Assembly: GCA_963924565.1 (NCBI GenBank)
Contig: OZ004609.1
Span: 21,266,001-21,330,000 of the forward strand
Direction: 5' to 3'
Source of the DNA: Ascidiella aspersa
Lineage: Eukaryota
Length of the DNA stretch: 64,000 nt
Part shown: piece by piece, positions 1 through 64,000 of the stretch
How the letters are laid out: every line of letters begins with the position of its first letter
How positions within the stretch are numbered: position 1 is the stretch's first letter
Notes under the pieces: generated by a model
Told to the model about the DNA's origin: nothing
Database searches by the model: none
What the model saw: only the letters and a program-made list of their open reading frames with translations
Position numbers and translations under genes: made by a program

Positions 1-380
1 CAAATTTTATTTTTTATGTGAAACCAAACCCAGGTCATAAGGAATTTTTGCCCATATTGTAAAAGTAAGAATAGTTATTTCAGTACGATTTGAATAATTA
101 AAATCTTCGACATCTTAGCCACGTAATACATTGTATGATCAAATTATTATTTGCGCTCATGGGCTTTAGCTTCAACATATTTGGCAACTCCTATAATAAG
201 ACCCTGTCCTACATTGCACAATTAACGTAGAACATAGCAGTTTTGGTTAAACCGTATTTCGACCGAAGAAAGGTTCAATATATCATTTTGCCATAGTCTG
301 TGTTCATATGCCATACAATCTAGTTTTATCGTTCATTTGCTTCATTGTGGGCTAATTAACAGTTTTTTTCCTCATTTCAG

Positions 381-9262
<8,882 letters not shown>

Positions 9263-9394
9263 CGCTTTTCTACACTGAGTAACTATGGTGTTTTTAAGTC
9301 CGGGGCAGCCATCAAATTTGTAAAGTTTTGAACATTAAAATTTTTAAGTTTAAGAAAGCCAGATGATTTTTATTGAGTTTCTTTGGGACTAAAG

Positions 9395-9711
9395 CAGTGC
9401 TTCTCAACCTATGGGTCGCGACCCAAAATTGGGTCGCTGTTTGATTTGGTTGGGTCGCCGACCGCAGTAGTCACATGTTTATAATAATTGAGATTGATTC
9501 TGATCAAAATTTATCAATTAAGAAAATTAAGGAAGTAATACAAATAATGTCTTAGAATGATTATTAAAATTCGAAATTCTTAATGCTAATGCCTATTTTT
9601 TGTTCGCTTACAAGAAGCTAGTTAGGGTCGCCAAAGTTTGGGTCGCCAAAGCTCAGTCGCCATACTTACGCTTAATATTTGGGTCGCCGCGAAAAAGGTT
9701 GAGAAGCACTG
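9395..9711. mobile_element. hAT/Charlie-type MITE downstream of copine stop
   Basis: Perfect TIR CAGTGCTTCTCAACCT / AGGTTGAGAAGCACTG; TSD GACTAAAG vs GAATAAAG (7/8); internal GGGTCGC subterminal repeats. Confidence 0.85.
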
Positions 9712-12286
9712 GAATAAAGCAAAGATGCACATGTGTTCGATGTCCAACTACTTCAATTGAAACCTAACCCTGTTTGATTGTTTGGTTTGCTTTTGATCAT
9801 TTCAAAGGCATTTGGATAATGGTTTGCTTAATATCATTTACCCTAAAGAGCAACAAAATTTAGGCCAGTTAATTAATGTAATAGGTTTAGCAAGACATCA
9901 ATCATTTAGGCTTCACTGTACTGTGACATCATCGTTTTTGCAAATAAGTCTGTGAAAAAATTATATGTCGTGCTTGACCGTTGTTGCATCTGACCCAGAT
10001 TATTCGATTTGGTAAAACGACTCATTTGGTACTCCCTTTTAGTCCATTCTAGTTGATTAGTGCGTGATATCGCATTTCTAATGCAATTGCCTTACTCAAT
10101 TAATCTTATTTAACAATATTTTGAAATTTCCCCCAAATTTCAAATCGTATTGGGCCACTACCGCAATAGTTTTAATCCTTCTTTAATCGATAATTATGTT
10201 ACTGCATTTATACGCTTACCACTGTATATTGGCAATATTTCGACTTTTCAGTTGTAAATACAGACCTCAAATTATTTAACGACTATATTCTTGGGAAAAA
10301 CTTTACATTGTTAACGCAAATACTATTTATATTAACAGTACAAAATAAATATTTAATTGCCACTAATTTAGAAATGTTTTGTGATACAATAAAACAGTAA
10401 AAGTAAAAAAAGGTTGGTTATGGACAGAAATCGCTGGTAACTTTTGAACAGTTTACTTAATATCCATTTTAATAACGTACTGTGTGCCTGCAAATTGACG
10501 ACATCCGATACGTTATGTTATCTTTGGATACAAATTACCCGATGTTTGATGAAAAACGTATACAGCCTATCAATCCGATGCCATGACGTCGTTGTCGTTG
10601 CCGTAAAAAATGAACAAAAAAAGTCAAAACGTGTAAATTTATTGTTTTTAATATATAAGCTATTGCTGCCAGGCATAATATCAGGTTTGTAGAGCTCTTC
10701 TGGCAAATGTAATTTATTGTTTTTAAGTTCTCAAAGTTACTTAACTGTTAACTCACGAATTCTAATTTTGTTGGTTTATAAACCATTACTGAAATTATTT
10801 TTGTCAGTTTGGTGTATAATGGGCACCGATACCACCAGTATTGGACAAGTACCTAAACGGTCAATTTGATATGGGTTATCGGCTACGATCCGGTATTACA
10901 GTACATGCCTACTGCAAATCGGCTTAAATGATATTAGGTTTTACGATTAAATTGCCGGATGAAGCATTTTTTGTAAATTGTGGAGTAAATGAAATGTTAT
11001 TGCAAATTGTAGGGTAAAAGTGTTATGAATAGACTATGCCTATAAACATTTTTGTGATGCGCTAAATTTCGATACGCTTCAACCGGGAATTAATTTCGCT
11101 ATGAACAGTTTCGATTCACTTAACATATACATATTGCTATACTTGCATGACCGAGTGCATTACAAATTGATGCCCAAGGGCTTAGAGAGAAAATAAAGTT
11201 ATGGCAACTAAACCAGATATGACGTGTAATTTTTTGCATCAACGCATGATTATAATCAATACGTTCAATTATGCGAAGTTGTAATAACGTATGAATCAAT
11301 CAAGCGTTAAATTGAAGCAGTGCGCGTTATGAGCAAGTGTGTATATGTACTGTATAATTGTAGCCGCTTTGCGTGTGGTATGAATAAACTGTATTACAAA
11401 AAACAACGAGACGCAACAACACGATACAATCCGAACCCTAAACATTTGTACCTTAAAAAAATTTACAGTTTAATAAAGCAAATATTGCATGTCGCAGTGA
11501 AAACAGTATAAATAAATGGTCACAAATAAACATACCACAGTGTTTTCTGTTCGATAGAAACCTATAGCCTTTTGTTAAGATAGAGGGTCCTTTTCCTGAG
11601 TGTTTTTTGTGTAACTGGATGGCGGACCTCCCTCTAATGAAGTTTTGACTACCAAATATATATCAACGCTTCTCAAATCCTTTTTTATGGAGATCACTTA
11701 CTCGTACAGATTTTTGGGCGCCAAGCATATGCGTATTTCTAAAGCTGCGTTTACATGGGAACATGCTCTATTAAGTATAGCAAGAAAGTGGATTTATGTG
11801 GATATTTTACCGAAGTATCACCTTACGATATCAAGTGGCTTAAAATTGTTACAGCATTAATGTTGTTACAACAGTGTTGCGATCACCCAGAGTGTTAGCT
11901 TTATCCTTATCAAGTTTTGACAATCATATACTTAATAAATTATTTAGACTTTTGAATAAATTTACCCTTAACAAAGAAACTTAGGCTTAATATTAAATTT
12001 GGCACAATAACTAGTAGTGGGGATACAGTTTTATTTTTACTTTACTTATATTCAATTCTTGTCGTATCTAAATAAGTAATTGGTTAATAAACTTATGTTA
12101 TAGCGCAATTTTTAATGCCCCATAACAAAAACTTTGATCCCTGTGATTAAATACATAAACAATAGTGGCCGACACGGTTTTGTTTTTGGTAATGTCCCGT
12201 GTTTTGAATCTCATTTTAACTGAACAAAAACTGCATTTAAAAACAAAGAAATACACAGGTGCATAGATTGCTAGATGTTGCCCATC

Positions 12287-13300
12287 CTAAATAGAAGTTG
12301 ATACGGTTCTCGGAGCTAGCTTCGGTACCTCTTTCCGAAAAAGTAAAACGGGACATAAACGTCGCGGTCCATCTGACAGTGAACAAATCATCGTTATATT
12401 GACAATACACAGGTCCATTCCACACACTACGTCCCAAGCTAAACACAGAACTCTTTCTGCGGCAAGGTAAAGAACTAGGCCGAGCAAAACCGACGACAAT
12501 ATGCAGCAAAGCGTTGAAATGGCGAGGCGATTTATCAGGCGTGTTATTTCGTCACCGCGAACCATGAAAATGTTTCTAAAGAAATCCATGCATGTTTGTG
12601 TTTTACCGTGCATCAGTGGATGCACGATAAGCGCCAAAAGCAGGAGTTTCGCGACCAAGGTCGTAAACGTGAATGCTAAAACGCAAGTCAACACAAACCT
12701 GCGCTCATTGGCATTGCTCAACCAGGTCGGAATGCAACCGCCTGAGGTCTTTACCATGCAGTAGGTGAAATTAAACCCAACCACAACACCGATGATGCTA
12801 AAATAGATCACTGCGATCACGCAGCGACTAAGCATCCGGACAGCCCTCGTTTCGGCGTGGCGCAAACGCGGGTCTTCGTAGAACTTTCGCTGGCGCTTCC
12901 ACAGAATTGTATAGATGACCAATGTGCAGCAAGCATACATTCCTGTTAGGCCGTTGCTGTGCACGATACACTGGTCGAAAGGCCAGGTTTGATTAACGTT
13001 GAGCGACGCAACGATGGCGTAAAGCAGGGCGACGAACAGCGATATCAGCAGCAGTCGGCTAATTGACGTGGCTTGCTTTTTCGCCTTGTTTTTCAGCTCG
13101 TACGCCGCTACTGTGCAAAATATAGATCCCGAAATCACGCACACCACCATAGAGAAGATCCTCAACGTTTGCCTGCACCTAAATATTTCCAGGACGTTGT
13201 GGCAGTCACGTTTGCCATATTTCAACGCGCTGCAGTTAACCTCGTCAAAGTCCACAGTAGTGTTGGGCCACGAACACCAATTCATGCTTTTTGTGTGCAA
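12287..13300 (-). CDS. Intronless orphan 7-transmembrane (GPCR-like) protein, 337 aa
   Basis: Single long ORF with seven hydrophobic segments, N-terminal N-glycosylation sequons (NTT, NCS), Cys at top of TM3 (DQC) and in ECL2 (GGC); lacks DRY and NPxxY. Start could be Met1 or Met6. Confidence 0.75.
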   Translation of the reverse strand: MHTKSMNWCSWPNTTVDFDEVNCSALKYGKRDCHNVLEIFRCRQTLRIFSMVVCVISGSIFCTVAAYELKNKAKKQATSISRLLLISLFVALLYAIVASLNVNQTWPFDQCIVHSNGLTGMYACCTLVIYTILWKRQRKFYEDPRLRHAETRAVRMLSRCVIAVIYFSIIGVVVGFNFTYCMVKTSGGCIPTWLSNANERRFVLTCVLAFTFTTLVAKLLLLALIVHPLMHGKTQTCMDFFRNIFMVRGDEITRLINRLAISTLCCILSSVLLGLVLYLAAERVLCLAWDVVCGMDLCIVNITMICSLSDGPRRLCPVLLFRKEVPKLAPRTVSTSI

Positions 13301-14693
13301 CCTATAATATCTTTATATAAAGGCTCAACTATTGCCACAATATCGACGCCACTTGGTAAGAATTTAACAAATAGGTTAAGGTTCAAAAATGCGAAAACGG
13401 CGTCGAAATTGCGAGAAAATATATTACAGAGATTAAATATTAGTTAAATCGTTGCAAGCAGCCTATTAATGCGAAAATAATGGTCGTCGGAATTCACCAC
13501 TTAAATCTGTATTTCGTTTAGCGTGATTAAAATAACCCAATTGTATAGTTTTTACAAACATCTACTGGACGGCCTATATGATGAAGAGTAAGTCAAACAG
13601 CACTTGTAAAATTATAGAAATCTGCATTTACAATAATAAGCATCATAAACTTATTTTAGTGCCTGCTTCGCCATAAAGTAAAAATACAAATACTGTTTTC
13701 CTCGGATATCATCTAGTTTTCATACGACTTTCAGAAATACTAGATATGATTTACTCGGCTCTGTAGTAACAGTCATTCTTCGTTATGCGTCCATTCACAA
13801 TTTTTTTAACATTTCGCAAAATATTCACCTGTCTTTAGCTGTTGCAGTATATACTTATAAAAAAACCTTCGTTTGTTTTGCGATTACACTGATGAGCCGA
13901 ATCGCACTGCGTATCTGGCTTGGCAAATTAGCTGATAAGAAAGAACGCAACTTTGCCTGACTGTCGACTGGTTGATAGCTCTAGTGCGCTTGCCACATAG
14001 ACGTGGGGACCGGTATATACAGTTTGGCAGCAGAAAGGGATGTCATAAACACAGGTTCCACGAGAACCCAAACAGAACACGTTGTTGCATTTATCGCTGT
14101 TGACCGAATAGGCTTAATACACTCTATGCTCATTAAATTCGCAACTGTTATGCTTTTAATATATCAGTAAAATTAATTTCCATTTTGGGTGATAAACTTA
14201 GGCTACAAGATAATTTTATTGATTTTGATTTTAGTTTTTAGTCGGGTGGTACATATAAAAGAAGTATATTTTTCGTCAATCTTCCAAGTGGGAAAAACGT
14301 TAACCAATTTAAGTCTATTCAATTGATGCAACAAAAGTTTTTCGTGGTTTAAAGTAAGGTTTTTCGAAGATAAATCAATATTCAAAATACTAAATAGTTC
14401 GTTATGGATTAATTTAACCAAGAAAGAATTTTTTATGTTTTGTGAAATGATTGCCAAATATTCATTATTTGCAACATGGGATACGGTACACGTTAAATTT
14501 GTTAAGGATGTTTTTATGTTGTGCTTGTAGTCAATTTTGTAACGTCGAATATATAAATAGGTTATACTTCAGCGTTACGTGTTTTGTTGTAGGCCTATGT
14601 GATTACAAACAGGACGTATATGTGATTACGCATAGGCCTACTCGTAATTAATTGTTACAGGAAAAAATAAGAACGTTGCTGCTTCCTTTACAG

Positions 14694-15192
14694 CAGTGAT
14701 TCCCAAACTTTTTTTCTCGCGTACCATTTTGAGCTTTTGTACAGTGTTCATGTACCACTTTAGTTAAGCCTACATCTGACTAGAATATCTCAAACTATAG
14801 CTATTTTAGCATATAAGAAAATGAGCATGTAGCTGTATTAAAGTTTGACATATGTCATTCCAAGAAGACATAAAAGCCATAAATTAAACAAAACACAGCA
14901 AATAGTTTTAATGCGATTTATGTAGTTGTTTTTTCTCCACCAGGCACCAGCTGCTAACAATTAACGTTTTATTTTCTTGAACAACATAAGTGTTACGTCA
15001 TAAACATGCGAAAGCTCAAATTAAAGGTAACTAAAACGCAAGATTGCAAATTACCCAATCTGAAAGTTTTAAAAGTTGAAAGTTTTCGGAAATGTATACA
15101 GATGATTTGAAAATGTTATACGTAGTCGCGTACCACCTGAAAGACTCTCGCGTACCACCGGTGGTACGCGTACCACAGTTTGGGAACCACTG
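14694..15192. mobile_element. hAT/Charlie-type MITE
   Basis: TIR CAGTGATTCCCAAAC / GTTTGGGAACCACTG; perfect 8-bp TSD CTTTACAG (14686-14693, 15193-15200); CGCGTACCA subterminal repeats. Confidence 0.9.
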
Positions 15193-16916
15193 CTTTACAG
15201 CGTATTTTCTTCTAGCTGTGTTACCTTTGGTGATTTTTAGCAAAATCACTAAAAAGCATTTCGACCTGCGCCGACTTAGCTAAAACAATAATAAGAGCTT
15301 ATTGTACTCGCCTATCTTCCATTTTCAGTTAAAACATATCGATGCTACTAAACACACTGCTTTAACTCACAAAAACACAGACACTGAATGTATCATAGGG
15401 AACATTTACAGTTGCACAAAACAGTAGCCTCCCCTCGCTTATTGGCCCGTATTCAACTATTCTCTGTTTTCAACAGTACCACGCTGCACGCCGACATTCA
15501 GTATAAAACGTTAAAACTTCTGAAAAAGAAAATGACACGGCAGCTTCACAACGGTAATGATTCGCTCCAGGAAATGAGTCGTTATGAAACATAGTTTGCT
15601 GTGTAGGCCTAATAACTTTAAAATGATCTGAAATCGACATAGCCTATTGTCGCTTATCTAACCCTGAAAGGCAATATGTGCAACAGACAAATTAGGTAAA
15701 TCAAGCTGAAATATGAGCTGATTGACTCGACTGGCAGACTGTAACCGCTATCATTAGAAATTCATAATACAAATTATATATCTGTGTTGTGCAATTCAAA
15801 CTGCACTAAATGGGGTAAAAATACGAACGGAAGCATAGTATATTTTCAAGTGGAAGCATAGTACATTTTAGAAGCGACTACGGTGTGCAATTATTATGGC
15901 AACTGAAGACAAGTTTGCACAAGCGCGAAAAAAAATCATTTGATTGATTGGGCACATGAACCGATTTGCAATATTAACCTTACATCATAAAATATTCCAC
16001 CAACCGCAAAAAATATCTTTTGCGTTTATCTTGCTTAAAAATGGAAGTAGGATAGGTGTTACTCACGATAGATTAGCAATATTGTACAGGCCATATACAT
16101 TTGCGCAAACATGAACAAAGCAACATAAACTAAATAATTTTGTAGAACTTTCATTTGTAAAAATTCTCAATCTGCGTAGCGGCGACGCTATATGCTGTGG
16201 ACTGGCTGAGCTCGGCAAACTTTTTCCGACAAATAAAACTCAAAAAGGTTTCGACGGGCTGCAAAAGCTGTGTTTGACAATTTTGTTTTTAAAAGTTTCC
16301 TTATAAGGCATCTTGTTTTAAGGGTTGTGGCCATGGGGCCGACCTATAGCAGCTATTCATTATCACAATCAAATATAGTGTAGTAAAATACTTTCTAGTT
16401 TATAAATTAATTTAAGAGGGCCAATAAACTCTCGATGTAACATATAGCTGTTCTTGTTTAAAACGACGCAATGCACTCATGGGAATCGCAATGAAATGCA
16501 TTAACGTATATTAAGATGGCGCCACTTTAATTGTTGATTGTGGTAGGACTAGAAAATACACGGCGCTTGTAGGCTAAAAAGATTTTCTCAAAGCACAAAC
16601 ATACCAGAGGTATAAATAAGCATGCGAGATTTATTTTTACGTTGTCGTGTTGAAGTACCAAAAAAATTGGAATAGCCCCCTGCCAATTTATAAAAGAGGT
16701 ACGCTGCTGTTGATTTTCGCTTAAAACTATTATTTAAACAATTTAACCAATAAAGAGTAAGAACGCCGAAAGTATGAATAAAAAAACACAATACCATTTG
16801 TTTTCAATTCATTATTATGAAACTCGATTTTTGTAAAAAATTATTTCCATAAAAAAACACCAAAATGATATATTGAATACTATTCTATGTTGTTAAAGTT
16901 TTTTTTTATGGGGTGA

Positions 16917-16928
16917 TTTGGCGCGAAA
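16917..16928. promoter_or_regulatory. Overlapping double E2F site, putative LIG1 promoter
   Basis: TTTGGCGCGAAA (reverse complement TTTCGCGCCAAA, the classic DHFR-type E2F element) ~1.2 kb upstream of a replication gene, followed by a candidate donor CAG|GTATAG at 16994/16995. Confidence 0.55.
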
Positions 16929-18123
16929 CTTGTTTGGTGGATTTTTTGTTGCTGTTTTCCTACTGCTATCATTTTTGGTGCGTAGGACGCTCAGGTATAG
17001 TTAGTGTAGAAGACGCTTTTTAGAAAGATTCAGCATTACATATTATAAAACAGTGAATTTATAAATTCTAGCGCTTTATTTTTAAAAGTGCCTACTATCG
17101 ACTAATACGCATACACTAGGGTTCCTCTTTTACCCGGATTTTTTCACTCCCGGGAAACGGGATTAACAAATAAAACTTCCCGGGAATCCTGACGAAATTT
17201 TCGTGGCCTAATTACGTCATTATGATGTTTAAAATTACTTTATGTTAGCTCTAAACGTTTAATTAAGCTGATTTATGTTCTGTAGTATTGCTTCTGCAAT
17301 CTTACAAGACGTTCTCGTAATAAAGTCAGCACCCTTATTTGTTTTTTTTAGAAAACACTCGCATACTAGGCGCATTTTTATTGGTAAAATCAATTTAATT
17401 ATGTTTTTCCGCTGGTAAGCACAAAAAAAGCAACACAAGCAACAACTTTAATAGGTTTGGTAACATTTTTTTTTCTTTATATTAGTCAAAAATGACATTT
17501 TTTTGCTATGTTGCCGAATAACCGGGATTATAAAACAAAATTTCCTATCGATTTATTGGTGGTTATACAGTGGTTTGGGTTTGGGTGGTGGTTTTATTAA
17601 ATTGATTTCCAACGTTTTGCCTTAATTCCATGACTTAATCCATTTAAGGTGCGCTCTTCACATAGAAAATAACATAGGCGCTGTGCGGTAGGACAACCCA
17701 ATTTTTTTCTGAAGCGAGTCAATGCAGTTAAGTGGACACAAACCCAGTATCGTCTGTAGAGAAGGCTATCTTTCAAAAATAAACTTACAGGGCTGACCAG
17801 CTGTGGAAATTATGGCAATTTCACCCACGAGATCACGTTGAGATCTGCCATACTTTCCAGACTGGGGGCTGATAGGGACGAATCCAGGGGAAAGAAGTAA
17901 ATATTCTTAAATCTTGATTACATTTTTAGTATGTCTGGACCTGTTTTTGTTTTACAGTAACGAAACAAGTTCTTAAAAATGAAATAAATTTGTTCTGTGG
18001 AACCCACACTTACCTAAATAAATTTCGCAATATAAACCCTGGACGAAAATGACCAATGTCCCAATTCCTACCAACACCACAACACAATGATTTACAAACA
18101 TTTTTTTACAGATGCTTTATTGA

Positions 18124-21100
18124 ATGTTTGCAGGGGCTTATTCTGGTGGACGTCTTCTGTTTAGGAAGAACCTTGTAAATTCTGTCAATAAGTCCAAACG
18201 TTTTAGATCTGTTTTCTTAAACGTGTGCTCTGGGCCATATGGACACAAATCTTGGCTAAACAGAAGATTTTTAACTAATACAAACAAGTTAGTCAAAACA
18301 ATGCCACAAAAATCAATTGCGTAAGTGTTTTGTTTTTGTCGCATGCATATATTGAGTTTTTTTAGAAATATTTTATGGACTTAAATCTTAACAGTAAAAT
18401 AAACTAATTTTGTTTCTTTGTTTTGTATACCCTTTCATGAAATATTTTTTGTAGATCATTTTTCTCCAGCAAAAGTTCCTCAAATAAACTTACAGAAACT
18501 GTAAAACCTTTAACGGATTATGTGAAATCACTTAAAGAGGAAGTTCCTAATAGTGAGAAGCCTACTAAAGTTTTAGAACCCACTTTAAATGTAAGTCCAC
18601 TAAAGAATGGAAAGCGCAAACGAAGAGCGGTACTTAGTGACTCATCTGACGATGAAGTAAGTGGGCCAGAGGTGAAAGATGAAAATGGAAAACTACCAGT
18701 TAAGGAAGAAAGTGATGTACGTAAAACTAATTTTGTCTCAGTGATAAATTTCTCACAAGCACAAATTGTACATACGGGCCATTCCATGTCAATTCACACA
18801 GTCAAGAAATTCAACCTCTCCGATTTTCCTTAAATTTTACACACCTTTTCACTATCCTATATAATGAACACCTGCAAAATTTGAGCGTAATTTGTTGAGA
18901 AATGCCAGAGTTATGAAGCTTTTAGTTTGGGGGGTTCTGCCGAGGGGGCGCAATTTTTCCATTTTGAACCATGTTTGCCGCCTTATTACTGCTAAACTAA
19001 ATAAAGTAACAACCCAATATTTTTACATGTGATAGTACTTCTAACAAATATTTAAAAAAAAAACATAGTTTACATTGTCACTCTAAAAGGTCAAAGGTCA
19101 TAGACATCCAAAGTTGGCCTTTCCCAACACTCGGCTGAAATTTTCCCTAATTTTGAAATTTCGTCAAGACCCCATTTTTAAGTGCAATTGGCTAAAAATG
19201 GGTATAAATGTTGTTTATAGGATTCTCTCTGAACTGCGAAAATTTCAGCACAAAATATTAAAGGGGTTGGGAGATATTTATTGTGAAACATGGGTTGAAA
19301 TGAAAAAAAGCAAAAAGTGGGGTCCTTTTAATATACCGGTTACCCATGACCCCAGTGAAAATTTGCACTGAAATTTTGTCCACATATTTACTAAGATATG
19401 ACAAGTCTACCATGCAAAATTAATTCATGGTTCTCAATGATTTCTGATAGAAATTCTGTGTCAAATTCGGACAAAAACGCGAAAAATTACAAATAAAAAA
19501 AATTAAAATGTATTTGTAATTGTGTTTTTAATTGTGTAGTTTTTAATTATTGTTACCTCACAAAACACAAGCACAAAACACAACTCTTGCGCGTCTAGTT
19601 TTGGCAATATAATTGTGTCAGCATATATATCACAATCAAGTTGTTTAATATTTCACAATTTTGAAAAGCTATAAAAGTGAGTTTTAGTTTGCTAGTGTAA
19701 ATTCTTTGTCATTACAGAAAACAAGGTTTTACATAGCACACCAAATGTGGCAGCGTGCCTGGCGAGAAATGCATGAATTTTTTTAAATTATACAGTAATA
19801 TGGCAAATAATAGAAAAATATTCCAGTTATTAAGTTGTACACTTGTACATTACAGTTATCAAGTATTTTTTGTGAGGTAACAATAGTTAAAAACACGATT
19901 ACAAATACATTTTAATTTTTGTTTTATTTGTAAATTTTCGCGTTTTTGTCCAAATTCGACACAGAATTTCTATCAGAAAACATTGAGAACCATGAATTAA
20001 TTTTGCATGGTAGACTTGTCATATCTTAGTAAATATGTGGACAAAATTTCAGTGCAAATTTTCACTGGGGTTATGGGTAACCGGGATATTAAAGGAACCC
20101 CACTTTTTGCTTTTTTTCATTTCAACCCATGTTTAACAATAAATATCTCCCAACCCCTTTAATATTTTGTGCTGAAAATTTCGCAGTTCAGAGAGAATCC
20201 TATAAACAACATTTCAACCCATTTTTAGCCAATTGCAATTAAAAATGGGGTCTTGACGAAATTTCAAAATTAGGGAAAATTTTAGCCGAGTGCTGGGAAA
20301 GGCCAACTTTGGATGTCTATGACCTTTGACCTTTTAGAGTGACAATGCAAACTATGTTTTTTTTTAAATATTTGGTAGAAATACTATCACATGTAAAAAT
20401 ATTGGGTTGTTACTTTATTTAATTTAGCAGTAATAAGGCGTCAAACATGGTCCAAAATGGAAAAATTGCGCCCCCTCGCGAAACCCCCAAACTAAAAGCT
20501 TCATAACTCTGGCATTTCTCAACAAATTACGCTCAAATTTTGCAGGTGTTCATTATATAGGATAGGGAAAAGGTGTGTAAAATTTAAGGAAAATCGGAGA
20601 GGTTGAATTTCTCGACTGTGTGAATTGACACGGAATGGCCCATACCCTGTATTTTCATTTTCACTTTTTCACAACCAAACAACCACACTTAAAGTAACAC
20701 AAAAAAGACTCTGAACTGAGATATACATATGTCACAGTCAGTTGGGTGTTGGTCAGTTGCCAGTCGGGCGAGTGCCAAATCCACACTCGCCTGAAATATC
20801 AGCCCTTTTTACCATGTTAGATGAACTCTTTCGATGTTGTATTTGCACCAGCATGTATTGTTAACATTTACCTATAATTAACCTATATTCATTGAAGTTA
20901 AGTTAAACATAATTTGCCACATTTTATATATATATATATATATATATTTACAGGCAAGTTCAGACTGCTCTTTAAATCCACCCAGAGATGTTAATCTAAC
21001 TCCAAATGGAACTGTAAAAAGAAAAACAGGTAATAGTTGTGTTAAATAATTGTCCCTAAAGCTTAAAGCACTTGGACTAAAAGTAAATATAAAAAATATA

Positions 21101-24100
21101 TAGCCAGTACAGTACTTTCTATTCAACCTCATGCTTGCTGTCCTAACTCATACAATTTTAACAGCGAGAAAAACTGCTCCAGCTGCTAAGAAAAAGAAGC
21201 TTTTTAATAGCAAGCCATCTGAAGTAGAAGCAGTCCAACAGGAGAAAAAGACCAAAGTATTTCTTTTTTCTTTTTTCAAAATGACCTTAATGAAAGCCCT
21301 CTCGAGGAAGCTAAAAAATATTATGCTTAAAAAGGTTAGGCTTTTAAAAAATTCTTATAAAAGCAATTTGTTGTGTTTTGCGGATTGAAGAATGGTTGTA
21401 CAGTTTTTCTTAACCGACTCTTGTATGGTTTGTGAATTTACGATGTTTTTATTTTTAGATAGATGAGAAAAATGAACCAATGCCCAAAGAGGAAGATGTT
21501 ACAAATGATACAAAGAAAGAAGTTACTGGAGATAAATCTCCTAAAAAAGTAACTAAATCAATATCAACCAGTGATTCTGAAACAAACAAAGATACTACTT
21601 CACCAAGTAGTATTAAATCCAAGAAACAGTCATCCAAAGTCAAAAAGTCAGCTGAAAAGACAAAGAAGTCTATTAAAAAAACAGCAAGCAAATCTTCCTT
21701 GTCAAATAAAAGCAGTGATTCGGGGTCTGATAGTGGAGACAAGGAAATAAAGCCCGAAAAAAAATCACCATCAAAAGCGTAATAAGTTTACTTTTCTTTG
21801 GATTTGAGTGTTGGTCCAACAAATTATTTTATATAGTACAGTACACATTTAACTAGTACTGTTTTTTCTAATTACTTATCAACTTAAATTATATAGTTGC
21901 AGCTTTGTTGACTGAATGATAACATACAATACAAGTTATTTTTATAAGACCTTTATTGGAACTGCATACCCAGCCTGATTGGGCAATTACCTAATATTAC
22001 ATGTTTTATCCAATTAGAGCAAACAGCTTTTTTCAACCAAAAAGCCAAAGCAAGAATACATCTAAAAAGGAGGAAGCAAAAGTTTCTACAAAAACAGGAT
22101 ATAATCCTGGAGCAAAGAACTATCACCCAATTGATGATGCATGCTGGAAACAAGGACAAAAGTGTGTTTTACTGTTGATTAACACTATTTTTCACTACAT
22201 TTTACTTTTTTAACATATTTCAATAGAATCCCCTACATGGCACTTGCAACTACATTTAGTCTTATTGAAGAAATATCTGGAAGGTATTTACATATTAGTT
22301 GTTTTTGATATATTTTTAGAAAATGGTATTGTCCTTCTAACTTTACAAAAAAGTTTACAAAAGTTTAAACTGTTTCTAGGTTGCGAACCATTGAAATTTT
22401 GTCCAATTTTCTTCGAAGCGTGATTGCTTTGTCACCAAATGAGCTATCAACCTGTGTTTACCTAAGTTTAAATAAACTTGGCCCTGCTTATGAAGGTGTG
22501 GAACTTGGAATCGGTGAGTTAATTAAATATATATATATATATCTAGACATAATTGGTTTTGTATAAAAACAATGATATTAACTTATTATAATAGGTAAAG
22601 CTTAGCTGTATTTAAAAGAAAAATCAGCATTTTATTTTTAAGGTAACTTTAATGTTTGTATTCACAAAAATTTAAACTTGTTGCAGGAGAGAGTTTGTTG
22701 GTAAAAGCAGTTGCTGAAACAACAGGGCGAAATGTAGCCAAGATCAAAGCAGATGTTGCTAACACTGGGGACCTTGGTATTGTGGCAGAGGTGAAGATTT
22801 TAAGTCTATACAATTGGAAACATTTTTTAGACCAGTAGCCGGACTATTATAACTGTCATTTACTACACTACATGACAAAAATATAACTTATCAAAATACT
22901 TTATTATTTACTAAAACTAGGCTGTATCTATGTACGACGTTTGTCCTGCCCCATTTAGACCACGCAAATACAAAACAAGGAAGTGTGAACTTGGGAAGAT
23001 ATATTTAAAGCAGTTTCAACTTTTTTTCCCTCGCCTAACGCACCTGCCTCGTTTTGTCCCCCAGAACAGTCGCAGCAACCAACGTATGATGTTTACTCCC
23101 GCGCCGCTCACGTTAGACGGAGTGTTTAAAAAGCTCAAGCAAATATCAGCCATTACCGGCGGATCAGTAAGTGGGATTTTTTTTATTGCAGACAAAACAA
23201 TAGAACTTTTGGCAACCTTGCGTTTTGTTAAAAAAATGTTTTGTCATTATGGGTACTAATTGACAATGTGTTTTTACAAAATTTTGAGACCTTGTCAATA
23301 ATTTATTATTTATATTACCATTAAGCAAAATATTTCTTTGTGCAGTCGATGAGCCAGAAGGTCGAACTGGTGAAAAGTCTTCTGGTTGCATGTCAAAAAT
23401 GCGAGGCAAGATACCTTATCAGGTAAGCAGTCTGTTTATATTATTATTATTATGTGAAAAATAGTTACACAAATGTACTTTATATAAAATCGACATCTAT
23501 CGTAACACCAAACTCACCGTGATGTTCCATAGTTGCAGTGGCCACTTAAAAAGTTTTGAAAACTAGTCCCAACTTTTTTAGGTCGCTTGGAGGAAAGCTA
23601 AGGATAGGACTGGCCGAGCAATCCGTGCTTGTTGCTATTGGCAACGCCGCCTTCCTAACTCCTCCTGGGCAAGGTAATATTGTATTTGCTGTTTGGCAAA
23701 AAAATGAAACAGGGTGCCCCGAAATAACACGCTTTGTAAAAGAAGATAGTATAGAATTTTAATCTGCGTGGAAACGCTTCATAGGATCATATCACCTGAA
23801 CTCTAGCACAGATCAATTACAATTTTCTAGTGTAATAGGCCATAACACCCTTCAAGATAAATACTTTTTATGTAGTAGATCCTGGCAATTTGTATTAATG
23901 TTTGGTCATTTTAAATTAAAAAAGGCTTTTTTTTTCAGAATATTGTTGCTTCATTAGTCTTATATTTGGTATGGTGCATTGCAGTGTAACGAAAACCTAA
24001 AAAAAAAAAATTTTCGCAGACTTTCCACCAAACATTTTAAACGCCGGCCAAGGCATGTCTGCTGACAGTCTAAAGGCAAAAATGGACGAAAAGGCCCTTA

Positions 24101-27100
24101 TAGTGAAAACGACGTATTGGTAAGCAATTAGATTGGAGAATTTTCTATAGGTTGTGATGTGTTGCTCCTAAACGCGAAATAACACTTTATCTAATAGTAA
24201 TATTTATGTACGATGTTCTGACGTTTTAACTTGATACCTGTTTTCACATATAAAATGAAATAGTTACAAAACATATTTGCAATTTTAAACCACTTTATGA
24301 TGTTATAGACTGGAGTTTTTCAGAATGCAGCATACGTCAAGAACTCAATTTGAAAGCTGTTTTAAGGCGCTTTCTCAACTACTGTAGGTCGGCAATATAT
24401 GCCTTGCTTACATAGGCGCCGAACTTTCGAAATCCCAGGGCGTTTTTTGAAACAGCCTTCAAAAAGGGGAGTCCCGAAATTTCAACTTAGGGCGTTCCCC
24501 TAATTTTTTGTCTGCCTAATCAAAAATGACGTCGTGTGATTGCAATATGTTATTCGGCGTTTACAATTTAGGAAATAGGTTAACACTTGTATATTCTAGC
24601 CTCAGTAATTGGCTTCACGCATCTTTTATCACAGAAGATTTTTCACTAAACATAAATTTCGCATCAGCTTAAGCTTGACCTACGTTAGCGCGACCTGGTC
24701 ATAAAGTAGTGACGGGAATGACGTTACAAAATAGTAAAGAGAATGACGTCATAAAAAATACAACCAGACACAGCCAATAAACGTCCAGCAAAAGCGAACC
24801 TTTAAGACGTAAAGCGAACTCGTGCTTTGAAACCGCTCAGTGTGCAATCGTTTACATCAGGCGAGGAACTAGACCAAGACGCTAAGTACGTGTGATTGAT
24901 TTTGGAAGAATCATAATTCGACTATTAGCAGTGCAGTTTCCCAAGTTTCATGTAAGGGACCACGCTAAATTACAAGCTAGTCTTTCGCCACCTGCAAAAC
25001 GATATCATTTTTCCGGGTTGAATTATGCCACATCTGCGCCGAGTAGTATGTCAAGTTAGCTAAAATACAAGCTGCGGTTTAGAGAAAATAAGTTGTGTCA
25101 ATTGCACACCAAACACGTGGTCTTTGGATATGAAAATAATTTTGCGGCAACTATCATTACATAAAAAAGGCGACTTTGAAAAAAACATCCCGCGTTTACG
25201 GTCGACCACACAAGACACGAAAAACAGCGTTTTGTGGTTGATTTTGGTTTTGCATTAGATAAGACGTGTGCCCAATTACATTAAAAACATTGCCGCTTTG
25301 GACGGTGAGTTAAACCCTGACAAAAACAAACAAAAAACGATAATATCACTTGCGAAAATGAGGGGGGTGCCGAACCCCCAACCAGGCCGTCAATACGCCA
25401 CCGCTCATTACCAACAAAACGTAGCAGGTCTCCCTAACCGATTTTGCGATTCCGTATATATATGTTTAAAACATCCGTTAAGTCTCATGTAATTTTGTCA
25501 GAATTAATTGTACTTCAAGATAATGCGTGCTTTGTTCTGTATTAAAATGATGAAGGACGAAGGTTAGTAGCAATCTGCTTTGAGCAGTGTTCTTAACTTA
25601 TTATCCGCCATAGCAAACGTGCAGAAGGAGCGAGCGAAGCGAGGGCAAATTTTTTGGGCTATACCGATATTAAAGATTAAAGAGACTTGTTCGAGAGGAG
25701 TCGGCGTTATTGAACGAGGATTTTTGTATATATTTGGCGTTTAAAAGCTTATGTTCGGAATATTACGTCTATTTATCGATTTGAGTGACCAAACGTCTTA
25801 GCATTTTAAACACTAGGAATTATGACTCTAGACCAGTGGTTCTTAACCTTTTTTCTTTCGTGGCCCATTTTCGTTTCACATAAATTTTGTGGCCCAATAA
25901 TTTTTTATGAAAAAACAAACTATAAAAAAGGTTTAGAACAAAAAATAGTGGAGCATATATCAAAACAGATTATTATTTATTCAACCGTGCATTAGTGAGG
26001 TACTTGCTTCTGAACAATAAATTTACGTTTCATTTACATCCCTAGCCATTATTCCTGTAAAATTAGGTATAGTGACACAAATGAAACTAAATTCTTCAAT
26101 AAATCTAGCTTTTTTTAATTTTTCTGTGGTCCACCTAAAAAGCTTCCATGGCCCACCAGTGAGCCATGGCCCACTGGTTGAGAACCGCTGCTCTAGACAA
26201 AGCAATATGTTATTCGGCGTTTACAATTTAGGAAATAGGTTAACACTTGTATATTTTAGCCTCAGTAATTGGCTTCACGCATCTTTTATCACAGAAGATT
26301 TTTCGCTAAACATAAATTTCGCATCAGCTTAAGCTTGACCTACGTTAACGCGACCTGGTATTTCGTATTTTCAGCGCCGCTTCGGTTTATTAGGTGCGAA
26401 AACGAACACTTTCGCATATGGTGTTTCTCCCCATGTAATTCAGGAAAGTCGCGCATACTGTTAGTGAACCACGATTGTGCTTCTAGCAGTGTCCATTGCG
26501 CTAGCTTTGATATATGGTTCACATAAGTGGAGTTGCACACTAATTGCGCCTGAAACCAGGTCGAATTTCAGGGCGTTTTGACGCCCTGCAAGAAATCCAG
26601 GGCGTCAAAAAACGCTCTGCACACCCACGTTCGGCGCCTATACTTGCTTACCATGTTTCGCGTATTTTAGCGAACTACCAAACTACGATGTAATCATCAG
26701 TAAAATGACCGAGCATGGAATCGACGCACTTCCCCAGCATTGCAAACTCACTCCAGGTGACCCACTTTCTAATTTCGTTTAAAAAATAAAAATACATTGA
26801 GCTTTGATTGTTTTCAAACGTACTCTTTTTTTTGGCGAAAAAACAAACACCACACTTCGAAGTAAGGTCCCGGTCTGAGTGTTACTTAGCTGGTGTTCAC
26901 TGTTCTCTGATGACATTATTACTTTGTGTCATGTTGCTTATATTTCGGCACTCAAGTCAAAATAATGGCCTAAACCCACTAGCATTGATACTAAAGAAAC
27001 TTAGCATCTAAAAATTAAGAAACAATCCTTTTTCATATATAAAGATATAGATAGCAGAAAAGTGTCATTTTTATCAAAACGACAGGAATTCCTCTCAAAC

Positions 27101-30100
27101 CAATGCTGGCTCACCCGACCAAGGGGGTGTCCGAGGTGCTGAGCAGATTCGAGAAAAGCGCATTCACGTGCGAATACAAGTACGACGGCGAGAGAGCGCA
27201 AATCCACGTCCTGGAAAGTGGCGAGGTAGTGTACTTGTATTTAAGGAATTTGAAGTTCTAGTGGTTCAACTCATTACTAGTCCTACACTAGGTGGGTGCC
27301 ACCGATCCGACGGATTTTACCCACGGAAGGCGATTAAACGCAACGTATACGCTAAGTCAGTCGTTCTTTGACGTTTTTTTATATTTCTCCCTTACAAATC
27401 CAAATACTGTCAATTCCTCTGCAGTAAAATACACAAAACTATTCCACTTTTCTTTAGTTTCGATGAACCCTGCTGACAGAAAACCAAACCTACAAACCTA
27501 CAGTGAAACAGACACCAATTTTTTTTTTAATTTTGAAAATATTGCATGTAAAACGACAAGAAACACATATGCGCCAAATAAAGACTGACCCAAGTGAAGA
27601 AAAAAGTTAAACGAGATTTTTTTATGCATTTAAATGCCCAGTTTTATCTCCTTATCTTAGTATAAAGTGGTTTTACAGTCTTAACAAATGTGTTAACCGC
27701 ATTGAAGCAGTACTTCGATAAATTTTTTACTTGCTGTACATTAACGGGTCTTTTTTTAACAATTTTTAGCAGGACACTTATAAATTTAAACGTTTTTTGT
27801 TTCCTTATTACCAAATTTTGCGGTTTTACGGTCTTTGTGAAAAGTCTAAAGACGCTTCAAATTCTGGGTGTTTTGCGTTGGTTACCCAAACCATGGCGGA
27901 TCAGATGACATTGCGTGTTTTAACGAAATGGCATTTAGAAAATGAAATCCGAAAGTGTTATCTTGTACTTTATGCAAAATGAAAAAATGTATCAAAAATA
28001 TGTAAGGTTTCGAAAAGTAAAAAAGTATTTGTGAAAGTTAAGGTTTACTTGAGCACTGAGCAGGCATTAGGACCAGAAAACATTTAAAGCTGTGCGCCAT
28101 TCAAAAGGTAACCCAAAGAATAAATCAGGTTGATCCCTGTCAGGTAATTATTACTCGGTATTGGGACTGCACATCATTTAATAATGTTTTTCTACAAAAA
28201 ACGAAAACGCTTGGTGCTACTTAAATTCTTCAAAAGTTTATCGATTATTTTTTTTACTTTTGATGCTTTAGTTTAGCTCTTAATGCGTTACTATGACGTG
28301 CTTGCTCTTTATACTAAATACAGGTGAAAATATACAGTCGAAACCAGGAGGATAACACAACCAAGTATCCAGATATCGTGGCTCGCATTCCTTCAGTAAG
28401 TTATATTTTATCGTCACTCTTGCGTACAAACTTCGACACTCAAGAAGTTACATAAAATGCTATTTTGCTTTCTAAATCTAACCTCTAAACTTTGTTGATT
28501 ATGATTTACGTTTTGATTTCTTTTTTGTTGATTAATTGCAAACTTTTTGCGTCAGGCTCTTGGCGATGATGTCAAATCTTGCGTCATCGATTCGGAAGCA
28601 GTCGCCTGGGACCCGGAAAAGAAGCGAATCCTCCCATTTCAGGTATTCGACGAATGGAAACTGAAATCCATGTTATCGCTTAACGTGAAACTCCACTCTG
28701 TTACTGGGGTTGCTTATGGTTAATTAAATATAAGTAACGCAGTAGAATGTTTCCATAATTTTAATCAAAAGCAACAAATCTTTTTCATATGTTTATCAAA
28801 TCTTATGCAAGACCGCGTTTTAAAACTTGAAAGCACTGAAAATGACTGTTAGCAATGCTGCAAGTAATATTCTACAGAGTTATAAATTATTAAATTCTCG
28901 TTGAACATATGTAAATTGAGCGACAAAAAAAATGTTTTTAGGTTCTCACAACGCGAAAGAGAAAGGACGCCGATGTGTCATCTATAAAAGTCCATGTTTG
29001 CATCTACGCCTTTGATCTTTTATATCTGAATGGAGAGGCGAGTAAAGCAAGATCTCTGCAAAATCGATCAACATATCTTCTCAACACAAACCATGCTGTC
29101 CGCCACTTTAAAATTTATTGCTTAACTAATTTGTATTTTTAGATTTTATTTTGTCAAGTCGAGTAACTTAAGAATATTGCCTTTCCTTCACAACAAAAAT
29201 AAAAGTTCGTAAAAACAAACAATTCAGGTTTATAAGGCGTTTCATAACATTTGTTAATTCGTTTTAATGGTCACCGGGTGTCATGAGCGAGGACTGAATA
29301 GTTTAAGCACTAAGCAGTTAAACAAAACTTTTAATACATAACCTACATTTTATTAACATCAGAACTTATATACATATTACCATAAAAAATATTGCTTGTC
29401 CCCCTAAGTGGCGTTGACTATTTTACTTGTACCTCAAGTAGCCATAGAATTAACGACATGATTACGATTGCAGTCCCTGGTCCGCCAGCCGTTTAGGAAG
29501 CGACGCCAACTGCTGTTGGACAACCTTAAAGAAGTCGAAGGACAGCTCGTGTTCGCCAAACACCGCGACACCAACGATACAGAAGAGATCGCCGAGTTTC
29601 TCGAAGATTCTGTACAGGGTTAGTTTTCATAGAGTGGTGTTGAATAGTAACAAACATTGGCAAACATTGGTATTTGATAAGTAGGGTAGTAACGACTTAT
29701 ACTCGCCTCGGCTTCGGGGACTTGTTTAGGGGATCTTGTTTAGTGTTAGAGAAATCAGGTGGCACTGTATAAAGATAAAGAAGATTGTATTTGATTCTTC
29801 ATCAGGTCAAAGTATAAATGAAAACAATTAAAATGAACGTAAAAGCACAGGCGCAAGTAAAAGGCGATAAGAATGTGCGAAGGCTTGTCGAGAATCAAAT
29901 ACAATTTGTCTTTATACAGTGCCACCTGATTTCTCTATTTAGAATTAGGACAAATACGGCCATATACAATGTTTAGTATTAGTAATCTCTTTAAATGTCG
30001 ATTTTCGCTTTTATTTTTTTTTTTAATTTTGCTTTTACTAAAACTAAAATTAAATAAGGTATCACACGTTTACTTTTTTATTGGTCAACAATCCCATATT

Positions 30101-32953
30101 TTCTCGCTGTAATGCAGCTAAACTAAAAAAATACCACACCTCTAGAAAGAATTGTCTCCTCGACAAGAGTAAAGTAAAACTTGTGTTTCATTTTTTTGTG
30201 TTATCTCCAGGAAATTGCGAAGGTCTGATGGTCAAAACCCTGGACATAGATGCAACTTACGAAATAGCCAAACGGTCGCACAACTGGCTAAAAGTCAAAA
30301 AGGTATCGCTTGAACAAGAAATGTATTTATTGGAGAATTGCGACACACAGGCTGTGTTGCTCATAACGACGCTTAAAAGGACTGCGACTGTAACAAGTAT
30401 CAACCTACTGTCTTCTAAAATAAGAAAACTTTTTTTACTGATAAATGGTTGGAGTGAACTGCCTTCACCATGATTCGCTCCACACTGTGTTTCGCCATTT
30501 TTGGACATACAGCATTTTTTAAACAAACTGCATCACCGAGGCAATTAACGCAATAGCCCTGGAAAAGAACGCAGCGGCAATCAGACTTAAAAAACAAGAT
30601 AATTCTAGTTGCCTAGTTCAACGAATGAGAGTGACATGCTGGTAATTTTTACTAGTTTGTGCTGATGTACCCCAACTCAGTTCTAATCTAATTTTTGACG
30701 GTCTTGCTTCACGCTTACAGTACTGCTTAACAGCACTTTCCCTTGTGGAAATAAAATACAACATGTTACCACAGGACTACCTGGAGGGCATGGGTGACAC
30801 TCTTGATCTTGTGGTAATTGGAGGTTACCGGGGCAAGGGCAAGAGGGTCGGCACCTACGGAGGATTTCTTCTCGCCTGTTACGACGAAGAGAGCGAGGAA
30901 TACCAGAGCATTTGCAAGGTGAATTTACCAAACTTTTTTTTGTTTAATTAGAGCCTATATTAAAAAACGAATTCAATTAGGTAGCAAACATAGTTCCCTT
31001 CGTAATACTAAACTTTGACGCCACGTCTATAAACTTAAATCTTGTCTAAAAACTTTTTTTTTTGGTAATAAATATAAACTACCAAGCCATGTCAACTAGT
31101 TCGATATATATCTTTCTAGATTCATTTTGGCGAAAGAAACGTTAGTTTCTTAGTTTCTATTCACGTTTTGCAGATTTATGTAATTAATTATATAATTTAA
31201 TATATTTCGGAAAAGTGCCTTAACGAAACTCGTGCTAATTATCAATTTGAAAGCGTGTTTTACTTTAATACTTTGATGTAAAAGTGTAAAGAAAATTGGG
31301 CCCACCTAAATGTATAAATAAATGGCCTTGTCGATCGTCCTATTTAAAATTTTTAAGAACTGAATTTACATTTACGTCACACGACCTATTTTGAGAGCAT
31401 GCAGAGCGTTAAAACGCGTGAATAAACATAACGAACAAAGTTATTTGCTAAGCGGTTCGCCTAAAGGGCACCACGTTGTGTATAATTTCACGTTTGCCTT
31501 TGCTTACAACCATGCAATGTTAAATCCATTTGTAGATTTGTTTATTATGTTTATGTTTCGCAAACATTTTTTGTCTAAATAACCTAATTTAACTTGCAGA
31601 TTGGAACAGGATTCACAGACCAAAGTCTAGCCGAGCATGCGACTTTCTTCAAAGAACATTTGATCGATCAACCAAAATCGTATTACAGGTCTCGTAGATT
31701 TTATAAAAGAAAAATTTCAGTTTTATAAATATATAAATATTATAAAATTTCTTGACAAATTGGAAGTGCAAAATATTAAACACAAAGAATATTTAGCACC
31801 ATGTTTAAACCTTCAAATACAGTTTGACTTGTGTAAGCTATAAACTAGTCGCAATTCAACAGGATTTAAAGTGGGACAGATTGAACTTTTGTCTATGACG
31901 CAACAATTTAAGACTTATATTTTTACGTCTCCCTAATTCGGGTTACATCTTGAACTTATTAAAGACAGTTTTTGTTTTAATGCCTTTGAATTTTCTGCGG
32001 TGTTTCTGACATGATGTTTAATATGAATTACCGCAGGCTAAATGACAGCCAAGCTGACCAGTGGTTCGAGCCAGTTCAAGTGTGGGAAGTTAAAGCGGCC
32101 GATTTGTCGGTATCTCCGGTTTACGCGGCAGCAAACGGCATCGTAAGTGGCAGCTCCCTGCCAAAACCACACGTTGCTTGTGACCTAATTAACTTTGGTG
32201 GTTTGTCGATTCCTGGCAATGTTGTCTGACGCGTTTCTCATCTTGGTGGTTAATTTTAATCAATCGATTTCAAGCAGTATCGGATTCTCTAATATAAGCC
32301 GTAGGGGATAGTAATGAAATTGTCAAATTAATGGTGTCATAAAGATAGCCGAGTATAAAACTGGCCTAGAACTTATGGGTTTTTTTGCCAGAACTCTTAA
32401 ATCGGTTTGAAGTACATTTACATAATTCGGGAGAAACTTACCCGACAAAACAACTTAAAAACTATAACTGTAAATCTACTTGCCAAATGTTTACATTGGG
32501 AGTAAAAATGCTGTTTGCTGGCTTTATTGTAGGTTGACCCACAAAAGGGTATTTCTCTGCGCTTTCCGCGATTCATTCGAATAAGGGATGACAAGAAAAC
32601 CGAACAAGCAACCAGCAGCATTCAGGTAAAGAGTGGAACTTTAAAAACTCCGTGATTTGCTTCTCTTTCATTGCTATTAGGGTGTGACATCCAACGACTA
32701 GAAGGCACTTTTGTTTTACAATTAAAAGGCAATGCCATTAAAATTTATATTTGTCATAATAACCTGTCATGTTATTCAGTTACCTATCTTTCCATATATA
32801 TATATATTAAACAATGTAACAAATAAAACGATGTACAATTAAGTGAAGGATTTTTTTGTATTACATTAGGTGGCAGAGATGTATCAAACACAACAACAAA
32901 TACAGAACCAACTGAAAGACAAGGAATCAAACAAAGATACTGATTTTTATTGA
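18124..32953 (+). CDS. LIG1: DNA ligase I, complete, 25 coding exons; alternative starts 18124 (extended form) and 18301 (PIP-box form)
   Basis: Frame-consistent exons 18124-18320, 18455-18716, 20954-21029, 21165-21256, 21459-21778, 22018-22161, 22227-22283, 22380-22513, 22687-22790, 23065-23166, 23346-23422, 23582-23673, 24020-24119, 26671-26756, 27086-27225, 28324-28395, 28556-28642, 28942-29037, 29474-29618, 30211-30302, 30775-30918, 31600-31688, 32037-32142, 32533-32625, 32870-32953 (TGA). Motifs: PIP box [20 protein letters not shown], active site [43 protein letters not shown]. Confidence 0.97.
18776..20641. mobile_element. Foldback element with ~780-bp terminal inverted arms (non-autonomous, Sola2-like by termini/TSD)
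   Basis: GGGCCATTCC...GGAATGGCCC termini; arms ~18776-19565 and ~19867-20641 are near-identical reverse complements; 4-bp TSD ATAC (18772-18775, 20642-20645); ~300-bp spacer; no transposase ORF. Confidence 0.9.
24411..26642. mobile_element. Composite non-autonomous hAT-like element in LIG1 intron
   Basis: TIR CATAGGCGCCGAAC / GTTCGGCGCCTATA; perfect TSD CTTGCTTA (24403-24410, 26643-26650); contains reversed family A core, a ~157-bp internal direct repeat (24542-24698, 26202-26359) and a nested MITE. Confidence 0.85.
25834..26190. mobile_element. Nested hAT/Charlie-type MITE
   Basis: TIR CAGTGGTTCTTAACC / GGTTGAGAACCGCTG; perfect TSD CTCTAGAC (25826-25833, 26191-26198), matching the NTCTAGAN Charlie target preference. 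Confidence 0.9.
29747..29937. mobile_element. Small MITE / hairpin, ~190 bp
   Basis: Perfect 29-bp inverted repeat TAGAGAAATCAGGTGGCACTGTATAAAGA, extended imperfectly by ATTGTATTTGATTCT. Confidence 0.75.
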
Positions 32954-33256
32954 GTGTTTGCCAAACACAGTTTAATCAATTGCACAATTGGTAACATAAA
33001 TAAGCTTACTCATGTTGATGTCTTTTTGACAAAAGTATTTTGTGGCAAATCATAAGATGTGAATATAAATATATTTACAGTTGTATTGCCAAACTTTTGA
33101 CATGTTTTTATCAAAGTAAAACAAACTTGGCATTTATTGAAACTGCAGGTTTCTGATTACCTCTATCATGGTTTGGTCTATTTATTATAAAGACCATTCA
33201 ACATAAAAATGCAAACAGAGCTTATACTGTTACTGTATTAAACAGTTTATTTATAT

Positions 33257-33904
33257 CAGGGGTTGGGAACTTTTTTACCTAAGGGAGCCGTAAAAGCCAA
33301 ATATTCTTGGTTGTATTTCCAAGAGAGCCATATAATTTTTTTATCTAGTTAAAATGTTGGAAGAAATAGCAATCTGAACAGCGCCCTTTATAATAAAGAC
33401 CAATCAACATAAAAATGCAAACAGAGCTTCTACTGTTACTGTATTAAACAGTTTATGTATAAAAGTAAGGGAGCCGTAAAAGCCAAATATTCTTGGTTGT
33501 ATTTTCAAGAGAGCCATATAATTTTTTTCATCTAGTTAAAATGTTGGAAGAAATAGCAATCTGAACAGGGACCTTTATTTTGTTCTGATTTAAAGACATC
33601 CCATACAAAGCACGAAAAAATCAATTAGCAATGTTTGCACAACTTTCATTACGGAGCCCCGACGGAAGAGGAATGCCTTTTGGATATAAAGAGATTCCAT
33701 CAAACGGGATAAAAGTCCCGAAAATACAAATAGAATTGGTGCGAATTGTCAAAAATGTACTACTATGTGTGTTAAAAAAGGAAAAATAGAGTTAGAAAAG
33801 CGTACATGGCTAGGTGGTAAATGAAAGCTTGGATTTATCTGCAGACAATATATTCTGTCATCAAAAAATCCATATATGGCTCCTGTGTAGGTTCCCGACC
33901 CCTG
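33257..33904. mobile_element. hAT-type MITE between convergent LIG1 and UCP4-like 3' ends
   Basis: TIR CAGGGGTTGGGAAC / GTTCCCGACCCCTG; TSD ATTTATAT vs ATTTAAAT (7/8). Confidence 0.75.
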
Positions 33905-34049
33905 ATTTAAATAGTGGAACACAAAACAGTGGAACGAAGCGGACCCTTTATGAATGTTGATAATCTGGATCAAGTAACAGTATAGTGGTTTTGAGGTAAT
34001 ATAAAAAGTAAAAGCGAATAAAGAATTTTGTCTAAATGGTACATAAAAT

Positions 34050-34979
34050 TTAAAAAGTGTGAATACCAAATGCTTTACGAATTTCCTCATTCATTATCCA
34101 AAAAATAACTGACCATGGTGCAATGCGGGACCAGATAGGCACAAATCCCTTGTAAAGGCTCAAAACACCTTCTTGCTTTAGGGTCTTTGTTAGACAATCA
34201 AAGGAGGAAGTATAAAACACACCTTTACCTTGTTTGTCTCTCGCTTGGTTCATCATGCGAGTCTTTATAACGTCAGCCGGTGTTCCTAACACTGCTGCAG
34301 CAAATCCACTACATGTGCTGGCAAGCATGTGGCAAACCCAATTGTCTTTTAAAGTGGACAACCTGAGAATATTTTGTTTTGCAACATCATAAGTTGTTAA
34401 ATTGCCAATGTTTACTAATGCAGCTCGTTGTACATTTGGCACCCAACCTGCCCATAAACCTTTAAGTCCACCACTCTTGTATGCTAAACATAGGGCATGG
34501 TTGACAGAATTTGTTGTATTATGAGTTACCAATTTCGCACAATTGGAATTTTCAAGTTGCATTCTTACTTTTAATAAGTCCATTGGGCTGGCAATTAGCT
34601 GCCCTACTGCACCTGAAATTGCCCCAACCAGAGCAGCTTTCCAAACTGGAAAAGATCCGTCCTTTCTTCGTCCAAAGACGTCATCCCGCAACTTTTCATA
34701 AAGTACTGTCCTTATGCTTGTGTAAATAATATGCCTGTAAACGGCAGGCTGTACCCCACTCCACAACTTTGTAATTCCCTCTTTTGTCACAACGCTGTAG
34801 GCTGTTCTTATCATTCCGTGTTTTTGCAAAAAAGCTCCATGCCCGTTGGATGCAACCTCGCCTTGAACCTGAAGTCTGGTTTTGGTTAAATCCAGTGGAA
34901 AAGTCGCACATTCTGCAATGGCGGAAGCGCCACCAGAAGCACAGAGCTTCAGCAGTATAGTTCTTACTTCATCTGACAT
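34050..34979 (-). CDS. SLC25A27: Mitochondrial uncoupling protein 4-like carrier, divergent tandem copy (309 aa, intronless CDS)
   Basis: Three carrier signatures [24 protein letters not shown]; UCP4-type [13 protein letters not shown] and [16 protein letters not shown]. Confidence 0.9.
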   Translation of the reverse strand: MSDEVRTILLKLCASGGASAIAECATFPLDLTKTRLQVQGEVASNGHGAFLQKHGMIRTAYSVVTKEGITKLWSGVQPAVYRHIIYTSIRTVLYEKLRDDVFGRRKDGSFPVWKAALVGAISGAVGQLIASPMDLLKVRMQLENSNCAKLVTHNTTNSVNHALCLAYKSGGLKGLWAGWVPNVQRAALVNIGNLTTYDVAKQNILRLSTLKDNWVCHMLASTCSGFAAAVLGTPADVIKTRMMNQARDKQGKGVFYTSSFDCLTKTLKQEGVLSLYKGFVPIWSRIAPWSVIFWIMNEEIRKAFGIHTF

Positions 34980-35550
34980 CCTACTGAAAAAAATGTTTTG
35001 ACCATCTATTTAATTCCAGGGTAATTAGACGGCCTGATTCTGCAAGTAATTTACAATAAAGTATTACATCTCCAACATAAAAACGCAAATAAACGGGTAA
35101 ACGTAACTTGAACTCCCTTTGGCACAACACAAGGAATACCAGCGCCCAACAAACGTTTGACAGACATGCAGAGCTTATGCCCCAGTCTCACGCTTACTAC
35201 ATTCTGTTGTCCACGCATGGATGATTATAGCCTTTGTAGACTAGATCATATAATACTAAATATATTATATAATATGCCAAAGTCTCCACAGAAATGCATT
35301 TAAACCAAGGCCAACAACGGCTATAGTTGTTAAAGCCGTAACCTTTTTTGATACAAATTTATAAAACAATAAACTTAATTTGCCAAAGTGTATTATAGTT
35401 ATACCTAACCAATGGGGCCAGGTTGCAGGCCAAAACCGAACTCAAAAAAGGTCACTGAGTTTGGAAAGCCAAAGCCGCGAAAAACACTTGATAGATTTTA
35501 ATGAGAGCTGGTAATTATTAGGCAAACGCGCATTATAACGGTATAACGAC

Positions 35551-35880
35551 CAGGGCTGCGGAGTCGGACTCGGGACTCGAGTAAGACCACGTAAAACTAC
35601 CCGAGTCCCGAGTCCGACATGCGCATGCGCAGTACCAAATTTTAAAACTAATATGGCGGCCAAGTGGAATTGTAAAGGTGGAATATTTTCCAACCATGTA
35701 TTGTGAGTGAGTGAATTTTACAACGCCTCTATAAGTGGATTGCTGAATATCCACGTTATTTTAGTTACGTAAATTGGCGGAATACAGGCTGTAGAGTCAG
35801 GGCCGGACTCGGGACTCGACGAAATCGCACATTTGGCCGGAGTCGGACTCGGGTTATTTTTAACCGACTCCGCAGGCCTG
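35551..35880. mobile_element. MITE with GAGTCGGA subterminal repeats
   Basis: Termini CAGGGCTGCGGAGTCGG / CCGACTCCGCAGGCCTG; flanks ATAACGAC / ATAACGCG (6/8); related reversed copy at ~43880-44362 and fragment at ~1005-1070. Confidence 0.8.
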
Positions 35881-36853
35881 ATAACGCGGCAACGTTGATT
35901 CAATCAAAATCTTAAATGAATGATTTGATTTAAACATTTGGCGATGTACTTCTCCACTTTCTATTTTACACGAAGCTTTGTGATTGTAATGACTACCGGT
36001 TCTACGGTATGCAATCCAGTAGTCCACTTTGTAATTCACATCGTCGCTAACAAAAATACTGTCGTAAGTCCAAATTTATGGTTTTGAGCATTTTAATGTT
36101 TGTGTTGACAAAACAGAATAAGTTTAATATATAGGCTAATATTAAGTAATACACACTAAAAGTAGTCATACCATTTAAATTTCTTAGTTACGACAGTTTT
36201 TCATAATTGAATTATTCTGTTTAGAAGAAGTTTCGACACTTTCCAACCACTCACTATAACTCCTTTGTTTTATCGGGGTGGTTTAACTTCCGAAATGGCC
36301 AACACGAACAGAATCCCATGATATTCCACACCCCTTTGTTCTGTTTTCGACAGTTTTCCCATCGTTGCGCTACTAAACTCGGCGTAAGTCGTTAATATGG
36401 TTATTTTATTAAACGGTGGTAACTTTATAAAAAAGGCACACAAAATCCTAGAACTGTCGTAAATGGACACATACAACACTGTTATGCAATTTTATAAGAA
36501 ACAATTGCATCTACTAGACTTTTAAGAAATTCGTCATATCTCGAGAACTAAAGAAGCTAAAAATACGACACTTTTCGCAAAAAACGTACAAAAATCGAAA
36601 AAAAAAAGTACAAAAATCGAAAATTTTTTGGACAGGTTTTGTTATTAGCGACGACATACATTATTTGTGACTATACGTAAACAAAATTTATTTCCAACTT
36701 CAGACCTGTAATAGCAAAATAGCTTTCGAAACTGCAACTATTAATTAAGACGGCAACTTTAACTTTACAACGTACCACAGCAGGTGATTTTAACGTGACA
36801 ATGCCACAATTGTTTTAAATTTGCGTATAGCGGCATAATAGCGCGTACAAATC

Positions 36854-37275
36854 AAGGGTTGCCAGTTTGGATTTTTTAAAGCCAAATTTGAAAATTTAGG
36901 CTTTTTTGAACCTCTTGGGATTTTTTATTGTCAAAAAAAAATCCAAATGAAATTTGGCTTTTTAGGCTTTTTTTGTTTCATTCCAAAATTTCATGAGTTT
37001 TATGTTAAGAAGAGATCAAACTATCACAAAAAGAGAAAAATTGCCCCAAAAAATGTACAAAAAGAGATAAAATGCCAATAAATTTTACAAAGCGACAAAA
37101 AATTGAGAAAAATTGCCACAAAAAGACAAATTCAATGTACAAGCATGATTGTTTATTTTATTTTCATTAATTTAAGGAAAAACATAAGCTTGTTAAAGTT
37201 TGTAGTAGATTTGGCTTTTTTTGGCTTTTTTTTAGGTGAGTTTGGCTTTTTTATTTTTTCCATCTGGCAACCCTG
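36854..37275. mobile_element. MITE with AGGGTTGCCAG / CTGGCAACCCT termini
   Basis: 11-bp perfect inverted termini and multiple internal TTGGCTTTTT subterminal motifs; TSD ambiguous (AAATC on both sides). Confidence 0.65.
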
Positions 37276-40200
37276 AAATCAAACCCAAACAGCATAACGT
37301 CCGAACGTCGAATAACATCTTTGGGTTTTTCACAGCATGTTGATTTGAAGAACAACTTGGCGAATGACTTAACAACATGGTAGGCCCTACATGGCTTAGC
37401 ATAATAAGAATTTTATTATGTCAAATAAGACGCATATATAACGGATGGAATAGCTACTTGCAGATTTTAACAACATGTCGAATGTAACGTCCACTAACCA
37501 TTTTAATCGTATATAAGTAGAGCATGTTATATGAAACTCTAGATTGTAATGGCTATTTTTAACTTAAATGACAAGGCGATGAAGGCCAATACTAAAACAT
37601 CTTTTAGAATTTAGCAATTTTCAGTAAATTAGAGTGGCAATATACAAAAAAAATATTGGCTGCTTTTAAAATGGCAACATTGTAGGCTACAAAAGGGTAT
37701 TTTAAAAATATCAGTATTGTTTTAAGTTTGGTGTGTATTGTATAAAATCAAACCGTCGTGTATCATATTTTGCGCTTCAAGAAAAAAAATTAAAGAAATA
37801 GCAACATTCTGGACGGGGTATAGCTTTTTGATTTTGACAACATGTCGAATTTAGAACGTAACTAGTGGATCGTGTCTATAAGTTAACTGTTTTATTGGCA
37901 GTTTTTAGAATGAAATGACAAATTTGACAATTGAATGTCAGCATAACTAAAGGAGCAGAATTTTTAAGATTTTCGAGAGATGTTTCCCAACTAACTCAAA
38001 ACAGGGACAACCAATCCGCTGCAAAACAGGAGCGCCCCAAAAGGCGCCGTCGAAACTAGGGCGGCCGATGAAACCGCCGATGCCAGCCCGACGGCCCCGA
38101 TCGTGCCATGCCCCTCCATTAATTTTTGTCGTTATTTTCACCCTTAAGGTCTTATTCCGATGAATTTAATACGTATTCCAACGGGTCTTATTCAGACGAT
38201 TTAGATCTTATTCTGTCGTGGATATTACAAAAAAAATAATCGCCCTAGTCATTTTACAACACTAAAATGTGCAACTGAAAATAAGAAGGCGGCAAACGTA
38301 AAATATTGCGTTTCGTTCCTATTGTTATCTACGAAACTAACGGTTTTATTGTAAAGCACGGCGTCTTCCGTCAAGAGAAATTTTCCCAGCATTGGGTGAA
38401 ATAAGTTGACCTTATGCAGTTAAACTGGGCACACGTAAGTTAGGAGTGGGGCTTATACGCTTTGCCTCAATTCTGCGATTATAATTTTAGCTTACTTCCC
38501 TTTGGTTATAAAGGAAAAATCTGCGAAAAAATGGTGACTCCATACCGACGTTAAACGAATTACTAGGCAATATGCCAGATGCTTTCTCGCTCGAATCAGA
38601 ACTAACGAGTAGGCTAGAGTGTCCATCGGAACTGTTTTAATATCACGGCTAACATCAAATGAATCTGTTGATCATACAATTATTACCAACTCAAACAACT
38701 TCATCCATTATCGCGATTCGTGTTCTTTCAGTTTTGTTTGCAAGTCAAAATCCCAACATTGCTTTCGCAGCTTCGGAAATGCCTATTTGATTAATCGACA
38801 TGATTGAATGAATTTTCAATGGACATAATCGGCTACAAAAGTCATATAAATGTGTGTTGAAAAAAATTAGATAACGAAAGATTTTTGTCTTGGAACCTTT
38901 ATAAAATTACCATATTAATGAATATTTTATGTGGACAAAGACAATAAGTTAATTGAAAAGTATAAATCCTTCTGCAAATATAACATTTTATTTAAATGTT
39001 ATATTATTTTCTATCCGGAATACAACTATTTTATTGCATTAATAACGGGAGTAACAAAATAGATTTAGCCATACATGTAAAGCATGTCTAAAGCGTTTAA
39101 ACACTAAAACAAAGTACATTTGACCACATTTCTGCCACAGTTTTTTTTTTTTGGAAAGTAGTTGACTTTAAACACTAGGTTTGTTTTTTGCTTTAAAACC
39201 TACACAACACCGAAAGTAATCCATTTAATTTTACAGTTTAAAATATTGCACTGCACATGCCTGCCAGTCAATTTGTTAAAAGAGGTAATCATTATTGTAA
39301 TAATTGTAAAGTAATAACATGAAGCACGACAATAACTCAAAAGAACAAAGACAAAGAGTATAGCACCACTGCATAAGTAAACATACATACATCTGACTCG
39401 ATGTCACATTAGCTGTCAGGCCTGCGGTGCCAGCCTCTCACAAGCGTTGCCTGATTGTCTTAAGTGTGACATTTGCTTGCTTAAAAGCAAGTTCAGAAAC
39501 CAATAAGGCCACACACAGTAAATTGTAAAGGTGGAATAGCAAATGCTTTGAATATTTTTTACCACTAATATGTGGGTGGGTGAGCTGTTTGACACCCCAA
39601 TGAGTGTATTACTATTTATTTACCATTTTGGTTGGGAATGAAGTCTGTTAATTTGGCTGGGGTTGAACTCAACTTTTTATCGAATAGAATTAAACTTTAG
39701 TCATTTTAAATTGCTCCGCAGCTCTGTTCAACAACGGCAAACGGGATTGAAAGGGTATAACCATATAACACAAACATTTTTGGTTATCAAAGGCACTTGA
39801 AGCAGTATAAGCAAAAACAGTTGAGAATGTATATAGCTTTTTATGGGATCAATATATATTAAGGTGACAATTGAAGTCAACATAAAATCACAATTTTTAA
39901 GAAAGCAAATAACATACATTTAAAAACAAATCTCCTGCTACAATGGAACTTATTGATCTTGAGTGATGAAGGTAGGCAGCACAAGATAATTTGGTAGATT
40001 TGTCAGTTCTAGGTTAAATAGTTAAATAAATGAATTTAAATTTTGAGATAGAATTTACACAAAAAAGTATTATTTCCAATACATACATTTAATGCAAAAT
40101 AAGTTAAAATTAATTGCCATCTATTTTTTGCCTGGTTACTTAGTTTGGCCCCCATTACCGCAATCATCTCACTTCTACAGCACAAGCACATTTTTGTATG

Positions 40201-40449
40201 TTCCCCCCAAAATTATTGAAAAACTAATATTTTTACACCCAAAATTTCTTGGAATTTATTTTTCTGTGTAATCCCGAAATAGGTTAAGTCTACTAAACTA
40301 AGTATATCCCACTAACTAGTAAAATACAACACAATCACATTCCAAAGTAAACAGTGCTTTACCTAACAAACCTATTGAAGGAATGCCTTTCCAACTGCAG
40401 TACCCTATCATGTCAACTTAATTTAAATATGTTAGGTTGTAATTAAAAA

Positions 40450-41376
40450 CTAAAAGGTTGCCGTACCAGTAACCTTTCGAATTTCTTCCCATGACAACCA
40501 AAAAGTTAGCGACCAAGGTGCCATTCTAGACCAAATTGGAACAAAGCCTTTGTATAGGCTGAAAAATCCTTCTTTTTTTATTGTCTTCATTAGACAATCC
40601 AATGAAGACTTGTAATAAAGGCCTTTTCCATGTTTATCTCTGGCTTGATTCATAATCCTTGTTTTGACAACATCAGCAGGTGTTCCCAATGTAGCGGCTA
40701 CTAATCCACTACAACCACTTGATAATCCATGACAGATCCAATTATCTTTCAACGATGTGTTCCGTAACAATGATTGCTTGACAGTATCATAAGTTGCCAA
40801 GTCACCCATGTTAACAAGAGCCGCTCTTTGAACATTAGGCACCCATCCAGCCCACAAGGCTCGGATTCCTCCAGCTCTAACTGTAGTTTGCAAAGCATGA
40901 GAGACTCCCAGGACCCTTGGTTGTTTGCCCTCCATGATTCGCTTTCCATCCATTTGCATTTGCACCTTTACCAGATCCATAGGACTTGCGACAAATTGGC
41001 CGACTGACCCAGCTAACAATCCGCCCACTACAGCTTTCCACAAAGGAAAAGAGTCATCAGTATTACGGCCAAGTATATTGTCTCTCATTTGTTCATAAAC
41101 ACCCATTCGAACACCTGTGTAAATAATGTGCCTATATACTGCTGGGGGCAAACCTTGCCAAAGTTTTCTAAATCCCTCCTGTTGGACAACATTTACTGCT
41201 GTTCCTACCATTCCCCGCTTAACAATAGCTGTAGGGTTGCCATAAGAAGCTACTTCACCTTGAATTTGCAAACGCGTTTTAGTAAGATCAAGTGGAAAAG
41301 TGACAGATTCTGCCACCGTCGCAGCAGCTGCAGAAGTTGCATAGTTAATTGAGATTGCTTTTAATTTATCAGGCAT
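40450..41376 (-). CDS. SLC25A27: Mitochondrial uncoupling protein 4-like carrier, conserved copy (308 aa, intronless CDS)
   Basis: [80 protein letters not shown] match UCP4 closely. Confidence 0.95.
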
Positions 41377-43879
41377 TTTGAAGCTTTAGCGTCCCATGCT
41401 GGAAATACTATTAGCCATACTCCTATACAAAACAAGGTAAAGTTTCATGAATATTTTAGCATCGTTAATAAACAAATACCAAAGTTATTGTTTTTATTTT
41501 AAAATCTGTGGTAAAGTCTACTAAACATTCAGAAAATAATTACTTGCATTTTTAAACTTTTGGAAAGCTACTATTTGACCAGCCTTAGCGAACCATATGT
41601 TAGTAAAACAACAGAGGTTGCACTATCAGTTAATACAAGGCAATGCCTCAGTAGATATCCTAACTTAACCACATTTTTTTACTTTGTGTAGTCCCCTTTT
41701 ACCTGCAAAAATACTTCGAATCAATTACCCTCCTTCAGTTGCCTAAAAGCTGTATTAAATCAACAAGTACATAGGGAAACGCCCACTAACTTGGCCAGTA
41801 GAATTCAGCGTTCCTACATACTCGGCTTTAGGTTATTGATTTACATCTGTTTTCAATATTTAAAAATTATATTACACGGATGCGTTGTTTAACAAATTCC
41901 TTTATAACAAGATAATTTTTTTTTTTCTTGTTAGCTGATTTGCTGCAGCGTGCAGCCTGTAGATATAGAAACATACAACACTCGCGGAACATTTTTTCCA
42001 AAACAATAATTAACAATCTCCCTAATATACGGCACTGCAATAATCTCGTGACGTATGCTCTGATATTATCAATTATTTTATGAATACTGTTTGAGTCTCG
42101 ATACATGTGTATTTTTAAGACTACAAAATAATTTTACAAAATAAGTAAGTGCAATTTTTTTCGCTCTTCAAGCGAACATCTTGCGCTTGCCCCCCCGCGC
42201 CATGCCCCCCCCCCCCCTCTCCGGCGTCCCTGGCTATGTGGCATATTGCGCCGTGTGACTTATAAAAGCGCTACAAAGGTATTTGTTTATTAAATGAGAC
42301 TAAAGCTTTTTTCGATTTCTAAGATTATGTGTTTTATGACGTAATTTTGTGACTTCATTCGTTTCACGTAGTTGGCCAGTAGTTTTGTAAGAGCACTTTG
42401 GGCCGCGACAAAAAAGTCTCCCGACCACTGCCATACAGGATGGAATTTCTGTTAAATTCGACTATATATTTTATTAAATCAAGCAATATGGGAATCTCTT
42501 TACATTTATATCGAAAATGTTAATAGTTTAAACCGATTTTTTTCGGGCTTCGCGATATTAGATGGCATTTCACCTACATATTAGCTCATAAGTTCGCTCG
42601 AGAACAACTGCTGATTTAAAGACAAATTTTGTTATGACGACACCCCCAAACAAAAATCCTTGATGCACCCTTGCACGCTATGGTCATTAAGTGTCGCGCC
42701 ATTTGCTGTAATGTCTGTTGGGACGCGCACCGATCTTAAAGAACCTTATCAGTAGGCCTTTATAAACATTCGTGTTTGTTTTTATCAGTACATATTCTTA
42801 GTAAAACATCATGAGCAAACATGTAAGAATAGGCTATATGCCATCTTATTGTGTCTTATTATGATATCAAGCGTAAAAGAACCTTATCAATATTTTGGAT
42901 ACAATCCTGTTTGTTTATTCTTGTAAAATTTTGTTTTATCAGAACACGTACATTCTGTGTATTACAGTGCGCATAAGCAAACCTTATCAATTTTAAATTA
43001 GGCTGCTATTTTTTAACCTTACAAAAATTTTTTTTTTGGCTTTGTGAAGGTTTTTTTTTTAATAACTTCTTTTACTGGCACAAAACACCGAAATACGTAA
43101 AAATATTTAAACATAAAGGAACTATGATTTAGGGGAAACGGAAGGTTATAGTCTAGGTCTGGCTTTTACTTTGCAGATCCCTACTCGCTATTTAAACTTT
43201 ATAGATTTATTGCTAGAAGTATTATTATGGGTAGCTTATCGCGGAAAAGTACAAACAAGCTGGCCATATGATAACAAACGTGATGGCTCCAGTTTTTTGT
43301 GTCTATTCGAGGATTGTACTTACTACTCAACAAGAAGGTCGTCGTAACGCAACTATAACTATCTTTGCGAAGTTAGATTCTTGGATCTTGCGTGTATAAA
43401 ACAAATCCACAAATCGTCTTGACGTATGTACCCTAATGACATTCGCTTGGCTCAATACAAAACAGAGCCGAAAAAACAAAATACCTTGGCGGAATACTAG
43501 AAAAAGCTTTTTAAGGAATACTATAACCAAGTAAATTAAAAGTAAATATTTGTTACTTTATTAGAAAGTAAGTAAGTGCAGTTATCTTTGGACTTCGTTT
43601 AATGGCTATAGGCCTATTTGTTAATAAGGTGGAAAAATAAAACATGCGAAAACACGTAAATGCAATGCTAGGTATTTTTATAAGCAGGGGGCCACGAGGG
43701 TTCAAATCCTATCAAAGGGGCCACGAAGCATAAAAGGTTGAGAACCACTGGTCTAGGATATAGGCAATTCTAAAACTTTTCCATCAATGATTATTGTAAG
43801 AATATATAGGCCTACACCATATTGTTGTGATAGGATTGGATGCATTGTTTGAATTTGAACAGTGCCCCTTTTACACAAT

Positions 43880-44362
43880 CAGAGTCCGACTCCGGCCCCC
43901 AAAATTAACCCGAGTCCGACTGCGGTCTAACGTGCGATTTTGTTGTGTCCCGAGTCCGGCCTTGACTCTACAGCAGGGGTCGGCAACCTACGGCCCGCCA
44001 ATGTAATTCATCCGGCCCGCCGCCTCTTTAACAAATAAGACACAAGTCCATTTCAAATACTCGTTAACTATTTTAAGTATAGCCTACGTAAATGCGAAAA
44101 ATTTTCGCGCTTCGCGCGATTGATCTTTCTACATCCACTTTGTTTACGTTTTGAAGCTGTTTTTGAACAGGATCAGCGCTTCTTTTACACTTCTACAATT
44201 TCCAGTTGGCGGCCATATCAGTTTAAAATTTGGTACTGCGCATGCGCATGTCGGACTCTGGACTCGGGTAGTTTTATGTGGTCTTATTAGAGTACCGAGT
44301 CCGACTGCAGTAAAACAAAACCGAATCCTCGAGTCCCGAGTCGGACTCCGACTCCGCAGCAC
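43880..44362 (-). mobile_element. Reversed copy of the GAGTCGGA MITE, interrupted by a hAT fragment starting at 43974
   Basis: 44200-44360 is the reverse complement of 35551-35680 (GGTACTGCGCATGCGCATGTCGGACTC); CAGGGGTCGGCAACC terminus inserted at 43974. Confidence 0.7.
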
Positions 44363-45821
44363 AGATTTTCAATATGTTGACGCAAAATAAAGTGGTTATA
44401 TTTGAATCCTAACTCAATTTTCCTAAACGCCGTGAAAATGATTCATTAAATGGTTATATACGAAAATCCACTGCCTACAAATGACCCCTTGGAAATATTC
44501 TCACGAACACCTAAAGGAATTCGAGATCCTTAGGTTTAAAACACTGCTATTCCTTGAAGGAGTAACATATAAATCATTAGATAAAAAAACATATATCACA
44601 AAAACTAGTTTACAGTAGATGGGGACACCCTGTTCTATTTTACGCAGCCTTTATCACCGTATAAAGAAGGGTATGCTGACTGCCTAACTAGCTTCTAGAT
44701 AAATTAATGAAAATGTTGTATAACTATAAGTCTGGTAGGTCGTAGTAAGAATATTAAAGCCCATACCGACGAAGGTATTATTTTGAACGCTTCAGATAAC
44801 TCTTCGACCGCCCACTGATAAGGTGTTTTGCTAAAACGATGGCTACCATGATGGAGTACTTCAAATAATAAGCATGACTTCGCGCTTGGTACGTCGATGT
44901 AATTGCGATGTCCCGACTCAGGCAACGTACGTTCCATTTGAAACAACCTGAATTTCCCTATACGCAGTAAGCACATAAATAGATAACAATGCGTTCGAAC
45001 AATGCGCAAAAATGCATACATTACGTTTATCTTGTTTAAAAAGTTGCACTGGTGTTACTCACGCTACAGTGACCATTTAGCTAAGATGTATAGAAGTTGC
45101 AATAACTTAATAATTTCGCAAAAAATGCATTTTGGTGAGAGTTTGAGTCCACATATCCCTGTAGGCTGTGGATATATAGAAAAGCTAAATATATTACGAA
45201 AACAATAAACATACCATGAAGCAGGCCCGATCAAATTACGGCCCGCGCGCCAAGCCATTTAATGCGGCTTGCGGTTCATTTTCCCGAAAACAAAATTAAC
45301 TTGAAAATAAATCAGTCTTTTCCGCGCTCACAACGCAAAAAATATTTTTTTGCGCTTGACAACACTTCTTCAAGTCTATCCTAACACCTGTTTTTATAAA
45401 AACGCTCATTATTATGAAGTTGGGAACGCTCAAAAGTATAAGCTGGTCTTTTATGTTTAGTTATAACTGTGGGGGGATTATTATTTTTATTAGAGGAAAC
45501 AAATCAGAACTTTTTCGTAAAACAGAGTTATTTTGCAGCGTTTTATGCACTAAGTATTATATTACGGATTTTAAATTTGAAACCACTTTAGATTACTTCA
45601 TTCTTCACTTAACACGCGGAAAATTTCACAAGTTACGAATCACGATAATTAAAGCTTGACGGCTTTCAAAAAATCGATATACCGGTACAGTCCTCAAATA
45701 TTTAAATCAATAAATTCAAGTGATTGTAAGTTGAGGGTTAAAAGTACAAGACAAACAATTTTTTTACTTTGTACTACCCTCCTCATCTCATATATATAAT
45801 AAACTTTTAAAGTATCTACAA

Positions 45822-47308
45822 CAGGGGTGGGCAATTATTTTTAACCGCGGGCCACATGAGAAACTTAAAATGTTGTCGCGGGCCGGGTCAAAAAAGAGAA
45901 ATCTCAAAATGCATGTAATATGACGTCATACTACGACGCTGAAAAAAAAATAAGCTAACGAACTTGTTATTACGTTAGGAGTTGTGCGCAAATGTTCAAT
46001 TTACGTCGAATTTAACACAAAGGAAAAAATGTGACTATAGGCTATTTCAGTGTTTCTTAACCTTTTTTACTTGTGGCGCACCGAGAGACATATGCAAACA
46101 GGGCGGCGCACCTTGCGAGCGAAGCGAGCGCGAATTTTTTTAGGTGTACCGGTATTTCTCTTGAATTGCCTGCATTTTTTTGTTATATAGGTTTATAGTT
46201 GCATATCTTTAAAGGGACTCCAGCCTTTAAGACTAAAAACCTTATTTTGTCCATTTAAGTCTTGTTCCGATTAATTTTGGACTTCTTTCGTGTTCAGGTC
46301 TTATATAGACTATTTTAGATTTTATCCGGTCGTGGTTATTACTGCGAGTATGGCGTTATTATGTCGTCGGACTTAGTACTATGGTATTATAGATTATCTG
46401 ATTTAGGTATTGTTGCTTTGTAGGTCCTATTGCGTTTTCTACTTAAAAGGCTTGTGGAATTAATGAGTAAAGCTTAATAGGAAAGTAAAAAATACATGTT
46501 TTATATAATAGTATAATAGGACCTACATTGTTTTTTCCTTTTGCTCGCGGCCCACCTGGCAGCCTTCTGCGCCGCGGCGCACCGGTTGAGAAACGCTGGG
46601 CTATTTGTTTTAAAACGAAAATTTTAATTTAGACATAGAGGGGAACGTCAAGCATTGAGCACAGATAACTAATGTACATTGCTTGATATATTGGCGTTTA
46701 TCAAGTTGTGGGTCGAGTTGACTACAACATTAAGGTTAAATACGTAAAAATGCCCCACAAAAAACTTACAATGTTTTTTGGCTTGTGAGGCTTTAGTTAC
46801 CGGTATGTTATACTTTGGTACAATGGCCATATTGCAAAGAAGGCATAAATCGGGAGAAATACACAACATGGCATTAACTAAATTAGGCTGACAAACGTGA
46901 ATCTGTATGTTTCAGAGTTTAGAAAACGGCCTGTATTTCGTTCATATTTTAAAGTCGGAATACATTCAAAAGCAGCGCAATATATCTGTATATATTAGGG
47001 CTAAGTTTGTTAAACTTTTGTTGTAGAGAGTGCCACAGTGCAGAGGACGCTTTTAATCTGTAAATATGGCCAAATAATTTGTGGAAGATACAAAAAAGAC
47101 AGAAAAGATTCGCGCGAAGCGCGAAAAAAATCATTTTAGTATTTAAAACAGGCTTAAAATAGAGTTTGGATCCGTCCCTAGAAATAGTGTTAGCGATACA
47201 ACCAAACGTAGAAATTCCCTTGTTTTTTTTGCTTGGCTGATGTATTTTAAGATTTAAATTGCCTGGCGGGCCGGATCCGGCCCGCGGGCCGTATGTTGCC
47301 CAGGTCTG
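45822..47308. mobile_element. hAT-type non-autonomous element hosting a nested MITE
   Basis: Termini CAGGGGTGGGCAA / TTGCCCAGGTCTG with GCGGGCC subterminal repeats; flanks ATCTACAA / TTCTACAG (6/8). Confidence 0.65.
46048..46598. mobile_element. Nested hAT/Charlie-type MITE
   Basis: TIR CAGTGTTTCTTAACC / GGTTGAGAAACGCTG; perfect TSD GGCTATTT (46040-46047, 46599-46606). Confidence 0.9.
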
Positions 47309-47518
47309 TTCTACAGGCTTCTGCTTGTCAAGTTACGTTTCTTTAGGTGGGGCGAAATAATTTAATTGCAATGAATGCACAAAACTTGCTTGTGTGTGTT
47401 TTTGTACTGCGAGCGATAGCCTTCTGAGTCCTGAAACGACCCGGCAACAAATAGCCCTTATTTCGTTGAAAAAGTCTTTTGTCGAATGAAATTACAAGCG
47501 TGACATTAACAAGTGGTC

Positions 47519-48436
47519 ACTGGCGTATCCAGGGGGGTGTCCGGACCCCTCCTTTTCGTTAGTGATATAATCATTTTTTGTCAGGGTTCAACTTACCGTC
47601 CGAAGCGGCAATGTTTTTAATGTAATTAGGTCACGAAAGCTAATGCGAAACCGAAACCAAACGCAAACGCTGTTTTTCGTCTCCTGTTTGGTCGTCCGTA
47701 AACGCAGGATATTTTTTCTCTTTCGCCTTTCGTTATTCATATTTTGTTTTCTCTTTTTGCCTTTCGTTATTCGTTCAGGTTGGCTGATAAGAAGTATGTA
47801 TTCGACCAAAAACAACGCAAAGTAAAGCCTTATAACTTTTTTATCGTTGAAAACGTCGAGTTAGGCGCAGCTAATGTCCCTCGCTGTTCGTGCTGATATC
47901 TAATGTTGGTGTAACAACGGCATTTTTTAACTGAATCAGATACTCTTAAAAGATGGTTAACTGTGACTTTCAAAGGGGCCTTTTTTATTTATTTTAGCTG
48001 ACTTGGCACGCTGCTCAGCGCAGATGTTGCTCTAATTGTGGCATACTGACCGCCGGAAAAACGATCTTCGTTTAGTATTGCAGGTGGCGAGAGATGTGCT
48101 TGCAATTTAGCGTGGTCCCGTACAAGGAACTTACGAAAATGCGCTGCTGATAGTCGAAATACGATTCTACCAAAATCAGTCACACATACTTCATCGTCTT
48201 GGTTTAGTTTTTTCGCCTTAAGTTAACGATTGCACACTAAGCGATTTCGACGGTTTGCGTCTTAAAGGTTCGCTTTTGCTGGACGTAAATTGGCCGTGTC
48301 TTTTTTACATGACGTTACTACTTACTACAATCACTATTTTATGACGTCGTTATTTATGAACGTCAGACAAAAATAGGGGAATTCCCTAAGTTAGAAATTC
48401 GGTACCCCCTCCTGTTTGATTTTCTGGATACACCCT
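47519..48436. mobile_element. MITE family A copy
   Basis: Termini CACTGGCGTATCCAG / CTGGATACACCCT; interior collinear with 3960-4967 (AAAACGTCGAGTT, GCTGACTTGGCAC, GCGCAGATGTTGC, AATCACTATTTTATGACGTC, GGGGAATTCCCTAAGTT). Confidence 0.8.
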
Positions 48437-51400
48437 TTCTAGCGGTTGTGGTACCTTGGTAAATTTAGTTTTAAAAGTTTTGTCATTTTATTATATTGAA
48501 ATGTCTATAGGTAAAGGATTGCTAGAAGTGAACTATTATATACGTGTTGCATTCATTTTTTAAACACTAATCACAATACACCTCTGCAAAGTTGGCGGCA
48601 TTAATCACGACAAGCCTGTACAATGAATTCGTTTTTATTTTTACGTAAAAGAGGGGATACGGCGCAAGTTTGTACATCGCTGAAATTGAAATAAAACAGG
48701 GCAAACGAGCGACCTGCGGGCGTCGTTCAGACAACACAAGAAGGGAACTTGCAAAAGTAATCAAAAAACACGAACGTGTATGAAACTACAGTGGACACGG
48801 CCTTGTCAACGCTGGTGGCGTTAAGGAGCGTACATCACAAAACTGATTTTATTTAACAAGCTGTCGTACAAGTTTTTTTGGTAAACGCATTGGGAGATCT
48901 AATTCGACTAATAAGTCATTATGAAGCTTGCTGTGGTAACAACGTCAAGTAACAGTTGTTAAGTTCAAATACCAGATTGGCGATAACTTGAAACAGTTTA
49001 TACCACACGTCAAAATTGAAAGAATCGCGCTACAAATAGTTGGCAACTTTATATATAAAAAAAACTTAGGCCCAGCACAGAAAGAATTTGCAAATAAACA
49101 GGTAAAAACGGGGGTGGGACGAAGCACAGCGACGCGCGAAGCAACAACGGAATAGTTACATAATAGACGCACCGACGTAACATGGAGACAGTCGCGAATG
49201 CGTGTGGATAACAAGATACATAGTGTGTGGTAACATCGCGCGTTAGTTCATTTCAGAGCAAGGCCGGTCGCCTACCAATTATCAACTACTTACTGGTAAT
49301 ACTGCTGGCATAAACCTAGGGCGGCTTTCAAAGTGTCTGCTAACCTGTGACCGTGACGCGATGAAAAAATGACCTCCTCTTCAACAAGTAATATAATGGA
49401 CGCATTGCTTTATCAGTGTTATCAACAAAGCGGTAACGTGGCTATTTGCTTATACGGCGATTTTTAGAAAACGGCAAATAAAGTGTTATTAGGGGGTATT
49501 CCTTATAACGACACTAATTCCGTATGCATGTGACGTGCGACGTGACTAGTAAGGTACGGGTGCGACCAAATGCAATATGAGAAGCGAAAAATCGCGTTAA
49601 AGGAGCGACGTGGGAGACAAAATATACACACGCTTGCATTGTAGTGTAACGTATATACTAACACATAGAACGATCTCTACTTAAGAATTATTGCGAGAGA
49701 AACTGTTAAGCTGTGGCGAAGCGGTTTTGATTTTTGGTATGTTCTATTCAGCGTAAATGGTTTCTTTGTTTTTCAGGGGTCGGTATCACATCAACTTATG
49801 CACCACCACACAGTGCGCAATATTTACATGGCGCACGACAACCTGACTATTATGGTAAGCATTACAAACGTTCGAAAAAGCAATATGCCATATACTAGCA
49901 TTAAAACATTTCTAAAACGAGCGGCCTAGTTTTAAAACTGAAAACAAGGGAAACTCAACATTGATAAATTACAGAACACAGTGGAACAACCACAGGTTAA
50001 AGTATCGGCACAGGAGTAATTATTTAAGCTTAACATCATCGAATACAGGAAGTCTAAAGTCTTTTGATGCGAAGTTATGCGGACAGAATACCAAGCTTAC
50101 TACTAGCGTCTAAGTTGTTTGATTTTTCTAAATACGGTTCCAGAATTTTTTTTGATCGTTGGTCAATGCGTTGTTGCCATTCGCCATCTTCTAAACTGTT
50201 AATTTAATGTGTAATAAAAGGAAAAGTTTTTAAACAAAGCGATATAAATAAAAAATTACTATGTTACAGAAATTTTCTGTTTTGATAAAAAACAGCGTTG
50301 GCGAACGAATACGCCGAAAATGCAATTTGTGGACTTAAAGATTAACACTTCAGACGTAAATAAAGTGACGACTGATGATTTCACACACAGATTTTTGGCA
50401 CAATGTACATTTTTGCAATGACGACAGACCTAGACGACGACAGTTGTAAGAAATTTTACTTTCAGTAAATTAGTGTTTCAATCTAATATTCCAGGTCATT
50501 TCGACGATACTTTTTGTTAAGAATGATATAGAATTCCTGTCACAAAAAAGTGCATCACGAAGTGGCTAGAAAACAGTTATCATATTGGGTTTAAAAATGA
50601 AATCGCAGCGGCGAAGGTTTGCATACGAACAGTTTATCGCTAGAAAGGTCGTGGCCGTGATAACATGAGAGCCTATATATCCGGTTAGAACGGGCAATCG
50701 CATTTATTACAGTTGCAAACGTTTGTGTTTTAATGTGTAAACTCGATTAAGAAACACGTTTCTAGCAGAACGGTCAATTTTTTAATGTCCTTCGTTGTGG
50801 TATTTGCTTGAAACTTGCTCAAAACTGTGATTTAGACAGGTCCGGTGTTTCAGTGGATGGGAAGCGAAACGCGAGCATGTTCTGGTTCTGATGATGTCAT
50901 CACTTCCTCATTCGCCTATGAATAAGCACTCACATTAGTTCGTCAGATAGTTTTTGCAATTTTATATCGTCCAGTTGTATAGTCATTTGCCAGAGTCCCA
51001 TTTTAACGAGGCTTTTGTACCGTTTTCTATCCTAAAGCCTTTTTTAAATCTTTTTCGCCCCATTTTGTTACAAGTTTGAAAAAGTGACGTCGTTAATATT
51101 AGATACGGACGACTGGACGTGTTGCTTATTGCGAGTACAATTTTGTAACATTGTCCATAAAATGCAACTCAGTGATCTTACCATATCACAAAATAATAAA
51201 ACAGGATCTGTGATTGTTGCACTGAAATATTTTATATGTTTAGTGGTGACGATCCTTTACTAATTTTATTATCAGTCTAGCCGTCAGTTAACGTCGAACC
51301 GCAATGAGATAAAAATACGCTGATTTAGTGATAACATTTCCGTGTTGCCAAACCAGGATCCAGCATACTATATACTAGCATGTCAAAATGTGTTCCGCCA

Positions 51401-53497
51401 CATGCTATACAGTGAAGTGGCTCACTTTCCTGACCGCAATTTTACTACTGCCATTTTACAATTGGATAAAAACGCAATTAGGTCTGGCTTTTGTTAAATG
51501 AATTTTCGAATATGTTTGGCTTAACAAAATCTCGTATAAAACAAGTAGTGTGGTAATAAAATATATTTAAATATTATTAGTATACCGACGTGCATGGCAA
51601 TCGTCACTGCTGCTGGGGTATTGAAGTCGCCTCTGGTGTAACGGTGGGTTGCTGGGTAGGCTCACTATAGGCGACAGGGAACGGCTGCAAAAAAACATAT
51701 CACGTGTTGTTCAACGCTCATCGCTGACAAGACATACCAAACGTCTGGAGTGTAATGCGGCACTATGTTAGGCCATTGTTTGGCTGCCGTTTAAAAAGTG
51801 GCTGTTAGATGGCAATAAATGAATTGAAATACTAATAAGATGCAAAAACTTTCGAAAGATAAACCATATTGTACACGGTTAAGTGTCAGTAATATACAAA
51901 TCACAAATGCGGAGTTTCGGTATAGATACTGTATATTTACTTGAGAAAACAGCTAAACCAAAAAACACAGAGTTAAGTCACTTTTAGTAAATGAACAGTA
52001 GGCGAAAAAAGGCTGTGTGAGTGTGGTATGCGACGGCGCGACCTAGTAAAACAAATATCGGTCACATTCCTTCACGCTTTAGTGTTTTAAAGTCAACTGC
52101 GACTTTCATAGACGCTACGCTACTACAAGAGAAAAAGGAACTGCCGTGGTTCGTCCATTGTCTGGCTTTCCAGTCAAACGCCTTCCAGTTAAAAGCCAAT
52201 GGCGAAAGTTTTTTTTTTTCGGCTAGATATCATTATTCGGCCATACAAGGGTTTAATATTCATGTGAAGAATAACATTAGTTTCCTAACAGGCCCATGGG
52301 AAAAGTAAGACTTGACATCAACGTTGTGCGCAAATTAGGTGGCCGGATGAACGGTTGTTCTTATCATTTGTGATATGTTTACGGTTCTTAAGGGAGTTAG
52401 CAGTTTCCATTAGGTCTTAATTGGGTGCTTTTATGTAAACACTCGGAAAACATAACGTAAACTAGTTCAACCCCACTCTAGCCGTTTATTTACCCTTTCA
52501 GCTTGATGATCCTACTTAATAGCTATAGAGTCTGCCAAACAACATGTACATTTACTCAGGGTGAAACAATAAACTTGTGGGTCGATATAAATAACAGGAT
52601 AAACTTAGCTCTGGAACATATTCCGGCTAAATAAGTTACAAATGCTTTATATAGATTTTAAGTTGTCATTAGGCAAGAAGTACGAAAAACATTGGGACTG
52701 ATTGTAAAACGTTATTCAGTTTGCAGTCATGTACGTGCCGTTGGCCTTGTGAGTTGTGATATATATATGAGAATAATCAAGGGGCTGAAAATTCCTAATA
52801 AACCGAAACGCCACAGCAACAAACTACTGTTTAATAACATAAATGTAAATGAAAAGTACTTTGCTAATGGAAAGATCGGTTAACAAAAAGGTTTCTGACG
52901 AACATTAGGTTAAATGCAGCTTGTAGTAAAAACAACCGACGTATTGTGTTTTGTCAGCAAAAGCGACATTGATTGAACGAATGAACGAGAATAGAAAGGC
53001 ATTATGTAAACTAAATCCCTGACACCGCCTTAATGTACTATACGTCAAACGGGTAATTAGTACGCAGCCAAATTCGAAAAACTTAATTTTACCTTATGGG
53101 AATTTCAACTAAAAATTAGGTAATTAATTCGAAAGGGGGTGGAAAATCACCATCAGGGCCTCGTATGCCTTCCATTTCGTGAGCTGCACACTTAAAAGCG
53201 AAAACGTGGCGGGGGGTGAATTAACAAGTCTCGCGCGCTGCACTTCATTTGCAATGGCGGATTGCCAAACGATCGATATACGGCCAAATACGACGAAAAC
53301 CGTTACATTTGATAAATGACGGAAAACGCGTGGCCACTACTTTTACGCAACTAAAGACCAATGTTTTTTCGCACGTTCGGTCGCAGATGCAGCACGACTG
53401 CGCATTTGACATTTTAGAACCTAATGTTTTCATCATGTGCAGCTCTGACAGGGTCGGTGAAGGACACTTGACAGCCCCAGCAATCACGTACGGGAAA

Positions 53498-56400
53498 TTA
53501 CCGAGCAGACTAAAAAGTGACATTAAAGTAATAGATAACTGTGTTTTTTTAACATTAACATTTTATGTAATACTTCTGTTGACCAACAGTGTATAGAATT
53601 GTATCACGCAAGCTTGGTAAATGGTAATGGTAGGCACCTTAAACGGGAACAAAAATTGGTTAAAAACGCAAAAAAACACCCAGAAAAACATCACGTGAGA
53701 GCCATCTCTTCAAATTTGCAATTCCCTTTCGAGCTTCTGGTTTTTGTTCCTAAAATAAATCAGGGAATCGGATTTTTAATGTCGTTGCACGACGAAACAA
53801 CTGGGGAATCCTGGTGCAAAATGCACCGTAGGGGACATTTCCAAATAATCGAAACTGAGCTTTGCGCAGACATGGCAGCTTGTGAGTGTGTGTGTGTGTG
53901 TGCGGAGGGTGTGTGCTTGCGTACGTGCGGGCAGGCTCGTGTGGTTCTCCGAAATGCTTCGGCGTAGCAGCGACTGGTGCAAAACACGCTTTACGCGAAA
54001 ACGTGTTGCGACGACCAATTAGGAGCCAATTTTTCGCGGTTCAGTGGCAACCTCGCGGACTGTTGCAACATAACGACGATATTACGCTGTATAAACTAAT
54101 TTAAGATTATTATGTCGAGTCTTTCATCAACACTTGACGCAAAGCCAGAGGTCCCGCGAACATTAAGTTGTTATTAGGCACGAACACAGTGTTACAAAAA
54201 CAAGGATACTAAGAAACAAACGTCCTCAACAACTATAAAAATCGCTAAAGGCATTGCTGATCTAAGTTAAAATGTTTTGTGCTAATGTATGTTTCTTCGA
54301 ACCGATGCGCACAAGCAATTTACAATCAATACAAGTTTATAGGCAAAGACCAAAGTCAAACACAACATTTGCTTGTGAAAGATAGTAAACTGAGTCAGCA
54401 AGATGTTGAATATTTCGCAACACCTATACTCCCGCATGTACTGTTGCGCAACATTTATCATTATGTGAACTTTTGTGCACATAAAGCCAGAACTTCGTTT
54501 ATGTCACAATTTTAAATGATTTAAATTTATGATATTGTTTACTGCTGAAACTCACTCCTACTAGTACTTTTCTTGGAAAGGCAAAGTAAACATTTTGTAT
54601 CTTACATTGACTAAGAATATTAATGCCAGTTTGTCAAGATTATTAAATGGCTAGTATAAGAGTGGCTTAACTATCCTACAGGGAGTACATTTTAGTTTAT
54701 TTTTGAAAAGCAATTTTTAAAGAATTTGGAACACTATACAAAATACAAGTTGAGCATATTAGTGTGCCAAACAATTTTATGATATATATAGTTAGTGCAT
54801 TAACCAAAAACAAAATATATTTAAAATTTGATTTTATATTTGATACCTTACACAGCCACTGATACAGCTCTATGTACTATTAAACAATTGAATGAGATTA
54901 CATTTAAAACCAGCAACCTAAGAAATCAAGCAACACAATATGCTTTTTATTGAACATGATACCATGGAATCCATAGATAAGTCTCTCATTACACAAAAAC
55001 ACCTTTAAAACAAAACTGTACCTAACTGTCACACAACATGTGTTCTCATACTTTACAACATATTATTTGCGAATTTTTTACTTTAATAAAAATATAAACT
55101 TATTTATTTTAATGTGATAAGGAATGGGGTGAAATGATTTGCAAATAACAAAAAAATTGTTTAGTCTAAATGTTAAATTAAACCAGCTATTTGTATCTTA
55201 TTAATTATTCATCAGAATAAGGCAAAAGGCTTGCAATGGGTATTAGCTTTACTGCAGTTGAATCTAAAGTTCCTAAAACTTTCAAGCTTTAAACTGATTA
55301 GTGTTATCTATACTTTCTGTCATATATATATTCAAATCAATTAGACTTATAGTAATCACAATGCTTAACAAAAAAATGTTCTTTTTGATCTATCAGATTG
55401 CTAACTATTGTGGAACATATGTTTTCAGCATCAAAAGTATTTTTGGCCTTTAAAAACACATTCTACATAAGCACATTTGAAAATCGGTTATAAGGTTTAT
55501 TTACCTCTTGGGCAGTTTGTGGTGCGCTGAAGTTTAGTTCTTGCCTTGCTGGAGGTTGTACTTCATTTGGGTTGACAAGAAATATGTTGGTGTCCTGTAA
55601 ATGACAAACATGTCTAACTTGGAATTGCTACTTACACCTGCATGTAACATGCAATTTTTCATATACATTGCTGTTAAAGAATATTTTTGAAATTTTTATA
55701 AACCTTGACATGTTGAATGGTATGGCATGCTAAATGAAAATTAGTTTACAAATTGTTGGGATTTAGTTTTGGGTGTATGATATGTATTTAAAAGGATACA
55801 AAGTAAAGCATTTTTAAAATAATAACTTTTACCATAATAAGGTTATCTAGGTCCTCAATGGTTAGTTCCTTGTGCCCATTGGTAACAATCCCTTGCGGCG
55901 TTTCACTTGGCCTGGAATTCTGTGGCTCAGAAGTCCTGTTAGCCATCATGTCTTGGGTGCTTGGGTTATAGGCAGTTGAAGTGATCGGCTGAACAGCAGA
56001 ACAGTCAGAAAGAATGACTTGCAACACATCGGCTGGCACTACAGAGGATTCAATCGTCTTGTTAGGTGACATCACAGTGGCATCATTGATCGTAAATTTG
56101 TTATCGAATCCAACAGAAAGGCCTGTTTCACCAGAAAGTGGACTGTGCAGAATCTCGCCAGAGTCTCCATTTCCTTGGATAATTGCCGATGTATTTTGCA
56201 CTACAATATGGTTTTGGGAAACATTTGCATTCTGCTGTGGTTGTTGCATGCCTACACCCATTGAAACCGGTGTGGCCCGGTCAAGTATTTGCATCGACTC
56301 AGTGATGGTGAATAACTGCTGGTCGGCATTGAAAGGCATTTCCTGACTTGCTTCAGGGTTTATTGGTTCTTGTTTTGTCCACAATGAAGGCTGGACAGTT

Positions 56401-59400
56401 TGTGACTGGTCAGTTCCACTACTGTTGCTTTGTGTTGAAGTAAATGCAATTTGGGCAGAGGTTGGCCATACAAAATTCTCTGGAGCACTGGCATTAGCGT
56501 TATCCTGGGGCGAGATTACATTGTTGGGCATCTGTGGCAAGGAAATATTTGGCATGAAACCAATGCCCTGGCTGTTGTTAAATGTGGACGTGGCAATATT
56601 TAGCTGTGTAGGTGCAACCCAGGTAGATGTGCTTGTGAAGGCAGAAGCTTGTTGGGCATTGTTTTCAGAAGGTAACATATTTGTATTAACATTTCCACTT
56701 TGCTGTGATATGATAGTCATTGCCTCACCAGCTGAGTTGCTGCAAGTGATCTGATTTCCAAACACAAAACTCGGGTCCCCTTTTAAAACCTCTTGGGGCC
56801 ACATAGTGGTTTGTAGTGTTGGAAATAGACTTGGTTGTGCGGCAGAGGTGTCACTAACTGGCGTACTTGATTGCATGGGTTGCTGGTTACCAACATCAGT
56901 CATCTGAATTGGATTCACAGCTGCTGATTCTTGTACCACAGGAAGGGAAAAATTAGTCTGTCTGGGGACAGCTGCCACTTGTGGATTGTTGACAGAAAAC
57001 ACAACAGTGCCTGAATTGTTTAAGGCAGTTTGGCCCTGGTTATGCCCAGGCATGGCACTTGGAAACCCCATAGCCAGACCTGCTCCGAGTTGTGACTCTG
57101 TTTTCACCATCATGCCTGCCATTGAAGCATTGACTTGAGAATTGCCACAGTTGTTGTGATTTGGAGTGCTTCCCTGCAGTTGAAAGGCAGATGGTGACTG
57201 GGTCACACTGTTCTGATTGAAAAAACCTGGTTGTGAAACAGCACAATTTAAGTTCTGAAAGTTAGAAACAGAACTGAAAGCCCCAGGCTGCTTGGCCGAC
57301 ATAGTGCTCTGAGAAAGCACAGCAGCAGGTTTAAAAACAAACTGGGCGCTTGCTGGTATGTTGTGAGTGGCTAGTGGTCTTTCAATTGTTGGTGGTAGCA
57401 TATTCTTTTCAACACCGAATTGAACTAGCTGTGTGGGTTGTGGTGGAAACGAAATGGAATGAGCGTTGCTGTCATTGGTAAACTCATTGCTTTTCTGTGG
57501 TTGCTGCTGTGCTGCTAACGACATAAATTGTTGTTTAGTGTATAACACTTCTTCAGTTTATAAACTTTGGCAAACAAAATAACAGTTTTTTAAAAGTTGA
57601 CTAACCTAGTACAGTTGGTTTGACATCACTTGATTCCGGCTTTAGCAATTTCATTAGGGCTTCCAGAACGTTTCGGTCAATATTTTCACTCAACAGTGCT
57701 TTGACTGGATTTTCTGAAATAGTCAAGGAGTGTTAAACATATTGTGCACAGTCAAACTAAATGAATTTCCTAAAAACACTACTTTAAAAATCATCTATAT
57801 ATGAAGCAACACAAAAATGAAAAATGCTAACTAAATGAAACATAAAGGCTGTACATCTTTAAAAAGCCCTAAAATATAAAAATAAATAAACTCCACATAC
57901 CCTCCTGCTTAACAGTTATTTTTTCAGATTCAGTAGTCTCATTAGTTTGGCTCCTGAGTTGTTTGATTGGGTCATATGTAAAACTGTGAGGGTCACATCT
58001 TTTGCCATTGTGCTCCACCAAAACCTGCACATTGACAGGCTTCACGATGTTTAGGTCATGGTATGGAGGGACCATTACCACCATGTGAGTCTACAAAGCG
58101 AAAAAGAAACTATTTACATATCAGAGGAGAAATCATTATTTGTTTGATACATTTACTTTTTGTTATAAATTGACTATTAGAGCCTAGTTTGCAATCTATA
58201 CACTATTCTTTTTTGCTTTATTCTGATACAATTTTGGCTTACTATAACAAAACTGATGTTATTCTAACACTCAGTTAAGGCATATTACAAACAAAGGCGT
58301 ATGATGAAAAATGACACCAACACAATATGATCTATGTAGGAAACTAGCCCAGCACAGTTTGTCCTTGTTTGCTGCATTTTTAATGCAACTAGTTTGGAAC
58401 CTATGAAAAAAGCACCAAAAAATATTTAAAGGTTTGATAAAGCGATTTGTAATCAAGTGTATATGTACTTTACATATACTTCAAATAAAACATTTATTTG
58501 TGAAACTGACATATTTATCTAGAAAATGATATTATGCACCTTAAAGTTGAACATGCCAGCAAAGGAAGTAAACTAAAAGGTTAACCAACAATAACAAAAA
58601 GTTCTTTTGACAAACAGGCAAGCAATGCCAGGTGAATTGGGTCTTTTTAACACAAGTTCAACTACAGTCATGTATCTTACTATAGTTTGTGGTGCTCCAC
58701 CATAGTAAACAGGTTTTAGTAAACAGGTTTTACAAGCTCATATTGTACCAAGCCATACAGGAAATTAATGACAGTAACCAAATTTGTTAGCACATATAAA
58801 ACTACACAATTATTTTAACCATCAAAAACTAAAAATCTAGTTTAACCAAAAAATATTAGTAACAATATTAGTATAAGTTCCTACATGGAGTGAATAGAGA
58901 GAATACATACTGAACCTGTTTATTGAGTGAATTTTATATCTCCCACCATTTTAAACCAAGCTGCTAAAATCATTTCAGTCAGTTCTGTTTAGGATTGGGA
59001 GTGAAACCACAGCCTTCAGCATGGTTGCAGTATTTTAAATGCTGTGGTGGCAAATCTGATACATTGGCTATGTTAGCTAGCTTCCGCCTATAACTGTTAA
59101 CTGCCTATGATAGATAGTGGGTTAAAGAGGATATGAAGTTTTTTAGCAGGGCTTTTTAATGTTAGCGATTTTAACATCTTATATTATGGGATCAGTATTT
59201 ATTCATTGAAAAATGTTAAATTTGTACACAAAAATATTGAGGCTTAAACAAATTTGAATAAACAGGTCACTGCCAAAACAGGTCACTGCCATGGTATAAA
59301 TAATATGCTTTTATTAGGTTTTTAACGCTAAATTATTTTATTAAACTGGAGTTGTGATTAGATCAAATAATATTGTAACAGAAGATTTGATATAATAAAC

Positions 59401-62400
59401 ATATATCGCTGTTAAAGTGTTTATGTAAGGAATTCAATACATCTACTCTTTGGAAATTACTCGCTAGGGTAGTAAACCAAAGCACTTAAGCAAACATGGG
59501 CCGGTAGTGAATAAACCCTAGTGTTTAACAGTGATCCCAATGTTTACTTTCTCTTTTTAAAAGACAATATAGAAATCTTCAAAATATGTACACACAAGCA
59601 TTAATGATGGTGCAAAGCATATCATGACTATTAATGATAAACATGTTGAAGAGCAAAAAAACCTCAAGTGTGAACCGAATAAACTACCACCAGGTTTTAC
59701 TACAACCAACTAAGGCACCCTATGAGAAGAACACAGCTTAAAAAGTTACGATCTCTAGATGGTAAACACAATCAACTAGATGTCATGACAAGCCAACAAT
59801 GCACCACAGGTTGAATTTTTTTCTTGAGTTGCATGTATTTAAATTATAATTATATACTTTTTAACATTGTTAAATTTTAGAATGACCATTAAGGTTTGTT
59901 AATTAGGTTTTGGATTTGTGTTTTATAAAATGCGAATGTTAATGTCAAATCACTACACAAGCTGCAATTTTTACATAACAGTTATACGGTAAAGTGGTGT
60001 TATACCAATGTTGTGAATTCAATACACAAGCCAACAAAGATCAACCTCAAATTTTGTCACAATAAAGCAACTGTAATATATTTTCATAGCTATGTTAGAA
60101 TTAGAACAAGCAAGTTCTACATCAAATTTTACAAAAACTATTACCTGATGAAAGTTGTCTTTGTCCAACTGTCCTACCATGTGCCAATGTGAATCTGCAA
60201 ATAATTTTAGCCAGATAACATAAGAACTGATTCCTTGGATTAAGTATTATATAAAAAGCTGTCAAGGTATCAAATATTTAAAAAAAATTGTCCAGGGATC
60301 TGTAGCTAGTGATTATAACTTACCGTCAGCTTCTTTTGGATCTTGAAAAATGACTTTGGTGCCCCTGTGAAAATTCCTTCCAATGATGAACATTTCAACA
60401 TTGCCTTTTGCCGAACAGCGTTCCAAGCTCTTTTTCGTGATCTCAGGTTGCCCAGGTGGTTGAGCTGTATATTAACACATTTATATTTGCATTTATGGTT
60501 AATATGCGCAAATTACTACAAATCTCTGGTGTGACTTGAACTTTTTAGTAAATTACAACAGGCAACTTCGAAGGTTTGATGTACTGTCAAACCTAAAGCA
60601 GCAACATACAAATTGCATTAAAAGAAAAACAAGAAAAAATGTTTTTAATGAATTGTGCCTAAAATTAACTGGACTTTAAGATTTATTTGGTTTGACTTAT
60701 CTCTTCATTGCAACAGATATACTCTGTAGTATAAAGAAACTAGTAAAACAAATATATTTCTCGAGATAAGTTTAAACTACTTTGTTGGAATAGCATGTAT
60801 TCTCTTGTGTCACAAGTTTTAGTTATAATTACACAAGGTATTATGTGTAAGGAACAAAATCACAACTTCAAAACCAACCATTTACACATGGTTTATTTAT
60901 TTAAACAGCCAAAGTACTAAAAACCTGTCAACATAAAACTGACCCACAATAAATGCAGCACATTTATTTATGTGAAATACAAAATGTTAAAGTGGCTATT
61001 TAAAATGATAAAGAAGTTGAAGGACATATCTGCAAACTCTAATGGTTTTGTGAGTGAAATGTAGTGATAAAAAATAAACATCTTGACAGTTCATTTTTTA
61101 AATTAGATTCTAATGGAGTGTCACATTTATTATGGCCAATCTTCTACATTTCATAACGATAAAACTTACTACAGCTGATACGATTGGAAGCAACTTGCAG
61201 AATGACTGGGTTTGGTGCATTGGGGACATCTTCAAGAACAACACGAAAGACAAGTTTAACAGTTTGATTTCTCTTCTTTGCCCTCGTTACCCCGATTCTG
61301 GCTTCAACATCTGCATTTCTTAGCTTAAGTATTCCAACACAGTCAACACTGCATAAAACACAATCTTATGATTAGTGTCAGATCTTACTGTTACTGAATA
61401 TTAAACAATTATTTGTAACAAAACATAACTTGGCAAATTTAGGTGTGAGACAGTGCTGATAAACAAACGAGTGTTAAAACATAAATTCTTTGTTTACCTC
61501 ACATCTTCTTTTGGGTCAAATGGAATTTTTATAACCTTTGTACCATTTATGTCAACCTCATCACAAGGTGTTGTGTTTCTTCCAGTCACTTTACACGCTT
61601 GGTAAAATCCGTGGGGACGAATTTTGTCCTCTGACTCCACTCCTACGTAAACTTGTAAAGTGGTCTTGTTGGTATAGCCCTTCAACTACAGAAATAAAAT
61701 GTATTTAATCACAAAACCCCTAACAGGAAAAACATTTAAATATTGCAAAACACAATCAAGACTGAAGTTAAATGATTGATTCCTGAGAAAGACAACGATT
61801 CTGATTTAAAAATATATTTTAATGAGAAAAATTATAATTGCTCTGGTTAATATTCACAACTGTGCAGCTTTTTGCCTAGTTTGACACTACTAGACTACTT
61901 GAAAAATCAACAATAGTTTTACTCACACAGCAGGAAGCAACAGAATTAAATATATTTTTAAACCTTTAACCACTTGACAAATTTGAGATCTGACACATAG
62001 CATAGGGAAAAAAGCAGGGATAAATAAAACAGCGGCTAGCCTCCGTTAGTAAAGACATGCATAAAAATGTACAAGGCTTTCAATTTAATAGTTCTATAAA
62101 GTTTGACAGAAACTTGTTTCTATTTAAATTTAAAGGCCAGTGCCACTTACCGCTTAGAAGGGCCTTGCAAGGGCAGCAGTGATTAAACAGGCTGTCCATG
62201 GCCACTACGGTTACAACTTAGGAACCAATCAATAACAAATTGATCGCTTGCTGATATTTTAAACCCCATGAAGTGAGTGCAAAATGAAATTGCGACACAC
62301 CAAAGCAGTCTGAAATATTGAAATCTCACAAGTGTTTTACTCAGGGTTAGTACCTGAACTAAACAATGACACTCTTAAAACATTCCCAAACACATTTTAC

Positions 62401-64000
62401 TTCAACAACCTAATAACAAACTAGATTGTGTTACCAACATAGTGATCCACATAAACTTTTTTTATCAAAAAAGGTTTTCCTCAATAACCTCATATGTATT
62501 GGAAAAGATCACCTTTTTTTCTTATGGTGGTATATAGAATTTTGCCCTAACTTTTGTGACAAACGAGCTTTATTTGGGATATATATTGCAATTTGTTTTT
62601 TAATTGTTCAAAGATCTATTTTTACAACTGTTTTAACCCATGGCCCATCTACATCTTAAGTCACAACAAACAATGCACTATTCTAAACATAGACACTAAA
62701 ATGTTTTTTTATCAACTTTCAAGTTAATGTATTAAAACTCCATTACTAAGGTTAATACGTTACTAATTACGTAAATATAAAAATTGGGCCTTTGGAGTGT
62801 GGCTATTTTAGCAAAATCACTCAAAGTGTATTTGATGTTAACATATTTAGTTGTCTAAAACGGCAAATGTCAAAGCATATTGTGATTTTGAAAAACAAGC
62901 AAACCGCTAATCATGAACTTGTTCTGCTAGGTTTTTCATAGTATTATTTTTTTACTATGTCATAATTTTTGGGAGAAAATAAATTTATGGGAGAAAATAA
63001 ATTTATACTTATATATACTTGCAAAATAGTGGCCATATTGGCTCTAGAACACAACTTGCATTTAAAACTTGAAAAAAACTTTTACTTTTAAATTTGTTTT
63101 GCTCATGCATTTCTGTGAAAAACATGTACAAATGCCAAAAATGTTACGGATTTCAAGAATATTATAAAATAGTACTCCTTAACTATTTGGAAAAGTTACA
63201 TCCTGAATTAAACAACCTAATTTAACAAACAGAAAAAGTAAACTCTAATCACCTCTAGTTTTGGAAAACCTTGCTGGGAAGAATCTTTCACAGGACCGCG
63301 GCTTCCTTCAGTAAGATATCTTGCACGATGTTGTTCCTCTGGTTGAGCCACTATAGTTAAAGTACATCCATGCATTGTAGAGGGATGTTGTACATTAAGT
63401 GCCATAGCTGAATTGGGATTTGCTGCCCTGTGGTGGTGAGTAACCCTACGACGCCCGCTTGTGGGTCTCGCTTGGACTCTGCACACTGGGAAGGTTTGGT
63501 CGCTTGGGGCAACATTAGAATCGATGCCTTGAGCATTCGAGTCCCTAGTAAATAAATGAAAAAATAAACAAAGGCAATTGAAATCATGGCACAATAACAC
63601 ATTTATAAATTATCATTTTCTTGTGTTGAACATATTAGCCTTAAACTTAAACTAACTATGATCTACCTGGTCATGGAAGTATTTTGACTGCTTTCTGATG
63701 CGTTTGAACATCTGCGTGTCATTAAAGCATTTAGGCTTGAATCAGAATTGTTAAATGTTGCACTGTAAGACAGACTATGTCTGGACCTTTGATTTAAACT
63801 TGTAACAGGTGCACTTGAATCCTCAGTTTCGTTAGCTCCAGCCTCATAGCTGGGCGAAGGTGAAGGTATTTGTGAACTCTGCGGAGACTGAAATGGAAAC
63901 TTAGTGGACTCAACATAAAAAGGATGCATTTCCCTCCTTGTCTTTCTGCGCTTTTTCCGGTTACTGTTGGAGGAGTATGGGTCGTCATCTGATGAACCTC
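53498..64000 (-). CDS. NFAT5: NFAT5/TonEBP Rel-homology transcription factor, 5'-truncated by window edge
   Basis: Minus-strand exons >64000-63667, 63544-63253, 61685-61498, 61348-61170, 60464-60324, 60194-60145, 58090-57901, 57713-57606, 57550-55833, 55594-55505 and a tentative terminal exon 53509-53498 (SAR*). NFAT5-diagnostic [52 protein letters not shown] domain, basic [12 protein letters not shown], long Q/S/N-rich C-terminal exon. The 3' end is less certain than the rest. Confidence 0.93.
53884..53902. repeat. (GT)n microsatellite
   Basis: GAGTGTGTGTGTGTGTGTG run. Confidence 0.8.

Follow-up and report, generated by a model that had tools for sequence, protein, structure and literature searches.

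A candidate mitochondrial presequence upstream of the nuclear start codon of DNA ligase 1 in the ascidian Ascidiella, whose DNA ligase 3 is leaderless

The mitochondrial DNA ligase is commonly treated as a fixed split, with LIG1 serving in fungi and plants and LIG3 in those animals which have LIG3. Two in-frame AUGs give rise to the mitochondrial and the nuclear form of CDC9 in Saccharomyces cerevisiae and of LIG1 in Arabidopsis thaliana (as cited in PMC2708163 and PMC3457046). The spread of LIG3 was treated by Simsek and Jasin in 2011, as referred to in PMC4488670, and in mouse cells an engineered, mitochondrially targeted LIG1 makes up for the loss of Lig3 (Simsek et al. 2011, cited in PMC12526102). 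Among living animals tunicates stand closest to vertebrates, and the LIG1 gene of one of them, the ascidian Ascidiella, is described here. An open, basic and acid-free reading frame precedes the nuclear start codon of this gene, and the reading that is slightly favoured below is that alternative initiation directs LIG1 to the nucleus and also to mitochondria, where it takes the place of a leaderless LIG3.

The window (the whole 64-kb stretch of DNA that was analysed; all features given below by coordinates lie on its + strand) contains matches to Pfam PF01068, and the LIG1 exons found in it were used one at a time as search queries. In tblastn comparison with vertebrate LIG1, 16 exons encoding the DNA-binding, adenylation and OB-fold parts of the protein align at 22381-32628. 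The active-site exon (27085-27228, with the motif KYDGERAQ) matches solved human DNA ligase 1 chains with E ~1e-23, and the solved chains of LIG3 and LIG4 do not reach 1e-5. Judged on these matches, this ascidian gene is orthologous to LIG1, its product having a PIP box at the N-terminus and a catalytic core of LIG1 type, and the region of 18124 belongs to its first exon. The end of exon 1 at 18320 is fixed by 21 spliced, stranded RNA reads with 17 start places, which join 18320 to 18455 across intron 1 (18321-18454, GT..AG, 134 nt). The PIP box QKSIASFF spans this junction, MPQKSIA being encoded by exon 1 and SFF by exon 2, and its counterparts in the vertebrate LIG1 proteins P0174 and P0198 read MQRSIRSFF and MQRSIASFF. 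The placing of this motif at the nuclear N-terminus, as given in the original prediction, is confirmed. Exon 2 (18455-18716) completes the PIP box and continues into a Ser/Lys-rich linker with a basic patch, KRKRR, and an acidic patch, SDSSDDE; its 3' end at 18716 is the one that a GTACGT donor would give.

The start codon of the nuclear LIG1 form is ATG 18301, and the remainder of exon 1 (18301-18320) encodes the first part of the PIP box. A second ATG stands in the same frame at 18124, and ORF analysis gives between the two an extension of 59 codons (18124-18300), which is the candidate mitochondrial presequence. The stop-free stretch is letter for letter the one that had been claimed, and the claimed charge was also recovered, since 6 Arg and 6 Lys were counted, with no Asp or Glu, and the RRF-L stretch is present. 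Nine Ser/Thr and seven Leu are further found among the 59 residues, the net charge of which is +12. A check of the bases at -3 and +4 agrees with the claimed weak first and strong second start context: ATG 18124 has T at both positions, and ATG 18301 (ACAATGC) has A at -3 and C at +4. The sequence reads TGA at 18121-18123, in frame and directly 5' of ATG 18124. It closes a three-codon upstream ORF of the same frame (ATG CTT TAT TGA, 18112-18123), the stop of which abuts ATG 18124 and which may lower the use of this ATG. An out-of-frame upstream ORF of 6 codons (18239-18259) is situated between both in-frame ATGs; neither of these small ORFs figured in the original prediction.

These two small upstream ORFs, which flank the region, would also suit a role in which AUG 18124 is used and the extension is no import signal, acting instead as a translational throttle on LIG1 or as a basic nucleolar or other sorting tag. 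The extension is Lys/Arg/Asn-rich and its amphipathic signal is modest, which points the same way. Such a role is nevertheless improbable: no positive evidence speaks for it, an acid-free stretch with Arg, Ser/Thr and Leu, followed just ahead of the nuclear Met by a processing-like motif, is what classical presequences look like, and the need for a mitochondrial ligase would be left unmet by LIG3.

By its composition (net positive, acid-free, with hydroxylated residues) the extension appears to be of the presequence type. Its charge of +12 equals or exceeds that of the amphioxus LIG3 leaders, which carry +10 and no acidic residue, and of the vertebrate LIG3 leaders. The stretch R48-F-L-T-N-T-N-K-L-V fits a processing context of the R-10/R-2 type, as judged by eye against the published consensus, and ends two residues before the nuclear Met, so that cleavage there would yield a mature protein with two residues ahead of this Met. 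The most serious competitor to dual targeting is that the extension is a chance open basic 5' leader, ATG 18124 being removed with the outron (at 18133/18134, or by a later start) or skipped, so that only the PIP-box form is made and mtDNA is sealed otherwise, for example by LIG3 with an unrecognised signal. This is considered possible rather than probable, and several properties of the extension are in its favour. The maximal hydrophobic moment over 18 residues is ordinary (0.36 vs 0.39 +/- 0.11 in random open frames here). The codon log-likelihood ratio, -3.0 in total, is non-coding-like (non-coding ORFs -6.8 +/- 6.4, coding windows 18.1 +/- 5.9), a score which is uninformative for a presequence and mostly reflects the missing acidic codons; when amino-acid composition is removed and synonymous choice alone is scored, the extension falls between the coding and non-coding distributions. 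Moreover, Asp and Glu are scarce in random frames of AT-rich sequence, and 39 out of 577 stop-free windows of 59 residues taken from the same genome have none at all. Against a chance leader stands the rarity of the joint pattern. Only eight of the 577 windows are acid-free with at least 12 Lys/Arg. Among 2112 ATGs on both strands of the 64-kb window, 118 are open for 59 codons and just two, one of them ATG 18124, are in addition acid-free with at least 12 Lys/Arg, that is about one ATG in 1000. For one named gene the charge pattern is thus roughly a 1 in 1000 event or rarer, although a scan of many genes would meet such a pattern now and then. It sits here on the one gene where it would make functional sense, in a lineage whose LIG3 is leaderless, and this gene is the one already known for two-AUG dual targeting in other kingdoms. 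It can be said that the anatomy of exon 1 is unlikely to have arisen by chance.

Transcription of the region was followed in one stranded RNA run with the same species label, of which ~6% was read and mapped on 16300-22299. Five introns were confirmed by RNA in this interval, 18321-18454 included. The sense-strand depth is 0 in 17900-18099, 17.9 in 18100-18299 and 31.5 in 18500-18699 (exon 2), no fewer than 131 of the 177 nt of the extension (two thirds or more) are transcribed, and the depth bounds the mRNA 5' end to ~18100-18170. This range includes sites after 18124, and the depth at 18170 is just 8 reads vs ~28-31 further on; both facts count in favour of a chance leader. Hand estimates and a fragmentation simulation on 200-nt depth bins fit 5' ends at 18100/18112 and at 18134 alike. 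ATG 18124 probably lies within a sizeable share of the mRNA. An upstream exon, joined by cis-splicing to 18112 or 18134, was considered and rejected, as no splice joint entering exon 1 from upstream was found in the RNA over 16300-18100. Sense reads at 17100-17900 sit on high-copy repeats. All eight reads at 18170 show G in place of the A of the assembly (Asn16 to Ser), which is probably an allele because the RNA comes from another sample.

The position of the mRNA 5' end may well depend on spliced-leader trans-splicing. A Ciona-type 16-nt spliced leader followed by GT is present in 573 genome copies, in 584-bp tandem arrays (the reversed pattern, used as control, gave 0 and 1). Most Ciona genes undergo trans-splicing, with a preference for the first functional acceptor, and minor trans-splice acceptors are commonly found within 50 bp of the major site (PMC11155486). 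In Ascidiella LIG1 two acceptor-like sites, 22 nt apart, bracket ATG 18124 with their ends at 18111 and 18133. The first of them, site A (18092-18111), consists of a seven-T run and then ACAG, and is a candidate spliced-leader acceptor or a site near the transcription start. If site A is used, the mRNA starts at 18112, begins with the mini-ORF and retains ATG 18124. The second, site B (18114-18133, ...TGTTTGCAG), resembles an acceptor found 21 nt before the LIG3 start and looks as good as that one, which is a further point for ATG 18124 being discarded with the outron; if site B is used, the mRNA starts at 18134 and ATG 18124 is lost. As the only acceptor, however, site B would leave a 167-nt leader with an out-of-frame upstream AUG, which speaks against it.

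In the whole genome (308.6 Mb, 75 contigs) three ATP-dependent ligase loci were found by Pfam search. Besides LIG1 there is LIG3, on G000:C1, with PF00645 (PARP-type zinc finger) and PF01068 in one open frame of 893 codons; the third locus is LIG4, which matches solved DNA ligase 4 chains. The closest relatives of this LIG3 are the DNA ligase 3 proteins of Clavelina lepadiformis (69 %), Ciona intestinalis (68 %), C. savignyi and Styela clava, within a range of 64-69 % identity, which places the genome among the ascidian tunicates. The loss of LIG3, which the original prediction had suggested as one possibility, is ruled out by this intact gene with its zinc finger and ligase core. The other possibility, that LIG3 has lost its targeting signal, fared better. 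At most 15 residues are possible before the zinc-finger Met of Ascidiella LIG3 (MSDTSNF.CDYAKRK), with one Lys and no Arg, and inside these 15 codons, 21 nt before the LIG3 ATG, there is a good acceptor site (...TTATATTGCAG). The 7.9 kb upstream of LIG3 gave no exon that resembles a presequence and ends in a phase-0 donor. The best 14 tunicate matches, drawn from NCBI models, four ENA genomic contigs (0.5-1.4 Mb) and short transcript-like Logan contigs, start at the same Met, and 14 of 14 are leaderless, one of them with nine extra residues.

LIG3 leaders of 55-105 residues, mostly basic, are present in two amphioxus entries, the hemichordate Glandiceps, the brachiopod Lingula, Xenopus, a bird and four mammals. 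The design of a leader followed by an internal Met thus predates vertebrates and is absent from tunicates. On the genomic contigs of this and four other assemblies LIG3 is called over its full length as a single ORF, so tunicate LIG3 appears to be intronless, which suggests a retrocopy that lost its 5' part.

With its targeting signal lost, LIG3 gives independent grounds for expecting that some other ligase has a mitochondrial form, and with tunicate LIG3 leaderless, LIG1 is likely the mtDNA ligase in this lineage, as it is in yeast and plants. The earlier claim that LIG1 ligates mtDNA here stands in part: it keeps the support of the exon 1 anatomy and of the missing LIG3 leader, and loses that of an absent LIG3 gene.

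Counterparts of exon 1 in relatives were looked for in protein and metagenome collections. The protein search with exon 1 returned no candidate, in collections where the nearest relatives are ~69 % identical even for LIG3. A search of the whole library with a conserved LIG1 exon gave no full-length tunicate LIG1; it returned exon-sized fragments together with vertebrate, priapulid, fluke, nematode, glaucophyte and foraminiferan proteins. Tunicate-like LIG1 is carried by the metagenome contigs L018 and L019, three DNA-binding exons of which are 87 %, 71 % and 81 % identical. Clear homologues of exons 3 and 4 are present in them; the locus begins within the intron that precedes exon 3 and does not extend to exons 1 and 2.

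The mechanism which is proposed for dual targeting of LIG1 would run as follows. The LIG1 mRNA would be trans-spliced, probably at or near 18112, and would carry two in-frame AUGs. The first one, AUG 18124, lies in a poor context behind the three-codon upstream ORF and would be used by a minority of ribosomes. Its product would be LIG1 preceded by the basic, acid-free mitochondrial presequence of 59 residues, which would be cut near residues 49-57. Most ribosomes would scan on, or reinitiate, at AUG 18301 and would give the nuclear PCNA-binding form. From the presence of AUG 18124 in the mRNA onwards, we infer each of these steps, namely translation from this codon, import and cleavage of the long form, and the hand-over of mtDNA sealing from LIG3.

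A more far-reaching history may be offered only tentatively. In the tunicate ancestor LIG3 would have become intronless, possibly as a 5'-truncated retrocopy, its leader would have been lost and the sealing of mtDNA would have passed to LIG1, the isoform being set by two acceptors 22 nt apart and by leaky scanning past a weak AUG. If this is true, a swap of the mitochondrial ligase has taken place inside chordates, and the choice of the spliced-leader acceptor is an isoform switch.

If in tunicates LIG3 serves the nucleus alone and LIG1 is imported, the dependence of vertebrate mitochondria on LIG3 is a choice of one lineage rather than a constant of chordates. Being easily electroporated, ascidian embryos would then be a natural system for testing the interchangeability of mitochondrial ligases, and LIG1 would offer an actual example of a targeting signal that is encoded or not according to where a trans-splice acceptor lies.

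The closest counterparts of the arrangement described here are CDC9 and Arabidopsis LIG1. All three belong to the LIG1 family, an upstream AUG adds a basic leader, a downstream AUG begins the nuclear form, and the first AUG stands in the weaker context. To our knowledge, yeast and Arabidopsis have no LIG3; Ascidiella, unlike them, keeps LIG1, LIG3 and LIG4. It also differs in that its mRNA 5' end is probably set by trans-splicing and in the tiny upstream ORF which abuts the first AUG, and the import of its long form is putative. What would be new is the CDC9/AtLIG1 arrangement in a chordate that keeps LIG3, with an mRNA 5' end probably determined by trans-splicing. Vertebrate LIG3, whose two in-frame AUGs give a mitochondrial and a nuclear form, follows the same logic, with a leader of ~55-105 residues ahead of the internal Met from which the nuclear form begins; it is, however, a different paralogue, and its leader is missing from Ascidiella LIG3 and from the 14 tunicate LIG3 proteins. 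The mouse rescue, finally, shows that in a chordate cell the mitochondrial task can be carried out by LIG1 fitted with a presequence; the construct used there was artificial, whereas the arrangement in Ascidiella would be a natural one.

The LIG1 gene is preceded on the same strand by a copine gene (window 6662-9259, plus strand) and followed on the opposite strand by a single-exon gene of 319 codons for a UCP-like mitochondrial carrier (34053-35009, minus strand). The two plus-strand genes lie about 9 kb apart, with repeat-rich sequence between them, so LIG1 does not occupy the downstream position in an operon. Exon 1 of LIG1 is itself flanked by high-copy repeats at 17100-17900 and 18700-20700, which also fill intron 2, and their word depth in the DNA contigs reaches 23,740 versus approximately 50 for single-copy sequence. 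RNA reads over these repeats are sparse and run in both sense and antisense orientation; the loose read ends at 17832 and 17865 belong to other repeat copies. Within the N-terminal extension of LIG1, position 18170 is G in all RNA reads (8 of 8) and A in the assembly and its DNA contigs, a difference that changes AAC to AGC and Asn16 to Ser. The G is probably an allele and not a product of editing, because the RNA was derived from a different sample.

This genome carries the 16-nt spliced leader of Ciona plus GT in 573 exact or near-exact copies, most of them in 584-bp tandem arrays that run in both orientations (G000:C3:5218799-5450447 and other places, loci L014-L017). They constitute the ascidian's clusters of spliced-leader RNA genes.

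A LIG1 close to that of the window was found in two JGI metagenome contigs, Ga0210059_1000458 and JGI24159J19872_10016561 (loci L018:2640-11297 and L019); its first DNA-binding exon is 87 % identical to that of the window, and it has the exons PPRD..TPNGT.KRKT and ARK.AP.AKKKKLF in common with it. Both contigs are host-derived, their source probably being another tunicate sequenced together with its microbiome. In EukProt, LIG1 of the foraminiferan Nonionella stella (P0241) has a basic N-terminus, MLLLNLIRSQAPRWKLRRS..., with no acidic residues among positions 1-50, and may be a further LIG1 with a presequence.

LIG3 of this ascidian (G000:C1:15082607-15085285, minus strand; L001:709-3387) is a single unbroken reading frame in genomic DNA, and four tunicate contigs from ENA, 0.5-1.4 Mb in length, likewise have full-length LIG3 called in one ORF (P0004, P0006, P0008, P0009), so that tunicate LIG3 seems, from these reading frames, to be intronless and is possibly a retrocopy. 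Whereas LIG3 of amphioxus, hemichordate, brachiopod and vertebrates carries an N-terminal leader, this leader is absent from the tunicate proteins (14 of 14 best tunicate matches).
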